Of a DNA stretch of 64,000 bases, positions 1 to 64,000 are shown piece by piece. Every line of letters begins with the position of its first letter. Position 1 is the first letter of the stretch. Source of the DNA: Deltaproteobacteria bacterium (GTDB lineage Bacteria > Myxococcota_A > Polyangia > Fen-1088); the NCBI GenBank assembly GCA_033763315.1, contig JANRKS010000009.1, positions 32,001-96,000 of the forward strand, given 5' to 3'. Both the position numbers and the translations under genes were made by a program. Below the pieces are notes generated by a model. The model did no database searches. It was not told the DNA's origin and saw only the letters and a program-made list of their open reading frames with translations.

Positions 1-1659
1 ACGGGTGCGCAGCTCCATCAACTTGAGTCGTCTTCGGGATTCAGCAGCCTGTCCTACGCCCCTGACGATGCGACCCTTGTAACGAGTGCTGCGGCTGGCA
101 TTGTCACGCAATGGTCGGCGCTGGATGGTCGTTCAAATTGGCGGACCGTTCTCGACGATGGAGTCGACAGTATTCACCACCTGCCCGATGGCAGCGGCGT
201 GGTCGTGAGCAAAGGCGGTAGTCTCGTCACGTTAAGTGCAAGCAACGGAACGGTTGCGCATGAAGTGAGACTGGGTGCAGGAATCTTGGGCGGGGGGATT
301 GTCGGAATCTCCTCAGATGGCAAATATGCGATGGGCAGCTTGCCGAATCGCGTGTCGGCTTGGAGTCTTGAGACAGGAGCTTCGAAATGGGTAGTCGACT
401 CGGGCAAACACCAAGGCCGCGCGTATGCAGTTGAGCCTCAAGGACAGTTTGTTGTGGTTACAAGACCCAGGCCCACTTTGGCCGCCGATCAACCAAAGCC
501 TCTGAGCACCACTGTGGCCCTCCTAAGAGTCACGGATGGCGAGGTCCTAAACAGTATATCGGTGGCTGGTGAAAACACGGCCATGGCCGTGCTTCCCGGG
601 TCGCAAAAGATCGCCTTCGGCACCGCTTCAGGCACGATTGATCTGCTCGACCTGGTGTCAGGCACTTCGTCGCCAATGCTCGCGGCGCCCGCTGATCGCG
701 TGCATGCCCTTGCACCTTCAACGGGCAGCGCGCGCGAGTTGTACACCGACGTCGATCAATTCAACATCTGGAGCGAGGAAGAAGACGCGGTGAAACAAAT
801 CAACCTAACCTCGCGCTGGCCGGTAAACGAATCTCTTGCTTTGTCCCCTAACGGTTCGGTAGTGGCGGTTCTAAAGATTTACGGCATTGAGTCTCGACGA
901 CAGGAGGTGCGCCTCCTTTCAGTACCTGAAGGTCAACCGCTTGCCACCTTTCGGCGCGATGTCACAAGCGCCAGCTTCTCGCCCGACGGACAGAAGGTAC
1001 TCACAACCTGCCATTGCGCAGGAAAGGGCCAATCAATCCAAGAATGGTCGCTGGCAGGACACCTTCTCGCAAGTTTTGGAGACTCAAACTTAAATGTGAG
1101 CAGCGCCGTTTTTGCACCAGATGGTACGCGCTTGGCGGTTATCGCTGCGTCCGGGGCCACGAGTACAGGCATCGTGGGTATGCTCGACTTGCGAACCAAT
1201 CAGATGCTTTGGACAGCCGGGCCGGGCCACGAGGGTGCATTGCGGGGGTTGCGTGGCAATCTGGCGTTCTCACCCGACGGAACCATGCTTGCCTTCAAGG
1301 ATCTGCGACCCGTTGGAACAGGTGCTGTAACTGTTTTCAACTCATCCTCGGGTGCGGTGATCAAGCACATGTCATTGCCAGAGGGCAACGATTCTGGCCT
1401 CGCCTTCAACGAACGCACAGGAATGCCATGGTACTACTCTGGAGGCACCCTCCAATTTTCCCCTGACCAGTCGTACTTGGCAGTGGGTGGGTCAAAAGGC
1501 GTGCACGTATGGCGAACCAGCGATTGGCGGCGCCACGATCCCATCGAGATTCCCGCAGACTCGCTCGTGTTCGATCGCAAGCGCGGCACTCTTATGATTA
1601 CCGACGTTGATGGTTCATTGCGGAAATGGTGTGGGGTGGGCGCCGGTCTGTCTCGATAG
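1..1659 (+). CDS. WD40/beta-propeller repeat protein (5' truncated by window edge)
   Basis: Frame is open from base 1 (TGAQLHQLESSSGFSSLSYAPDDATLVT...). Repeated FSPDG/FAPDG/LSPNG blade motifs followed by W/D-ending strands. Confidence 0.85.
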   Translation, partial: TGAQLHQLESSSGFSSLSYAPDDATLVTSAAAGIVTQWSALDGRSNWRTVLDDGVDSIHHLPDGSGVVVSKGGSLVTLSASNGTVAHEVRLGAGILGGGIVGISSDGKYAMGSLPNRVSAWSLETGASKWVVDSGKHQGRAYAVEPQGQFVVVTRPRPTLAADQPKPLSTTVALLRVTDGEVLNSISVAGENTAMAVLPGSQKIAFGTASGTIDLLDLVSGTSSPMLAAPADRVHALAPSTGSARELYTDVDQFNIWSEEEDAVKQINLTSRWPVNESLALSPNGSVVAVLKIYGIESRRQEVRLLSVPEGQPLATFRRDVTSASFSPDGQKVLTTCHCAGKGQSIQEWSLAGHLLASFGDSNLNVSSAVFAPDGTRLAVIAASGATSTGIVGMLDLRTNQMLWTAGPGHEGALRGLRGNLAFSPDGTMLAFKDLRPVGTGAVTVFNSSSGAVIKHMSLPEGNDSGLAFNERTGMPWYYSGGTLQFSPDQSYLAVGGSKGVHVWRTSDWRRHDPIEIPADSLVFDRKRGTLMITDVDGSLRKWCGVGAGLSR

Positions 1660-1768
1660 CCCTTAACGTGTCTTGGGCGGGTGGGATCGTCGAGCGCCGA
1701 TCAGCTGAAACTTGAGAATATGCCTCTGCGGAAGAGAGAGCAGATGCGCGAGAGCAGGTTCAGGTTTT

Positions 1769-1827
1769 TTCTATTTTAGGTTATGTCGCGGGGGCCAGAT
1801 TTGAACTGACGACCTTCGGGTTATGAG
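1769..1827 (-). repeat. Partial copy of tRNA-fMet 3' half plus downstream flank (att-like direct repeat)
   Basis: ttctattttaggttatgtcgcgggggccagatttgaactgacgaccttcgggttatgag matches 7666-7724 at 57/59 nt; identity stops at the anticodon loop. Confidence 0.9.
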
Positions 1828-2178
1828 GGTTACGGTGGTGTTCCTAAGTTGCCAAAATGCCCTGAAAGCAAGGGTTTCTTAAGAGGGCAAGGGACCCGGA
1901 GGGACTCGGAAGGTCTGCGACGGACGCGGTAAGTGCATCGTTTGTGCATCAAGTGGGTGATGATGCAAACCAGGACGCCATGTGTCTTGAGGGGCCCCTG
2001 GAACAGGATCAGCCGAAAGCCCTCCCGCGCGGCTTGGCAGCAAGAAACTGCGGGCCCCATGGGCTGTGTGCGGACCGGCCGGTGGACGGTCCGGCATATC
2101 AAGCACCAGCATTCTTTCAGGAACACGCCGGTGGGCCGCAAACTGGAACTGCACCACGGGGTGACGTGTGGAGTCTGC

Positions 2179-5100
2179 TCAGAACTCACCTCGTGTCACT
2201 TGGACGTCTCGTGGAGCGTTTGATCCAGTTTGAACGCGCACGTTAATGGTGGTTCCGGGCTCACCTGACAGCAAGGTGCCAATGGCCCTACCGCCAAGGT
2301 CTTCAACGGGACGCCCATCAATGGCAAGGATCCGGTCGCGTCTGAGAATGCCAGACTTAGATGCAGGGCTGTTTTCGTAAATGCCAGTGACCACGGCGTG
2401 CCCACCCTCGTGAGCGACACGAAGACCGGTTTCAGCCATCGCGCCACCGTTGTCGTCTTTGCTCTTTTGGGCAGGAAACAGTTTTACGTTCCCAACGTCA
2501 ATTTGATCCCCGCTTTGTGGGAGCCAAAGCTCTCGCGAATCCCCGATGTGATGCCTGCTGAGAGGTTCGATAAGTAGCAAGCAAGTTGTCCCAGGCATGC
2601 CAGTAGCGATTGTAAATTTGCCGTCTTGGTCTGTACTCACGGGTTTCGGCGGACGCAAAGCTGCGGCCATGAAATCGGTCGCGTCGATTATGGTTGCTGG
2701 AACCCCAGCTCCGTCGACAGCCGACACCACACGCCCCGTGATCTTCTGTGGTTCTCGCAAATGGATCTCGACGTTGCCTTTCGTCTGATTGGCTTTCACT
2801 TCTATGCCGATGGCTGTGCCGCGGGTCTCGTCAGGCGCAATGGCCAACAAATTAAAGGTTCCTTCCTCAATGCCCGCCATGGCGAAGTGGCCTTGCCGGT
2901 CCGTCACAAGTTGGGAAGCCGTTGGGGTACCTTTGATGGGCGCTGCAAACCCGTGCCGATCGTAAGAGCGCACCGGGCTTGCGAGGATCAAATACTGTTT
3001 CACGGGCAAGCCTTTGGCGGAAACCACTCGTCCCGAAATGCCGCCGCTAGCCTTGAAACGAAGAACGTTGCCTTCGGTACCCGAAGCCACGCCCAGCTTC
3101 TGCACATCGGGGTGATCGGGGTGGCGGCCACATAGAGCGAAATTCCCTGTTGGAAGTTTGTCCACCGTGAAGCGGCCCTCAGTGTCGGTGAGATGCTTGC
3201 CGGCGAAAGCACCGTCACAACTGCCCCAGCCGCCTCGACTCTCTTGTTCATCGATTACGCCGATCTGTGCAGCCGCGACAGGCCGACCACTTACGTCTTG
3301 GGCCACACCTGAGATGGATTTGTTTTGGCGAGTCACGGTCAACGAAAGCTCGGATGGAACCACGCCATCGCCCAGAGTGATCTCCTTGAAACTGCGTGGG
3401 TCGGCCTTGCGAAGCATGAATCCCGAATCGGCCGCTCGAGCATTCACGCTGTAGCGGCCAGCCGAGAGGTTAGGTATCTCAAAACGTCCATTGGCCGACG
3501 TGATCGCGCTCGCCGGCATAAAGCCATCGTCTTTACGCACCTCCACAATGGCTTGCGCGGCTGGCGATTCATCATCCCAACGAACCATGCCCTTCAGGGT
3601 CGCTGCCCCACCAAGGCGCAACTTGACCTCGGTGATCTTGTTGGCACTCAGGACCACGCGGGTCGACGCGCTCGCTCGGCAGGGTTCACCAACTGACAGT
3701 GTCCATCCACATTCCGACGCAACTGAGCAACCGGCGGGACCAGCATTTAGTTTGTGAAAATCGATCACACCATTCCGGTCGGAAGGTGAGTCCCCCTCGC
3801 GGCCGATCATGTATGCACCTATCGAGATAATGAGTGTGCCTTGAGCCCCTTGGACGGGTCTGTCATTTGTATCTGTGACGAGAACGCGCAGGAGTGCTTC
3901 GTTTTGCAGTTGAAGGTCCACTGCGGTGAGTGGTTTATCTATAAGGCTGAGGCTCATGCTTGCAGCTGCAAAGCCATCCAACGTGGCGTTTAGATTCGGC
4001 TGCCCCGGCGATACGCCATCGAGTCTATATCGACCATCCTTGTCGGTGAAGGTCGTAAGTTCATTGGTGCCGGTGATAACCGGAGCAGGGCCGATAGCAA
4101 CCGTAGCTCCCGCCAATGCCCCCCCCTTTGTGTCGGTGATTCTTCCTGCCACCGAGAGCCCTGGACTCATTTCAACGACAACGTCGGCAACGTCACCGAG
4201 TGCCAGCCTTACAGGGAGCGGGGTCCTCCCCACAAGTGATGCGGATTTTGCATCAAGTTGATACTTACCCGGATCGAGGCCGTCCGTTGAAAAGCGGCCC
4301 CTGGCATCCGTGATAACAGCGTTCGATGGCAAACCCAACCCAAACGAATAGAGTGGAGACACAACGACCTGAGCAGCCACCACCGGCGTGCCAGACCCGG
4401 CTTCAATCACCTTGCCGCTGATTCGAGCCGCTGGATTCAAACGGAATATGCGGTGGGTGTCATCGACAAGCGTCAGCCACTCTCGTGAGGTCGCATATCC
4501 ATTGGCGCCTATCTGAAGTTCAGCTGATCCGCGCGATAACCACAACTCGAAATGGCCCGCCGAATCTGCTTGTGTTTCTGCTGTGGCAAACGTGTTCTCG
4601 GCATCTGCACGACTGGCATTCTCCAAGGGTAGAAAGATGCTAGCTGTTGCGGAAGGAATGGCGCCACCTCCAGTGTCCACCACGTTTCCTGAGAGAGTGA
4701 CACCGCCGGCCAATAGTTCGACGACAACGTCTTTAAGGTCCTGAGCAGGATCAAGACTGATGGGAACGCCCTTGGTTTGGTATCCCTTTGCGCTTGCCGC
4801 CATGGCCAACAGCCCTGGACGAACCTTTTCCAGCCGGAAACGACCTTGCGCGTCCGTGAGCTTGGAAACAGAGAACGTTCCTGAAGAAGGGGTAAGAGAC
4901 CTCTTGAGCATCCCTTGCAGCCGCGATGTTACTGTCACCCACGCACCTGCGATGGGCATTCCCTTGGTGTCTGTGACCTTGCCTTCCACCGAGCCATGTT
5001 CGGCGCTTGACGGAAACATGAAAGCGGGGCGAAGCGAAGGACCGTCGTGGTCGTCAGATGCCGCTACTGGAGGTTGCGGATCAGGTTGAGGACCGCGCGT

Positions 5101-5835
5101 ATTGCGAGCAAAGATTAAAAGCCCGGCAAGAAGGGCCGCCCCGATCGCAGCAATGCCAACCTTCGTCATGGCTTTGCTGGCCAAGATTGCCGGACGCACC
5201 ACGGTGCCCACGAGAAAGGTCGAGGGCACCAGCGCCCCCAACCATCGATTGCCTTCTCGCTCTTCCTCAGTCCTTAGGTCATTGCGAAGGCGATCGAGCG
5301 CTTCTTTTAGCTGTCGCCGAACAGTGCCAGCGGGGATGCCGAGACATTGGCCGATCTCGGTGGCGTTCTTGTGCTCATAGAATCGAAGCAGGATGACGTT
5401 CTTGTGCCGCGGCTCAAGCTTTGTCACAAGGCGCGCAATGGCTTGATAGGCTTCGGCGCGCATAGCCAACACATCTGGTGATTCAGTCGCGGTATCTTGT
5501 AGAGCTCCCGCCGCGGCTTCATGTCGCCACCGCCGGTCTTCAGCTCGGTACCGACGCCGAACAAAGTTGTGCACCACCCGCGCCAACCATGGCTGGGCCG
5601 GCAGCGACGGATCGGGCGGTCGACGAATCGTGGCGGTCCACGTCTCCTGAACGGCATCGTCCCCCACGTCGCGTCCACCCGCCAGATGCATCGCCAGTCC
5701 GCGAAGCCATCCCGCATGCTCAAGTAAGTGCTCGATCGCCGTGTTTTCGTACTGTCGATTCACAACCTGTCTATCCCGGCCAACGGGCAAGTGTTCGCGG
5801 AAACAGCCGCCCGCCGACCAGGCCCCATGACGCAA
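2179..5835 (-). CDS. ECF sigma-70 factor fused to a TM helix, ~9 carboxypeptidase-regulatory-like (Cna-B-type) repeats and a C-terminal PDZ domain
   Basis: Sigma region 2 (DDAVQETW...WLARVVHNF) and region 4 (VILLRFYEHKNATEIGQCLGIPAGTVRRQL). Hydrophobic KVGIAAIGAALLAGLLIFA. Repeats GxVxDxxGxPxxGAxV...TDxxGxF. PDZ-like VVTGIYENSPASKSGILRRDRILAIDG. Real start may be GTG at 5763. Confidence 0.85.
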   Translation of the reverse strand: MRHGAWSAGGCFREHLPVGRDRQVVNRQYENTAIEHLLEHAGWLRGLAMHLAGGRDVGDDAVQETWTATIRRPPDPSLPAQPWLARVVHNFVRRRYRAEDRRWRHEAAAGALQDTATESPDVLAMRAEAYQAIARLVTKLEPRHKNVILLRFYEHKNATEIGQCLGIPAGTVRRQLKEALDRLRNDLRTEEEREGNRWLGALVPSTFLVGTVVRPAILASKAMTKVGIAAIGAALLAGLLIFARNTRGPQPDPQPPVAASDDHDGPSLRPAFMFPSSAEHGSVEGKVTDTKGMPIAGAWVTVTSRLQGMLKRSLTPSSGTFSVSKLTDAQGRFRLEKVRPGLLAMAASAKGYQTKGVPISLDPAQDLKDVVVELLAGGVTLSGNVVDTGGGAIPSATASIFLPLENASRADAENTFATAETQADSAGHFELWLSRGSAELQIGANGYATSREWLTLVDDTHRIFRLNPAARISGKVIEAGSGTPVVAAQVVVSPLYSFGLGLPSNAVITDARGRFSTDGLDPGKYQLDAKSASLVGRTPLPVRLALGDVADVVVEMSPGLSVAGRITDTKGGALAGATVAIGPAPVITGTNELTTFTDKDGRYRLDGVSPGQPNLNATLDGFAAASMSLSLIDKPLTAVDLQLQNEALLRVLVTDTNDRPVQGAQGTLIISIGAYMIGREGDSPSDRNGVIDFHKLNAGPAGCSVASECGWTLSVGEPCRASASTRVVLSANKITEVKLRLGGAATLKGMVRWDDESPAAQAIVEVRKDDGFMPASAITSANGRFEIPNLSAGRYSVNARAADSGFMLRKADPRSFKEITLGDGVVPSELSLTVTRQNKSISGVAQDVSGRPVAAAQIGVIDEQESRGGWGSCDGAFAGKHLTDTEGRFTVDKLPTGNFALCGRHPDHPDVQKLGVASGTEGNVLRFKASGGISGRVVSAKGLPVKQYLILASPVRSYDRHGFAAPIKGTPTASQLVTDRQGHFAMAGIEEGTFNLLAIAPDETRGTAIGIEVKANQTKGNVEIHLREPQKITGRVVSAVDGAGVPATIIDATDFMAAALRPPKPVSTDQDGKFTIATGMPGTTCLLLIEPLSRHHIGDSRELWLPQSGDQIDVGNVKLFPAQKSKDDNGGAMAETGLRVAHEGGHAVVTGIYENSPASKSGILRRDRILAIDGRPVEDLGGRAIGTLLSGEPGTTINVRVQTGSNAPRDVQVTRGEF

Positions 5836-5877
5836 ACATCAACTACTTGGTCGTTCTCCTGACCCGGGCGATAGCGA

Positions 5878-6678
5878 TCAGGGTCCAACCGCGAACCATG
5901 TGCAGCGGCCATCTATGCAGCCGCATAGCGCTTTTTCGAGACTGTGGTTGTATTCACACGTTCCCACGCCAGTTGGCTCTCGGGTCGTTACGCACTGATT
6001 TCCGCATCCGGCTCGTGCGCATTCCCCATCATGGCTGCAAGCATTTAAGCCTACGCCGATCAGGCTGCCTGGCCGATGGATAGGCGTCCGCTGCAATCCT
6101 GGGCGATAGCCCAGTTGCTCAGCACAATGGGCATGGTAGGGCTGGGGACCACAGGCAGGATCGCCTCCAACACATCGAGGTCCGGGAGGGACGATTTGGC
6201 GGACTTGAACGCGGAGCGTGGCCTCTGATGCACCGAGGGACTCGACGGCGGAAGCCATTGTTCGCGCCAATTCCACGGGACCGATAAGGCCTGATCGCAC
6301 ATGGATCAGAACGCAGACATCGTGGTGCTCCCCTGGACGCTCGCCTTTGCAGGTACAGCCCCCTAGCCCGGATAAATTCGTCCAATGCTCTGGCAATGTC
6401 TTGTAGAGGGCCGTATTAACGCTGCGAAGTTCGGCCTCGACCATTTCTCGCTTCCCTTCGCGGCTGACAAGGTATTCCCCGGGGGTGACACAGGCCCGAA
6501 GGGTAGCGCCGACCTCGTCGATCGCCGCAATAGTTGCCGCATCGTCAGGAACGTGGGCGGCTGGATGTCGCTGAACCGCAGCCGGCCGTGCCGTCGGGCA
6601 AGGTGTCGAAAGGTGGCCACAGTGGCCGCAGAGAAGGAGCAACAACGCTGGGAACATAACAGGCCATGTTCTTCTCAT
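5878..6678 (-). CDS. Secreted/lipoprotein hypothetical with C-terminal eight-cysteine-cluster-like domain
   Basis: Hydrophobic N-terminus LLLLLCG. C-terminal C-x5-C-x4-C-x3-C...C...CxC-x4-C-x-W. Confidence 0.6.
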   Translation of the reverse strand: MRRTWPVMFPALLLLLCGHCGHLSTPCPTARPAAVQRHPAAHVPDDAATIAAIDEVGATLRACVTPGEYLVSREGKREMVEAELRSVNTALYKTLPEHWTNLSGLGGCTCKGERPGEHHDVCVLIHVRSGLIGPVELARTMASAVESLGASEATLRVQVRQIVPPGPRCVGGDPACGPQPYHAHCAEQLGYRPGLQRTPIHRPGSLIGVGLNACSHDGECARAGCGNQCVTTREPTGVGTCEYNHSLEKALCGCIDGRCTWFAVGP

Positions 6679-7047
6679 TGAGCCTCACTTCGTCCGTCGA
6701 GCGTGATGGCGTAGGAAGCCTCGACATGTTCGCGTCTATGCTTTCGAATTAGAACGGAAGAGTTCATGTTGTCTCGCCAATGTGAAGGAATTAAGCAGCG
6801 GTCGTGAGGTGGGTTAGCCAGCGCGTTCGCCGCCGATCGGGCTGACCTGCCTGGTTTTGTCGGACCACAAACTGGTGAGTCTTGCCGCAAATAGGAAGGA
6901 CAAGCGCGACCGTCAGGGCTAAATTCGATCGACTTGCCCGTCCACCGGACACATCAAACCGCTCGTTGTCGATACTCAACGGGCGGCATCACTGTAAAGG
7001 CTTTGCGCCGCGGTGGTGACCCTCAAGCCTGGCGCTCCCCCAAACGC

Positions 7048-7086
7048 AAAAAAGCCTCCGAGCGCCACGTGGGCTCCCGAAGGCTT
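7048..7086 (-). terminator. Rho-independent terminator of the RRM gene
   Basis: Minus strand AAGCCTTCGGGAGC...GCGCTCGGAGGCTT hairpin running into a T tract. Confidence 0.7.
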
Positions 7087-7121
7087 CTTCTCGCGCAGCT
7101 AAAAGCTAACGCGTGTGCTGG

Positions 7122-7508
7122 CTACCAGCGACCGCCGCCGCCACCGCCGCTGCGACCACCGCCGCCGCCGCCGTAACCACCACCGCCACCGCTGCGACCA
7201 CCGCCACCGCCGCCGTAACCACCACCGCCACCGCCGCCACGGCCACCGCCGCCGCCGCTGGAGCGCTCTTGAGCTTCGTTCACGTTCAACGTGCGGCCTT
7301 GGTAGTCGCGGCCGTTGAGGTTGTTGATGGCTGTGCCGGCTTCTGCCTCGGTGCCCATTTCAACAAAGCCGAAGCCGCGTGGCCGGCCGGTTTCGCGATC
7401 CGTCACCAGCTTGCAATCGGCCACGTGGCCTGATTGTGCGAACAAGTCGCGCAGTTCGGACTCGTTAACGTCGAACGACAAATTACCTACGAACAGTCTC
7501 TTACCCAT
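7122..7508 (-). CDS. RRM (RNP-1) RNA-binding protein with Gly-rich tail
   Basis: RNP2 LFVGNL and RNP1 RGFGFVEM; GGGGY/GGGR tail. Alternative start at 7523. Confidence 0.95.
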   Translation of the reverse strand: MGKRLFVGNLSFDVNESELRDLFAQSGHVADCKLVTDRETGRPRGFGFVEMGTEAEAGTAINNLNGRDYQGRTLNVNEAQERSSGGGGGRGGGGGGGYGGGGGGRSGGGGGYGGGGGGRSGGGGGGRW

Positions 7509-7623
7509 GTGTCTCGTATCCATCTTGGAATCACGTGTTGTTTGAAATTCAGATGCCCCGTTGATTCCGAAAACGGCTACCCGACTTGTCCCCTACGCCC
7601 TGCCCAAATCTACCCCTGAAAGC

Positions 7624-7648
7624 AAAAAGCCCGGTTTTACAACCGGGC
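7624..7648 (-). terminator. Terminator downstream of tRNA-fMet
   Basis: gcccggtt-ttac-aaccgggc perfect 8-bp stem with T5 on the minus strand. Confidence 0.7.
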
Positions 7649-7682
7649 GATTTTCCTAGGTTCTATTCTATTTTAAGTTATG

Positions 7683-7756
<74 letters not shown>

Positions 7757-7796
7757 TCAGGGTGTCTGTCGGTTGGTGTCCGTCAGAGGTGGGCGT

Positions 7797-7824
7797 ATTT
7801 TGACCACAAAAGCTCCGGGGTCAA
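7797..7824 (-). promoter_or_regulatory. Candidate sigma-70 promoter of the tRNA
   Basis: Minus strand TTGACC-16 nt-CAAAAT followed by a GC-rich discriminator-like stretch. Confidence 0.4.
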
Positions 7825-7964
7825 GAGGACTTGTGGGAAAAAATTAACTTGGCCGAAACTCTTTCGCCCCAACCCCGTACTTCCTTACGAACGGGTTACG
7901 CCGCTGGCCACCAAAGCCTCGGCCGCCACCTGAGGTCAACCAACCAGGCAAAGGGAACAGCACC

Positions 7965-8462
7965 ATGGAAACGATCGTAAACTTGTGGGCCAGGGCATTG
8001 CGCGTGGTAAAGCGACTGGAGTTCGTGGGGCCCTTGCTCATGCGCGTGTGCATCGGCGTGCTGTTTGCGCAATCAGGGTGGGGGAAGTTGCACAACATCG
8101 AGCGCACCACCCAGTTCTTCGCCAGCTTGCACATCCCCGCGCCCGGCGTTCAGGCCGTGTTCGTAGCGCTTGTTGAGTTGGTGGGCGGCGTCTTGTTGCT
8201 GGCCGGCCTGGGCACACGCATCGCGGCCGTGTTCCTATCGGGTACCATGGTCGTGGCGTTGTTAACCGCCGTTGAATACGAAGGCTTTGCCGGCTTCCTC
8301 ACCGCCAACGAAACGATCTATCTTGTGGCCCTATGGTGGTTGGCTTTGGCAGGCGCAGGGAAGGCCTCGGTGGATGCTTTGATCGCCAACAGGTTCTCGA
8401 ACAAACTCGCAAAGACGTCTGAAGATGAAGCTGTTCGTGTACGGCACGCTCATGCGGGGTGA
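7965..8462 (+). CDS. DoxX family membrane protein
   Basis: LLMRVCIGVLFAQSGWGKL...ELVGGVLLLAGLGTRIAA...GAGKASVD. Confidence 0.9.
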   Translation: METIVNLWARALRVVKRLEFVGPLLMRVCIGVLFAQSGWGKLHNIERTTQFFASLHIPAPGVQAVFVALVELVGGVLLLAGLGTRIAAVFLSGTMVVALLTAVEYEGFAGFLTANETIYLVALWWLALAGAGKASVDALIANRFSNKLAKTSEDEAVRVRHAHAG

Positions 8463-8820
8463 ATGCAATGAGGAGCGCCTGCGTGGCGCGCGCTTCATTG
8501 GCGTGGATTGCACGCCACCCATTTACTCGCTGGTGAACCTCGGGCCGTATCCGGGGCTGATCGAGGCGGGGACCACCGCTGTGCACGGTGAAGTTTACGA
8601 GATCGACGACGTTCTCCTGGCCGCCTTGGACGCGTTCGAAGAACACCCTGATGTGTATTTGCGCACCATGATCGACCTTGAGTCGCGGCAAAGCGCCTTC
8701 GCTTATGTGCTGCGGCCCGAGCACGCCGCCGCCGCCACGCCCCTGGCGCGGGGTGATTGGCGCCAACGCCCCGCCATCGAAGTGCCCTGGGACGTAGGGC
8801 CCCTTCACGGCCTCAAGTGA
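8425..8820 (+). CDS. Gamma-glutamylcyclotransferase (AIG2-like/GGACT) family protein
   Basis: LFVYGTLMRG, GPYPGL, VHGEVY, LDAFE motifs. Confidence 0.9.
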   Translation: MKLFVYGTLMRGECNEERLRGARFIGVDCTPPIYSLVNLGPYPGLIEAGTTAVHGEVYEIDDVLLAALDAFEEHPDVYLRTMIDLESRQSAFAYVLRPEHAAAATPLARGDWRQRPAIEVPWDVGPLHGLK

Positions 8821-8880
8821 GTGACGGGTCGGCTCGCTTTGTGGACGCTGGCGGCGCGTCCGGTTAGCCTGGGTGAACGC

Positions 8881-9198
8881 GTGCCGAAGTTAACGTTTTT
8901 GCCTCAGAACCTTGAAGTGCAATGCGCTGAGGGTGAATCCGTGTTCGACGCCGCCCGCCGATCCGGCATTCCCGTGAGCACCGCGTGCGTGGGCCGTGGC
9001 ACGTGCGGCTTGTGCCGCGTCCGTGTGATGGCGGGCGAAGAAAACCTTTCGGCGTTCACCGAAGCCGAGAAGCGTCATCTGGGGAATGTATATTTTCTCA
9101 CCAAAGAGCGCCTGAGTTGCCAAACGCGGCTCAACGGCGACGCCACCGTTGAAGCGCGAATTCAAGAAGCGCGACCGCTGCCACTGAAGCGAAAATAA
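8881..9198 (+). CDS. 2Fe-2S ferredoxin
   Basis: [10 protein letters not shown]...ERLSCQ. Probable GTG start at 8881. Confidence 0.9.
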
Positions 9199-9394
9199 AG
9201 CGCCGCGCCTCACCAGCGTCGCCCACGGGCGCAACCCGGCGTGGGGTTTGGTTTATACGCAAAAGCGTCGATGATTTGACGCAGGCGTTTTCGCTGTTCG
9301 CGGTGAAAACTTATGTTGCGATGTGGGATTTTTTGTTATACCCCGAAGCATGGCTTAGGTGCGCGATTGCGCCGCTGTCAGCAGGACCAACCTC

Positions 9395-10417
9395 ATGAGC
9401 ACACTGCGTTTCGCAACATTCGGCGCCGGCTTCTGGGCGCAATTTCAACTGGCCGCCTGGCGCGAGCTGCCGCAGAACCAATGTGTGGCCATCTCCAATC
9501 CCACGCGGTCCAAAGCCGAGGCCTTGGCAAAGCGGATGGAGATCGCGGGCGTCTATTCGGATCCTGCTGAGCTCTTGGCGAAAGAGACGCTTGATTTCGT
9601 CGACATCATCAGCTCCGTGGAAAGCCACTATATGCTCGCGCAGCTGGCGATTGACAAGCGTCTGCCGGTGATCTGCCAAAAGCCGATGACTGAAACGTTT
9701 GAGCAGGCCGAGCACCTGGTGCGGCTTGCGAAACAGGCGAACGTGCCGCTGTTTGTGCACGAGAATTTTCGTTGGCAAGCGCCCGTGCGCGCGGCCGCGG
9801 CGTTGTTGTCGGCCGGCGCGATCGGCGAGCCTTTCCGCGGTCGCATCGATTTTATCTCGGGCTTCCCTGTGTTCGACAACCAGCCCGCACTCAAATCGAT
9901 GAATCCGTTTATCCTGATGGATGTGGGCACCCACGTGTTGGACGTGGCGCGCTTCTTGTTCGGCGAAGCCAGCAAAGTCTATTGCCAAGCGCAGCAGATT
10001 CACACTGACATCGCCGGTGAAGACGTGGCCACCGTCACGCTTTCTATGAAATCTGGCGCCACAGTGTTGTGCCAAATGGCGTATGCGGGAACCCCCGTTG
10101 AGCGCGAAGCTTTCCCGCAGCCGTTGCTGTTCGTCGAAGGCACCAAAGGAAGCTTGGAATTGGGCCCCGATTGCACCATCCGTTTAACCACCGCCGAAGG
10201 CACCAAAGTCACCAAGCATTTGCCGCCGCGGTATCCATGGCTTGATCCTGCGTATGCCGTGGTTCACGCCAGCATCGTGCCGTGCAATCGCGACATTTTA
10301 AACGCGCTGCTGGGGCAAGCCCCGGCCGAAACCACAGGCGAAGACAACCTCGAAACTTTACGCCTGGTGTTTGCCGCGATCGAATCGGCGCGCAGCGGGC
10401 TTGTTCAGAAAATCTGA
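9395..10417 (+). CDS. apsD: Gfo/Idh/MocA oxidoreductase, probable D-apiose dehydrogenase (ApsD-like)
   Basis: GAGFWA Rossmann start, ICQKP, HENFRWQ, DVGTHVLD. Substrate inferred from its operon position with the RLP, kinase and ApnO-like genes. Confidence 0.65.
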   Translation: MSTLRFATFGAGFWAQFQLAAWRELPQNQCVAISNPTRSKAEALAKRMEIAGVYSDPAELLAKETLDFVDIISSVESHYMLAQLAIDKRLPVICQKPMTETFEQAEHLVRLAKQANVPLFVHENFRWQAPVRAAAALLSAGAIGEPFRGRIDFISGFPVFDNQPALKSMNPFILMDVGTHVLDVARFLFGEASKVYCQAQQIHTDIAGEDVATVTLSMKSGATVLCQMAYAGTPVEREAFPQPLLFVEGTKGSLELGPDCTIRLTTAEGTKVTKHLPPRYPWLDPAYAVVHASIVPCNRDILNALLGQAPAETTGEDNLETLRLVFAAIESARSGLVQKI

Positions 10418-10420
10418 TTC

Positions 10421-11725
10421 ATGGCTGACGATCAACGCATAAAAGCAACGTATCTTATTGAAACGCCGCACCCGCTTGCCTACGCCGCCGAAGTGATGGC
10501 TGGCGAGCAATCCACGGGCACATTCATTCGCGTCCCCGGCGAGACAGATGAGCTGCGCGAAAAGCACGCAGCCCGCATCGAATCTCTCGAGGAGCTGGAG
10601 CCCGCGCATGCGCCCAGTTTGCCGGGATCCAAATCGCCCACCTCTGGCGGTGGCAGCCCCATCTACCGCCGCGGCCGCGTGGTGTTGTCGTTTCCGTTGT
10701 CGAATATGGGGCCTTCTCTGCCGAACGTGGCGTCCACGGTCATGGGTAATCTGTTCGAGCTGAGTCAGTTTTCCGGGCTCAAGTTGCTTGATTTGGATCT
10801 GCCGCACGCCTTCGCCGAAGCCTACGCGGGGCCGCAATTCGGGGTCACTGGCACGCGAAAGTTGGCGGGGGTTTACGATCGCCCGATCATTGGCACCATC
10901 ATCAAACCCAGCGTGGGCCTTTCCCCAGAAGCCACGGCTGAGATGGTGCGCACGTTCGCCAACGTGGGCCTCGACTTTATTAAAGACGACGAGTTGATGG
11001 CCAATGGCCCTCATTCGCCGTTTGAAAAACGCGTGGATGCCGTGATGCGGGTGATCAACGAACACGCTGATCGCACCGGCAAGAAGCTGATGTACGCGTT
11101 CAACCTCACGGACGAAACCGATCAGATGTTGCGCCACCACGATCACGTGGTGAAGCGCGGCGGCACCTGCGTGATGGTGAGCTTGAACAACGTGGGCCTC
11201 GCGGGCGTGGCGCATCTGCGCCGTCATTGCAGCTTGCCCATTCATGGCCACCGCAATGGTTGGGGCATGTTGACGCGATCACCGGCCTTGGGCCTTGAGT
11301 TCACGGCCTATCAGAAGCTCTATCGTTTGGCGGGCGCTGATCACTTGCACTGCAACGGGCTGCGCAACAAATTCTGGGAGCCCGATGATTCTGTTTTAAC
11401 CAGCGCCCGCGCGTGCCTGACAGGCATGTACGGCGCGCGGGGCTTCTTAGATTATGGTCCCGGCAGTTATACGGCGATGCCCGTGTTGTCATCCGCACAG
11501 TGGGCGGGGCAAGCGGTTGATACGTACAACGCCTTGCAGACAACCGACGTCATGTATGTGTGCGGCGGTGGCATCGTTGCACATCCAGGCGGCCCAGCGG
11601 CCGGTGTGCTGAGCGTGCAGCAAGGCTGGGAAGCGGCCATCAAGGGTGTTAGCCTGCAAGAGTACGCGAAAACCCACGTTGAATTGCGGCAAGCGCTGCA
11701 ATCGTACGGCGGCAAGGTCGCTTAG
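10421..11725 (+). CDS. oiaT: RuBisCO-like protein (form IV), probable 3-oxo-isoapionate-4-phosphate transcarboxylase/hydrolase
   Basis: GEQSTGTF, GTIIKPSVGL, GLDFIKDDE, HGHRNG, GGGIVAHPGG. Adjacent to DUF1537 kinase and apnO. OiaT versus OiaX is not certain. Confidence 0.7.
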   Translation: MADDQRIKATYLIETPHPLAYAAEVMAGEQSTGTFIRVPGETDELREKHAARIESLEELEPAHAPSLPGSKSPTSGGGSPIYRRGRVVLSFPLSNMGPSLPNVASTVMGNLFELSQFSGLKLLDLDLPHAFAEAYAGPQFGVTGTRKLAGVYDRPIIGTIIKPSVGLSPEATAEMVRTFANVGLDFIKDDELMANGPHSPFEKRVDAVMRVINEHADRTGKKLMYAFNLTDETDQMLRHHDHVVKRGGTCVMVSLNNVGLAGVAHLRRHCSLPIHGHRNGWGMLTRSPALGLEFTAYQKLYRLAGADHLHCNGLRNKFWEPDDSVLTSARACLTGMYGARGFLDYGPGSYTAMPVLSSAQWAGQAVDTYNALQTTDVMYVCGGGIVAHPGGPAAGVLSVQQGWEAAIKGVSLQEYAKTHVELRQALQSYGGKVA

Positions 11726-11743
11726 AAATTTAGGAGCGCGCCC

Positions 11744-13129
11744 ATGTCATTGCTTCTCACCTTCTTTGGCGACGACAACACCGGATCTACGGATTCGATG
11801 GACGCGCTTGCCAAGGGTGGTGTGAACACGGTGTTGTTCCTATCGCCGCCGGCACCAACGGATCTGCTGCGATTTCCAGGCGTGCAAGCCGTGGGCGTGG
11901 CGGGCATGACGCGAACGATGCCGCCCGATGAAATGGAAGAGATGCTGGCCCCAGCGTTTGTGGCGCTCAACGCGCTGGGCGCACCGCTTTGCCATTACAA
12001 AGTTTGCTCCACGTTCGATTCGTCACCCCACGTGGGCAGCATCGGGCGCGCCATAGATGTGGGCAGCCGCGTGTTCGGCGCGATGGTGGTTCCGTTGTTG
12101 GTGGGAGCGCCGGCCTTGCGTCGCTACACGTTGTTTGGGAATTTGTTTGCCACGGTGGGCCCGCAAACGCATCGCTTGGATCGCCACCCCACGATGAGCC
12201 GCCACCCCGTGACGCCCATGAACGAAAGCGATTTGCGTGTGCATCTTGCACAGCAGACCAGCAAACGCGTGGGCCTGTTCGACATCCTCGCTTTGCAAGG
12301 CAATTACGCCGAAGTCACGTTTCGTTTCGATGCCGCCTTGGCGCAAAGCCAAGCGGAAGTGATGTTGTTTGATGTGCTCGACGAAGAGCGCTTGGCCACG
12401 GCGGGCGAATTGTTGTGGAGGCAAACCAATGTGGGCAGCCGCTTTGTGGTTGGGTCCTCGGGCGTTGAATACGCTTTGGTACACGCGTTCCGTTCGCACG
12501 GCCTCATCCCGCGCACACCACCGAGCTTTGCTGCCATCACACCGGTGAAACAGGTGTTGGTGGTATCCGGTAGCTGTTCACCGGTGACGCAGTCACAGAT
12601 CGATCACGCGCTTGGCAGCGAGCGCGGCTTCGAAGGGTTTGAGGTGGATGCCGTGGCACTGCTTGATGCCGCCACCGCCGCTGGCGCACGTGAAGCCGCC
12701 GTGAAGCAAGCATTGCGCATCTTGGACCAGGGGCGTTCGCCGCTGCTCTATTCGGCGCGTGGCCCCGAGGATGAACGCATTAAGCGCGCGGAAGCGGCGT
12801 GGCGCACGAAAAACAGCGACAGCGGCGGCCCTGGCCGTGCGCTGGGCGAGCAGCTGGGCATGATTGTGCGCGCCGCGCTTGAGCGCTGGAACGAGAATGG
12901 CCCGCGCTTGCAACGTGTCGTTGTGGCGGGCGGCGATACCTCGGGGCATGGCGCGCGCCGGTTGGGCGTGCAGGCGCTGCGCGTGCTCAGCCCCACGGTG
13001 CCTGGCGCGCCGTTGTGTCGTGCGTACTCAAGCGATCCTGTGGTGGATGGCCTGCAAGTGTTGTTGAAGGGCGGGCAGGTCGGGCCAGCAGATTTCTTTA
13101 CGTCCATACGAGATGGCGGTTTTCGTTGA
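11744..13129 (+). CDS. oiaK: Four-carbon acid sugar kinase family (DUF1537), probable 3-oxo-isoapionate kinase
   Basis: GDDNTGSTD, YKVCSTFDS, SGSCSPVT, AGGDTSG, LKGGQVG. Confidence 0.8.
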   Translation: MSLLLTFFGDDNTGSTDSMDALAKGGVNTVLFLSPPAPTDLLRFPGVQAVGVAGMTRTMPPDEMEEMLAPAFVALNALGAPLCHYKVCSTFDSSPHVGSIGRAIDVGSRVFGAMVVPLLVGAPALRRYTLFGNLFATVGPQTHRLDRHPTMSRHPVTPMNESDLRVHLAQQTSKRVGLFDILALQGNYAEVTFRFDAALAQSQAEVMLFDVLDEERLATAGELLWRQTNVGSRFVVGSSGVEYALVHAFRSHGLIPRTPPSFAAITPVKQVLVVSGSCSPVTQSQIDHALGSERGFEGFEVDAVALLDAATAAGAREAAVKQALRILDQGRSPLLYSARGPEDERIKRAEAAWRTKNSDSGGPGRALGEQLGMIVRAALERWNENGPRLQRVVVAGGDTSGHGARRLGVQALRVLSPTVPGAPLCRAYSSDPVVDGLQVLLKGGQVGPADFFTSIRDGGFR

Positions 13130-13171
13130 TTTGTAACCTGCGCCCGTGGGCGCCTAAGGAGACCTAGGAAC

Positions 13172-14020
13172 ATGACCGAGAAGTTGACAATCGCGCTGAT
13201 GGGCGCCGGCGGCAAAATGGGCTGCCGGATCACTGACAATCTGAAGAACCGCGACTACAACATGAAGTACGTTGAAGTCAGCGAGCGCGGCGTGCAGAAT
13301 CTCGCGCAGCGCGGCCTTGCACCCACACCGCAAAAAGAAGCGCTGCGTGTGGCCGACGTGGTGATCATGGCGATTCCCGACGTGCTCATCGAGCGTTTGA
13401 GCCCCGGCATCGCGGAAGACATGAAGCCAGGCGGAATCTTGATGGCTCTTGATCCCGCCGCGCCTTGTGCCGGCAAGATGACGATGCGCAAAGATTGTTC
13501 CTACTTCGCAGCGCACCCCTGCCACCCGCCCGTGTTCAACGACGAAACGGATCCAGAGGCACGCCGCGACTTCTTCGGTGGCATTAAGGCCAAACAAGAC
13601 GTGGTGTGCGCGCTGATTCAAGGCCCCGAATCCGCGTACGCCATTGGCGAGCAAATCGCCAAAGAAATGTACGCGCCAGTGATGAACAGTTTCCGCGTGA
13701 CCATCGATCAGATGGCCATCTTGGAGCCCGCGCTTTCTGAAACGTCGGCGGCGACTTTGGTTGTGGCGATGAAAGAAGCCATGGACGAAGCCATCAAGCG
13801 TGGTGTGCCGGCCGATGCGGCGCGCGCCTTCTTGATGGGCCACATCAACATCGAGCTGGCGATTGTGTTTGGCGAAATCAACGCGCCATTCTCTGACGCC
13901 GCCAAGAAGGCCATCGAGAACGCCAAGTCGGTGATCTTCAAGCCCGATTGGAAGGAACAGATCTTCAATCCCGACAACATCAAGCGTTCCGTAGACAACA
14001 TCACCACGCCCGACAAATAA
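13172..14020 (+). CDS. apnO: D-apionate oxidoisomerase-like (NAD-binding plus PGDH_C)
   Basis: IALMGAGGKMG, DPAAP, HPCHPPVF, LEPALSET, FSDAA. Confidence 0.8.
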   Translation: MTEKLTIALMGAGGKMGCRITDNLKNRDYNMKYVEVSERGVQNLAQRGLAPTPQKEALRVADVVIMAIPDVLIERLSPGIAEDMKPGGILMALDPAAPCAGKMTMRKDCSYFAAHPCHPPVFNDETDPEARRDFFGGIKAKQDVVCALIQGPESAYAIGEQIAKEMYAPVMNSFRVTIDQMAILEPALSETSAATLVVAMKEAMDEAIKRGVPADAARAFLMGHINIELAIVFGEINAPFSDAAKKAIENAKSVIFKPDWKEQIFNPDNIKRSVDNITTPDK

Positions 14021-15076
14021 ATGCGAAATCTGTTGGTTGCGCGAGGGGGCCTACGTGTGGGGCTCAGGCGGCTGGCCTGCATGGCTTGTGTGGTTGGCTG
14101 CGCGTTGGGCGTGGCCAGCTGCCGCAAGAAGGATGGCCGGTTGACCGTGGGCGTGGCGTTTGAAACGCTGCAAACGGAATACTGGGTAGCCAGCTTCGAC
14201 ATCATGCACGCCGAGCTTGAGCGCAACAACATCCGCATGTTGGAAGCCATTTCAGATGGCGACGCCAACCGGCAGCTTGAACAGGTGAAAAGCTTCGTGG
14301 CCCGGCGGGTGGATGGGATCATCGTGGCGCCGAAGGACGCTCACACGGTGATCCCCATGATCAAGGCGGCCAACCGTGCCGGCATCCCGATCGTGATCTA
14401 CAACCGGCCGCCGGCGCCAACGAAAGCTGTTTCGGTCACCATCGGCACAGACAACTTCGGCATCACGAAGAACACTGTGGAGCATATGTGCACCTTGGCG
14501 CGCCAATCTCCGGCACCCGCGGGCAAGAAACACGAAGCGCTGCTGGTGATGGGCGATTTGGGCGACATCAATGCCATTGGGCGCCGCGATGGCTTCGATA
14601 AAGCCACGGCGGATTGCAGCGACGTGCTTGAGGTGGTGAGCCGCGTGCCTTCGGAGTGGAACCAAGAAAAGGCGTTGGCGGGCGTGACAAACGCTTTGCA
14701 GGCGCACCCGAACATCAGCTTTATGTTCACATCGTCGGACTTCTTGCTGCCATCGATCATGTCGGCGTTGAAGGCCGCCGGGAAGTGGGAGAAGGCGGGC
14801 CACGCGAACCACGTCATCCTCGGCGCCTTCGATGGTGACGCCACGGCGTATGAAATGCTGCGCGCGGGGTATTTGGATGCCGACGGCGTTCAGGATGCCT
14901 ACTTTCAAAGCAAGCTAACCGTGCAGGCGATTTTGGATATGCGTGCCGGCAAGCCAGTGGCCAACGTGAAGCTTGATCCTGGCTTGGTGGTCAACCAAAG
15001 CAACCTTGGCACCGAGGCAAGCCGCATGTGGGGCGCGGCCGTGGCGAAGCAAAAGGCCGAGAAGCCACAAAGCTAG
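14021..15076 (+). CDS. Sugar ABC transporter substrate-binding lipoprotein (RbsB-like)
   Basis: Lipobox VASC; DGIIVAP...AGIPIV..NR; GAFDG. Confidence 0.9.
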   Translation: MRNLLVARGGLRVGLRRLACMACVVGCALGVASCRKKDGRLTVGVAFETLQTEYWVASFDIMHAELERNNIRMLEAISDGDANRQLEQVKSFVARRVDGIIVAPKDAHTVIPMIKAANRAGIPIVIYNRPPAPTKAVSVTIGTDNFGITKNTVEHMCTLARQSPAPAGKKHEALLVMGDLGDINAIGRRDGFDKATADCSDVLEVVSRVPSEWNQEKALAGVTNALQAHPNISFMFTSSDFLLPSIMSALKAAGKWEKAGHANHVILGAFDGDATAYEMLRAGYLDADGVQDAYFQSKLTVQAILDMRAGKPVANVKLDPGLVVNQSNLGTEASRMWGAAVAKQKAEKPQS

Positions 15077-15103
15077 GCACGGGTTGCCGGAGGAGCTTTT
15101 TTT

Positions 15104-16147
15104 ATGTCGAATGGTTCTACCTTGATCGGATCTACATCAACGCCGGCGGCGCCTGTGGTTGTGGCTGCCGCGCGTGGAGCGCGCTGGCAACGGTGGCTGC
15201 GCGGCGACACCTGGGTGCTGGCGCTGGCGGTGGTCTATTTTCTTGCGTTGCTGCCCGTGGCGCCTGATTTGGCCAACCCTGAGAACCTGCAGTTGATCCT
15301 TTCAAATATGCTGCCGCTGCTGGTGGTGGCGTTGGGGCAAATGTTCGTGTTGATCACGAGCGGCATCGATCTTTCTGTGACGTCCACGATCGCTTTGACG
15401 TCTGTGGCGGGTGCTGGGACCATGGTGTGGCCGGCGCTGGGGCTGACGGGCACCGCCGCGATGCTCGCAGGTGCGGTCGCGATGTTGCTCATTGCGGGTG
15501 CGGTGGGGGCTACCAATGGCTTGGCCATCACGCGGCTATCCATGCCACCGTTTATGGTTACGCTGGCCACGATGATGTTCTTTTCGGGTGGAGCCATCTG
15601 GGCCACGCGAAGCAACGGCATCCCAGGGTTGCCAGAGGCGTTGGCCACGGTGTCGCAAGAGGGCTTCGGTTTTGTTCCCTACGCCTTGATGTTGGTCGCG
15701 CCGTTTGTTGTCGGCGCGCACGTGCTGTTGACGAAGTCCGTGTTCGGGCGGCGCCTGTTTGCCGTGGGACGCAACGCCAAGGCCGCAAGGGTCAGCGGGG
15801 TACCCGTGGCACGCACCGTGTTCACGGCCTATGTCTTGTGCGCGGCCTTCGCCGCCGTGGGTGCGTTCTTGTATACGGGCCGCTTAGAGACAGGATCTCC
15901 CGTGCTGGGCCAGCGCATCTTCTTGGATGTGATCGGCGCCGCCGTGATCGGTGGCGTCAGCTTGTTTGGTGGCAAAGGCAGCGTTGCTGGCGTGATCTAC
16001 GGCGTGCTGTTTATCACCTTGGTGGACAACAGCCTGAACATTCTCGGCTTCTCAAGCTTTGCGGTGTTGATGGCCAAGGGAACGGTGATTTTGTTGGCCG
16101 CGCTGTTCGATGCGATGCGAGCCCGCAAGGTGGCTGTGCGGGCTTAG
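15104..16147 (+). CDS. Sugar ABC transporter permease (RbsC-like)
   Basis: GIDLSV, FGRRLFAVGRNAKAARVSG, IGAAVIGGVSLFGG. Confidence 0.93.
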   Translation: MSNGSTLIGSTSTPAAPVVVAAARGARWQRWLRGDTWVLALAVVYFLALLPVAPDLANPENLQLILSNMLPLLVVALGQMFVLITSGIDLSVTSTIALTSVAGAGTMVWPALGLTGTAAMLAGAVAMLLIAGAVGATNGLAITRLSMPPFMVTLATMMFFSGGAIWATRSNGIPGLPEALATVSQEGFGFVPYALMLVAPFVVGAHVLLTKSVFGRRLFAVGRNAKAARVSGVPVARTVFTAYVLCAAFAAVGAFLYTGRLETGSPVLGQRIFLDVIGAAVIGGVSLFGGKGSVAGVIYGVLFITLVDNSLNILGFSSFAVLMAKGTVILLAALFDAMRARKVAVRA

Positions 16148-16154
16148 GGAAAAC

Positions 16155-17681
16155 ATGGCAAACGATCTCGCAAACACAGGCAACCCCGTGGCCTTGCAAT
16201 ACCACGGCATCACCAAAAGCTTTTTTGGTGTGCCGGTGCTCAAGGGCGTGACGTTCTCGCTGCGCGCGGGGCACGCGTTGGGCTTGGTGGGTGAAAACGG
16301 CGCTGGCAAGTCCACGATGATGAACATCCTGGGCGGCGTTCTGGTCGCCGATGGCGGGCAGCTGACGGTGAACGGGCAAGCCTACGCGCCGAAGAATCCC
16401 AAAGACGCCCGCGCCCGAGGCATCGCGTTCATTCATCAAGAGCTGAATCTGTTCGCAAACCTCAGCATTGCTGAGAACATCTTCCTCACGGGTTTCCCGA
16501 AAACGGGTTTGTTTGCGATCAAACGCAAAGAGATCAATGAACGCACCCGCACGCTGCTTGCTTCTGTGCAGTTGGCGGCCGAACCCACGGCCAAGGTTGA
16601 AACGCTTTCGCCGGGCGAGCGCCAGTTGGTGGAGATCGCCAAAGCCTTGGCTTTCGACGCGCGTGTGGTGATTTTCGATGAACCCACCACGTCGCTCACC
16701 GCCCGTGAATGTGAACGTCTGTTCGCTTTGATTGAAAAGCTGAAGGTGCAAGGGCGTTCCGTTATCTACATCTCGCACGCCCTCGAAGACGTGCGCCGCT
16801 TGTGTGAAGATTTTGTGATTTTGCGCGATGGGGAAGTGGTGGCCCAAGGGCCGCGCGAGGACTTCAGCCTGGATCGCATGGTTTCTCTGATGGTGGGGCG
16901 CAAGTTGGAGCAGCTGTTCCCGGCGCGCAGCATGGTGCCCACGGCCACGGCCTTGCTGCAGGTCGCGGGCCTCTCGCAGCCCGGTGTGATCGAGAACGTC
17001 AGTTTCACGTTGCATAAAGGCGAAGTGCTGGGCGTTGCGGGCTTGATGGGCTCGGGACGGTCAGAGACCGCGCGCATCTTGTTTGGTTTGGATCCCGCCG
17101 CCAAAGGCGAAGTCACGCTCGACGGTAAGCCATTTCCGAACCGCAACCCCGCGGCGTGCATTGCGCGCGGGATGGCGTTCTTGACCGAGAGCCGGCGTGA
17201 AGAGGGGCTGTTGATGGACGCTGACGTGCGTGAAAACGTTGCGGTGGCGGCGCTGCCGCGGTTCGCGGGGCGGGGGCTTGTGCTGCAAAACCAGTTGCAA
17301 CCGAAGGTCGATGCAGCGGCTCGGTCCGTGGGTTTGGCCGAAGGCAAGATCGCCAGCGGCGCCGTGAAGACCCTTTCGGGAGGCAACCAGCAAAAGGTTG
17401 TGTTGGCCAAGTGGCTGTTGACGGAGCCGTCGGTGTTCATTTTGGATGAACCAACGCGCGGCATCGACGTGGGTGCGAAAGCCGAGATCTACACGTTGAT
17501 CAATAACCTGGTGGCGCGCGGCGCTGGCGTGTTGATGATCTCGTCTGAACTTGAAGAACTCATCGGCATGTGTGATCGCATTCTCGTCATGCGTCGGGGC
17601 GAAGTGGCCGGCGTGGTTGATAAGGCGCATTTCGATCGCGAAGCGATCTTGCGTTTGGCATTCGGCGGAGGCATCGCGTGA
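16155..17681 (+). CDS. Sugar ABC transporter ATP-binding protein (RbsA-like, two NBDs)
   Basis: GENGAGKST, DEPT, LSGGNQQK, DEPTRGID. Confidence 0.95.
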   Translation: MANDLANTGNPVALQYHGITKSFFGVPVLKGVTFSLRAGHALGLVGENGAGKSTMMNILGGVLVADGGQLTVNGQAYAPKNPKDARARGIAFIHQELNLFANLSIAENIFLTGFPKTGLFAIKRKEINERTRTLLASVQLAAEPTAKVETLSPGERQLVEIAKALAFDARVVIFDEPTTSLTARECERLFALIEKLKVQGRSVIYISHALEDVRRLCEDFVILRDGEVVAQGPREDFSLDRMVSLMVGRKLEQLFPARSMVPTATALLQVAGLSQPGVIENVSFTLHKGEVLGVAGLMGSGRSETARILFGLDPAAKGEVTLDGKPFPNRNPAACIARGMAFLTESRREEGLLMDADVRENVAVAALPRFAGRGLVLQNQLQPKVDAAARSVGLAEGKIASGAVKTLSGGNQQKVVLAKWLLTEPSVFILDEPTRGIDVGAKAEIYTLINNLVARGAGVLMISSELEELIGMCDRILVMRRGEVAGVVDKAHFDREAILRLAFGGGIA

Positions 17682-18652
17682 CGCGCCTGAAAGATTTGTT
17701 GTTGCAGCACACGTCGATGGTTCTGTTCGGCGTGGTGTTCGTGGTGTTCGGCCTGCTCGCTCCGCGGTTCCTGGCCCTCGAGAACTTGATGAACATCCTC
17801 GTGCAGTCGTCGGTGCTGGTGGTGGGGGCGGTCGGCATGACCTTTGTGTTGTTAACGGCCGGGATCGATCTGTCTGTAGGATCCATCATGTTCCTGGCTG
17901 CCGTCCCCGCAGGTCATTTGGTTCAAGCTGGCCACTCGCCGTGGCTTGCGCTGCTTGCGGCGCTGGGTGTGGCTTTGATCTTCGGCGCGGTGAACGCGTT
18001 CGTGGTGGTGCGGCTAAAGGTCATGCCGTTCGTCGTGACGTTGGCCACGCTTTACATCGGCCGAGGCCTCGGGCTTTACATCACGCAAACGCGCGCCATG
18101 AACCTGCCAGAATCAATCTTGGCGGTCGGCTCGGCGACGGTGTTGGGCGTTCCGCTCGTGCTGCTGGTGGCGGCGTTTGTGGCGTTTGCGGCTCACTACA
18201 CATTGGCCCGCACGCCCTTCGGCAGGCAGGTGTATGCCGTGGGGCAAGACGGGGAGGGCGCACGTAAGGCTGGCTTGCCGGTGGATCGCATTCGCTTCAT
18301 CACCATGACCGTGTGTGCCGTCTCCGCGGGGCTCGCGGGTTTTTTGACAATCGCACGGGTGGGCGTGGTGTCGCCGAGTATGGGCAACCAACGGGAGTTG
18401 GCAATCATCGCGGCCGCGGTCCTGGGTGGCACAAGTTTGTTCGGCGGCCGCGGGCAGGTTTTTCCTGGCGCCGTGCTCGGTGCCATCCTGATCCAAACCG
18501 TGGAAACGGGTCTAGTCATCCTCAACGTTGATCCATATCTCTATCCATTCATTACCGCGACGATCATCTTCGTCGCCGTGGCGATTGACAGCGTGCGCAA
18601 TCTCGAAGTGGCCAAACGCGCCCTCAGGAAGATCAGGCCGCTCGGGGTTTAG
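17678..18652 (+). CDS. Sugar ABC transporter permease (second)
   Basis: GIDLSVG, FGRQVYAVG, IAAAVLGGTSLFGGRG. Confidence 0.93.
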   Translation: MTRLKDLLLQHTSMVLFGVVFVVFGLLAPRFLALENLMNILVQSSVLVVGAVGMTFVLLTAGIDLSVGSIMFLAAVPAGHLVQAGHSPWLALLAALGVALIFGAVNAFVVVRLKVMPFVVTLATLYIGRGLGLYITQTRAMNLPESILAVGSATVLGVPLVLLVAAFVAFAAHYTLARTPFGRQVYAVGQDGEGARKAGLPVDRIRFITMTVCAVSAGLAGFLTIARVGVVSPSMGNQRELAIIAAAVLGGTSLFGGRGQVFPGAVLGAILIQTVETGLVILNVDPYLYPFITATIIFVAVAIDSVRNLEVAKRALRKIRPLGV

Positions 18653-18873
18653 GGCGGGCCACCACATTTTCCCGGTCTTTTCTAGGTGCTTTGACTGTAA
18701 CGAGCGCCGGCCCCCTGTTGGTAAGCTTAACCAAGTTGCTGAAGGTCACGGCCAATGCACCTTCTTACCCAGCCAACTCTATCTAGTACTGGTACGCCTT
18801 GTTACCTTTTGCTATATGTATGATGTCTGGCGAGAAGTTATGAGATTTCATGAACGCCAGTTTGGGAGGGGCT

Positions 18874-19260
18874 ATGCACACCGAACAGAACACTGCTCTT
18901 GAGGTTCCCGAGCCGCGCCTGGGTCGTCGCCGAAGGTTCAGCACGGCTGAAAAGCGGAAGATTTTGGGTGAAGCTGATTCGTCAGGTGAAACGATCTCAT
19001 CCGTGGGACGCAGGTACGGTTTATCCGTAAGCCTATTGTTTCGGTGGAAGCGGCAGCTGGACCAAGAAGCGGCCGCCGCTCGTGCGGGAACTTCGGCCGT
19101 GGGCAAGTTGCGCGCCCGGTTGGCGTTGCTGGAGCAAGAGATTCAAAGCCTCAAGCGCGACAATGGCTTGTTGCGGGAAACTTTGGAGCGCGGCGGCCGT
19201 GCCGCTTCGATTCCCACCTTGCTGCCCGCCGACGGGCTTCGTCCAGACGGCCGGGCTTAA
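18874..19260 (+). CDS. Orphan IS3/IS66 OrfA-like HTH plus coiled-coil protein
   Basis: RRRFSTAEKRKIL...SVGRRYGLS.SLLFRWKRQ, heptad repeat, GGAGGGG SD. No OrfB or inverted repeats seen. Confidence 0.75.
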   Translation: MHTEQNTALEVPEPRLGRRRRFSTAEKRKILGEADSSGETISSVGRRYGLSVSLLFRWKRQLDQEAAAARAGTSAVGKLRARLALLEQEIQSLKRDNGLLRETLERGGRAASIPTLLPADGLRPDGRA

Positions 19261-19272
19261 CAAAGCCGGCGC

Positions 19273-19324
19273 AAAAAGAGCCAGCGGTGTTCCGTACCAT
19301 GGGTACGGTGCCCGCTGGCTTTTT
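19273..19324. terminator. Bidirectional terminator between convergent genes
   Basis: A5 - agccagcgg..ccgtacc atg ggtacgg..ccgctggct - T-run. Confidence 0.8.
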
Positions 19325-19334
19325 GTTTCGTCAA

Positions 19335-21008
19335 TCACTTGAGCTTGATGGTCACGTTGACCTTGCTGTCGTGGCGCACACGCAGAAGGCCGTTCTTCCC
19401 CCCCAAAGCCTGCCACGACCAACCCTCGGCGTCGGTCACGTTGGGCCGCTCCTGCAGCTGCATGTCGCGGCCCGAACCCGCCAGCAAGGCCACAGGTTTC
19501 GCGGCCAGATGAATGACCTCGGTGCTCGGGACCTCGAAGGTCCGATACGTGATCTCGTTGGCTTGGTAGCGCAGGCGCGTGATCATGCCCGTGCTGCGTA
19601 GGATGTGGTTTTGGTCGGCTGGCACCAGCTGCGGCAGCGCCGCCATGGCACGCAAGTAATGGCGAATGTAATCACCGTAGCCGTCGGTCATCCACACATC
19701 GTCGTGATAGTAGCGATTTTTGCCGTCGGTATCGACCATGTACGTGGCCCACGCCAGGCGGCGGATGTTCTCATCATTGTGGCTGCGATCGCCCGTAAGC
19801 TCGGCATAACGCAGCTCTGAAGCGGCCTGCCGCGACGAGTGGCTGTTGCCTGGCACTTGGTAGGCCGTTTGCTCGTTGATGGCCATAACGCCGTACTTTT
19901 GCCAGGTGGGATTGTCGAGTTTCTGGTGCACCCAGGTGAAGATGCCCTGCACCTCGGTGCGCCAGTTGGGAAACAACTCTTGGTTGTCCATCATAAAGTC
20001 TGCAAATGTCACGGCATTGATCTGGGTGTCTGACCAACCTTCGATGTCTTCGAAGAACGGGCCCCATTTGTTGGTCTTGAGCGGATAGGCTTTCATCCAC
20101 GCGACGATGATGTCGAAGGCCTTTTTGTAAGCTTTGCCGTTGCCCTTGTGCAGGCGCTGCAGCTCCGCGAACAGGCGCAATGTCCCTGCCCAGTTGGTGG
20201 TGTAAGACGATCGTACCTCCACAGGTTTGCTCTCGTGGTGGTTGATGAGCTTGCCAATCTCGCCGGTGACCGCGTTGACTTTAAACGGCATGGGCGAATT
20301 GTCGTTGTCACCCGCCTTCGTTTTTGCGGCCAACGTGTTGGCAATGGCCACCGCAGCGTCCAGATAGCGCGGGTTGTTGGTGATCTTATAGAGCGCAATG
20401 AGCTCCCAACCGAGCGAGCCGGCCTTATCGGGCTGCGTGAAATTCGCGCCCAGAATCATGTCACCGTCGTAAACACCCGAATACACCATCGTGTTGTATG
20501 GGTAGGGAATGTTCGGCCATTTGTCGGTGGGGCGAGAGAGCCCATGCGACAGATACCAATCGGCCATGAACCGCATGTTTTCGACGACGCGGCCGTAAAA
20601 GGCGCCGTTGCCTCCCGGATCGTTGCTTTCGTTGCCGAGGTACTGAAAGAGCAACGTCCACGACGACAACGCCATTTGGATTTGGTCGCCGCCGATGCCA
20701 CGGTGATCGTCCAACTGCGGCCGCCACACCTGGTGGTTCATGTGATAGGGCAGGCCATTTTGATCGGCCGCCATCGTGTCCCAAAACTTCCACGTCAAAC
20801 GAATGGCGCTGTCGAACGCTTTGGCGGGTTCGTCATATTGCCACGGCAGCAACATGCCTTTGCTGTCGACGCGAATGGCGTGATATTGGAGCTTCTCGCC
20901 CGCGGCCGGCTTGTCCGCCGCGTGGGCTATAGTGAAGCCCGAGAAGAAGGTCGTGGCCGCGGCGACCACGGCAAACGGGTGCAACAACGAAATTGTCATG
21001 GCTCTCAA
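19335..21008 (-). CDS. Secreted hypothetical protein, possibly an (alpha/alpha)6 glycosidase-like enzyme
   Basis: Signal peptide ending AHA-ADK; rich in W/Y/D/E; helical-barrel-like ELIALYKITNNPRYLDAA and YAELTGD motifs. Confidence 0.6.
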   Translation of the reverse strand: MRAMTISLLHPFAVVAAATTFFSGFTIAHAADKPAAGEKLQYHAIRVDSKGMLLPWQYDEPAKAFDSAIRLTWKFWDTMAADQNGLPYHMNHQVWRPQLDDHRGIGGDQIQMALSSWTLLFQYLGNESNDPGGNGAFYGRVVENMRFMADWYLSHGLSRPTDKWPNIPYPYNTMVYSGVYDGDMILGANFTQPDKAGSLGWELIALYKITNNPRYLDAAVAIANTLAAKTKAGDNDNSPMPFKVNAVTGEIGKLINHHESKPVEVRSSYTTNWAGTLRLFAELQRLHKGNGKAYKKAFDIIVAWMKAYPLKTNKWGPFFEDIEGWSDTQINAVTFADFMMDNQELFPNWRTEVQGIFTWVHQKLDNPTWQKYGVMAINEQTAYQVPGNSHSSRQAASELRYAELTGDRSHNDENIRRLAWATYMVDTDGKNRYYHDDVWMTDGYGDYIRHYLRAMAALPQLVPADQNHILRSTGMITRLRYQANEITYRTFEVPSTEVIHLAAKPVALLAGSGRDMQLQERPNVTDAEGWSWQALGGKNGLLRVRHDSKVNVTIKLK

Positions 21009-21097
21009 GCTAACAGACGGCCTATAGACTTTGTGCTCATGTGTCTGGACGATCTGCGCCGCCAGGCCCGCTATGCAACCTCGATCACGCTTCGTTG

Positions 21098-21793
21098 TTA
21101 GACATTTGCGCGCTGCTTGACCGCGTTGCGGGCCAGCTCATCGCAGCGCTCGTTCTCGGGGATGCCAGCGTGTCCTTCCACTTTTACAAACCTTAGATTG
21201 GGGTGGTGGCGCAGCATCTCGCGAATTTCGCCAATCAACTCGGCGTTGGCCTTGGCCTTCCAGCCTTGGCTGAGAACGCCAATGCAGTAAGAAGAATCGG
21301 TGTGAACGGCCATGGGCGCCTGCGGGTCAACGCCCAACTTCATAGCCATCTCAACGCCCCGGCTGATCGCGGTCAGTTCCGCGATGTTGTTGGTGCCAAG
21401 ACCCAAGTACTCGCCGCGTTCGATGCGCTTGCCAGGCGTGATCACCACCATGCCGATGCCCATGGGCCCCGGGTTGCCTGTGCACGCCCCATCGGTCCAT
21501 ATCGCGATGGCGCCCGCCAAAGGTTTGCCTGCCAGGTATGACGTGGCCGTCGCTTTGGGCGCGGCTTTGGTTGCGGTGGCGCCCGTTGAAGCCTTCTTGC
21601 GCGTGCGGTTGTCGGGCGGCGGATCGTTGGCTCCAGGTGCCTTTAAGTTCACCGCCGCCGGGCGATAGGATTTCACATCGTTCTCGCGGTATTTCATCTC
21701 GGCGCGGCCCTCGGCGTCCACGACGGGCTTGCCGCTGTCATCGGTGTTCACCCACACCGTTTGGTCTTTGAACCGCATCTTCTGCCAAGGCAT
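21098..21793 (-). CDS. rnhA: Ribonuclease HI with N-terminal extension
   Basis: WTDGACTGNPGP, TNNIAEL, TDSSY, VEGHAG..ENERCDELA. Start MPWQKM at 21793. Confidence 0.92.
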   Translation of the reverse strand: MPWQKMRFKDQTVWVNTDDSGKPVVDAEGRAEMKYRENDVKSYRPAAVNLKAPGANDPPPDNRTRKKASTGATATKAAPKATATSYLAGKPLAGAIAIWTDGACTGNPGPMGIGMVVITPGKRIERGEYLGLGTNNIAELTAISRGVEMAMKLGVDPQAPMAVHTDSSYCIGVLSQGWKAKANAELIGEIREMLRHHPNLRFVKVEGHAGIPENERCDELARNAVKQRANV

Positions 21794-21875
21794 CGGCGGC
21801 GCACTATAGCAACGACCGTCGCCGATGCTTCGCCAATCGCCAGGGTGCGGGTCTGCTGGTAGGCTGCTGGGGCTT

Positions 21876-22895
21876 ATGGATCGTATTGCGTACGCGCGCC
21901 GCGGCTGGCTCAAGGGGGCGTCCGTGTGGGCGCTCTTGATGACGCTGGTGGGTGTCGCGGGATGCAAAGGCTGTGAAGCACCCGGGCAACGTCTGGCGGA
22001 TCCGGCGTTGGCCTTGCTGCCTGCGCGCGCGCAGACAGTGGTTTCGTTGGACCTAAGCCAAGTGCGCCGGTCGGTTTTGTGGAAGGCCGTGGCCACGGCG
22101 GGGCAACGCAGCAGCGACGACTTGAAGATTCTGGAAGGCGTCAAAGCGCGCACGGGCTTCGATCCTTTGGTGGACGTGCATCGTTTGGTGTTCGCGTTCC
22201 CCGAAGACGCGCGGGCCAATGGGGAATTTGCGTTGTTGGCGTTTGGCGATCATCTGGACGAACGTCGCTTGGTTTCATACGCGCGCGACGAGGCCAAAGC
22301 GCGGGGCTTCGACCTTCGTCAACAAGAGCACGCGGGGCAACGATTGTGGGTGGGCAGCGATGAACAAACGAAACGTGCCGGTTTCTTCTTGAACGATCAC
22401 ACGTTTGTGTTGGGTGGCGGTGGTTGGGCGCAACAAATGGCCGCGTCGGTGGCGCAACCGCCAGAAGCGTTGCCGACACACGCGGAGCTTTCGCATTTGT
22501 GCGCGCGTATTGGCACGGGCCACGCGGCGTGGGCTGTGGCGGTGGTGCCGAACGCCACGCGTACACGTTTGGCCGGACTGCCGCGCTTCGCTGCCGCATC
22601 CAACATTGCGCGGGTTGCGGTGACGCTTGATTTGAAAGACGGACTTGCGGCGAGTTTGCGGGCCGAACTTTCAACGAAAGAGGACGCGCAAGCGCTTGCG
22701 GCGGAAGTGAACAATTACATCCGGGAAGCAAAGCAAAGCCCCAAGCTGTTGTTGATGGGCATCGGCCCTTGGTTGGAGGGCGTCGCGGCCCGTGCACAAG
22801 GGCCCAACGTGACCGTATCGCTGCAATTGAACGCGGGGCAAGCGCAGGCGATGGCCGATCGTCTGGCAGCGCTCATGCAGCTGATGAAGCGATAG
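21876..22895 (+). CDS. Hypothetical lipoprotein (DUF3352-like)
   Basis: Lipobox VAGC; ALLPARAQTVVSLDL...TGFDPL.DV.RL pattern typical of myxobacterial lipoproteins. Confidence 0.6.
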   Translation: MDRIAYARRGWLKGASVWALLMTLVGVAGCKGCEAPGQRLADPALALLPARAQTVVSLDLSQVRRSVLWKAVATAGQRSSDDLKILEGVKARTGFDPLVDVHRLVFAFPEDARANGEFALLAFGDHLDERRLVSYARDEAKARGFDLRQQEHAGQRLWVGSDEQTKRAGFFLNDHTFVLGGGGWAQQMAASVAQPPEALPTHAELSHLCARIGTGHAAWAVAVVPNATRTRLAGLPRFAAASNIARVAVTLDLKDGLAASLRAELSTKEDAQALAAEVNNYIREAKQSPKLLLMGIGPWLEGVAARAQGPNVTVSLQLNAGQAQAMADRLAALMQLMKR

Positions 22896-22912
22896 GCATG
22901 ATCGGGTGGCGC

Positions 22913-25084
22913 ATGAGAACCCTGGTGGCACTTCACACGGCAAGTCTTGTGTGCGGCTTGTGGGCCATGGCCTGCGATGGGGGCAGGCAAGGCGAAGCCA
23001 CACGCGGGCGCCAGCCAGCGACGCCCGGTGAAACGGTGCCACTGTGTGACGCGCAAACGCCGTGTGCGCCGGGATGGGGATGCGTGCCTGCCACGCGCGA
23101 CATCGGCCGATGCTTGCCGCGCGGCGCACCGGGCGCTTTGTGCATGGTGGGACCCCCGGGGGAAGGCACTTGCAATAGCGGGCTTTTGTGCGCAGGCAAA
23201 GGGGGCACGTGCGTGCCGATCGTGGGCGCGGGTCAGGCTTGCACGGCTGCGGCGTGTGCGCCGCCGTTCGTATGCGATCGCGATGGCAGCTTTGATCCTG
23301 TGTGCGCGTCCCCGGGCGATGATCACGGCGCTTGTCGGGCGCAACCACCCGTGTGCAACGCGGGCCTTGGTTGTTTGGCTGGCATTTGCAGGGCGTTGTC
23401 CATGAGCGGAACTTGCTTTGCCAACGGCACGTACACCCCTTGTCCGACCGGTCAATTGTGCTCGCACTTCTTTGGTGATCCCGGCGAGACGCCAGGGAAG
23501 TGTTTGGTGCCCAGCATCGTCGGGGGCGCGTGCGGCGATCCAGATCTTGGCCGCCCCGTTTGCGTGGAACCCGCGTTGTGTGTGCAGGGCGTGTGCCGCT
23601 TGGATGCCGTTCCTTTGGGGGGCACGTGCTTGCCGCAAGCGCCTCACGTGCAGTGTGCAGACGCAGGTGCCTGCGTGCGAAACGTGTGCATCAGCAAGGG
23701 CACCGAGACGGCGCCGTGCCGTGCTTTGCCTTCCGCGCCCTGTGACCCGGGGCTTACGTGTAAGGACGGTGCATGCCGCAGCTTTATTGCTGACGGGCAA
23801 AGCTGCGAACCAAAATCGGGTGCCTTGGTTGATTGTCGCGCGGGCTCGTCTTGTGTGCGCGCAGGCCCGGCGTATGTTTGTGCGCGCGATGGCTTGGAGG
23901 GCGGCGCGTGTCGCGCGGGCGAGGTGCCATGCGACGATGGGCTCGTGTGCGCGCGCAATCTCGACGGAACAAAAGTGTGTCGTGTGCCGCTGCCGCTGGG
24001 CGCCCCGTGCAGTTTGGCGCGCGAGCCCTTTGAACCTTGCACGGCAGAATCCTCGTGCAGCAAAGCAACGCGCGTGTGTGAAAGCAATGGCAGCTTAGGC
24101 GCGGCCTGCCTTGCAGAGCAGCGCTGCGACACGGGGCTTTGGTGCGTGCCGGATAATGGCGTGAACCGTTGCCATCTGGCACCAGCTGCGGTGGCGGTGG
24201 GCCAGGCGTGCGACACCAACCCTGTGGCTTCGTTGCGTACGAACCGCTGTGAAGCGGGCACGCAGTGTGTGGCGGGCTTATGCGTGTCGTGGGGCTCCGC
24301 GGGCGCGTCATGCCGGCCCTTGGGTGTGGCCCCGTCGCGTTGCGATGCGGGCCTCGCATGCATGGCAGGCTCATGCCAGCCCGGCGCACCCGTGGGCGCT
24401 GAATGTTTGCCGGGCGGTGACGCCGAATGCGCAGCGCCTGCGCTGTGTGTTGCCGGCGTTTGTCGGATGGTGAACGGTTATGCGCTCACGCTTGAGCCGC
24501 GTGAACCGTTTGTGGATGCCTGCGAAGGCGGCACACCATTGGCGTTGACGTCGTCGCTGTTTACCAGCGCGCCCAAGGACGATGGTGACGAAGTGGTTGC
24601 GTTGCCGTTTGCGTTCACCTTTTATGGTGAGCCGCACGTCAATATTGCAATCAGCGTCAATGGTGTGGCCGGCTTTCCCGGGCCCGGCGCGTTCTTGAAT
24701 CCAGGCGCTGGCGGCGTGTTGCCAAGCGCCGGTCAACCCGCCCTTATCGCGCCGTTTTGGGATGATCTGGTCGCCAGCGGCGCGTCTGGCGTGTGCACAA
24801 AAACGACCGGCATCATGGGCGACCGTCGCTTCGTCGTGACATGGCGCCGCGTGCAGCGCTTTGGTTACCGCGATTCATCGCTCACGTTTTCGATGCTGCT
24901 GCGCGAGCGTGATGGGGCGGTGACATTCGCTTATGACGATCTTTATGCCCCCGCCGGATCGGAAAGCGCCGTGAGCGGTGTGCGCGCCACCCGCGGCCTG
25001 CAAGCAGCGGGTGGTTTCGCTTCGGTGCAAAGCAGCGCAGCGGTGTCATTGACACAACAGCTTTCATTTGTGCCGCTTCCCTGA
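22913..25084 (+). CDS. Cys-rich repeat lipoprotein with C-terminal NIDO-like domain
   Basis: Lipobox AMAC; many CxxGxxC..G.C repeats; LPFAFTFYG...ISVNG...IAPFWDDL...FVVTW. Confidence 0.75.
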   Translation: MRTLVALHTASLVCGLWAMACDGGRQGEATRGRQPATPGETVPLCDAQTPCAPGWGCVPATRDIGRCLPRGAPGALCMVGPPGEGTCNSGLLCAGKGGTCVPIVGAGQACTAAACAPPFVCDRDGSFDPVCASPGDDHGACRAQPPVCNAGLGCLAGICRALSMSGTCFANGTYTPCPTGQLCSHFFGDPGETPGKCLVPSIVGGACGDPDLGRPVCVEPALCVQGVCRLDAVPLGGTCLPQAPHVQCADAGACVRNVCISKGTETAPCRALPSAPCDPGLTCKDGACRSFIADGQSCEPKSGALVDCRAGSSCVRAGPAYVCARDGLEGGACRAGEVPCDDGLVCARNLDGTKVCRVPLPLGAPCSLAREPFEPCTAESSCSKATRVCESNGSLGAACLAEQRCDTGLWCVPDNGVNRCHLAPAAVAVGQACDTNPVASLRTNRCEAGTQCVAGLCVSWGSAGASCRPLGVAPSRCDAGLACMAGSCQPGAPVGAECLPGGDAECAAPALCVAGVCRMVNGYALTLEPREPFVDACEGGTPLALTSSLFTSAPKDDGDEVVALPFAFTFYGEPHVNIAISVNGVAGFPGPGAFLNPGAGGVLPSAGQPALIAPFWDDLVASGASGVCTKTTGIMGDRRFVVTWRRVQRFGYRDSSLTFSMLLRERDGAVTFAYDDLYAPAGSESAVSGVRATRGLQAAGGFASVQSSAAVSLTQQLSFVPLP

Positions 25085-25122
25085 TGTTGATTTTGCGGTG
25101 ACATTGGCAAACGCTTCGGGCA

Positions 25123-26775
25123 TTGTGGCCGGTCGTGGATCGAACCCCTGAAGAATTGCTGGCCTTGGTGCGAAGCAGTGGCTTTACGCCTTCTGCGCGT
25201 GACCTGCCGGCGTTGTTCGATCTCGTGGCTGCCGCCGATAGAGACGTGGCGCGCATGGCGATTCGATCACTGGCGCGCCTGGGTGCCTTGGCCTTGCCTG
25301 AGGCGATGACCCGCTTTGACGATGCCGTTCCTCCGTTGCGCGCGCGCCTTTGTGATCTGGTGGCCGTGCTTGGCGAAGACCTGCGCGATGTGACGGTTGG
25401 TCCATGGCTGCTGGCGCGGTTGGGCGATGCTGATGGTGTGACCCGCCGCCGCGCGGCCTTGCAGTTAGGCAAACGTGTGACAGCGTGGCCCCATGAACGA
25501 GATCTCGCTGAAGCGGCTTTGACGCAGGCCTTTGCCACCACCACCGATCTGGCTGATCGTCGCGCGCTGGCCGAAGCGTTGGGCCGCTTGGGCTCGGGGC
25601 AAGCGCTCAAAGCTTTAGACGCTCAGCCGCCGGCCGCAGCGCAGGACGCGTTGCTTGAACAGCGCCTCACCCAGGCGCGCCTGCGCATCGAACAGCGTGA
25701 ACTGCGACGCGTGGCTTCGACGATCACGCTTGATGCCCCGCTGGGGCAACCCACGGCGATTTTGTTGCACGTGCGTTCGGGGCTTGAGGGGATGTTGCTT
25801 GACGAACTGCAAGCGGTGCCCGGCTTGTTAACGGTGCCGCGCGAAGTGGGCGCGGGCCGCGTGCGTGTGATGACAACCGGCACCTTGCGTCCGTTGTTTG
25901 CGGCGCGCACCTTCATGCATCTGGGGTTCCCGATCGAGTTCGACAGCGATCCCCACGACGTTGTGGGCTCTGTAGTGGATGCGCTCGTGATGCCATCCAC
26001 ACAAGCGTTGTTTAGATCGCTCACCGATGGCCCCGTGCGGTTTCGCATCAATTGGGCGGGTGGGGGCCAACGCCGCAGCGATACGCGTGCGGTTGCGGAG
26101 CGTGTGGTGCAAGCGGTGCCGTGGTTGATCAACGATTCAACGCAAGCGCCTTGGGAAGTGGTGGTTAGTGAAGTGGTGGGCAAAACGGGGCCGCGCGTGT
26201 TTGTTGAGCTGTGGCCGCAAAAACTTGTGGATCCGCGGTTTGCGTACCGCAAGGCCACGATGCCGGCGTCGTCGCATCCCACGATCGCCGCGGCCCTCGT
26301 GCGGGTGGCGGGGTGCCGGGCCGGGGACGTGGTGTGGGATCCGTTTGTCGGCACAGGCATGGAGCTGGCTGAACGTAGTTTGGCGGGCCCTTACAAGCAG
26401 TTGTTCGGCACGGACGTTGACCCGCAGGCCATCGCCGCCGCGCAAGAGAATGTGGCGTCTGCGAAAGCACAACGCGTGACGCTCACCTTGCAGGACGCGC
26501 GCACCTTCGCACCGCCGCTGCCTTTGTCGCTTGTAATCACAAACCCTCCGTTTGGCCGTCGCGTGGCGGTCAGTGAGGGCGTGCGTGAGTTATTGGAAGA
26601 TGTGCTCGGCCACGCGGCCGCACTGCTCGGGCCGCAAGGGCGGATGGCGTTTATCACGCCGCGTGTGCACGCCACAGAGGCCGTGATGTTGCGTGCGGGC
26701 TTGGTGCGGCAGCAGCAGCTGCCTGTGGATGTGGGCGGTTTCTCCGCGCACCTTGAGTTGTGGCAGCGGCGTTAG
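25123..26775 (+). CDS. HEAT-repeat plus THUMP-like SAM-dependent (RNA) methyltransferase, UPF0020-like
   Basis: N-terminal RRRAALQLG/RRALAEALG repeats; WDPFVGTG motif I; TNPPFG motif IV. Confidence 0.8.
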   Translation: MWPVVDRTPEELLALVRSSGFTPSARDLPALFDLVAAADRDVARMAIRSLARLGALALPEAMTRFDDAVPPLRARLCDLVAVLGEDLRDVTVGPWLLARLGDADGVTRRRAALQLGKRVTAWPHERDLAEAALTQAFATTTDLADRRALAEALGRLGSGQALKALDAQPPAAAQDALLEQRLTQARLRIEQRELRRVASTITLDAPLGQPTAILLHVRSGLEGMLLDELQAVPGLLTVPREVGAGRVRVMTTGTLRPLFAARTFMHLGFPIEFDSDPHDVVGSVVDALVMPSTQALFRSLTDGPVRFRINWAGGGQRRSDTRAVAERVVQAVPWLINDSTQAPWEVVVSEVVGKTGPRVFVELWPQKLVDPRFAYRKATMPASSHPTIAAALVRVAGCRAGDVVWDPFVGTGMELAERSLAGPYKQLFGTDVDPQAIAAAQENVASAKAQRVTLTLQDARTFAPPLPLSLVITNPPFGRRVAVSEGVRELLEDVLGHAAALLGPQGRMAFITPRVHATEAVMLRAGLVRQQQLPVDVGGFSAHLELWQRR

Positions 26776-28091
26776 GCCAAAAGGCCCGGCAAGGGACCTT
26801 TGCCTGTGTCGGTCTTGCCAAATGTATCGGCAGCGATGCCGAACGCGTTGAGCGCCGCCACAAGCAAGCGGTTGTGGATGACGTTATCGAATTGCATGAA
26901 CCGGCCCATGCGCATGGCACCCGCAGCGCCACCGGCCACCACGAATGGTGTTTTTTGGAAGGAGTGCGTGTTGCCTTTGCCCAGCTCGGAGCCCCAGATG
27001 ACCAGGGTGTTATCGAGCATTGTGCCTGTGCCTTCTTTGACGGCGTCCAACTGATCAAGAAGGTATGCGAAACGCCCCGCGTACCACGCATAGATGTTGG
27101 TTAAATCCTCTTTGGCCTGCGCGTCGCTGTCACCCGCGTGGGTTAGCAGGTGGTGCCCCATGCGTGTGATGCCGAGCCAACTATAAGTGCCGTTGTCGTT
27201 GTCGCCCACGGTGTACTGCAGGCTTGCCACACGCGTGAGGTCACAGGCCAAGGCCGCAGCCATCAGTTCCATTTGGCGATCAATCACAGTGGGTGTGTTG
27301 GCTTCGTTGAACGCATCCACGTTCATGCCCATCGTGGGCGCCGCGCAAACCTTTGGCGTTGCCAGCAGGCGCTTCTCGATGTTCGCGATGCCATCAATGT
27401 GAGCCTGAATGCGTGGCTGATCCGCGGCGGGCGCACGTGTTTTCAACGCGTCCAACTCTTGTTTGAGCACATCCACGCTGGCTTTGCGCTGTTTGAGCAC
27501 CGTTGAGCTGCGCGCCCCGAACAAACGATCGAACATCGCGTAGGGATTGGCCTCGGGCGCCAGTGGCTGTTTGGGCGCAGCGTAGATCATGCGGGACGCT
27601 GGATTGCTGCCTCCGCTGCGCACCCCAAACTCAAGCGATTTCCAGGGCGTGGTAAGGCCAATCTTCTGGGCGATCACTTGGTCAATGGAAGCGCTGCTGT
27701 TCCAGCCGAAGAAACGACCGCCCGAGCCATCGGCGCGAATGAAGGTTTGATCTTCAAGCAGCGGGGAGGCCGACCATAGCAGCGACGGCCCTTTGGTGTG
27801 CGGCGCACCGACGCCATCGGCCTTGATCTGGAGGCCCGCCAGCACCGCAATTTTCTTTTGGTGGCGCTCAAGTGGCTTGAGGATGCGCGACAGTGTGAAC
27901 GCGCTGTCCGTGCCTGTGGGAACCCAGTTGTCCCAGATGGTGCCGTGAGGCGTGAAGAACAGCACCAACCGTTTGGGTGGTGCCTCGGCGCCGCTGGCGT
28001 TCAGCAGCGGCAAGAACGGCGCGACGGCCGCCGAGACGCCCAACCGTGAAAGCAGCGCGCGGCGACCAAAGTGCGGGTTAAAACGGCTCAT
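26772..28091 (-). CDS. DUF1552 (HXXSHH) family protein, Tat-like signal
   Basis: GRRALL signal; PPKRLVLFFTPHG; SIDQVIA; ALACDLTRVASL; HHLLTH; LDNTLVIWGSELG. Confidence 0.9.
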   Translation of the reverse strand: MSRFNPHFGRRALLSRLGVSAAVAPFLPLLNASGAEAPPKRLVLFFTPHGTIWDNWVPTGTDSAFTLSRILKPLERHQKKIAVLAGLQIKADGVGAPHTKGPSLLWSASPLLEDQTFIRADGSGGRFFGWNSSASIDQVIAQKIGLTTPWKSLEFGVRSGGSNPASRMIYAAPKQPLAPEANPYAMFDRLFGARSSTVLKQRKASVDVLKQELDALKTRAPAADQPRIQAHIDGIANIEKRLLATPKVCAAPTMGMNVDAFNEANTPTVIDRQMELMAAALACDLTRVASLQYTVGDNDNGTYSWLGITRMGHHLLTHAGDSDAQAKEDLTNIYAWYAGRFAYLLDQLDAVKEGTGTMLDNTLVIWGSELGKGNTHSFQKTPFVVAGGAAGAMRMGRFMQFDNVIHNRLLVAALNAFGIAADTFGKTDTGKGPLPGLLA

Positions 28092-29818
28092 GGTGTGCCT
28101 CCCACGGCGCCTGGGTGACGCAGCGAAAACGCATCTCCTGTGGCGATCGCCGTGATCAGGGTGCGAATGTTGTAATCATCGGCTTTGAAGGCCTCGATCG
28201 CCCTTTGCAGCAAGCACTCGTCGGCTTCGCTTTCGTTGCGACCCAAGGAGTAGCGGAACCACTGCCGGGCCACACACTCGCGCACCACGCTGCTTCGGCT
28301 CATCTTCTTTGCCAGTTCAACGCCGCCATTAAAGGCGCCGTTCAAATCGCCTGCCTCCACCACCATACCTGTGGCATCGATCGCTTTGCCTTCTTCGGTG
28401 TCACGCCACGCGCCCACGCCATCATAGTGTTCAAAGCCCAGGCCCACGCCGTCGATCAATTGGTGGCAACCTTTGCAGGTTTCGCCGGTTGAATGAGCGG
28501 CGAAGCGCTCGCGTGTGGTGGCCCCGGCTTTCGGCTCAGGCGCGATGGCGTTCACATTGGGTGGTGGGTCCGGCAAATCTTGGCACAACAGGTTGCGCCT
28601 GATCGCCACGCCGCGCGACACGGGCGACGTTTGATTGACGGCCGCGTGGACAGCCAAGAACGAAGCCTGCGTGAGCACGCCCGCACGTTGTTTCGGATCC
28701 AGCATCACAGGCGCTTTGACATCCGCGCCCGCTGGGCGTGTGGCACCGTAAAACGAAACCAAAGCGTCGGGCGCGATGGTGAACGGCGCGGTCAACAACG
28801 TCTCAAGCCGCCCGTCGCCTTTGCTGAGCACATAGTTCACGAAATCCTGCGTCTCGTTTTTGATCGAGCCCGAAACCTTATCGAAGCCGGGGAACTCGCG
28901 CCACAACGACCCCGCTGTCTCAATGTCCAGCCACTGCAAGTGAAAGCTTGAGATGGTGGTGCGGGCTTTGTCGCTGGCGAGCAGGCGCGTGATCTGCTGC
29001 TGCACGCCCGCGGGTGTGCCCAATTGCCCGCTTTGCGCGGCGTCCAGCAGCTCAGCGTCGGGGCCGCTGCTCCACAAGAAGTACGAGAGGCGGCTGGCCA
29101 ATTCGAAGGGCGTCAGCCTCACCACGCCGGGGCGTCTCGGATCGGTCTCGCCAATTTCGATCAAGTAAAGGAAGTGCGGCGATTCCAGCATCGTTGCCAC
29201 CACCGCGCCCACGCCTTCCGCAAAGGCGCCGGCCGCTTTGTAGAGCGCCTGGTAGCGCGCTTGCTCTTCCATGGTCAGCGGGCGTCGATACGCACGGCGG
29301 CCAAATTTCGTGATGAATTCAAACGCGCAAACTTCATCGCCTTTGGTTTTGCGATCACAGGCCACGATTGTGTCGGCTTTGCTCACCGCGGTGGCAGCCA
29401 CCTGTTCAGCGCTTTCCATGTACTGCGAGAGCGTGATGTCGGTGGCGTTGCCCACGAGGTTCGTTTTAAAAGGCCCCATGCGCTCATCGAGCGACAACCG
29501 ATCGATGTTCACGTTGGCCCCTGGAACAAGATCGCGAACCGTGTTGGCGTACTGATCGCGCGAAAGCCGCCGCCATGGCGATGGCCCCACATCTTGCCCG
29601 CACGCCGCCACAACACCGCCGCTGCCACCGCCGCCACCACGCCCCCCTTGCGGCACGCCACCGGCACCGCCTGAGCCTGCACCGCCGCTGGCACCAGGCG
29701 TTGCCGTTTGGCCATCCACCTGACCCGTGCACGCCGCACAGGCGAGCAGCAGGGTGAGGTTGAAAAAGCGCTTTGCCTTACGTCCCAAAGAACTCCACAT
29801 GAGACCGGTCCTAACCAT
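28088..29818 (-). CDS. DUF1587/1595/1592/1588/1585 lipoprotein with CxxCH
   Basis: RRLSRDQYANTVRDL, FGRRAYRRPL, ELASRLSYFLW, TSPVSRG, CKGCH, FEHYDGVG. Confidence 0.9.
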   Translation of the reverse strand: MVRTGLMWSSLGRKAKRFFNLTLLLACAACTGQVDGQTATPGASGGAGSGGAGGVPQGGRGGGGGSGGVVAACGQDVGPSPWRRLSRDQYANTVRDLVPGANVNIDRLSLDERMGPFKTNLVGNATDITLSQYMESAEQVAATAVSKADTIVACDRKTKGDEVCAFEFITKFGRRAYRRPLTMEEQARYQALYKAAGAFAEGVGAVVATMLESPHFLYLIEIGETDPRRPGVVRLTPFELASRLSYFLWSSGPDAELLDAAQSGQLGTPAGVQQQITRLLASDKARTTISSFHLQWLDIETAGSLWREFPGFDKVSGSIKNETQDFVNYVLSKGDGRLETLLTAPFTIAPDALVSFYGATRPAGADVKAPVMLDPKQRAGVLTQASFLAVHAAVNQTSPVSRGVAIRRNLLCQDLPDPPPNVNAIAPEPKAGATTRERFAAHSTGETCKGCHQLIDGVGLGFEHYDGVGAWRDTEEGKAIDATGMVVEAGDLNGAFNGGVELAKKMSRSSVVRECVARQWFRYSLGRNESEADECLLQRAIEAFKADDYNIRTLITAIATGDAFSLRHPGAVGGTP

Positions 29819-29893
29819 GCCAGAAAAACGCCTGGTGGCCTACCCCGAAACTTGTAAACGCGCCCCATCGTGTAAGCTGCCCGCCTACCTTCC

Positions 29894-31474
29894 ATGTCCT
29901 CCGATACCTCGATCCCCGCTGCCACGTCGTCGCCTGCCTCTGCCACACCGAAGAAGAACGATGCCGCGGCCGTAGCGGGGCGGGGCGCGCTGTTCATCGG
30001 CGGCGCGAAAGTGGCGTTCATGATCGCGGGGTTCTTGCAGCGATGGTTGTTGGCGCGCGTGGTGGGGGCCGCCGAGTACGGCGCATTTTCTGTGGTGAAC
30101 GGCGCCATATCCACTGTGAACAACACGATGGTGCAAGGCACCACCCAAGGCGTGTGTAAGTACGCCGCCGAAGATGACGCCCGCGCCGGTGCCGTGGCAG
30201 CCGCCGGCCTTCGCCTGCAAATGTTTGTGGGCACGGCGGTGGGCCTATTGTTTTTGCTGGCAGCCCCGTGGTTGGCGCGTGCGTTGGGAGCCCCCAGTTA
30301 CTACGTCCCGTGGTTCCGCATCGTGGCGGCGATTCCGTTCTTGTATGGCTTTTACGCCGTATACGTGGGGCTTGCGAATGGCTTGCGCCGGTTTGCCACA
30401 CAAGCCGGGTTCGATGTGCTGTTCTCGTCGTTGAAAACGGTGTTGCTGTTAGGCGGCGCGCTTGCGTTTGGCAAAGCCTTCGCCTCACGAACCGCGCCTG
30501 TCACGGGCGCGTTCGTCGGCTTTGTGGCCACCGCCGTGATCGTGTTGCTCGTAGCCGCGCGTGTGATGGGCCGCGTGAAAGCCGCGCCAGGTGTCACGTT
30601 CCCGATCAAGCGTTTGGCATCCTTCATGACAGGCGTCGCGATTTACGCGGCGTTGGTGAACCTGGCGTTGAACTATGATTTGTTCTGGCTGCGCCGGTTC
30701 GCGGGTGCGGCTGTCACCGCAGCGCGTGCGGATGCGATCGTGGGCAACTATGAGGCCGTTCGCAATTTGGCATTGTTGCCTTATCAAGCGTTGATCGTCG
30801 TGACGTTCGTGGTGTTCCCCTTGGTTTCCCGCGTGACGTTTGAGCAAGATCGCGGCGCCACCGTCGCTTACGTGCGGCAGACCATGCGGATCGCTTTTGT
30901 GTTTTCAGCAGGCATGGGTTTGGCGCTTGGTTGCCGGCCTTCGGCATTGCTCGGCCTGCTTTACAAACCAGAATACCTTGAAGGCACGGCCGCTTTGCCG
31001 ATCTTGGCTGCCGGCTTGTGTTCATTGGCGTTGCTTGGTGTGGCGTGCGCCATCATCAATGCCGCCGGCAGCCCGCGCGTGGCGGTGTTGTTGGTGAGCG
31101 TCACGTTGATTGTGGGCAGTGGCAGTGCGTTGGTGATGGTGCCACACGCTGAAGCGGGCGCGGCGATGTTGCGTGCCCAAGCCTTGGCCACCGCGTTGGG
31201 CATGGGCGCAGGCTTCTTGGCCTCGATCGTTTATCTCATCCGCAGGTTTGGTGCCGCTGTGCCGGTGGCCACGGCTGCCCGCACGGCGCTTGCTTTGGCG
31301 GTGGGCGTGGGCGTGGCGCAAGTGATGCCAGGGCAGGGCCGTTTGATGGGCTTGATCTGCGTGGCGGCAGCGATGCTTGCGTTCGCCGCTACTTTGGTTT
31401 TGGCCCGCGAGCTGGGCCCGCAGGATCGGAAAAAGTTGGATCGATTGATAAGGCGCAAGCGGTCGGCAAGTTGA
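29894..31474 (+). CDS. Oligosaccharide flippase (MOP/Wzx-SpoVB-like)
   Basis: About 12-14 hydrophobic segments; GAAEYGAFS; VFPLVS. Confidence 0.8.
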   Translation: MSSDTSIPAATSSPASATPKKNDAAAVAGRGALFIGGAKVAFMIAGFLQRWLLARVVGAAEYGAFSVVNGAISTVNNTMVQGTTQGVCKYAAEDDARAGAVAAAGLRLQMFVGTAVGLLFLLAAPWLARALGAPSYYVPWFRIVAAIPFLYGFYAVYVGLANGLRRFATQAGFDVLFSSLKTVLLLGGALAFGKAFASRTAPVTGAFVGFVATAVIVLLVAARVMGRVKAAPGVTFPIKRLASFMTGVAIYAALVNLALNYDLFWLRRFAGAAVTAARADAIVGNYEAVRNLALLPYQALIVVTFVVFPLVSRVTFEQDRGATVAYVRQTMRIAFVFSAGMGLALGCRPSALLGLLYKPEYLEGTAALPILAAGLCSLALLGVACAIINAAGSPRVAVLLVSVTLIVGSGSALVMVPHAEAGAAMLRAQALATALGMGAGFLASIVYLIRRFGAAVPVATAARTALALAVGVGVAQVMPGQGRLMGLICVAAAMLAFAATLVLARELGPQDRKKLDRLIRRKRSAS

Positions 31475-31498
31475 AAGGCGCTCCTTGCTCGAACTTGA

Positions 31499-31515
31499 TA
31501 ACATGTTAGCATAAC
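31499..31515. promoter_or_regulatory. Overlapping palindromes upstream of the TA operon (candidate operator)
   Basis: TAACATGTTA (31499-31508) and GTTA-GCA-TAAC (31505-31515) immediately before the antitoxin ATG. Confidence 0.6.
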
Positions 31516-31518
31516 GAA

Positions 31519-31785
31519 ATGGCAAACACGACAGCCAAGCGCCGCCAGCGGGCCGACGCCCGAAAGGAAAGTGCTGTTGTCGGGATGCGAAAGTACAGGG
31601 AGGCCATGAGGCGCCGCGGCTTTAAGCTTGTTCAGATCTGGGTTCCGGACGTTAAAGCGCCAGGATTTGCCGATGACCTTAAACGACAGTTGCGTGCCCT
31701 CGCGACGCATCCCGATGGTGCCGCCGATGACTTTAGCACCGCAGCGCTGTCCAATGTTTGGGACGATCCTGAATGGAAGGCCTGA
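31519..31785 (+). CDS. Antitoxin, MazE-like DUF3018 family
   Basis: YREAMRRRGFKLVQIWVPDVKAPGF, upstream of and overlapping the toxin. Confidence 0.88.
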   Translation: MANTTAKRRQRADARKESAVVGMRKYREAMRRRGFKLVQIWVPDVKAPGFADDLKRQLRALATHPDGAADDFSTAALSNVWDDPEWKA

Positions 31786-32108
31786 GCCGCGGCGACATCG
31801 TGACCGTGGCGCTTCAGGGCACCCACGGTAAACCGAGGCCTGCGGTTATTGTTCAACGCACCGACACGCTCGCCCACACGATGATTGTCATTTGCCCGAT
31901 TACAAGTGAGCTTCGTAAGACCACGCCACTGGTTCGCGTAACTCTAGATCCTTCGCCAAGCAATGGGCTACGGACCGTGTCTCAAGTCATGATCGACCGC
32001 GTGGTCAGCGCTCCCAGCGACAAACTCGGCCCGCGCATTGGCCAGCTAAGCGACGACGTAATGACAGAAGTCAGCCGGCGGTTGGCCTTTTGGCTGGGCT
32101 TTTCATGA
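31773..32108 (+). CDS. mazF: PemK/MazF family endoribonuclease toxin
   Basis: RGDIVTV..G.HGKPRPAVIVQ...CPITS...NGL...SQVMID...IGQL. Confidence 0.9.
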   Translation: MEGLSRGDIVTVALQGTHGKPRPAVIVQRTDTLAHTMIVICPITSELRKTTPLVRVTLDPSPSNGLRTVSQVMIDRVVSAPSDKLGPRIGQLSDDVMTEVSRRLAFWLGFS

Positions 32109-32295
32109 CTGTGGTTCATCGTCTTCTGAAACCGAAGCGCAGGGCGGCTTAAAGTACGCGCAGCTTTGAACGGGCTGCGGTGGATACTTGTTCGGGTGAA
32201 CGGGGCACAAGATGAACGTGCTGGTTTGTGTGTGCACAAACCGCGGACCGACGGCACAGCGGTGACACAAGCTGGTGGCCCAGGGCAACGCGCGT

Positions 32296-32643
32296 TCAGA
32301 AGACATATGCGTCCAACATGTACGCGATTGCCAATCCGGTGGCGGTGCCCACGACGTCCCATGTGAGATCACGCCACGAAGCATCGCCGGGTCCACCCAG
32401 ATCTAAGAGCTCTTTGCCCACACCCGCCGTCAACGCCAAAGCGGCGCCTGTGCCGAACCGCCAACGAAGATCGGTGGTCGTGGATGAGGCTGCGGCATAA
32501 CCGGTCAATGAAAGCCCCGCCGACACGCTGCCATGCAAGTATTTATCGTGAGCGAACCATGGATCGGAATCGGCGGCTTGCACGCGTGGGGTGGCAGCGA
32601 TCGGCATCAACAGCGCTGCTGCACAGGCCACGGCCGCTTTCAT
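32296..32643 (-). CDS. YfiM/DUF2279-like small secreted or membrane protein
   Basis: DPWFAHDKYLH...GVGKELLD..G.G.ASWRDL.WD. Confidence 0.8.
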   Translation of the reverse strand: MKAAVACAAALLMPIAATPRVQAADSDPWFAHDKYLHGSVSAGLSLTGYAAASSTTTDLRWRFGTGAALALTAGVGKELLDLGGPGDASWRDLTWDVVGTATGLAIAYMLDAYVF

Positions 32644-33611
32644 GCCTGCGTCTGCCCCGCGTTGATCACTTCGCGAATCACGTACGTCGCCTTGGCTTGC
32701 GACTCGTGGTACGTGCGGATCTGCAGCTCTGCCAAGATGCCCAACATCACAGCCTGACCGCCCACCAGGAACAAGAACACGGCCACGCCAAACAGCGGGT
32801 TCTTGTGCACCCACACGTGCTCGTGGTGAAAGAACTTTTGATAAAGCGTGAACATCGCCGCCAACGTTCCTGCGCCACACAACAGCGCGCCCAGCGTGCC
32901 GAAGAAATACAGCGGCTTCGTGCCGTAGGAGCCCAGAAACTTCACCATCAGAAGGTCCAGCACAACCTTAAACGTGCGCAGCAAACCATACTTTGATTTA
33001 CCCTCAAGCCGCGGATGATGCGCCACTTCAAGTTCGGTGACGCGCGCCCCCTGCCAGTGCGCATAGATCGGAATGAACCGATGCATTTCGCCGTAAAGTC
33101 GCACGGGGGTTAGAACCTCACGGCGGTAAGCCTTCAGCGTGCAACCATAGTCATGCAGCCGCACTCCCGACACGCGCCCAATCAACCAATTGGCCAGCCA
33201 AGAGGGAAGTTTGCGGGTCCACAGTTTGTCTTTGCGAAAGCGCCGCCAACCTGAAACGACGTCAAAGCCTTCGTCAAGCTTCGCAAGGAGGCGAGGGATG
33301 TCCGCTGGGTCGTTTTGCATGTCCGCGTCCATGGGGATGATCACATCGCCGGTGGCGTGTGCGAAGCCCGCGGACATGGCCGCCGTTTGGCCGAAGTTGC
33401 GGCGCAGAATGATGATGCGCAACCAGGGGCGCGTGGCAGCTGCGGACTTTAGGGCATCGACGGAGCCATCGGAGGAGCCGTCGTCGATGATGATGATTTC
33501 GGGGTCGTGGCCTTGCGTGCGCAGCGAGGCCACGGCGTCGTCCAAGGCGGTGGCCAAACGGGGAATGGTTTGGACTTCGTTAAAGCAAGGGATGACGACG
33601 GAGAGGCGCAT
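32640..33611 (-). CDS. GT2 polyprenol-phosphate glycosyltransferase (ArnC/DPM-like)
   Basis: SVVIPCFNE, DDGSSD, RNFGQTAA, DADMQND, GEMHRFIP, two C-terminal TM helices. Confidence 0.93.
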   Translation of the reverse strand: MRLSVVIPCFNEVQTIPRLATALDDAVASLRTQGHDPEIIIIDDGSSDGSVDALKSAAATRPWLRIIILRRNFGQTAAMSAGFAHATGDVIIPMDADMQNDPADIPRLLAKLDEGFDVVSGWRRFRKDKLWTRKLPSWLANWLIGRVSGVRLHDYGCTLKAYRREVLTPVRLYGEMHRFIPIYAHWQGARVTELEVAHHPRLEGKSKYGLLRTFKVVLDLLMVKFLGSYGTKPLYFFGTLGALLCGAGTLAAMFTLYQKFFHHEHVWVHKNPLFGVAVFLFLVGGQAVMLGILAELQIRTYHESQAKATYVIREVINAGQTQA

Positions 33612-34023
33612 GGGGGTGCTCGTGACGCTAATCCTATGGAGGGGGAGGCGTCAAAGACCTGGACTAAATTGAAAGCGCCACAATGGCCACACTAGACTTT
33701 CTAAGTACCGCACCCTGCCGTCTAAGTACGAATTGTTTACTGCGTTCACCGCAGCGGTCGCCTCCTCGAGATCGCTTGTCGGTTTCGTGATCAACTAATG
33801 CATTTGCTGCGTAATGCGCAGCTCTTCATCGCTGTAACCTGACATCACCTTCGCCATCATGGGGATTGGCAGATCGCGCAAAGGCGCTCACGTTGCCGTG
33901 AGAATTAGGGATGGAACCATCTTTGGTGGCGGAGGTTTGAGGAAGTGGCAGCAGCTCATCGGCTGCGATAAACTACTGCCCGTTCGTTATTGATAGTCTG
34001 GGTGTTGATTGGTCAGACGGGTC

Positions 34024-34854
34024 TCAATTACAAGTGGTGGGATACCTGGTGAGATGATACGTCGCAGTGGAACCGGCGGTTATGAATACAGTCTTGCACG
34101 AGCTATAAGGCCCGCGCAATTCCTTGACGCCGGGTGAGATACTGTTGAAAAAACCATTGTGCTGCTGTCGGTAAACTACTGACCCCCCGACGACTTTGTA
34201 AATTAGCATCGGGTGGGGGACGATCGGGTATTCCGTGTTGTCCACAAACCTGAAGGCTTCTCCGAATTTAATCACCGGCGTGGGGCCGTCATCATAGGCA
34301 AGGAATACGGATAGATTGCCCTTACCCGATGCTGGAGTTACGTTGGGAGTTGTTGTCGAGGGATAGAAAAGCTGATAGCTGCTGAAAGTAAGTTCCGACC
34401 CTCCGTACGGCACATGGCAAGCGCCGCCGAGAAGTTTTCCGGGATGAATTCCACGAGGAAGGCCTCCGGAAACGACCGTGGCTCGGCATACGTGAAGGTT
34501 GTTGCCGTTTTCTATGCCTCCAATTAGCGAGTTATTCAGCCCATTAGGGCCCCAAGTCCCAACTCCCTCTAGGATCTGGTAGCTGGAAAAGCTGAGTTCC
34601 CCGCCGCCCCACCCGATATTGCACACGCGTGAGGCCTGTACGAGTTTTCCAGGGTGCCACACGCCATCCTTGAGCGCCCTGCAAACCCACAGTTGATTCT
34701 GCGGATTGCCATTGTTGTATTCAAAGCCGCCTAGCGTGTGCTCCCCGCGCGGCGACTTGGTGGAATCCCAGCTGTACCAGGACGCCTCAGCCGTCCTGGT
34801 GTAACTCACGGCCATAAACGCAAAAATAGCCAAACTCAGGTGTGTTCTTTTCAT
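34024..34854 (-). CDS. Secreted DM9/DUF3421 repeat (lectin-like) protein
   Basis: Signal peptide; two repeats L[WH]VCRA...HPGKL...C.[IV].[WY]GG.EL.FSSYQ. Confidence 0.8.
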   Translation of the reverse strand: MKRTHLSLAIFAFMAVSYTRTAEASWYSWDSTKSPRGEHTLGGFEYNNGNPQNQLWVCRALKDGVWHPGKLVQASRVCNIGWGGGELSFSSYQILEGVGTWGPNGLNNSLIGGIENGNNLHVCRATVVSGGLPRGIHPGKLLGGACHVPYGGSELTFSSYQLFYPSTTTPNVTPASGKGNLSVFLAYDDGPTPVIKFGEAFRFVDNTEYPIVPHPMLIYKVVGGSVVYRQQHNGFFNSISPGVKELRGPYSSCKTVFITAGSTATYHLTRYPTTCN

Positions 34855-35470
34855 TTGTCTGTGTCCTCAAAGTTAACATGGTTGATTGAACTACCGTCAT
34901 CGTTATTACCATGTGTGTGGCATTTTGCAATGGATCGCTAGTTCGCCGTATTAGGTTACATGCATTGCGTATTCATTCTTTTCCAAATTGGCCGCTTAAA
35001 CGCGGACCTGGCCCGGGGCTGGAAGGGCGCGAAGATGGCGAATGCAACAAGAAGGGCCGTGCGCCGTTTACCGACGATGGTTTCTCCCAGAGCTTGGCGT
35101 TGGTAATGGCCAAGGGGTCTGTGGCGATCGAGTGTGCAGAGTAGAGCGACGAAGGCGACTACAAGCCGACTGGCGCCGTCGAAATCCTGATTGCCAAGTC
35201 GCGCGCCGACTCCATGAGCGGGCTTTTGTGCGGCCTATGCGTGGCGAGTCGGATCCTCATCGCGAGGCTGCGCCGAGGATGCCCTTTAGGCGACTTCCCT
35301 GGTGTTACCGGTCGCCTTGGATGATGGTTTGCGATCCGGTTAGATGGTGGGCATCAAGGCTGCGCCAAGGGAATGGCAAACGCACGATGGCCATCGTAGC
35401 GAAGCCTGGTATTCGGCGTCGGCGGCGATTGCCATTGATCGAAACGCCACGGCAATGGCGCCTGCGGTTG

Positions 35471-35830
35471 TTACCCGACGGCGTCGCTTTCTGCCTCGAT
35501 GATGTGCGCTAGGGTGTCGCGTTCGACGAGTTTTTGCGGCGACGAGCGGCGCTTCTTAGGGCGGCGGTTGCCATCCTGGCGATTTCACGAAAGCCACCGT
35601 TGGTCGCCTCGTGCAGCATGGCAACGGCATCCGAGGTAAAGACTTCTCACTCGTAGCCGACACGGCCAAGCCGAAACGCAAGATAGGCAGCCGTGTCATC
35701 CGGGATGAGCGGATCGATTCGCAGTCTTCTGTGCAGCCGCGAACAGATCGAACGATTGCGCGGCATGCCGAGCCTGTCATGCAATTCAGGCAAGCCAACG
35801 AGGACGAGCGACAGAAGCGCGCGGCGCTTC
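35471..35830 (-). pseudogene. C-terminal remnant of transposon-associated ExeA-like AAA ATPase
   Basis: Manual translation RALLSLVLVGLPELHDRL..RNRSICSRLHRRL..PL..DDTAAYL..RL..VGYE*EVF..DAVAMLHEATNG..REI.RMATAAL..AARR; one in-frame stop and a frameshift; cut by an IS3 end. Confidence 0.7.
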
Positions 35831-35860
35831 TGACCTGCCCCGGTTCTCGGTACCAGTTGG

Positions 35861-36697
35861 TCAGTGAGTCCCGTCGATGCTGTATTGTCTGAATTTCTCG
35901 TTGGGGGTCAAGTAGTCTATAGCGCTGTGGGGTCGGTTCTCGTTGTAGTCCTTTCTGTACATCTCAATGATCACCGCAGCTTCGCGGCGATTGTGAAAGA
36001 CTTCCTGATTCAAACATTCTTCTCGAAGGCGGCCATTGAAGCTTTCGATGAAGCCATTCTGCCAAGGCTTCCCAGGCTGGATGTATGCAGTTTGAACGCC
36101 TGTGGCCGCTAACCACGCTTTGACTGCTTTGGCGATGAACTCTGGGCCGTTGTCGCTGCGGATGAACCGCGGTACTCCTCGTTCTGCGAAGAGCCTCGCC
36201 AAAACCGCAATGACATTCGAGGACTTCAAGGAGCCGCGGACCTCTGCAGCCAAACTTTGACGTGTGCACTCATCAGATATGGTGAGGCACTTGATCTTCT
36301 GCCCATTCATGCAGTTGTCGTGGACAAAATCGTAAGCCCATACATCGTTGGGCCTGGACGCAACGAGCTGTCGTGGGTCCTTCTTCGTCCCGCGCCGTTT
36401 CCTTCGTCTTCTCGGAACTTGCAGGCCCGCTTTTCGCCATAGTCGGTGAACTCGGTGCACGCCGAGAGTGAAGCCACCCCGACGCAGGTAATGCCGGGCC
36501 ATGCGGTACCCAAGCCGCGGATGCTTGTACGAGAAGTCGCGTAGACGCTTCAAGGGCTCTTCGTCGCGCCTGTCCATCTTGCTCTCGTAGCCAAGCCATG
36601 ATCGAGAAACGCCAACTAGCGCGCAAGCCCTTCGGCAAGAAAGGCCGCCGCTGCGCAGAAACCAAACCTGCGCGCGGCGGACTTGCGCGCTTACCAT
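35861..36697 (-). CDS. IS3-family transposase OrfB (rve DDE)
   Basis: [43 protein letters not shown]. Confidence 0.95.
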
Positions 36698-36960
36698 TTT
36701 TTTCGGTTCAGCTCCTGAAGAAGATCGTTTTCAAGCACCTTCTCGGCCAACATCTTCTTCAGCCTGGCGTTCTCACCCTCAAGGTGCCGCAGACGTTTGG
36801 CATCAGGCACATCCATGCCGCCAAACTTTGCCTTCCAGCGGTAGAACGTCTGCTCGCTGATGCCGTGCTTCTTGCAGATGTCTTTCTGCGGGGCTTTACC
36901 GAGTTCGGCCTCACGCAGGATCCGAACAATTTGCTCCTCTTTGAAGACTTTCCGTTTCAT
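36691..36960 (-). CDS. IS3-family transposase OrfA (HTH)
   Basis: [12 protein letters not shown]...[22 protein letters not shown]...[10 protein letters not shown]. Confidence 0.95.
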
Positions 36961-37028
36961 TGCCCTTTGTCTGCCATTCTGCGGCAGAACTCACTTCCCC
37001 GGTGGCCCTAAATTTCGGGGGCAGGTCA

Positions 37029-37310
37029 CCGGTGACATGCCTGGTTTCTTCGGGCCAGCAGTTACTAGACAGCGCCTTGGTCGGGGCGGCCATCCACTTC
37101 CAGCGTCCTCTCGATGAGTGCGGCGGAGGCCGCAAGATGCTCGATGCGAATTTCTCGCAGAAGCGCGCACTGCTCGGCCGTGAGCTTGCGCCACCGTCCT
37201 CGCTCGCCACGCGACTTGGGCCGAAGCGCTTGCACGCCGCCCCCTTTAGGCGCATAGAGCCAGCGTTCAAGCGTCGACACTGAATACTCCGATCGAATGC
37301 CACCGATCGA
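37029..37310 (-). pseudogene. N-terminal remnant of a DDE transposase (ExeA-associated transposon type)
   Basis: YSVSTLERWLY..K.GG..AL.PK.R.ERGR.RKL...ALLREIR.EH..AS..LI.RTL; stop codons; truncated at the IS3 end. Confidence 0.6.
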
Positions 37311-37855
37311 GTTGGTCTCAGTTTTGGTGAGCGACGATCGCCCCGGCGTTGTCAGGGCGGCTCTCCGCCTCCTCCTCATCCCAGGATTCGGGCTACCCTC
37401 AGCTTCTATCGACCCGCTGCGACGGGCCTATGGCCGTGTCCTTTCATCACGGCACGGTTCAAAGCGCCTCGTGGCGCACGATGTCCCAGGACCAAACTTG
37501 CCCAGGCCCAGTCGCCAGTAGCTCTGGCTTGGAAAACACGGTTAAACGGCGCTGTCGCCGACGCTCACAAACCTCGTGATTCGCCGCCAAGATTCGATAC
37601 ATCGTGCACAACGAACACAAATACTTGCCTTCGTCGAGCAGCCGCGCAAACACCTCCGTCGGCGCCAGCGCTTGTTTAGGCCGCCTTTTTCTTGATGGCG
37701 GTCGCGCGGCACTGTCGCGATGGCGATAGAACGTGGCGCGCCAGGCCAATGGCTGCGTATGCGCCAACGATTGTCAACGCGGGTCCATGCTCCTTGAAGA
37801 CCGCAATCATGGCTTGTCGCTCCCCAGCGGTCGTCCCAAGAGAGCCGCGACTTTC

Positions 37856-39232
37856 CTAAGAAACTTCCCCCTCCGAGCTTGGAACCAGTTGGAAGCCCAG
37901 ACTACCTGCGCGCCTGCGAAGATTGTCGAGGGTCCGTTGGCGAAATCTTTCTTCGTGGTAGTCGGCACCCGGATCGACGTGGGCCGCCCCATGCTTAAGC
38001 GTGTTGTAGAAGAGCACGGCAATCTTGCGGGCCGTCGCAGTGACTGCTTTCGACTTTCCGACGCGGGCTGCAAGCCTACGGAAAAAGGCGCCCAGCGCTG
38101 TTTGCGTTTTGCCCACTGAAAGCGCGCACATCCGAAGTAGCACGCCGGCGCGGTTCGAGGAGCGTCGGGTCCGCGAACTGAGCACCTTACCGCCGGATAT
38201 CTCGCTGCCCGGGGCGAGAGTGAGCCACGACGTGAAGGGCTTGGCCGTAGGCCAGCGGGTCATATCGGTGCCGGTGCCGCACTCCCCGACGAGGCGCAGT
38301 GCTGAATACGGTCCAAGTCCATGAATTTGAGTAAGATCGACACCTCCTTTGAGGGTGTAGACTGCGGACCGCACGTCAAAATCAGGCTCGTTTCTACCTG
38401 GAGACTTCCTCCGAGGCTGGGGCATAACTTCCTTAGGCAGTGCACTCCGTTCATTCAAAGCAGCCAGGCAGCATTCGACCTCGACGTCACAGTCGCGCAT
38501 CCTCGCCTGATAGAAGTCGTAAAATTCGACAGCCTGACGAAGCTCAAACATATGCTCGGGACGGAAGTTGCCGGTGAGCGCTTCGCTGATTGTCTGCACG
38601 GATGCCTTGCAGCGCGGGTCACGGAACTGTGCCAAGGTCGCAGGCTGTCTTTCTCCATCGATGATCGCGCGAATGAGCTTCATTCCCGTTACGCCCGTTA
38701 CGTCGCTCACGACGTGGTAGAGTTGAAGATTTATCTGCATGAGTGCTTTCTGGATGTGCTGGACATGCGAGGCCGCGTACTCCACTAGGCCATCGCGAGT
38801 ACGCAGGTATGCCCTCAACGCAGTGATCTTCTCGTGTGGGCGGAAACTCCCCCGAACCAACCCGTACGCATGCAGCTGCTGGATTCACTGGGCGTCGTTC
38901 ACGTCAGTCTTCCGCCCAGGAACATTTTTGGCATCGCGTGCATTGACCAGCACTACCTCGAACCCCCGAGCTTCTAGGATCTCGTAGATGGCAACCTAGT
39001 AGATGCTTGTCGACTCGATCGCGATGGTCGTGATGCCGAGGTCCTTGAGCCAGTCGCCTAGGCGATAAAGATCTCCTGTAAAGCTTCGGAATGTGCGAAC
39101 CGGCTGCTGATCTGCATCCCGCGGCACGGCCACCACGTGGAAAGTTGCCCCGATGTCGATTCCAGCGGCATGCCTATGGACAATCGGCAGCCCAGCTTCG
39201 TCCCCTCTTTTCGTCTTACCCTTCGTCGCCAT
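37856..39232 (-). pseudogene. IS110 DEDD recombinase pseudogene
   Basis: AAGIDIG, ESTSIY*, PGRKTDVNDAQ*, SWLTLAPG..ISGGK, AVTATARK. Two in-frame stops at conserved Trp positions; GGAGG SD. Confidence 0.9.
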
Positions 39233-39239
39233 GATTCCC

Positions 39240-39440
39240 TCCTGTTTAGATGAGGAGATGGAAAGCGAGGCTGCGCATTGAATCACTTTCCTAAACGGGA
39301 TCGCCCCGGAGCGTCACCACTTCCAAGCACGCAGCAGCCTCGGGACCATGTTTTTTTCGGGATCGTTGTCGTCACCAAAAAGTGTGCGGCCGCTCGTTCC
39401 AACTCAGGTCAATCGTACACGAGTTTCTCGAACCACAGGC
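39240..39440 (-). ncRNA. Candidate IS110 bridge RNA in the left-end non-coding region
   Basis: Two copies of TGGTGA-CG..CG-ATCCCG (39358-39377 and 39296-39319). They are flanked by CACTTTT and A7 (resembling the target) and by TTTAGGA (matching the element's right end). Boundaries approximate. Confidence 0.55.
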
Positions 39441-39871
39441 AGGAGCGCCGCTCCTTTTGTAGCGCAACCAGCGCCTCGGCATGCTCGGCGCGCGCAGTGG
39501 CTTTATGGAGCTGCTTCTCCAGCTCAGCGATCTTGCGGTTGCGTTCATCAACGACCTTGGCTTTGCGGCCCCTCTTCTTAGGGGCCAGCAGCTCGCCACG
39601 CTCCCGGGCTCGGCGCCAATCGACCAGCTGCGAGGAGAAAAGTCCCTCGCGCCGCAACTGCGCCCCAATCTCGCCAGACGCCTTACAGGCGTCGGCTTGC
39701 CGCACTATCTCAAGCTTGTATTGCGCCGTAAATCGGCGCCGTTTTACTTTGGCCGACACCTGCACATCGCGCAGCTTTTCGGTCCCATTGAGAACATTTT
39801 CCATGAGTCATCCAATCACCGCCCTGGTGTCTAAATTCCCGGTCAGTGCCTGTCTCATCCAACCTGGCACA

Positions 39872-40212
39872 GAGGTCCATCGGCATGCGCACATTGCCGA
39901 CCACCGCTGGCGAAGATCTGCTTGCATTAGTTATGAGGCGTTACGAGCGTGCCAGCACCCTATTTACTCGAATCGTCCCGTTGAAGATTTGGGGCCGTCT
40001 GCTTGGCGACACCGCCGCGGTGGCCGCGATGCTTGACCGACTTCTGCACCATGGCCACGTCCTAAAGTGTGGTCTCAGAAGCTGGCGAACAAAACACCAC
40101 ACAAATTTGCAGCCGGAGCCTGTCTCCGCTTGCATGACGATGTCCCGGCCACTTTTCCTTTGGCCGGTTTTGAAGTGAGCATCTTTGGCCGGTTTTGAGG
40201 TGATCATCGAGG
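39872..40212 (+). mobile_element. istB: IS21-family remnant: istB 3' end plus right terminal repeats
   Basis: EDLLALVMRRYERAST...WGRLLGDTAAVAAMLDRLLHHGHVLKCG.RSWR; tandem tttggccggttttga(a/g)gtga(g/t)catc at 40159-40208 followed by GAGG. Confidence 0.8.
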
Positions 40213-40250
40213 CGGACGCCCCTTGCTTCGTGTAACCTGGGGCCGCGTTA

Positions 40251-42593
40251 ATGAATACTAAGGTTCGCGCCGCGGCGGCCACAATACTCCTATTGCTCGG
40301 CCTGGTTTACTTTGCAGTCATCTTGAATCATCTGTATTCCGTCACGCGCTGGCTCGCGTGGCGCTATTTGATTCAGTGGTCGCTCGCCTCTTTTTGGACA
40401 TTCGGCTGCCTCTCCTTGGGACACTACTTGGTTCGCCACGTCCTTAAGCAGAAGTTCCCGGCGCGCGAACACGTTCTCTTGAGCTTGGCCACGGGTGTCC
40501 TCGCCTTTGGTTTGGTCCTGTTTAGCTGTGGTTTGTTGGGCGGTCTCAACGGCGTGTTCTTCCTCCTTTGCCCCTTCCTGCTGAGCTTGACATTCGGTCC
40601 GAGCTTCCTCGTGTACGCCAAGCGTCGCTGCATTCGTCTTGTACATTTGACCGCCGCCAATGGAAGAGCTGCGCTTTGGGGTGCAACAGCTCGCGTGTTC
40701 GGCTTGGCCGGCATCGCAATCATCGTTTTGCAGATTATGACGCCGCAGAACGTGGCCTTCGACGCTCACTGGTATCACGCGGCGATTGCAGAGTCTTACG
40801 CGGTGACAGGGCACATAAGACGTTTCAATGAGGGGTGGTTTCTCGGAACCTTGCCGCAACTTGCGACGTGGATCTACACCTGGGCTTTTCTCTGCCCCCG
40901 CGCTTCGTTGGCTTTTCGGATCGAGCTGGCCGCCCATCTCGAGCTTGTCTTGTTTCTGTTTACCTTGGCGGGTGTTGAGCCAACCGTTCGCTGGTTGCTT
41001 AAGGGAGAGGGCGCACGTGCGGCCTGGGTATCCGTCTTCTTGTTCCCGGGAATTTTCGTCTACGACTCAAACCTCAACCTATCGGCTGATCACATTCTCG
41101 GCTTCTGGACGTTGCCCGCCCTGTTGGTGGCACGACGCCTATTTCCGGTCGGCTCCGAGCAAATGGTTGGCATTCGTCGCTGCGTGCTTCTGGGTATCAT
41201 TTTGTCAGGTGCACTCCTCACCAAGTATCAGGTGCTTTATCTGGTGGTGGCTCTGACGTTCCTATTGTTTATGTCAACGTTTGATGACCTGTGGACTTCG
41301 CCGCGCGTTGCGAGGCCACGAATTGTCCTCTTGGCGTTTGCTCGGTTGTCGGTTGCGGGCGTTACCGTCGGCGTGTTGACGAGCCCGCACTGGCTAAAGA
41401 ACCTGATTTGGCATGGAAATCCCTTCTATCCATTCGCGCACAAGCTGTTCGGGGGCTTCCCCTGGACGGCTGGTACAGAGTTTCGCCTTCTGGATGCTGG
41501 CTGGACGCCCGAGGGCCCCCTTTGGGGGCGGTTAAAAGAGACGTTGGTCGCGTTGGCGTCTTTCTCTTTTAAGCCTCACGACTGGCCTGACTTTCACCGT
41601 GACCTTCCGATTTTCGGGTCCGTCTTTACCCTGATCATGATCCCTTGCTTGATCATTAAGCCACAGCGACGCCTATTTTCGCTGGCTTTGTCGACCCTTG
41701 TCGCGATTGGGACTTGGTATTGGACCTACCACCAGGATCGATACCTGCAATCGCTGTTGCCATGGATCGCCACTTTCACTGCAGCCGCTTTGGTCACCTT
41801 GTGGCGAACACAATCGCTGGCGATTCGCCTCGCACTGGTGAGCCTAATCGGCATCCAGCTAATTTGGGGATTCGAGCTTCCGGCTTTGCCAACCCACGCC
41901 ATGGCAGGCCGGTCGCCCATCATGTCAACGCTCGACCGGTTGTCTTCCGGTTACCGGGGCGACTGGGCCAATCGTGACGACCCTGCGACGAGTTTACCTC
42001 GCGTCGCGGCTCGGCTGCCAGAACGTGCCGTTGCCTTGCTGCATGAAGAGCACCTTCGATTGGGGCTTGGACACTGGATCGTGTCCGACAGCTTTGGTCG
42101 CCAAGGGGCCATTCGGTACCGCAACTGGGACACACGGAGGAGGGTCTACGACCGGCTAGCAGCACTCGGCGTCACACATATAATCCTGCGCGCAGAACCC
42201 ACCGGCGACTTTTCGTTGGCCGACAACATCGTGCTCTTTGACTTTCTGAAGGCGTTGCCTCTTGCGGCAGAGGTTGAGGGATACCGGATCTTTGAAATGA
42301 GGGACAGCCCAAGGTTGCAACCGACCGCCTACGCGGGGGCCCTGGTCGTCAAGTGCAACGGCGAGTTACGCACCGTCAGAACCGTCAAGTCTTTCGATAC
42401 GCTCGGCGGGTTTGCGAGCGATGATTGTGCCCCAGACCTTGGGCGTCTGGAATCAGCCTCTGCGCATGTTCGGTTTGTCATCGCGCCGCAAAAATTGAAT
42501 GCCCTAGGCGGTCGGCTGGGACCTAAATGGCAACAACTATTTTCGCACTCCGATGTCCTGGTATTTGCACGGGTGGCTGATAATGAATCCTAG
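40251..42593 (+). CDS. Polytopic membrane protein, GT-C-like glycosyltransferase
   Basis: Many TM segments; FDAHWYH loop; LLTKYQ; HGNPFYP; QDRYL; soluble C-terminal domain. Confidence 0.7.
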   Translation: MNTKVRAAAATILLLLGLVYFAVILNHLYSVTRWLAWRYLIQWSLASFWTFGCLSLGHYLVRHVLKQKFPAREHVLLSLATGVLAFGLVLFSCGLLGGLNGVFFLLCPFLLSLTFGPSFLVYAKRRCIRLVHLTAANGRAALWGATARVFGLAGIAIIVLQIMTPQNVAFDAHWYHAAIAESYAVTGHIRRFNEGWFLGTLPQLATWIYTWAFLCPRASLAFRIELAAHLELVLFLFTLAGVEPTVRWLLKGEGARAAWVSVFLFPGIFVYDSNLNLSADHILGFWTLPALLVARRLFPVGSEQMVGIRRCVLLGIILSGALLTKYQVLYLVVALTFLLFMSTFDDLWTSPRVARPRIVLLAFARLSVAGVTVGVLTSPHWLKNLIWHGNPFYPFAHKLFGGFPWTAGTEFRLLDAGWTPEGPLWGRLKETLVALASFSFKPHDWPDFHRDLPIFGSVFTLIMIPCLIIKPQRRLFSLALSTLVAIGTWYWTYHQDRYLQSLLPWIATFTAAALVTLWRTQSLAIRLALVSLIGIQLIWGFELPALPTHAMAGRSPIMSTLDRLSSGYRGDWANRDDPATSLPRVAARLPERAVALLHEEHLRLGLGHWIVSDSFGRQGAIRYRNWDTRRRVYDRLAALGVTHIILRAEPTGDFSLADNIVLFDFLKALPLAAEVEGYRIFEMRDSPRLQPTAYAGALVVKCNGELRTVRTVKSFDTLGGFASDDCAPDLGRLESASAHVRFVIAPQKLNALGGRLGPKWQQLFSHSDVLVFARVADNES

Positions 42594-43788
42594 AATGTCC
42601 AACGCTTTGCAGAACAGAATTGGTCGTTTCATGACCGAGAGTACCTTCGCTCGAACACTACAGCAGCACTGGCTTGCTGGGAGCGTGTTGCTTCTCGCCG
42701 TGCTGGCGCGCGTCTTCCTACTCAAGGTCATCCCGAACACCGACGTTCCCGAAGGCTACGGCCCTTGGTACGACGAGATCGTGCAGTACGGGCGCGTGAA
42801 GGCGTGGGGACGTGACATCTCTGACTATGCTCCGCCTTATCTGTACCTGCTTTCGCTGGCCAGCCTGCTTCCTTTTCACAAGTTCGTTAACATCAAACTG
42901 GTTCCGCTGGTCTTCGATCTGTGGGCTGCTTGGTTATGTGTTCGGCTGGTCAAACGCATTCATCCCGTGGGGCCGATACCCATGCTGGCCGGTCTCTTGT
43001 TCCTGCTAGGGCCCACGGTCATGGCCAACAGTGCGCTGTGGGGACAGGTGGACGTCATATACATGACCTTCCTGCTCCTTTCTCTGATCTACGTGTTGGA
43101 CGAGCGGCCAACGCGCAGTGTGCTCGCTTTTTCGCTGGCACTTGCTTTCAAGTTGCAGGCAGCCTTCTTTTTACCAGCCCTTGTCGTGCTCTTCCTTGAG
43201 CGGGGTTGGCGTCTTTGGCGATTCGCTTTGGCGCCTGTCGGTTACCTCCTGCTTTCGGTTCCAGCGATACTAGCCGGACGTGCTATCGGCAACACTTTGA
43301 CTGTTTATCTCAGGCAGGTGGGCAGTCAAGGTTCGCTCGAACAGAACGCCGCCTCGATTTACCAGTGGCTTCCCTCACCTGATCCCCAGCTGCAAGCCCG
43401 AGCGGGCATCGTGTTTGCTGCGGCGGTGTGCGGATTCTTCATAGCGGCGATTCATTATTTGGCTAAGAACAAGTTCGACCGAAAAACTCAATTTTCCATC
43501 GCCATGTTGATGGCCGCGCTCCCTCCCTTCCTGCTGCCCAACATGCACGAGCGCTACGCGTATTGTTCAGATGTGCTGGCGACTTTGACTCCGTTCGTGG
43601 TTCCCAGCTTAACCTTGCCAGCCGGGCTCTTGATCTTTGCATCGCTGGCGTCGTATGGACCTTTTTTGCGTCACGATTGGCTGCCGCTTCCGTATGCTGC
43701 CGCCATCAATGCCGTTGCCTTGTACTTACTCGCTAAGAACATTGCGCGGACCACAGGTATGATTAGCGGTCGTACCCCTCAATCGTGA
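42583..43788 (+). CDS. GT-C membrane glycosyltransferase (GT87/Gpi18-like mannosyltransferase-related)
   Basis: DYAPPYLY, NSALWGQVD, FKLQAAF, LPNMHERY. Confidence 0.8.
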   Translation: MNPRMSNALQNRIGRFMTESTFARTLQQHWLAGSVLLLAVLARVFLLKVIPNTDVPEGYGPWYDEIVQYGRVKAWGRDISDYAPPYLYLLSLASLLPFHKFVNIKLVPLVFDLWAAWLCVRLVKRIHPVGPIPMLAGLLFLLGPTVMANSALWGQVDVIYMTFLLLSLIYVLDERPTRSVLAFSLALAFKLQAAFFLPALVVLFLERGWRLWRFALAPVGYLLLSVPAILAGRAIGNTLTVYLRQVGSQGSLEQNAASIYQWLPSPDPQLQARAGIVFAAAVCGFFIAAIHYLAKNKFDRKTQFSIAMLMAALPPFLLPNMHERYAYCSDVLATLTPFVVPSLTLPAGLLIFASLASYGPFLRHDWLPLPYAAAINAVALYLLAKNIARTTGMISGRTPQS

Positions 43789-43822
43789 ACTTGCCTGAGG
43801 CAGGGGGCCACTGTTGGACGGA

Positions 43823-45361
43823 ATGACTATTGTGAACAGGCTCGGCCGCCAATGGAGGCTCATTGCGATCCTCGTTGTCGGCATCTGTGTCCGGGCCTTT
43901 TACTTGGGGCAATGTCCTCAAGGATTGAACCAGGACGAGACCTCGCTTGGGTACGACGCCTATTCCATCCTAAATTATGGAATGGATAGACACCTGACCC
44001 CGTACCCGGCGTTTCTTATTGCATGGGGCTCGGGCATGAATGTTTTGTCCGCCTACTTGGCTGTGCCATTCATCAAAGTCTTTGGACTGACGGCGCTATC
44101 GTTGCGACTTGTCAACGCGATATCTGGAATGGTATCGCTCGCCATCTTCTATACTTTTGTTAGGACCATCTCTGGAGAACGGCAAGCGCTGTGGTCGACT
44201 TTCGTCCTCGCGATCTGCCCCTGGCACATCATGATGTCGCGGTGGGGGTTGGAATCAAATGTCCTCCCGGCCTTCTTTTTGACGGCCGTGACTTGTTTTA
44301 TTAAAGCTCAAGAGAGGCCGCGCTTGTGGCCGTTGGTCGGCTCACTCTTTGGTCTCTGTTTATATGCCTATGGAACGGCGTACTTCGCTGTTCCTTTGTT
44401 TGTCACGCTTGGAACGCTCTACATGGCTCGGCGCCGGACCCTGAACTGGCGATGGTTCGTCGCAGGCGTTGCTTCGTTCATTCTCGTGTCAGCGCCGATA
44501 GTTGCCACAGTGCTCATCAATCGGCTGCGTTTGCCAAGTACGCGAATGCTCGGGATTGGCATCCCCCGGATGACAACCGTGCCGCGATACGAACAGCTTT
44601 CGTCTTTGTTTGGTCAAGACGGATTGCGACGCACTTGGCACAACATCACAGCGTTGGTGACCATGATCTTGAAGCAGGACGATGGTGCAAGTTGGAACAA
44701 CATTCCCGAATTCGGGATCGTCTATCCTATCGGTCTTGGATTTGCCGCTCTGGGCCTGCTGACGCTTGTGCAAAACACGTTGCGATACAGGCTCGCTTCG
44801 CAAGAAGTCTGGGTCGTTCTTTGGCTGCTTGTGGCGCTGCTCTTGGGAGTCGTTCAAGAGGCCAATATTAATCGCGTCAATCTCCTTTGGATGCCCGTCG
44901 TCTTCCTCGTCGCGAAAGGGCTCAACGAAGCGTCAACTGACGCATGGAGAGCTCGCGCTTTCATAGCGATGATGGGAGCGTTTTTTGTCGCGTTTTGCTT
45001 CTCCTATTTCGGCCCGTATCGATCCGCTAGCGACGGCTTCTTTCCGGGTTTTGGACGCGCGCTGAAGGTCGCGACCGCCACCGTCAACGGCGAGGTGTGC
45101 GTCACGGACCGAGTCAATATGCCTTACGTGTTCGCATTGTTCTACGACCGCACCGATCCGCGCAAATTCGCTCGAACGGTTGTCTACGAAGGTGAAGGAG
45201 AATTTCAAGGCGTGAAATCCTTTGACCGTTTCACCTTTGGGATCAGCCGCTGTCCGCCAGGGACTCAGGCCTACGTACTGGAGAGAGGCGAAGATGAACC
45301 TCTTGAAGCCACAGGGACCGAGATCTTTCGGTCGTCACGGTACGTGGTGGTCAAGAAGTAG
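43823..45361 (+). CDS. ArnT/PMT (GT39/GT83-like) glycosyltransferase
   Basis: GLNQDETSLGYDAYSIL..G.DR, PWHIMMSRWGLESN. Confidence 0.85.
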   Translation: MTIVNRLGRQWRLIAILVVGICVRAFYLGQCPQGLNQDETSLGYDAYSILNYGMDRHLTPYPAFLIAWGSGMNVLSAYLAVPFIKVFGLTALSLRLVNAISGMVSLAIFYTFVRTISGERQALWSTFVLAICPWHIMMSRWGLESNVLPAFFLTAVTCFIKAQERPRLWPLVGSLFGLCLYAYGTAYFAVPLFVTLGTLYMARRRTLNWRWFVAGVASFILVSAPIVATVLINRLRLPSTRMLGIGIPRMTTVPRYEQLSSLFGQDGLRRTWHNITALVTMILKQDDGASWNNIPEFGIVYPIGLGFAALGLLTLVQNTLRYRLASQEVWVVLWLLVALLLGVVQEANINRVNLLWMPVVFLVAKGLNEASTDAWRARAFIAMMGAFFVAFCFSYFGPYRSASDGFFPGFGRALKVATATVNGEVCVTDRVNMPYVFALFYDRTDPRKFARTVVYEGEGEFQGVKSFDRFTFGISRCPPGTQAYVLERGEDEPLEATGTEIFRSSRYVVVKK

Positions 45362-45512
45362 TAATATGGTCGCCAAGGCAGGGCCCCTGGATGCCCTCTT
45401 CGTCTCAATGGCGATCGGCTGTGGGGCGCGTGGGGCACCGGCGATGTTGATTCCCCAGGGGCATCAACTTATGCTGCAAAAAGCATTCTTGCTGCGATAG
45501 TGAACGCAAAAC

Positions 45513-46511
45513 ATGGAATCTAAGGAATCCAAAGGTCGCCCGATCCTTTCCCTTGTCCTTCCCATCTTCAATGAAGAGGAGGTCATTCCTGAGCTTCACA
45601 AGCGACTCACGGAGTTCTTGGCGCAGCTGCCGGAGCTGCAGGGCAGTTGGGAGGTGATCTTTGTCAACGATGGCTCATCGGATAAGAGCCCCGGCATGCT
45701 CGACGAGCTGGGGCGCGCCGAACCGCGTTTTCACGTGGTGCATTTTGCGCGCAATTTCGGCCACCAGGCAGCGATCACAGCGGGGCTTGACCGTGCCGAG
45801 GGCGACGCCGTCGTTGTGATGGACGCGGACCTTCAGGATCCCCCTGAAGTGGTCAAAGCCATGATCGCCAAGTGGCGCGAAGGGTTTGATGTTGTTTATG
45901 GCGTGCGAACGAAGCGCATCGGCGAGACCATTTTCAAACGCGCCACCGCTTCGGCGTTTTACCGGCTAATGAATGCGGCGTTGGGCGTGAAAATTCCGCG
46001 TGACGCGGGCGATTTTCGTTTGATGAGCCGCCCGGTGGTCCTGACGTTGCGCAGCCTGCGGGAGAAGCACCGCTTCATGCGCGGCCTTGTGGCGTGGGTG
46101 GGCTTTCGCCAAACCAACGTCAATTACGAACGCCCCGAACGCTTTGCCGGCGAGACGAAGTACCCGTTGCGCAAGATGGTTAAGTTTGCCCTGGATGGCA
46201 TCACGTCGTTTTCCACAAGCCCCCTGCGCATCGCCACGTGGCTCGGCGCCTTTACTGGTCTGATCGCCGTGGGCATCGGGGTGTGGGCTGTTTACATCAA
46301 GCTGTTCACCAACCACACCGTCCAGGGCTGGACCACGATCATGCTGCTGGTGGCGCTCAGCTCATCGGGCCAAATGTTGATGTTGGGGCTCTTGGGCGAA
46401 TACGTCGGGCGCATTTACGAAGAAATCAAACAGCGCCCCCTGTATGTTGTTGCCAAAGAGTCCTCCGGTGACCAACAGCCCCAGCCCTCCCGATCCCACG
46501 AACCCTCCTGA
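45513..46511 (+). CDS. GT2 bactoprenol glycosyltransferase (GtrB/YkcC-like)
   Basis: NDGSSD, RNFGHQAAITAG, DADLQDPP, GDFRLM, GEYVGRIYEEIKQRPLY. Confidence 0.93.
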   Translation: MESKESKGRPILSLVLPIFNEEEVIPELHKRLTEFLAQLPELQGSWEVIFVNDGSSDKSPGMLDELGRAEPRFHVVHFARNFGHQAAITAGLDRAEGDAVVVMDADLQDPPEVVKAMIAKWREGFDVVYGVRTKRIGETIFKRATASAFYRLMNAALGVKIPRDAGDFRLMSRPVVLTLRSLREKHRFMRGLVAWVGFRQTNVNYERPERFAGETKYPLRKMVKFALDGITSFSTSPLRIATWLGAFTGLIAVGIGVWAVYIKLFTNHTVQGWTTIMLLVALSSSGQMLMLGLLGEYVGRIYEEIKQRPLYVVAKESSGDQQPQPSRSHEPS

Positions 46512-48663
46512 CGCCCCCACTGAGGGGGGCTCACCGGCCGCCGAACAGGCGTTGCCCGCCTCGGAAGAGCCCTCATTTCGGCTGCCCACCACTTCGCTTG
46601 CGTTTGATGCTGCGCCACCGGCGCTGACCAGCGTAGAGCCGATCGCCTTCGAGGCGGCGGCTGTGCCGTTGTCCAGGCCCCAAGCCCGGCGCATTCCTTG
46701 GCACCTGTTGGTTGATGTGGCCTTTCTTAAGACGCTTGCGCTGATCGCAGCCGTGGGCGCGTCCGTGGGCAACTGCCTTTACGCTTTGGTGTTCGCCGAA
46801 CTGTGGCCGGAATACATCATCCACAACCAGATCTCCGCCAAGCATCGCTACTGGGTGCAATGGGCGATGGTGGCCGGCGGTCTGGTCGCTGCGCTGCTGG
46901 TGTGGCTTGTGGAGCGCAAATTCGGCAAGCGATTCCCCGGCGCCGGCGCGCGCGCGATCCGGCGTTGGTCGCCGCTGGCGATGGCGGGCTTGGTGCCGTT
47001 GTTGGCCGATTCGCGCAGCTTTGAGGCCTCGGACATGACCGTGCTTGTGTTGGTTCCGCTGTTCGGGTGGGGCCTATACAAAACAATTTGTCTGAGCCAA
47101 GGGGCTTCGCCCGTATGGGGCAGCGTTGCGGTCAGCTTGAACCGCCGCTCGTTGTGGCAAAGCGGCGCCGCCTTTCTGCAGCGGCAGCGAAACTTGCCGC
47201 TCATCTTGGTGTTGGCGGGCGTCGCTGGCTACACGCTTTATTTTTCGTTCCACACCATCCAAACCCATTACCGCTTCGGCACTTCGTCGTTCGATATGGG
47301 CCTCGAGGACAACCTCGTGTGGAATGCCACCCGCTGGGGGCCGCTGTTCAAAATGTCGCCGTTTGGCGGTCCCGATGCCACGCACGCAGGCAACCACCAA
47401 ACTTACTTCGCTTATGTTTTAGCGTTGGTCTATCGGTTCTTTCCAGGGCCCGAAACGTTGTTGGTTTTGCAGGCGCTGCTGATGGGAGCGGCGGCGATCC
47501 CGCTGTTCTTTATCACACGACGGGCGCTTGGCCCTTGGGCGGGGGGCCTGCTGGCCTACCTCTATCTGCTTTACCCGCCGTTGCACGGCGCCAACCTTTA
47601 CGATTTTCATTATCTGCCGCTGGGCACGGTGTTCTTGTGGGCCGCTGTTTCAGCAGCGGAAACGCGCCGGTACGTGTGGATGGTGGTGGCGCTTATCTTG
47701 GCTGCCTCGGTTCGTGAAGACGTTAACGCCATGATGGCGGCGTTGGGCTTCATGATGGTGATCGAAGGCAAGCAGGTCAAAGCGGGCCTTGTGATGACAG
47801 CGTTGGGCGGCTTCTTGTTTGGGCTGTTGAAGTTCGTGGTGATGCCGAGGTACACGGGTGGCCACCAGTCGTTTTTGCACCAGTACCAAGATCTGGTGCC
47901 ACCGGGAGGCAACGGCTACCCCGCGGTTTTGGTCACGGTGTTCACAAACCCGTTCTACACCCTCACCACTTTGTTGGAACGCGACAAGCTTTATTATCTG
48001 CTGCAGATCATGGGGCCGCTTGTGTTCTTCCCGGTGCGTCGGGCGGTGGGGCTGTTGGCGTGTGTTGTGGGTATCTTTTTCACTTTGCTATCCACGCACT
48101 ACCTGCCCCAGATACAGATTTCTTTTCAGTACACCACCTATTGGACCACGTTCGTATTCATCGCCGTGGTGAGGAATCTGGCCTGGGTGCGCGCGCGGCA
48201 CGATCGTGGCACATTGGCGCCTTCGAAAGCGTGGATGGCGGCGATCGCGGCTGCATTGCTGGTCAGCTCGATTCAGTACGGCGCTGTTTTGGACACCCGC
48301 AACGCGCATGGGGGGTTCGGCCATTACCGGTTTGGCCTGTTGCCTGGTGATCACGAACGCCACAGGCAGGTCTACGAATTGATTGGTCTCATTCCGAAGG
48401 ACGCACGGGTGGTGGCGTCGGAGATGCTCGTGCCGCACGTGTCGTCGCGGAAGAACGCCTACACCCTGCGCACGGGCGTCTACGATGCCGACTACGCCTT
48501 GTTTGAACTCCCCACCCGGGGGGATGAAGGGCGGAACCTGCGGCCCTTCCTTGAAAAGGGCGAATTCGGCGTGGTTGACAAACAAGGCCACTATGCCTTG
48601 GCAAAGCGTGGGCACAAAACGGACCGAAACGGCGAGGTTATGGACTTGGTCCGATCTGACTAA
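46444..48663 (+). CDS. DUF2079 family membrane protein (GT-C-like)
   Basis: SFDMG...VWN, PETLLVLQAL, NLYDFH, VRED, FQY. Start uncertain (46444 or 46468). Confidence 0.8.
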   Translation: MLLPKSPPVTNSPSPPDPTNPPDAPTEGGSPAAEQALPASEEPSFRLPTTSLAFDAAPPALTSVEPIAFEAAAVPLSRPQARRIPWHLLVDVAFLKTLALIAAVGASVGNCLYALVFAELWPEYIIHNQISAKHRYWVQWAMVAGGLVAALLVWLVERKFGKRFPGAGARAIRRWSPLAMAGLVPLLADSRSFEASDMTVLVLVPLFGWGLYKTICLSQGASPVWGSVAVSLNRRSLWQSGAAFLQRQRNLPLILVLAGVAGYTLYFSFHTIQTHYRFGTSSFDMGLEDNLVWNATRWGPLFKMSPFGGPDATHAGNHQTYFAYVLALVYRFFPGPETLLVLQALLMGAAAIPLFFITRRALGPWAGGLLAYLYLLYPPLHGANLYDFHYLPLGTVFLWAAVSAAETRRYVWMVVALILAASVREDVNAMMAALGFMMVIEGKQVKAGLVMTALGGFLFGLLKFVVMPRYTGGHQSFLHQYQDLVPPGGNGYPAVLVTVFTNPFYTLTTLLERDKLYYLLQIMGPLVFFPVRRAVGLLACVVGIFFTLLSTHYLPQIQISFQYTTYWTTFVFIAVVRNLAWVRARHDRGTLAPSKAWMAAIAAALLVSSIQYGAVLDTRNAHGGFGHYRFGLLPGDHERHRQVYELIGLIPKDARVVASEMLVPHVSSRKNAYTLRTGVYDADYALFELPTRGDEGRNLRPFLEKGEFGVVDKQGHYALAKRGHKTDRNGEVMDLVRSD

Positions 48664-48841
48664 CACCCCGCCGGCCGGCAAAGCGCACACGGTGCGCAAA
48701 TCGTCGCGCAAGACCGGCTCCCGCCAGGTACAATTGACCCGCTGTTTTTCGCGTGTTATCCGGGTACCAACTTCGGGGCACGCCACACTGGCCTTAACTG
48801 CAAACTTTACGAACCGCCGCGGAGTCTGACTCGGGAGATAC

Positions 48842-50227
48842 ATGGGCAAGCGTATTCTGGTCGCTGACGACAGCGTGACGATTCAGCGAGCCTTCGCGAT
48901 GGTGTTTGCCGTGGAGGACGTCAGTTTGATTGCGGCCCGTTCGTGGGAAGAGGCCATGACCTTGACCCGCCAACACAGGCCGGATCTGGTGTTTGCGGAC
49001 GTGAACCTGGGCGACCGGTCAGGCTACGACCTGTGCTCGGCCATTAAGAGCGACGGCACCTTGGCGGGGGTGCAGGTGCACATCTTGGCGTCCAACCAGG
49101 TGCCGTACGACGCCTCCAAGGGCAACCACGCCCGGGCCGATGGCCATTTCCTAAAGCCGTTCGACAGCGCCAAGCTGGTGGAAGCCGTCAACAAGGCGCT
49201 CAGCGTTTCGGCGCCTGTGGCGGTGGAACGTGCGCCGGCGGCCCCGATGGTGGAGCTTGCCGAGAGCACCTCACGCGTCCAGATCGAGGATGTTTCCTTC
49301 GAAGACGAGGATTCCTACGGCGAGTTTTCGATCGAATCCACGGCCAGCGCGGCGCCGCCACAGATGAAAACGCCGCCTCCGCAGGTGCAACCGCCTCGGC
49401 CCATGGCGCCCGCGATGTCACGGCCTGTGCCCGTCACGCCGCCACCAGTGGTGCTGCCCCAGGCGCGCCCGCCGATGCCGGCCGTTTCGGCGCCCGTGCC
49501 GCGTCCGGCGCCTCCCGTTGTTTCTACGCCTGTGGCGCGGCCGTCCACATCAATGCCGAATGTCTCGGCTCCGGCTCCGGCTCCGGCTCCGCGGCCCGCG
49601 GCCCCCTTGGCGTCCGCGCCCGCGCCGCGGCCGGCCCCCGCAGCGCCTGCGCCTTCGGCACCGATTACGGCCAAGGCCATGCCCCGGCCTTCGCTCATCC
49701 CGGGCGTGATGCCGCCGCGCGTGTCGTCCGATGCGCCCGTGCCGATGGTCCGCCCTCCCGCCACTTCGGGGCCGGCCCCTGCCGCCGCGGATTTCAGCCG
49801 CACAGTTATGGGTATGCCGGCGGTGTCGCAACCGGTGATTCCGGTGCCGATGCCGCGGTCGGAAGTTGTAACGGCGCGGGAAACCCCGGCTGTCAAAGGG
49901 CTGGGACAGTCACTGTTTGACGATCTGGGCCTGCCTCCGTCGTCGCCTCAGGCACCTGCGCCCGTGGCGCCTGTGGCTGAACCGCCCACGCCGATCGCTG
50001 GGCGCGCACCCACGGGACGCATTTCTGATCGGGTGGCCGAGCAGGTCAGTGCCAAGGTCGGCGATAAGCTGGGCGAAAAAATGGCCGAGCTTTCGGCGCG
50101 CGGCCCCGAATACGAAGCGATCGCGAAGCTTTCGCGCGAGATCATCGAACAGGTCGTTTGGGAGGTTGTTCCCGAATTGGCCGAAGTGATGATCAAAGAG
50201 CACATCGAGCGTTTGGCCAAGCGGTAA
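48842..50227 (+). CDS. romR: RomR-like polarity response regulator (receiver, Pro-rich linker, conserved C-terminal helix)
   Basis: ILVADDSVTI receiver; Pro/Ala linker; SREIIEQVVWEVVPELAEVMIKEHIERL C-terminus; next to valS as in myxobacteria. Confidence 0.85.
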   Translation: MGKRILVADDSVTIQRAFAMVFAVEDVSLIAARSWEEAMTLTRQHRPDLVFADVNLGDRSGYDLCSAIKSDGTLAGVQVHILASNQVPYDASKGNHARADGHFLKPFDSAKLVEAVNKALSVSAPVAVERAPAAPMVELAESTSRVQIEDVSFEDEDSYGEFSIESTASAAPPQMKTPPPQVQPPRPMAPAMSRPVPVTPPPVVLPQARPPMPAVSAPVPRPAPPVVSTPVARPSTSMPNVSAPAPAPAPRPAAPLASAPAPRPAPAAPAPSAPITAKAMPRPSLIPGVMPPRVSSDAPVPMVRPPATSGPAPAAADFSRTVMGMPAVSQPVIPVPMPRSEVVTARETPAVKGLGQSLFDDLGLPPSSPQAPAPVAPVAEPPTPIAGRAPTGRISDRVAEQVSAKVGDKLGEKMAELSARGPEYEAIAKLSREIIEQVVWEVVPELAEVMIKEHIERLAKR

Positions 50228-50361
50228 CCGCGGCCCAAGCTCTTTCGCGGCCGGTTACGCTGGGCGGGATAGCCGCGCGTTGCGTTTGTGAGCAACCGTG
50301 TGTTTCGCCCGGCGCCTCCGTCCACTAAACTGCGCCGTTCCCCCACCTCAAAGATAGCCCC

Positions 50362-53094
50362 ATGACCACGCCGACCACGCCTTCATCGCCCGAAACCCAG
50401 GACACTCTCGAGAAAACCTACGACCCGAGCCGCCTCGAGAAGCGTTGGTACGACCATTGGGTTGAGAAGAAGTACTTCCACGCCGACGCGCAAGCTCCCA
50501 AGGCGCCGTGGTCGATGGTGATCCCGCCACCGAATGTCACCGGATCGCTGCACATGGGGCACGCGCTCGGCAGCACCATCGAAGACATCTTCACGCGCTG
50601 GCGCCGCATGGCCGCCTACAACGCCATGTGGCTGCCCGGCACCGATCACGCGGGCATCGCCACGCAAACGGTGGTGGAACGCGAGCTCATGAAAGTGGAG
50701 GGCAAGACCCGCCACGATCTGGGTCGCGACGAATTCATCAAGAAGGTGTGGAACTGGCGGGAGCGTTCAGGCAACCGCATCTTGGATCAGCTCAAGGCGC
50801 TGGGCTGTTCGCTTGACTGGGATCGCCTGAAATTCACGATGGATCCCGATTATTCGGCGGCCGTGATCGAGTGCTTTGTGCGTTTGCATGAAGAAGGCCT
50901 GATTTACCGCGCCGAACGCTTGATCAACTGGGACGTGGAAAGCCGCACGGCCCTGTCTGATCTGGAAGTGGAATACAAAGAGATCCAGGGGGAGCTTTAT
51001 GAGTTCGCGTATCCCTTGGCCGATGGCTCGGGCGAATTGGTGGTGGCCACCACGCGCACGGAAACCATGCTGGGTGACACCGCGGTGGCCGTGCATCCAG
51101 ATGATCCCCGGCACGCGGGCAAGATCGGCAAGATGATCAAGCACCCGATCTTGGGCTACGAATTTCCGATCATCGGTGACGCCACGCTGGTGGATATGGA
51201 ATTCGGCACGGGCGCGGTGAAGGTGACGCCCGCGCACGACCCCAACGACTTTGAGTGCGGTAAACGCCACAACCTGAAGATGATTTCGATCTTGGATGTG
51301 GCGGGCAAGATCAACGATAACGGCGGGCCATTCAAAGGCCTCAGCGCCAAAGAAGCACGCAAAGCGGTTAAAGCGAAATTGGCGGAGTTGGGGCTTGAGC
51401 GCGGCAGCAAAACGATGACTCACTCCGTGGGTTTTTCGCAGCGTTCTGACACCATCGTGGAGCCGATGCTTTCCACGCAGTGGTTCGTGAAGATGGAGCC
51501 TTTAGCGGCGCCTGCCATCGCCGCGGTGGAAGAGGGCAAGGTTAAGTTCGTTCCTGAGAGCTGGTCAAAAACCTACTTCCACTGGATGAACAACATCAAA
51601 GACTGGTGCATCTCGCGCCAGCTGTGGTGGGGGCACCGTGTGCCCGCGTGGCACTGCGCCGATTGCAAAGTGCCCACCGTGGCGCGCACCACGCCCGATA
51701 GGTGCGCCCACTGTGGCAGCACGAAGCTCACACAAGACGAAGACGTGTTGGACACGTGGTTCTCATCCTGGCTGTGGCCGTTCGCCACGCTGGGATGGCC
51801 GAACGAAACGCGCGAGTTGAAGACCTTTTATCCAACCACGGTGTTGGATACGGGTTACGACATTTTGTTCTTCTGGGTGGCGCGCATGATCATGGCGGGC
51901 TTGCACTTTATGGGCAAAGTGCCTTTCCGCACGGTGTACCTGCACACGCTGGTCACCGACGAAAAGGGCGAGAAGATGTCGAAGGTCAAGGGCAACGTGA
52001 TTGATCCGCTCGACATCATCGAGAAGCACGGCGCCGATTCGTTGCGGTTTGCGCTGGCGTGGCTAACCACCAGCGCTTCGCAAGGCAAGAACATCAAGTT
52101 TGCGATCGGCAACGTGGACGACGCGCGCCGCTTTGCCAACAAGATCTGGAACGCCACGCGCTTTGCGCTGATGAACCTGCAAGACTATGAGCCAAACCGG
52201 TTCGCCGATCGCACGGCAGAAGGCCCCGATGGCGCCGAGTTTGAGCTGCCCGAGCGCTGGATCTTGTCGCGGGCGCAACGCGTGTCGGATGACGTACACA
52301 AGGCGCTGGAAGAGTTCCGCATCGCGGACGCGGCGCAAATCATTTATCACTACATTTGGAACGAGGTGTGCGACTGGTACATCGAGTTGGCCAAAGGCCG
52401 CCTTTCGAAAGACGCTGGGCCGCAGGCCGCGGAAAACCGCTGGAAGGTGCAAGGCGCTCTCGTGACGGCGCTTGATGTGGCGATGCGCCTGCTGCATCCG
52501 TTTATGCCGTTTATTACCGAGGAAATTTGGCAAAAACTGCCAAAGCCCGATACGGCGCCTCAAAGCATTGTCATCACGTTGTACCCCATCACCGACGTTC
52601 GCTTTGTTGATGAGGCAGGTGAGGCCTCGATGGATTTGGTGCAGCGGGTGGTCACCGCGATCCGCTCGGTGCGCGCCGAACGCAACATTCCGTCGATCGC
52701 GCGGAACGCTGTGATTCTGACCGTGGCCGACGATTACAAGAAAACGATTCTCGACGGCTATAAGTCGATCGTTGCCGAACAAGCCAAGTGCAAAGAGGTG
52801 ACGGTGCGCCGCACGGGTGGCGCCCCTTCTGAGCCCGTGGCGGTGGCGATGGCGGGCGATGTGGAGGTGATGGTGGTGCTTGAATCTGCGGCCGACGCCG
52901 GAGCAGAAAAAGACAAGCTGCAAAAAGAACGCGCCAAACTTGTGCGCGACGTGGAGTTCTACAACAAACGCCTTGGCAACCCGGCCTTCGTTGATAAGGC
53001 GCCGCCCGACGTGATTGAGAAGGACAAAGCGCGGCTTGCGGACACGCACGCGGCGCTGGCGAAGGTGGACGAAGCGCTTGCACGTCTAGGATGA
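50362..53094 (+). CDS. valS: Valine--tRNA ligase
   Basis: PPPNVTGSLHMGH, GTDHAGIATQ, DWCISRQLWWGH, DVLDTWFSS, KMSK, C-terminal coiled coil. Confidence 0.98.
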   Translation: MTTPTTPSSPETQDTLEKTYDPSRLEKRWYDHWVEKKYFHADAQAPKAPWSMVIPPPNVTGSLHMGHALGSTIEDIFTRWRRMAAYNAMWLPGTDHAGIATQTVVERELMKVEGKTRHDLGRDEFIKKVWNWRERSGNRILDQLKALGCSLDWDRLKFTMDPDYSAAVIECFVRLHEEGLIYRAERLINWDVESRTALSDLEVEYKEIQGELYEFAYPLADGSGELVVATTRTETMLGDTAVAVHPDDPRHAGKIGKMIKHPILGYEFPIIGDATLVDMEFGTGAVKVTPAHDPNDFECGKRHNLKMISILDVAGKINDNGGPFKGLSAKEARKAVKAKLAELGLERGSKTMTHSVGFSQRSDTIVEPMLSTQWFVKMEPLAAPAIAAVEEGKVKFVPESWSKTYFHWMNNIKDWCISRQLWWGHRVPAWHCADCKVPTVARTTPDRCAHCGSTKLTQDEDVLDTWFSSWLWPFATLGWPNETRELKTFYPTTVLDTGYDILFFWVARMIMAGLHFMGKVPFRTVYLHTLVTDEKGEKMSKVKGNVIDPLDIIEKHGADSLRFALAWLTTSASQGKNIKFAIGNVDDARRFANKIWNATRFALMNLQDYEPNRFADRTAEGPDGAEFELPERWILSRAQRVSDDVHKALEEFRIADAAQIIYHYIWNEVCDWYIELAKGRLSKDAGPQAAENRWKVQGALVTALDVAMRLLHPFMPFITEEIWQKLPKPDTAPQSIVITLYPITDVRFVDEAGEASMDLVQRVVTAIRSVRAERNIPSIARNAVILTVADDYKKTILDGYKSIVAEQAKCKEVTVRRTGGAPSEPVAVAMAGDVEVMVVLESAADAGAEKDKLQKERAKLVRDVEFYNKRLGNPAFVDKAPPDVIEKDKARLADTHAALAKVDEALARLG

Positions 53095-53107
53095 TGCGCG
53101 GAGCGTT

Positions 53108-54067
53108 TTAGGGCAACGCGCGTGTGATGATGGCGGTAACGCCGGGGGCGAAAGCGCTCATGGCGAAACGCTGCACGAGCACGTTGCCCGAAATCACGCG
53201 CGCTTCGGGAGGCGAGGTCGACGCCATCACATGGCCCTCGATGCCCCACGTCCATCTTCGCCAAGCGAAGGTGACGCCCGTGGCCGCATAGGCTCCCCAC
53301 CAGACGCGCCATTGCGTGCGGCTGTCAAAGCGTGGGTCGGTGCTGTGTCCCGCAAGGGCGGTGGCCAACGCGAACGGACCGGCCATGAAGTGCAACTTCG
53401 TTGTTCCCCGGCCCGCATGCAACATGACGGCGGGCAAGGCGCCGAACGCTTTGGCATCCACGTTGCCAGCCACAGTCGAAACTTCACCGAATGTGGCCAG
53501 CGCTTGTGTTGTGATAGCAAGCCATGGGCGCGCAAACGGACGCCACAGCACGCCTGCACGCACCAACGGAGCCCACCGCCACGCAGGGCCAAGGCGCAAA
53601 GCACCGATCGCAAACAATGCTTCAAGCTCGTGTGGCTTTGGTGGGGAATCGATGGTTGGCGCTGCCGCTTTCACCACAGAGGGCACGACCTGCGGCGCGA
53701 TGTGCACGTTGTCGCGACGGCCGGCCACGATGAGTTCCGCCGCGGCCAACGCCAAAAGGCGCGTGTTGAGACCGGGGTCATCGGAAGCCAAGGTGAGCCG
53801 TCGCGAGGCTTGTGCCATGGCGCCATCCTTGACGGACACCAATGGCCCCTCGTTGTCGCAGGCGACATCGATCTGCGTGGGTTGTGCCCCCAAAGCCTCT
53901 ACGCCTGCGGCGGACAACTCAATGGCGATGAGCTTTTCCGCTTGTGCCAAGTTGATGGCCACGCAAGCATGGGCACGCAGCTGCACCCGTGCCGGTGCCG
54001 CGAAAGCTGAAGCGCTCAACATCCACAGACCCAACCCAACGGCCGCTGCAAGGCCACGAGGCTTCAC
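53108..54067 (-). CDS. Secreted hypothetical protein with C-terminal beta-barrel-like strands
   Basis: Signal peptide ASAFA; LALAAAELI helix; amphipathic beta strands; third gene of the ECF-FecR cassette. Confidence 0.55.
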   Translation of the reverse strand: MKPRGLAAAVGLGLWMLSASAFAAPARVQLRAHACVAINLAQAEKLIAIELSAAGVEALGAQPTQIDVACDNEGPLVSVKDGAMAQASRRLTLASDDPGLNTRLLALAAAELIVAGRRDNVHIAPQVVPSVVKAAAPTIDSPPKPHELEALFAIGALRLGPAWRWAPLVRAGVLWRPFARPWLAITTQALATFGEVSTVAGNVDAKAFGALPAVMLHAGRGTTKLHFMAGPFALATALAGHSTDPRFDSRTQWRVWWGAYAATGVTFAWRRWTWGIEGHVMASTSPPEARVISGNVLVQRFAMSAFAPGVTAIITRALP

Positions 54068-55170
54068 TCCAAGGCCCCGAACCGTTTCACGGCGCGGCTT
54101 CGTCGGCCTGCGGGGAAGGCTTGCAGGTAATCTTTGGCCGCGCGCTGGGCCTCAACGACGTCGCCTGCCTTAAACGATGCCTCCACCTGACGGGCAAGCG
54201 CGTCCTCGGCGAGATCGCCTCGCGGCGACAACCTGCGGCTCAGGGCAAATGCGTTGGCGGCTTCTTTGGGGCGGCCTAATTCTTCAAGCAACACCAAGCC
54301 CATGGTAAACGCCGCGAGGCTGGCGCGGGGATCGCGGTTGAACTTTTTCACGAAGCGATCGAGGTGCGGCAGCGCTTCGGCGGGATGGTGCGAAAGCCTG
54401 GCAGCGTCGGCGGCCAGCAGCAGATCGCCCGGATCTTTCCATGATTCGTCGTGGTTGTTCAAAGAGCGTTGCAGCTGCGTGAAGGCTTCATCAAAGCGTC
54501 CGCCTTGGGCCAACCTTTGCCAAGCTTGCGGTGCAGGGCGGTTCGCACTTACCGCTGGTTTGAATGATGGCAGGTTCGTTGCACTCGCAGGTGGCGTGGT
54601 GGCTGCGGGCGCACGAGGTGGCCACGTGAAACTTTGCCCTGCGTGCAATTGCGAGCGCTTGTTGCTGGTCTGCACCTGCACATGACCTTGCAACACTTCG
54701 ATTGCCACCTGGCCGGGGCTCTGTTGCACCACGAATGATGCGGAAAGAACCTGAACAAATAGCGACTGTACGTAAAGCGAAAAGGGAGCGCCTGCAGCTG
54801 CGGCCACATCGACTTGAACATGCGCGCCCAGCAAGTCCCACGCGCGTGCATCGGGCGCAACGCGTGGCTTCGTCAATGCATTCGGGTTTTCGTCAGCAGC
54901 CAACGACCGCACTTGCACGCCTGCGGGCAAAGCCGCTGCTTGTGACAAATACGAGGGCGCAAGAGGTTGCACTTCAAGGCGCGATTGCAGCCAGAAAAAG
55001 ACACCAGCCGCCGCGGCCAACATACCCATCATGAAGGTCAAAGGACGACGCCGCCCACGCGTGAGCCGGTGGTTGAGCGCGCGGTGTACAGCCTCGGCCC
55101 GCGCTGGTGTCCAGGCGGAAACGACGTGCGCCCTCACCTGCGCCACGGGTTCATGGTTCGTCATCGTCAC
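54064..55170 (-). CDS. FecR-like anti-sigma with C-terminal TPR
   Basis: Single TM helix; VQVLSASFVV...IEVLQGHVQV; LLLAADAARLS...AAFTMG...LAEDALAR...YL.AFPAGR. Confidence 0.8.
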   Translation of the reverse strand: MTMTNHEPVAQVRAHVVSAWTPARAEAVHRALNHRLTRGRRRPLTFMMGMLAAAAGVFFWLQSRLEVQPLAPSYLSQAAALPAGVQVRSLAADENPNALTKPRVAPDARAWDLLGAHVQVDVAAAAGAPFSLYVQSLFVQVLSASFVVQQSPGQVAIEVLQGHVQVQTSNKRSQLHAGQSFTWPPRAPAATTPPASATNLPSFKPAVSANRPAPQAWQRLAQGGRFDEAFTQLQRSLNNHDESWKDPGDLLLAADAARLSHHPAEALPHLDRFVKKFNRDPRASLAAFTMGLVLLEELGRPKEAANAFALSRRLSPRGDLAEDALARQVEASFKAGDVVEAQRAAKDYLQAFPAGRRSRAVKRFGALE

Positions 55171-55711
55171 TCCTTTGGGCCTCGCCAGTCACCACCATGC
55201 CCGTTTCGTGTATCCATCGCTTCGCGGTGGCCAAAGAGCAGCCACACACGTTCGCCACGTAGGCCAGTGGCTCTTGCTCCACGACGCGCAAAACCCAGGC
55301 CGCGCGCCGCCGCGGGGACACGGACTCAAGACGTTGGTAAACCCGCGCAATCGCGGCGCACTCTTCAGGCGACGCTCCGGGCCACACCACATCATGGGTC
55401 AAGGAAGCCAGGCCCAAAAAGCGTTTGAATTTGCGCGTGCGCAAGCGCCGCGTGGCCGCCCGCACGGTGATGGTGGCCAACCAGCCTTTGACCGCGTCCG
55501 CATCGCGCACGGTGCGGAGCCCTTTGCATGCATCAACGAACACGTCTTGCACGAGATCATCAATTTCATCATCGCGGCCCAGAATGCGGATGCCGATGTA
55601 GGCCACATAACTGCTGTGTTCGCGGTAAAGCTGCGCCAACGTCATCGCCGGCTTCACGGCGTCATCTGCCGGCGCTGTCGGCAGAAGTTTGAGGTGGGGC
55701 ACGTTGGGCAT
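55151..55711 (-). CDS. ECF sigma-70 factor
   Basis: DDLVQDVF, WLATITVR, VLRVVEQEPLAYVANVCGCSLATAKR. Confidence 0.9.
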   Translation of the reverse strand: MPNVPHLKLLPTAPADDAVKPAMTLAQLYREHSSYVAYIGIRILGRDDEIDDLVQDVFVDACKGLRTVRDADAVKGWLATITVRAATRRLRTRKFKRFLGLASLTHDVVWPGASPEECAAIARVYQRLESVSPRRRAAWVLRVVEQEPLAYVANVCGCSLATAKRWIHETGMVVTGEAQRSDDDEP

Positions 55712-55771
55712 GCGGAGGGAATCGCTAGATAGGTGGCAACAAGCTGTGAAGTTGGCTCATACGAAGCGCCA

Positions 55772-57052
55772 CTATTTTTGCGGCCATCCCACGGGATCTA
55801 GTGCCACTTGGGCTTGGGCGTCGAGTACGGCTTTACTTACGCTGTCTGGCACCTGTGGCCTTGAAGCCGCGGGCCACCAGGATGAAGCGCCCGCGTAGAG
55901 CCACACATAGGCATCCGTTGAGCGCAAGGCCGCCGCAATGCCGCGCGGCAGGTCAGCCGTTGTGGGGCGCGGCACGGTTGCCGGAACGGGGTTCATGAAC
56001 GCGTCCATGTCGTAATCGATCATCAAACCAAAGGACGCGGGCAGGGGCACCGAAAGGCGCATCGAGGTGGCGGCGTCGCACGTAACGGCATAGCGCGCGG
56101 GCCAAAGCAAAGGCCCACCCGCGCCCAGCCCATCCCAGTGGGTGACGACGTCGGGCTGCCAGGCTCGTTCAAGTTGATTGTGATCGGCGTGAACCAAGCT
56201 GCGAAACATCTGGAAAGGAGCCGCGGCGCGTGCGGGATACGCGGGTAAATACCCATCAATCAAACGGGTTTGGCCATTGGCAAGGCCCTGCCGCAAGCCA
56301 TCCAAAAACGCGGGATAAAGCGCGTAGGGATGGCTGGGCAGCGGGCGCCCCATGATGCAGACCTCTCGCCACATTTCGCTGTAGCCCCACAACAAAATGA
56401 GTTCGGCGCCGGGGAAGCCGCGCACCAAGGCTGCCGCCATTTCCGAGCCTCGCTTCAACACTAGGGCTTCGTCGCTGTCAAACGATCGATCTGTCGCCAC
56501 GGCGAAAACGCTTCGACCATACATCTGGTTTTCCAACCAAAGGCCTCGCATGCCTGCGGCTGCGGCTGACCTGGCCGCCATCTCCAAGTTGCGAACGATG
56601 ACCGCAAAAGCCGCTTCGTCGTCCCAAGTCATAGGCAGGCGGTTCAAACTTATCTTCTGAAAGTTGTGGACCAAACCGAGGTCACGCAACCCGCGGGCGG
56701 CTGCTTCAGCCTGTGCGAAGTCTCCAGAGGCAATTTCGGTGGGGGTTGCGAACACATCATCAAGCCCCAAGTCCAAAACGGCCCCCTGAAACGGTGAGGG
56801 CCCCTGGGCCAGTTGTGTCTGCAGAGCCTGGATCTCCGCGGTGCCAGTGACTACATCCTGGCTCACCGCCAGGGTCCGTAAGGGCAAAGGTCTTGCCACC
56901 AAAACGTTCGCGTCCCCGGAACAGGCGACGGCCAACGTCAACATAGGACCTATGGCCCACGGGCGGGTGCACACCCCGAAAAGATAACGAGCGCCGCGCC
57001 AGAAGCCACCTTTTGCGAAAGATGAAAGTATTTTCGATCGGGCCTGAGCCAA
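55772..57052 (-). CDS. Hypothetical lipoprotein, possible TIM-barrel glycoside-hydrolase-like fold
   Basis: Lipobox LAVAC; GMRGLWLENQMY, FLDGL, LIDGY, YVWLY. Real start probably downstream of 57052. Confidence 0.5.
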   Translation of the reverse strand: MAQARSKILSSFAKGGFWRGARYLFGVCTRPWAIGPMLTLAVACSGDANVLVARPLPLRTLAVSQDVVTGTAEIQALQTQLAQGPSPFQGAVLDLGLDDVFATPTEIASGDFAQAEAAARGLRDLGLVHNFQKISLNRLPMTWDDEAAFAVIVRNLEMAARSAAAAGMRGLWLENQMYGRSVFAVATDRSFDSDEALVLKRGSEMAAALVRGFPGAELILLWGYSEMWREVCIMGRPLPSHPYALYPAFLDGLRQGLANGQTRLIDGYLPAYPARAAAPFQMFRSLVHADHNQLERAWQPDVVTHWDGLGAGGPLLWPARYAVTCDAATSMRLSVPLPASFGLMIDYDMDAFMNPVPATVPRPTTADLPRGIAAALRSTDAYVWLYAGASSWWPAASRPQVPDSVSKAVLDAQAQVALDPVGWPQK

Positions 57053-57073
57053 AAATGGTTCACGCTTTCACCA

Positions 57074-58774
57074 ATGGGCGTAATGTCCTCTTCTGCGCCC
57101 CAAGGCCGGCCCCGGGCCCGGTGTCTTTACGCGTTGGTTGTTCCCGTGTTGGTCATGCAAGCCTGCACGGGCGCCATCCCGGGTGATTCTGATGCCAAAG
57201 TCACCGATCTTTCGGATGACTCGCCCGATTCGCCGCCGCCGGGCAGCAAAGCGTGCGCCTCGTTGCCTGTGACCGAACGCAGGGCCGTTCCTCTGCGTCG
57301 GCTCACCCGCATCGAGTATGCGAACACCGTCCGCGACCTGTTGGGTGTGACCGTCAAGGACATGACGGCCTTGCCCGCAGATGATGCGTTGGGTGGCTAT
57401 TTTGCCAACGCCACGTTGACGGTTTCGGCGGCAGATGCCGAGTCGTACCAACAATCGGCGGAGACGGCGGCCGCCGCGATGGCGGTGACGAAATCCTTGC
57501 CATGCGATGTGGTGACACAAGGTGAACGCGGTTGTGCCCAAACATTTATCACGAACTTCGGTATGCGAGCGTTTCGTCGCAAGATATCCGACGATCGAAA
57601 GGCCGCGCTGCTCGCGCTTTACGACAACAAGCGCGCGCGTGGCGACTTCGAAGGCGCCATTCGTTTGGTGGTCGCCACCATTTTGCAATCAGCTGGGTTT
57701 CTTTACCGTGAAGACGAAACGACGAACGATGGGCGCCTTTCGGATTACAGCTTGGCCACACGGCTTTCGTACTTGTTGTGGGCCAGCCCTCCTGACGCTG
57801 AACTCCTGGAGCTGGCAGCCAAAGGCCAACTAAACGACCTTACGGTGATGAAGGGTCAAGTTAAGCGGCTTATGTCCAGCACCCGTGCGGATGCCGCGTG
57901 GTCGAGCTTCATTGGCCAATGGCTTGGCATGCCGAAGCTTGAGCAGATGTCGAAGGATGCAAGCCTTTACCCGCAGTTCACAGCCGCACTGAAAACATCG
58001 ATGCAGGCGGAAGTTGATAGGTTCGCGGTCAGCGTCTTTCGCGGTCAGGAGCCAACGTTGCAAAAGCTTCTGCAATCGAACGTTTCATTCGTAGATTCGT
58101 CGCTTGCAAAGCTTTACGACGTGCCGGCGCCCGCCAAAGACTTTGATCCCGTGACCTTGCCCGCCGAGCGGCGTTTCGGCGCTTTGACCTTGCCTGGTTG
58201 GTTGGCCGCAACGTCATTGCCGGATCAACCTTCGCCCATTCATCGAGGCTTGTTCATACGGCGGCGTTTGTTGTGCCAAGAGGTACCCGATCCTCCGCGT
58301 GACCTCATGGTGGTGGCACCCAAATTTGACCCCAACGTTCCAACCAAACAGCGGCTCGAAGCACATCGAAGCGATCCCAGCTGCTCTGGTTGCCACGCTC
58401 TCATGGATCCCTTGGGCTTTGGCTTTGCACACTACGACGCCATCGGCCGCTACCGCACGATGGACGGCAACACGCCTGTGGATAGCAAGGGGGCTTTGAC
58501 GGGCACCACGGCGGACGGCGACTTCGATGGCGCGCGTGAGTTGGTAAGCCAGTTGTTGAAAACCGACGAAGTGGCTTCTTGTTTCACCACGCAGTGGTTG
58601 CGATTTGCGCGCGGTGTGGCCGAAACGGAGGCCGAAATCTGTGAAATTGAACAAGTTACGGCGCGCTGGAAGGCGGACAACTTCAACATCTTGACGATGG
58701 TGGCGCAAATCGTTCAAAGCCCGCTGTTGATGCGCCAGGGCTCGCAGTTGCCTTTCGAGGAGTCTTCGCCATGA
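57074..58774 (+). CDS. DUF1587/1595/1592/1588/1585 lipoprotein with CxxCH (second copy)
   Basis: RRLTRIEYANTVRDLL, LATRLSYLLW, SPIHRG, CSGCH, YDAIGR. Confidence 0.9.
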   Translation: MGVMSSSAPQGRPRARCLYALVVPVLVMQACTGAIPGDSDAKVTDLSDDSPDSPPPGSKACASLPVTERRAVPLRRLTRIEYANTVRDLLGVTVKDMTALPADDALGGYFANATLTVSAADAESYQQSAETAAAAMAVTKSLPCDVVTQGERGCAQTFITNFGMRAFRRKISDDRKAALLALYDNKRARGDFEGAIRLVVATILQSAGFLYREDETTNDGRLSDYSLATRLSYLLWASPPDAELLELAAKGQLNDLTVMKGQVKRLMSSTRADAAWSSFIGQWLGMPKLEQMSKDASLYPQFTAALKTSMQAEVDRFAVSVFRGQEPTLQKLLQSNVSFVDSSLAKLYDVPAPAKDFDPVTLPAERRFGALTLPGWLAATSLPDQPSPIHRGLFIRRRLLCQEVPDPPRDLMVVAPKFDPNVPTKQRLEAHRSDPSCSGCHALMDPLGFGFAHYDAIGRYRTMDGNTPVDSKGALTGTTADGDFDGARELVSQLLKTDEVASCFTTQWLRFARGVAETEAEICEIEQVTARWKADNFNILTMVAQIVQSPLLMRQGSQLPFEESSP

Positions 58775-60150
58775 AGTTCTTGCGCTCATCTTCCATGACA
58801 CGTCGACGGTTGGTAGCGCAGTTTGGTGCGGGCGCGGCCTTGGCCCCGTTTGTGCCTTTGCTTGAACCGCGTAGCCATGCGGCAGCGGCGGCGCCTCCCA
58901 AACGATTGATCTTCCTCTACAGCTCCAACGGCATGACGCGCGAAAAATGGTTGCCAACCATGCAAGGTGGTCAGCTCGTGATGTCGGAGATTCTAAAGCC
59001 CTTGGAGCGACACAAGGCTGACGTCCTCGTCATTGATGGCCTCGGTTACAACGTCACGAAAAAGGGCGAAAAGGATGGCCACTACGGTGGCATGAATGCC
59101 GCTTTGACAGGTAGCCCGCCCAAAATCATCGATCCGGCAGAGGAAAACAGCCTTGCCACAGGGCCCTCGCTTGACCAGGTGGTTGCAAATGCCATCGGCG
59201 CCCAAAGCCGGTTTCGTTCGTTGGAGCTGGGCATTCAAGTCGACACTTACGCCGCCACCGTCGCTGCGCTTTCGTATCGGGCCGCGCTGCAACCGATCAT
59301 CCCTGAGAACGACATCTATAAAACGGTGACCCGCGTGTTTGGCAATTTCGCACCGGCCGACACAAGCCAAAACAAACTTATCGAACAACAACGCCTCGAT
59401 CGCAAAAGCGCAATTGATTTCGTGCTGAGCGATCTGAAGAGCTTGCGTGGGCGATTGGGCGCTCATGATCAAACGCGCCTCGACGCACACCTCGATTCGG
59501 TTCGCCAGCTCGAGATGGCGCTTGCGCCTGCGGCGTCAGCCACGCAGGCGTGTGTTCCCGTGCAGCCCGGCACCAAGCTTGATTACCGCAAGAACGACAA
59601 CATCCCGGCGCTTGGGCAGTTATCGATGGATCTGTTGGTGATGGCGATGGCTTGCGACCTGACCCGCGTGGGCACGATTCAGTATGGGCGCGCCGGTGCG
59701 CAACATCGCTTCACGTGGCTGGGCAGCGATTTTTTAACCGACCCCGACAACGGGCCGAACGATTCAACGAGCGGCATTCATGGCTTGGCCCACAACGAGG
59801 GAAATCCTTCCTCGCGCGCCAAGCTAGCGCGTTGCCACACTTGGTATGCCGAACAAGTGGCCCTGTTGGTGGATAAGTTGAAGGCCATTCCAGAAGGCGC
59901 CGGCACCATGGCCGACAACACGTTGGTTGTGTGGATGAACGAAATGGGGACCGGCAACCACAGTTTGCAAAATACGCCATGGACGTTGGTGGGGCGGCTC
60001 GGCGGCCAATTCAAGACCAACCGCGTGTTGGCATTTGCGGGTCAAGCGCACAACCGGCTTTTGGGCAATGTGGCGCAGGCGTTCATTGGCGGCGACGGAA
60101 AATTTGGTGATCCCGAATTCGGCAACGGGCCTTTGCCGGGGCTCAGCTAA
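58771..60150 (+). CDS. DUF1552 (HXXSHH) family protein (second copy)
   Basis: TRRRL Tat-like signal; PPKRLIF; SLDQVVA; MACDLTRV; HGLAH; DNTLVVWMNEMG. Confidence 0.9.
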   Translation: MKFLRSSSMTRRRLVAQFGAGAALAPFVPLLEPRSHAAAAAPPKRLIFLYSSNGMTREKWLPTMQGGQLVMSEILKPLERHKADVLVIDGLGYNVTKKGEKDGHYGGMNAALTGSPPKIIDPAEENSLATGPSLDQVVANAIGAQSRFRSLELGIQVDTYAATVAALSYRAALQPIIPENDIYKTVTRVFGNFAPADTSQNKLIEQQRLDRKSAIDFVLSDLKSLRGRLGAHDQTRLDAHLDSVRQLEMALAPAASATQACVPVQPGTKLDYRKNDNIPALGQLSMDLLVMAMACDLTRVGTIQYGRAGAQHRFTWLGSDFLTDPDNGPNDSTSGIHGLAHNEGNPSSRAKLARCHTWYAEQVALLVDKLKAIPEGAGTMADNTLVVWMNEMGTGNHSLQNTPWTLVGRLGGQFKTNRVLAFAGQAHNRLLGNVAQAFIGGDGKFGDPEFGNGPLPGLS

Positions 60151-60168
60151 TCGGGTGAAAGACCGGGC

Positions 60169-60304
60169 CAGATCAACGAGGGCGACATCATCCCCAACTT
60201 CGATCTACAAAGGCATTTTTGGCATGGAACACGGCACCTCGAAGCCTGGCGAAGCGGGCAAAAAGGCCTTGATCGACGCTTACGCGGCCGCCGACAGCTT
60301 CTGA
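60169..60304 (+). pseudogene. Internally deleted remnant of a hydroxypyruvate isomerase/TIM-barrel gene
   Basis: QINEGDIIPNFD joined out of frame to YKGIFGMEHGTSKPGEAGKKALIDAYAAADSF*. Confidence 0.55.
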
Positions 60305-60311
60305 AACCCGG

Positions 60312-62729
60312 GTGAGTGCTGGCTCACTTGCGGCGCAGCGGGCGCGGGCTTTTTTCGGTATGGTGGGGCCCAACATGCCAACCATGTTATCGAAGTCCGT
60401 GTTCCCGTTGGGCTTGACCGTTGCCGCTGCGGTGCTGGCCCCGTCCTTGGCCCTTGCGGAGGGCCGCGTGGTGCAGCTGCCCGAAGGGGGCAACCCGGCC
60501 AAGGTCATTGATAAAGGCGTGATCTGCGGCCCCATCGCGCTCGGCTGGGCGCTTGATGCCGATGGCCGCACGGTGACGCCGCCGCGCCAAGTGCCCGATG
60601 GCGGCACCCGTCAGTTCGCCACGCGTGTGGCTGAAACCAGTGCCAAGTGCAGCGAAAGCCAAGACTCGCTGACTTTGGTGGTGACTGGCAAGTGGCCTCA
60701 GCTTGAACCTGGTGCCGTGCAGTTCCTGCCTGGCGAAGGCCGCGTTGAATTGGTGGGGCAGGGGCTCACGGGCCTGCAGGTGGTCTCGCCGAACCCCGAG
60801 CCGAATGCGAACGCGCCTGAGGGACCGCGCAAAGACCGCGTCGAAAGTTGCATCGAGCCCACAGAAGTGGAACGCAACAAGAAGAAGTTTGAGTCGTGTG
60901 CCTTTCCCACGTCGCGCTTGTTGCCCGCCGACGCACGGCTTTATTGGTTGCCCGCCTACGCGCAACCGTCGCCCGACACCGCAATGTACGATGCAACCGG
61001 CGCACGGGTGGATCGCGAATCATTCTTGCTTCGCCCCGCGCGCGTGGTGTTGCCGTCTCATTTGGTTACCCGCGACGGCATTGATGTTTCCCGTGGGCCG
61101 GGCGTGGTGCCCTTGGCGTATCCCGAAGCCGTCGCCTCGGTTGATTGCGGCGTTTCCCGTTGCGACCTAGCGGAAAAGAACATTGTTCTGCGCAGCATCG
61201 CGGGGCCTGAATCGCAGATCACGATGCGGCTGCGCTTGAACCCGCGCATGTTCGTGCGCAACGCGAACGGTGGGCTTGAGCAGGAAGCTTTGTTGAAGTT
61301 GCCGCTGCTTTCATGCCCGGTGCAAGTGGTGTCGGGGCCCATTCTGCGCGATGTCACATCGCCCAAGGTGGTGGTGCGTATGGATCCCGGATGCGGTGAT
61401 GAAGCGGCCAGCTTGCATTGGTCGGTGGCAGGTGTGGACGCGCGTGTGGCGGAGGTGTTGAAGAAGAAGGAGGGCGTTTATGTGGTGTTGGTGGCTGAGC
61501 AAGTTTCACGCGAGCGCGTCACCATCACGGCCACGCGCTCCGGGCTTGATCCCGTTGTGGTGGGTTCGGCGATGCACACCTCGATCCCCGCGCCGCGTCC
61601 GCGTGCCGCGCTCGAATTGCAAGGCCATGGCCGCATCGATTTCATTCCCACGAACCGCAACGCGGTGGTGACGGTGGCGGCGTTGACGGGGGGCGCCCGT
61701 TTTGTGGTTGTGCCTGCCGAGGGCGCGTACGACGTCACCCGCGAGGGCGACAGCGTGATGGTTCGCGGCGACGATGCGGCGGCCGGCTTTTCATCGCTGC
61801 AGTTCGCATACCGTGTGAGCGGCCTGCCGAGCGAACTTGCCGACACCAACTTGGCTGTGATCACCGAATCGGTGCAACGCCAAGTGCGACAAGCGTCTGT
61901 GCCCGCGCGGTTTGCCTCTTCAGGGGGCGCCAAGGATCCTTTGGTTGAGTTTGTGTGCGTCGATAAAAAAGGCAAAGACGTTCACCTCGAACCCGGCAAG
62001 CCGTTTCGCATTCCGTTTGAAGGTCGCGAAAGCTGCCGTGTGATCATCCACCGCGAGCTGCTCAAACCAGAAGATGGGTTGCAGGAGATCTTGCTGGATG
62101 TGGACGTCACGGCCGCCGACGGCTCGCCACGTTCGCAAGCGCGTCTTTCTGAGCGCATGGTTCTACGCCCTGGCGTGGAGCCCAAGGTGTTTTGGGTGCG
62201 TGGTGGCGTGGATCAGTTTGATCGTGTGGTGGTGCGCGTGTCGCACGTGGTGGATGAAGAGCGATACGTCATCAGCCCCACGCTGCGTTCGGGCCTACCA
62301 TCGGTGCAGTGGTCAGCCATCGTTGAAGGCGGCCGGATTCGCCTTTATGCGACGGTGGCGATTCCCGCAGGGCTTTTCCGCGTGACGGCGCCCAGTGGTC
62401 AGTTGCGTTTGAACTTCGGCGTGTTGTCGCGTTTAACGTTGCTCGACGAGCTCGGCAAAGAGAGCATCTTCGGCATCGAGCTTGGCCTCATGGGCGTGGG
62501 CCTCACCACCGATGCGCTCTCGGGTACCACATACCCACCCACCTTGGCCGCCGTGGCCGGGTTGGGTGTGCGCGTGCCGCTCGGCCAAGGCGCGGCGGTG
62601 GGCATCAACGCCTGGTGCGCCTATGAGTTCCGCGATGACATCATCAAAGATGGCAAGTCTGTGGGCAGCCACTGGGCGTTTATTTTCGGCCCCAGCATCG
62701 CGGTGGGCAACGCGGGTCGCAACTTGTGA
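60312..62729 (+). CDS. Large secreted hypothetical protein
   Basis: Signal peptide ending SLALA-E; beta-rich; C-terminal barrel-like segment. Start probably 60360-60384. Confidence 0.7.
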   Translation: MSAGSLAAQRARAFFGMVGPNMPTMLSKSVFPLGLTVAAAVLAPSLALAEGRVVQLPEGGNPAKVIDKGVICGPIALGWALDADGRTVTPPRQVPDGGTRQFATRVAETSAKCSESQDSLTLVVTGKWPQLEPGAVQFLPGEGRVELVGQGLTGLQVVSPNPEPNANAPEGPRKDRVESCIEPTEVERNKKKFESCAFPTSRLLPADARLYWLPAYAQPSPDTAMYDATGARVDRESFLLRPARVVLPSHLVTRDGIDVSRGPGVVPLAYPEAVASVDCGVSRCDLAEKNIVLRSIAGPESQITMRLRLNPRMFVRNANGGLEQEALLKLPLLSCPVQVVSGPILRDVTSPKVVVRMDPGCGDEAASLHWSVAGVDARVAEVLKKKEGVYVVLVAEQVSRERVTITATRSGLDPVVVGSAMHTSIPAPRPRAALELQGHGRIDFIPTNRNAVVTVAALTGGARFVVVPAEGAYDVTREGDSVMVRGDDAAAGFSSLQFAYRVSGLPSELADTNLAVITESVQRQVRQASVPARFASSGGAKDPLVEFVCVDKKGKDVHLEPGKPFRIPFEGRESCRVIIHRELLKPEDGLQEILLDVDVTAADGSPRSQARLSERMVLRPGVEPKVFWVRGGVDQFDRVVVRVSHVVDEERYVISPTLRSGLPSVQWSAIVEGGRIRLYATVAIPAGLFRVTAPSGQLRLNFGVLSRLTLLDELGKESIFGIELGLMGVGLTTDALSGTTYPPTLAAVAGLGVRVPLGQGAAVGINAWCAYEFRDDIIKDGKSVGSHWAFIFGPSIAVGNAGRNL

Positions 62730-62735
62730 GCGGGG

Positions 62736-63593
62736 TTATTTCAGCGCCGCTTTGGCTGCGTCCCAACGTGCGTCAAGTTCAGTCATGGGCGCGCCGCGCA
62801 CCTGCTTGCCTTCGGCCTCCAGGCTTTGCTCCATGTGACGGAAGCGGCTGCTGAAGCGCTCGACGGTGCCGCGTAAAGCGTTTTCAGGATCGATGCCCAA
62901 CTTGCGCGCGTAGTTCACCACCGAAAACAAAACATCACCAAGTTCATGTTCGATCTCCGTGGTGTTGCCGCTTTGTACGGCTTCATCCAATTCGCCGAGC
63001 TCTTCGTTGATCTTTTGGCGCGGCCCATTCACATCAGGCCAGTCAAAGCCCACCGCTGCGGCTTTGTCACCCACGCGCGCGGCACGCAACAAGGCCGGCG
63101 CTGAACGAGGCACGCCATCAAGCGCGCCGTGCTTGCCCTTCTCAGCTTTTTCTTCCGCCTTAAGCACCGACCAATTCGCCAAGACGCCTTGGCTATCGAT
63201 CTTCGCCGCTTGGGCTGCCTGTTCACCAAACACGTGCGGGTGACGGCGCACAAGCTTCTTCACAATGCCTTCCGCCACATCGTCGATGCCGAACCCACCT
63301 TCGGCGTGCCGCAGCTCGCTTTGAAACACGATCTGCAGCAACAGATCGCCCAGCTCTTCGCAGTGATCGGTGACGCTGCCGTCGTTGACGGCATCAACCA
63401 CCTCGTACGTTTCTTCGATCAAGTAAGGCAACAACGTTTGCAGCGTTTGCTCGCGATCCCAAGGGCAACCGTTGGGCGCCAACAGGCGCTGCATCAAGCC
63501 CACAAGGCGGCCGATGTTTTGCCCCGTTTGTTTGCCGGGCAGGGGCGTCAAATCAAGCGTATCCGCGGCGGGCGTGTGCAAAGAGGATGGCAT
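62736..63593 (-). CDS. mazG: Nucleoside triphosphate pyrophosphohydrolase MazG
   Basis: GCPWDREQT, EETYEV, EELGDLLLQ, RRHPHVF, GFDWP, ELGDVLF. Confidence 0.96.
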   Translation of the reverse strand: MPSSLHTPAADTLDLTPLPGKQTGQNIGRLVGLMQRLLAPNGCPWDREQTLQTLLPYLIEETYEVVDAVNDGSVTDHCEELGDLLLQIVFQSELRHAEGGFGIDDVAEGIVKKLVRRHPHVFGEQAAQAAKIDSQGVLANWSVLKAEEKAEKGKHGALDGVPRSAPALLRAARVGDKAAAVGFDWPDVNGPRQKINEELGELDEAVQSGNTTEIEHELGDVLFSVVNYARKLGIDPENALRGTVERFSSRFRHMEQSLEAEGKQVRGAPMTELDARWDAAKAALK

Positions 63594-63714
63594 GGCGGCT
63601 GGCAGTATACGGGGTTAAGGGGCGTTGGGCGGCGGCCGAAACGAGGGTTGCCGGGGCTGCGCGCGGGCGTCATGCTAGGGCTTGGTGCGGGCTTAACCTT
63701 TTCAAAGCGTGGGC

Positions 63715-64000
63715 ATGGAAGTAACCGATAGGTTCGTGGTTGAAGACAACGGGGTATTGTTGGCGCTGTCAGGGGAGCGTAACGGCAACCTGAAACGTCT
63801 CGAACGTGAAACGGGCGTGCGGGTCCACAGCCGAGGCAACGAGATCACCATCGTGGGCGGCGGAGATAAGGTAGCGATGGCCCGCCGTGTGCTTGATGGA
63901 TTGTTTCCCATGGCACGCTCAGGGCGGTTCTTAACCTCGGACGATGTGGCCAAAGCCGTGGGCGTGGCCCGGGGCAACGACGGCGGCGACGTGCATGAGG
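63715..64000 (+). CDS. PhoH-family (YbeZ-like) protein, N-terminal KH-like part (truncated by window edge)
   Basis: MEVTDRFVVEDNGVLLALSGERNGNLKRLERETGVRVHSRGNEITIVG, open to the window end. Confidence 0.7.
   Translation, partial: MEVTDRFVVEDNGVLLALSGERNGNLKRLERETGVRVHSRGNEITIVGGGDKVAMARRVLDGLFPMARSGRFLTSDDVAKAVGVARGNDGGDVHE

Follow-up and report, generated by a model that had tools for sequence, protein, structure and literature searches.

The window (the whole 64 kb stretch of DNA that was analysed) carries an IS110-family element inserted into the end of orfA of an IS3-family element, both on the minus strand; this arrangement, recognized in the original prediction, is confirmed by the junctions and by domain matches. 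The prediction placed the element at 37854..39455, where it indeed lies, with ends that differ by 1–2 nt from those given. The components of the locus are as follows.

37853..39453, minus strand: IS110-family element as it stands, from the junction reading and including the right-hand AA core copy (37854-37853)
39232..37856, minus strand: DEDD recombinase pseudogene, 458 codons plus stop, with an in-frame TAG and an in-frame TGA
39454..39804, minus strand: orfA of the host IS3-family element (HTH_Tnp_1), cut after ...ALVALQK
37459..37852, minus strand: remainder of the host IS3 element, comprising the orfA tail KVAALLGRPLGSDKP with its stop and a frameshifted, truncated start of orfB

The organization is that of the IS110 group: a long non-coding stretch of 221 nt (39453-39233) precedes the ATG of the gene, and the downstream end is very short, the recombinase stop codon lying 1 nt before the AA core. 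The recombinase matches the profiles PF01548 (DEDD_Tnp_IS110; 5.7e-19, residues 23-167) and PF02371 (Transposase_20; 8e-9, residues 300-376); residues D26, E73, D110, D113 and S335 fall in columns that are invariant among six aligned sequences and are presumably catalytic. The reading frame is interrupted by a TAG at codon 79 (38998-38996) and a TGA at codon 116 (38887-38885), each in place of a tryptophan that is conserved in all five of the aligned homologs. DNA and protein searches of the same genome found neither a second copy of the element nor a related recombinase, so that the target rules cannot be learned from that genome. With two Trp-to-stop changes, a left terminus that looks deleted and no sister copy, the window element is a dead fossil for which no activity is expected, rather than an intact, potentially active IS110 element.

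The host belongs to the IS3 family: its orfA matches HTH_Tnp_1 (1.3e-6 in a profile search), its orfB lies in the −1 frame, and a run of A's is found where the two overlap. An IS3 paralog of 73% identity in the same genome retains an intact CTAC-A8-GTGGCAGCT (LQKKVAALLG) at the corresponding place. In this paralog (L003) the A8 sits six codons after the −1 frame opens, and this frame continues into an orfB recognized by eye as a DDE-type transposase; judged from the sequence, the A-run is a likely site of programmed −1 frameshifting. The IS3 slip site apparently targeted by the wider clade is of the type TTAAAAAAGGC.

A predicted two-loop RNA in the non-coding left end

Two copies of TGGTGACG..CGATCCCG are found in the upstream non-coding end, at 39377-39358 and 39319-39296. 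The pattern TGGTGACGN{2,12}CGATCCCG has two matches in the 64 kb and none in 100 shuffles. The CTTTT-type, A7 and TTTAGGA-type segments that had been said to flank these units are present as described: CACACTTTT (39386-39378), A7 (39357-39351) and TTTAGGAA (39295-39288). When the window sequence was placed by hand onto the consensus fold of its relatives, with five of the six outer-stem pairs kept, the following layout was obtained.

39259..39401, minus strand: structured core of the bridge-RNA-like non-coding RNA, with an outer stem of 39401-39396 paired with 39264-39259
39378..39386, minus strand: 5′ side of loop 1, CACACUUUU, putative right-target guide, complementary to the top strand (A)AAAGTGTG
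39358..39377, minus strand: unit 1, UGGUGACGACAACGAUCCCG, inner stem-hairpin of the putative target-binding loop
39349..39357, minus strand: 3′ side of loop 1, AAAAAAACA, putative left-target guide, with the same sequence as the A-run of the top strand and the core
39296..39319, minus strand: unit 2, UGGUGACGCUCCGGGGCGAUCCCG, inner stem-hairpin of the putative donor-binding loop (helix 5, 97.5% of cells paired)
39285..39295, minus strand: 3′ side of loop 2, UUUAGGAAAGU, putative left-donor guide, identical to the element right end TTAGG plus the core AA

The consensus fold, obtained with RNAalifold and pair counts on 45 left ends, comprises five helices and two similarly built internal loops. 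It has 93.3% of cells paired, compared with 38–51% when the partners are slid, and 21 of its 33 pairs have changed on both sides, a level of compensatory change reached in none of 500 shuffles. The left end would thus form a structured RNA with two internal loops, as had been anticipated, and the fold is supported by covariation. Folded alone, the window RNA is no better than its shuffles (z of −0.80; a fold of equal or greater stability was reached by 49 of 200 shuffles), and the structure is apparent only through comparison with the relatives. A pairing of the U-run with the A-run, taken from the single-sequence fold of the window left end, was rejected in favour of the consensus fold.

An Rfam scan of positions 37500-39900 returned no family, the two lncRNA matches (E values of 2.2 and 2.7) being at chance level and far below the gathering scores. 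A simple scan for σ70-type promoters found none in the left ends of the window element, L060 and L086 or in the head-to-tail array of L026, and two sites, one per strand, at about 3022-3075 in the head-to-tail array of L068. A promoter of the form TTGGAC..TAnnnT picked out by eye in the left end was dropped because the scans gave no consistent σ70-type site.

Insertion sites of the relatives and their match to the RNA

Homologous loci were collected from many phyla (77 loci, 54–73% amino-acid identity). Among the distinct left flanks of these relatives, 41 of 57 end in A6 or A7, a count that is partly circular, as are other flank counts of this kind, since in single-copy relatives the guide sequence helped to fix where the left end starts; six multi-copy families and a window scan with the guides provide tests independent of this placement. 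The left-flank ORF is an IS3 OrfA (HTH_Tnp_1) in 32 of 50 cases, 30 of them above the Pfam cut-off, and the targeting of A-rich IS3 slip sites that had been proposed for the lineage is supported by both counts; the 18 ORFs that are not IS3 OrfA count against the explanation favoured here. The 70 relatives whose start was assigned have a left end that opens with C, usually as C-N-N-T-C, before the first hairpin. The right end reads GGAGTTTCTTAGGAA (consensus GGAGTTTCTTAGG-AA) and is followed by codons of an IS3 OrfA tail, the flanks continuing as KAAAFFAKE or KVAxLLG, and every insertion splits the IS3 transposase frame. An E. coli relative, for example, is found at ATATTAAAAAA/../GGCTACCGCGCTCTTGATG (slashes mark element boundaries), with a partial 'transposase' on one side and a partial 'IS3 family transposase' on the other, and its host IS3 has the tail ATALLMSDS. 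One and the same element occurs in different IS3 hosts of a single genome (L026 versus L028, L060 versus L062 and L070 versus L079), and copies are also found at this short motif where there is no IS3 ORF (L038). In one Caedibacter genome, ten of 11 matching IS3 sites are occupied; an empty site, TTAAAAAAGGCAGTTGCC, is also present in Caedibacter.

The loop segments covary with both target flanks. With no more than one mismatch allowed, the left guide finds a match in the upstream window of its own element in 52 of 56 cases (32 exactly), compared with four of 992 for foreign guides. For the right guide and the right flank, the observed match was reached in none of 10000 permutations, in a test that includes one row (L019) with a right end misplaced by the search pattern; the combinations of right-guide position 4 with RT3 include G-C in 22, A-T in ten and G-T in five of 49. 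Where the segments have changed, the targets have changed with them: the Vicinamibacterales segment UGGCAAAC is accompanied by the flank TGGCAAAC, the Mycoavidus segment AUAUAUAAC by TATATAAC, and L083 has CAGGGAAAC in segment and flank alike. The non-A-rich variants UGGCAAAC, CAGGGAAAC and ACUUCUACC match their own non-A-rich flanks, while elements that keep the A-rich and CUUUU segments sit in A-rich IS3 slip sites and not in unrelated targets; the refuting outcome named with the original prediction did not occur. The segment after unit 2, the putative left-donor guide (LDG), matches the right end of the element and tracks it as it varies (UUCAGGAA with right end CTCAGGAA, UAUAGGAA with CATAGGAA and UUCGAGAC with CTCGAGAC). 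The core itself has switched in L035, which has a flank of ..TCTAC, a right end of ..CGAGAC and guides of ..CUAC and ..AGAC. The earlier suggestion of a candidate bridge RNA aimed at the orfA/orfB junction of IS3 is supported in essence by this covariation of guides and flanks.

In the window copy, the right-target guide fits the core together with the AGT that begins the right flank, and the left-donor guide UUUAGGAA matches the element right end TTAGGAA and extends past the core into the first flank bases AGT. Its guides predict a target of N-A7/8-GT, which is the A8 slip run that is intact in the paralogous IS3.

For the right-donor guide (RDG), inspection by eye of the 5′ side of loop 2 revealed no consistent complementarity to the first bases of the left end, and mutual information between these bases and all RNA columns gave only identical-letter associations that look clade-linked. 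About half of the elements have an A (CUUAU type) at the right-guide position that faces the first A of the core, so that the pairing rules differ in detail from those of IS621. The base after UUAGGAA is the same as the first flank base in 39 of 47 events (A-A in 35, G-G in four), as a 'handshake'-type reading would have it, though most targets share that A; head-to-tail arrays read GGAA/CC in Mycoavidus and GGAAA/C in two other genomes. The exact length of the core appears to be two or three nucleotides (AA or AAA).

Interpretation of the window copy

We propose that the window element is very probably a dead copy of an RNA-guided IS110 insertion sequence from a widespread clade that homes into the A-run of the IS3 orfA/orfB −1 frameshift site. 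Its left end of ∼220 nt would encode a bridge-type RNA with two similarly built internal loops. Loop 1 would read the target, the A7 of its 3′ side being identical to the top strand leftward of and including the AA core and the ..ACUUU of its 5′ side being complementary to the core and the first right-flank bases AGT, and loop 2 would read the element's own right end, UUAGG-AA. By analogy with IS621, the RNA would be made, would be bound by the recombinase and would guide recombination. The active ancestor would have entered a C-A8-GT slip run and later decayed through the two Trp-to-stop changes and a deletion that removed about 8 nt from the left junction, where the terminus is probably truncated.

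The left junction is where the window copy departs from its relatives. The junctions read CTACAAAAG/GAGCGGCG and CTTAGG/AAAGTCGCG, and deletion of 39453..37855 fuses CAA AAG with AAA GTC and restores LQK-KVAALLG, as had been noted. This exact join, with the same length and the same LQKKVAALLG as the paralog, would be expected if the copy were complete, with a true left end of GGAGCGG inserted into CTACAAAAGAAAGTC with a single shared G. We regard such a complete copy as improbable, since all 70 relatives with an assigned start begin with C, and the distance from the first base to the conserved AGAAAC motif, 26 nt in the window, is the shortest found, the relatives having at least 30 nt (30–59 nt). 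The left A-run of the window copy is only A4 and mismatches its own A7 guide, in contrast to the 52 elements that match. This mismatch also counts against the explanation proposed here, which accounts for it only by assuming a deletion; given the apparent truncation, the frame-restoring 'clean excision' would be partly a coincidence of counts.

It is less probable still that the association reflects common descent of a composite, a single ancient IS110 insertion having been carried as a passenger in one IS3. Amplification of a composite does fit the Caedibacter genome, where seven copies have IS3 flanks that are 100% identical over 165 nt and all are occupied. Across the relatives, however, the host IS3 elements are very diverse (KAAAFFAKE, KVAxLLG and the ATALLMSDS tail of E. 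coli) and spread over many phyla, the same IS110 is found in different IS3 hosts of one genome, copies such as that at L038 use the motif outside any IS3 ORF and changes in the guides track changes in the targets. We give equally little credence to the view that proteins bind the two units and the A/T-rich segments beside them, or that these form a translational leader, with insertion into A-runs following from a preference of the recombinase for a certain DNA shape. In its favour, the window RNA by itself has no unusual stability, transcription of the left end is presumed, promoter scans being uninformative, and A/T runs are of low complexity and match easily; against it, the compensatory changes point to RNA structure, the non-A-rich guides match their own flanks, and foreign guides match in just four of 992 cases.

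Relation to known systems and significance

The IS621 recombinase has about 326 residues and its target is the REP sequences, whereas the window recombinase has 458 residues and the present clade, for which the RDG was not located, targets the IS3 slip site. Other IS110/IS1111-type elements also home into mobile elements, at conserved sequences that are reportedly terminal repeats and not a coding slip site.

IS621, a member of the IS110 group, is a bridge RNA system of known mechanism (Durrant et al., 2024, PMC11208160; Hiraizumi et al., 2024, PMC11208158). The present clade shares with IS621, as described there, a DEDD recombinase, a long non-coding left end upstream of the gene and a two-loop RNA in which one internal loop matches the target and the other the element ends; in both, the left guides are identical to the top strand and the right guide is complementary to it, a 2 nt core is found in target and donor, and the natural right-guide pairing is short (core plus 2–3 nt). 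Three differences from that description concern the core and the RNA: the core is AA rather than CT; the order of the guides in each loop is reversed, with the guide that pairs with the top strand 5′ and that which pairs with the bottom strand 3′ (the IS621 LTG is found around position 53, its RTG at 74-82); and an inner UGG(U/A)G..CCCG stem is common to both loops.

According to Siddiquee et al. (2024, PMC11187229), recombinases of the IS621 branch have 315–330 residues, and ISEc21 with its seekRNA is likewise an RNA-guided IS110-family element with a natural target in a conserved stretch inside IS3-family transposase genes, which makes it, too, an 'IS of ISs'. ISEc21 differs, on the same account, in targeting another IS3 site, in belonging to another subgroup with a transposase of 358 residues and in having the bottom-strand match before the top-strand match, the opposite of the present clade. 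The guide order found here is that described there for IS1111-type elements, yet the non-coding region is upstream. No earlier description of IS110 elements in IS3 frameshift sites was found in the running text of the literature searched, nor in that of Durrant et al. (2024), of Siddiquee et al. (2024) with supplements and of the preprint 10.64898/2026.08.14.744561; within the same sources, neither the slip-site target nor the reversed guide order was found in print.

The idea that the clade hitchhikes on or disables IS3 elements is speculation. We consider the chances roughly even that IS3 has a dedicated parasite in a pan-bacterial clade of IS110 elements with long recombinases, a core of AA and a guide order opposite to that of IS621 and ISEc21, a clade tuned to the frameshift heptamer and knocking out its host, with offshoots retargeted to DDE_Tnp_1_4, Y2_Tnp and HTH_33-type transposase genes. 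If so, bridge recombinases would have a natural target class and a loop architecture that have not been described before, and a bridge RNA tuned to a heptamer that IS3 cannot easily change would give these elements, in almost any genome, a harmless, multi-copy landing pad that travels horizontally. If the reading proposed here for the window copy holds, the clade would be, after ISEc21, the second independent instance of IS110-type elements that live on IS3. It would also suggest a natural logic of target choice, the A AAA AAG-type slip site being among the most constrained and widespread short motifs of mobile DNA; a guide RNA adjusted to this site would secure a safe place to land in the majority of bacterial genomes and plasmids.

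For annotation, an IS3 'pseudogene' that is interrupted in its frameshift site by an 'IS110 family transposase' would, on the same reading, be a recurrent and explainable arrangement and not random decay. The clade includes many intact natural orthologs, those of E. coli, Caballeronia and Caedibacter among them, with an AA core, a different loop layout and recombinases of 440–460 residues, and these orthologs offer testable material for core reading and guide order in bridge recombinases.

Nested elements and the intact site

The window carries a minus-strand IS110-family element (about 37853-39453) that interrupts an IS3-family orfA, itself identified by HTH_Tnp_1 (1.3e-6); the junctions read CTACAAAAG against GAGCGG at one side and CTTAGG against AAAGTCGCG at the other.

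Features in and around the nested elements
35861-36960, minus: second, unrelated IS3-family element (orfA HTH_Tnp_1, 3.9e-20; orfB rve, rve_3)
37065-37379, minus: HTH_32 transposase-like fragment, scoring under the Pfam cut-off, at the break of the host IS3 orfB
39232 to 37856, minus: IS110-family recombinase gene, 458 codons
39846-40175, plus: IstB_IS21 ATPase remnant, C-terminal 75 residues (2.6e-15), adjoining the host IS3 left end
40251-42593, plus: 780-aa ORF without a Pfam match at E 0.01; resembles a multi-pass membrane protein

A domain search assigned DEDD_Tnp_IS110 (5.7e-19) and Transposase_20 (8e-9) to the IS110 gene, which is interrupted in frame by TAG at codon 79 and TGA at codon 116, positions at which all five aligned homologs have Trp. 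The gene is preceded by 221 non-coding bases, and just past its stop codon stand one G and the AA. Searching the full 7.6-Mb assembly at both DNA and protein level revealed no second IS110 copy or related recombinase. The host IS3 is also decayed, with a frameshift in the start of orfB and a break near 37459 beside the HTH_32 fragment, itself a further layer of mobile-element debris. Since the IstB_IS21 remnant adjoins its left end, the IS3 landed in or beside an IS21 remnant, and the nesting of IS110, IS3 and IS21 remnant is at least three layers deep. The orfA/orfB junction of the second IS3 is unoccupied.

A paralog of the host IS3 (73% identical) on another contig of the assembly is uninterrupted at the corresponding place, where it reads CTAC-A8-GTGGCAGCT, or LQKKVAALLG, as the original prediction had proposed for the A-rich end of orfA once the IS110 was removed. 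The −1 frame of the paralog opens six codons ahead of A8 and continues into orfB, making the A-run the expected IS3-type slip site, at which frameshifting would take place. The sole genomic occurrence of CAAAAAAAAGTNGC in a genome-wide search is in this paralog.

Relatives and their insertion sites

Relatives were collected by scanning one genome per species, and the best 80 of 192 confirmed relatives were examined. In the best-scoring set (77 loci) the encoded proteins share 54-73% identity with the one in the window; relatives range over Myxococcota, Acidobacteriota, Planctomycetota, Chloroflexota, cyanobacteria, Actinomycetota and Alpha-, Beta- and Gammaproteobacteria. They share a near-invariant right end (GGAGTTTCTTAGG-AA), which is followed by AGCGGCGGCCTTCTTCGC.. 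(KAAAFFAKE) or by AGT.GC..CTG.TGGG (KVAxLLG; the window type). At loci L046, L050 and L062 the right end breaks off at ..GTTTCTTAG and gives way to unrelated sequence (CCCGG.. or TCCC..), which looks like truncation or rearrangement.

A left end was assigned in 71 of the 80 loci. The boundary is free of assumptions in six families having several copies per genome, in which flanks such as GAGCGAGATATCTTAAAAAA, GAACGTGACATTCTAAAAAA and GAGCGCGATTTATTAAAAAA (..ERDILKK) adjoin a left end starting with C. A6 or A7 terminates 41 of 57 distinct left flanks (27 and 14, respectively), and HTH_Tnp_1 (E <= 0.01) is present in 32 of the 50 distinct ORFs (25 aa or longer) on the left flank, 30 of them above the Pfam cut-off, the other 18 comprising two with DDE_Tnp_1_4, one with Y2_Tnp, one with HTH_33/HTH_32, one with a weak TPR_6 only and 13 without a match; these counts are partly circular, because single-copy left boundaries were placed using the guide sequence, a circularity from which the multi-copy families and the comparison of own with foreign left guides are free.

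An Enterobacter plasmid copy has a 95%-identical relative in Escherichia coli, with some match in 546 of 5426 complete genomes and a near-full match in 74; in one genome the two genes flanking this relative are annotated as partial, one a 'transposase' and the other an 'IS3 family transposase', with GAAATATTAAAAAA to its left and GGCTACCGCGCTCTTGATG to its right. In a Caedibacter genome the IS3 orfA tail has 11 matching places, ten of them followed by an IS110 left end; the lone empty one is an 85%-identical variant reading TTAAAAAAGGCAGTTGCC. Either the IS3 sites are saturated or the composite was amplified as a unit. Seven IS3::IS110 composites in this genome (among loci L089-L099) lie at different places with 100% identical IS3 flanks.

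Eleven copies of one relative, with left guide UGGCAAAC, occupy a single contig of a Vicinamibacterales MAG (L045-L055). Seven of the ten compared are at TTCTGGGCAAAC (one at TTTTGGGCAAAC), where both scanned ORFs are DDE_Tnp_1_4 transposases, and two are in an IS3 OrfA tail (..EILAK); one copy is head-to-tail with another. A further relative (L059:831-1247) sits at GGAATATTAAAAAAC within an ORF bearing HTH_33/HTH_32 domains, by our reading an IS630-like N-terminus, so that this A-run motif also serves as a site in a different transposase family.

RNA fold and guide assignment

All of the features listed in the original prediction were found in the window sequence, including its two repeat units: TGGTGACG-N(2-12)-CGATCCCG occurs twice (39377-39358 and 39319-39296) and in none of 100 shuffles. 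A consensus fold of five helices, obtained by aligning 45 distinct left ends, was refined by hand before pairs were counted. Paired cells amount to 93.3%, versus 38-51% with partners slid by 1-3 columns; both sides change in 21 of 33 pairs, and none of 500 shuffles matches the fold on any of five measures. The proposed two internal loops are thus borne out: an outer stem encloses two loops of like build, each running outer stem, 9-nt 5' strand, UGG(U/A)G..hairpin..CCCG, 9-10-nt 3' strand, outer stem, with the repeat units as their inner stems. Mapped by hand, the window RNA retains five of six outer-stem pairs and every loop-closing pair; folded singly it is no better than shuffles (z −0.80), and it matched no Rfam family.

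In the published rule, left guides correspond to the top strand and right guides to its complement, both including the core (Durrant 2024, PMC11208160, in the portion available). The 3' strand of loop 1 (last 7 bases plus the next C) agrees with the sequence upstream of its own element to within one mismatch in 52 of 56 distinct comparisons (32 exact), versus 4 of 992 for foreign guides differing by at least 3 nt. The non-A-rich pairs, UGGCAAAC with TGGCAAAC, CAAGAAAC with CAAGAAAC, UAUAUAAC with TATATAAC and AGGGAAAC with AGGGAAAC, are decisive for its predicted role as left-target guide. Positions 6-3 of the 5' strand, the right-target guide, pair with bases 1-4 of the right flank (mean 2.51 versus 1.97 matches; 0/10000 permutations as good, in a test that includes one locus, L019, with a misplaced end). 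Guide position 4 and RT3 (n=49) form G-C in 22 cases, A-T in ten and G-T in five; about half of the elements have an A in the right guide facing the first A of the core. The variable segments therefore covary with insertion-site flanks as anticipated.

The left-donor guide, the 3' strand of loop 2, tracks the right end, extending to the relatives the match first noticed after the second unit: UUUAGGAA, UUCAGGAA, UAUAGGAA and UUCGAGAC correspond, in order, to TTAGGAA, CTCAGGAA, CATAGGAA and CTCGAGAC. A guide for the left end was not located in the RNA of the aligned relatives. Head-to-tail arrays reading TTAGG-AA-CC (Mycoavidus) or TTAGG-AAA-C (two others) place the core at AA or AAA. In L035, on a contig labelled Bathyarchaeia MAG, AC replaces the AA of other elements at the end of the flank, of the right end and of both left guides, which reads as a coordinated core switch and, on these matches, as natural retargeting of both loops. 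Its right end is ..CTCGAGAC and it is inserted in a Y2_Tnp (IS91-type) ORF.

The window copy and known systems

Loop 1 of the window copy (CACACUUUU and AAAAAAA(C)) predicts a target N-A7/8-GT(G), the slip run that KVAxLLG-type IS3 elements carry. The right flank AA-AGTCGC agrees with the guide over the core and three bases, and loop 2, UUUAGGAA(AGU), corresponds to the right end TTAGG-AA(-AGT). The left junction is a misfit (A4 versus A6/7 in most relatives), the C-N-N-T-C start is absent and the distance from start to AGAAAC, 26 nt, is the shortest of 71 (others 30-59); about 8 nt were probably lost across it. Excision does restore the frame as claimed; given this probable loss, it would rest on a G of the element's first hairpin.

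That IS110 elements recombine under RNA guidance is already established. In each loop here the top-strand-pairing guide is 5' and the bottom-strand-pairing guide 3', the reverse of IS621 (LTG near position 53, RTG at 74-82; Hiraizumi 2024, PMC11208158) and ISEc21 and the order given for IS1111-type elements (Siddiquee 2024, PMC11187229), according to the available portions of these papers. The literature search, with figures and ISfinder/TnPedia outside its scope, found no description of IS110 elements in an IS3 frameshift site: 'IS3' does not occur in the available text of Durrant 2024 or in preprint 10.64898/2026.08.14.744561, and the available Siddiquee 2024 supplements (one picture-only file outside the search) name it solely for ISEc21. 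The original interpretation, an IS110 guided to an IS3 slip site, is supported in essence; such elements may hitchhike on IS3 or may simply disable it. The clade at this site is apparently an undescribed variant whose type of mechanism is already known; this variant is widespread, and the window holds a fossil copy of it.
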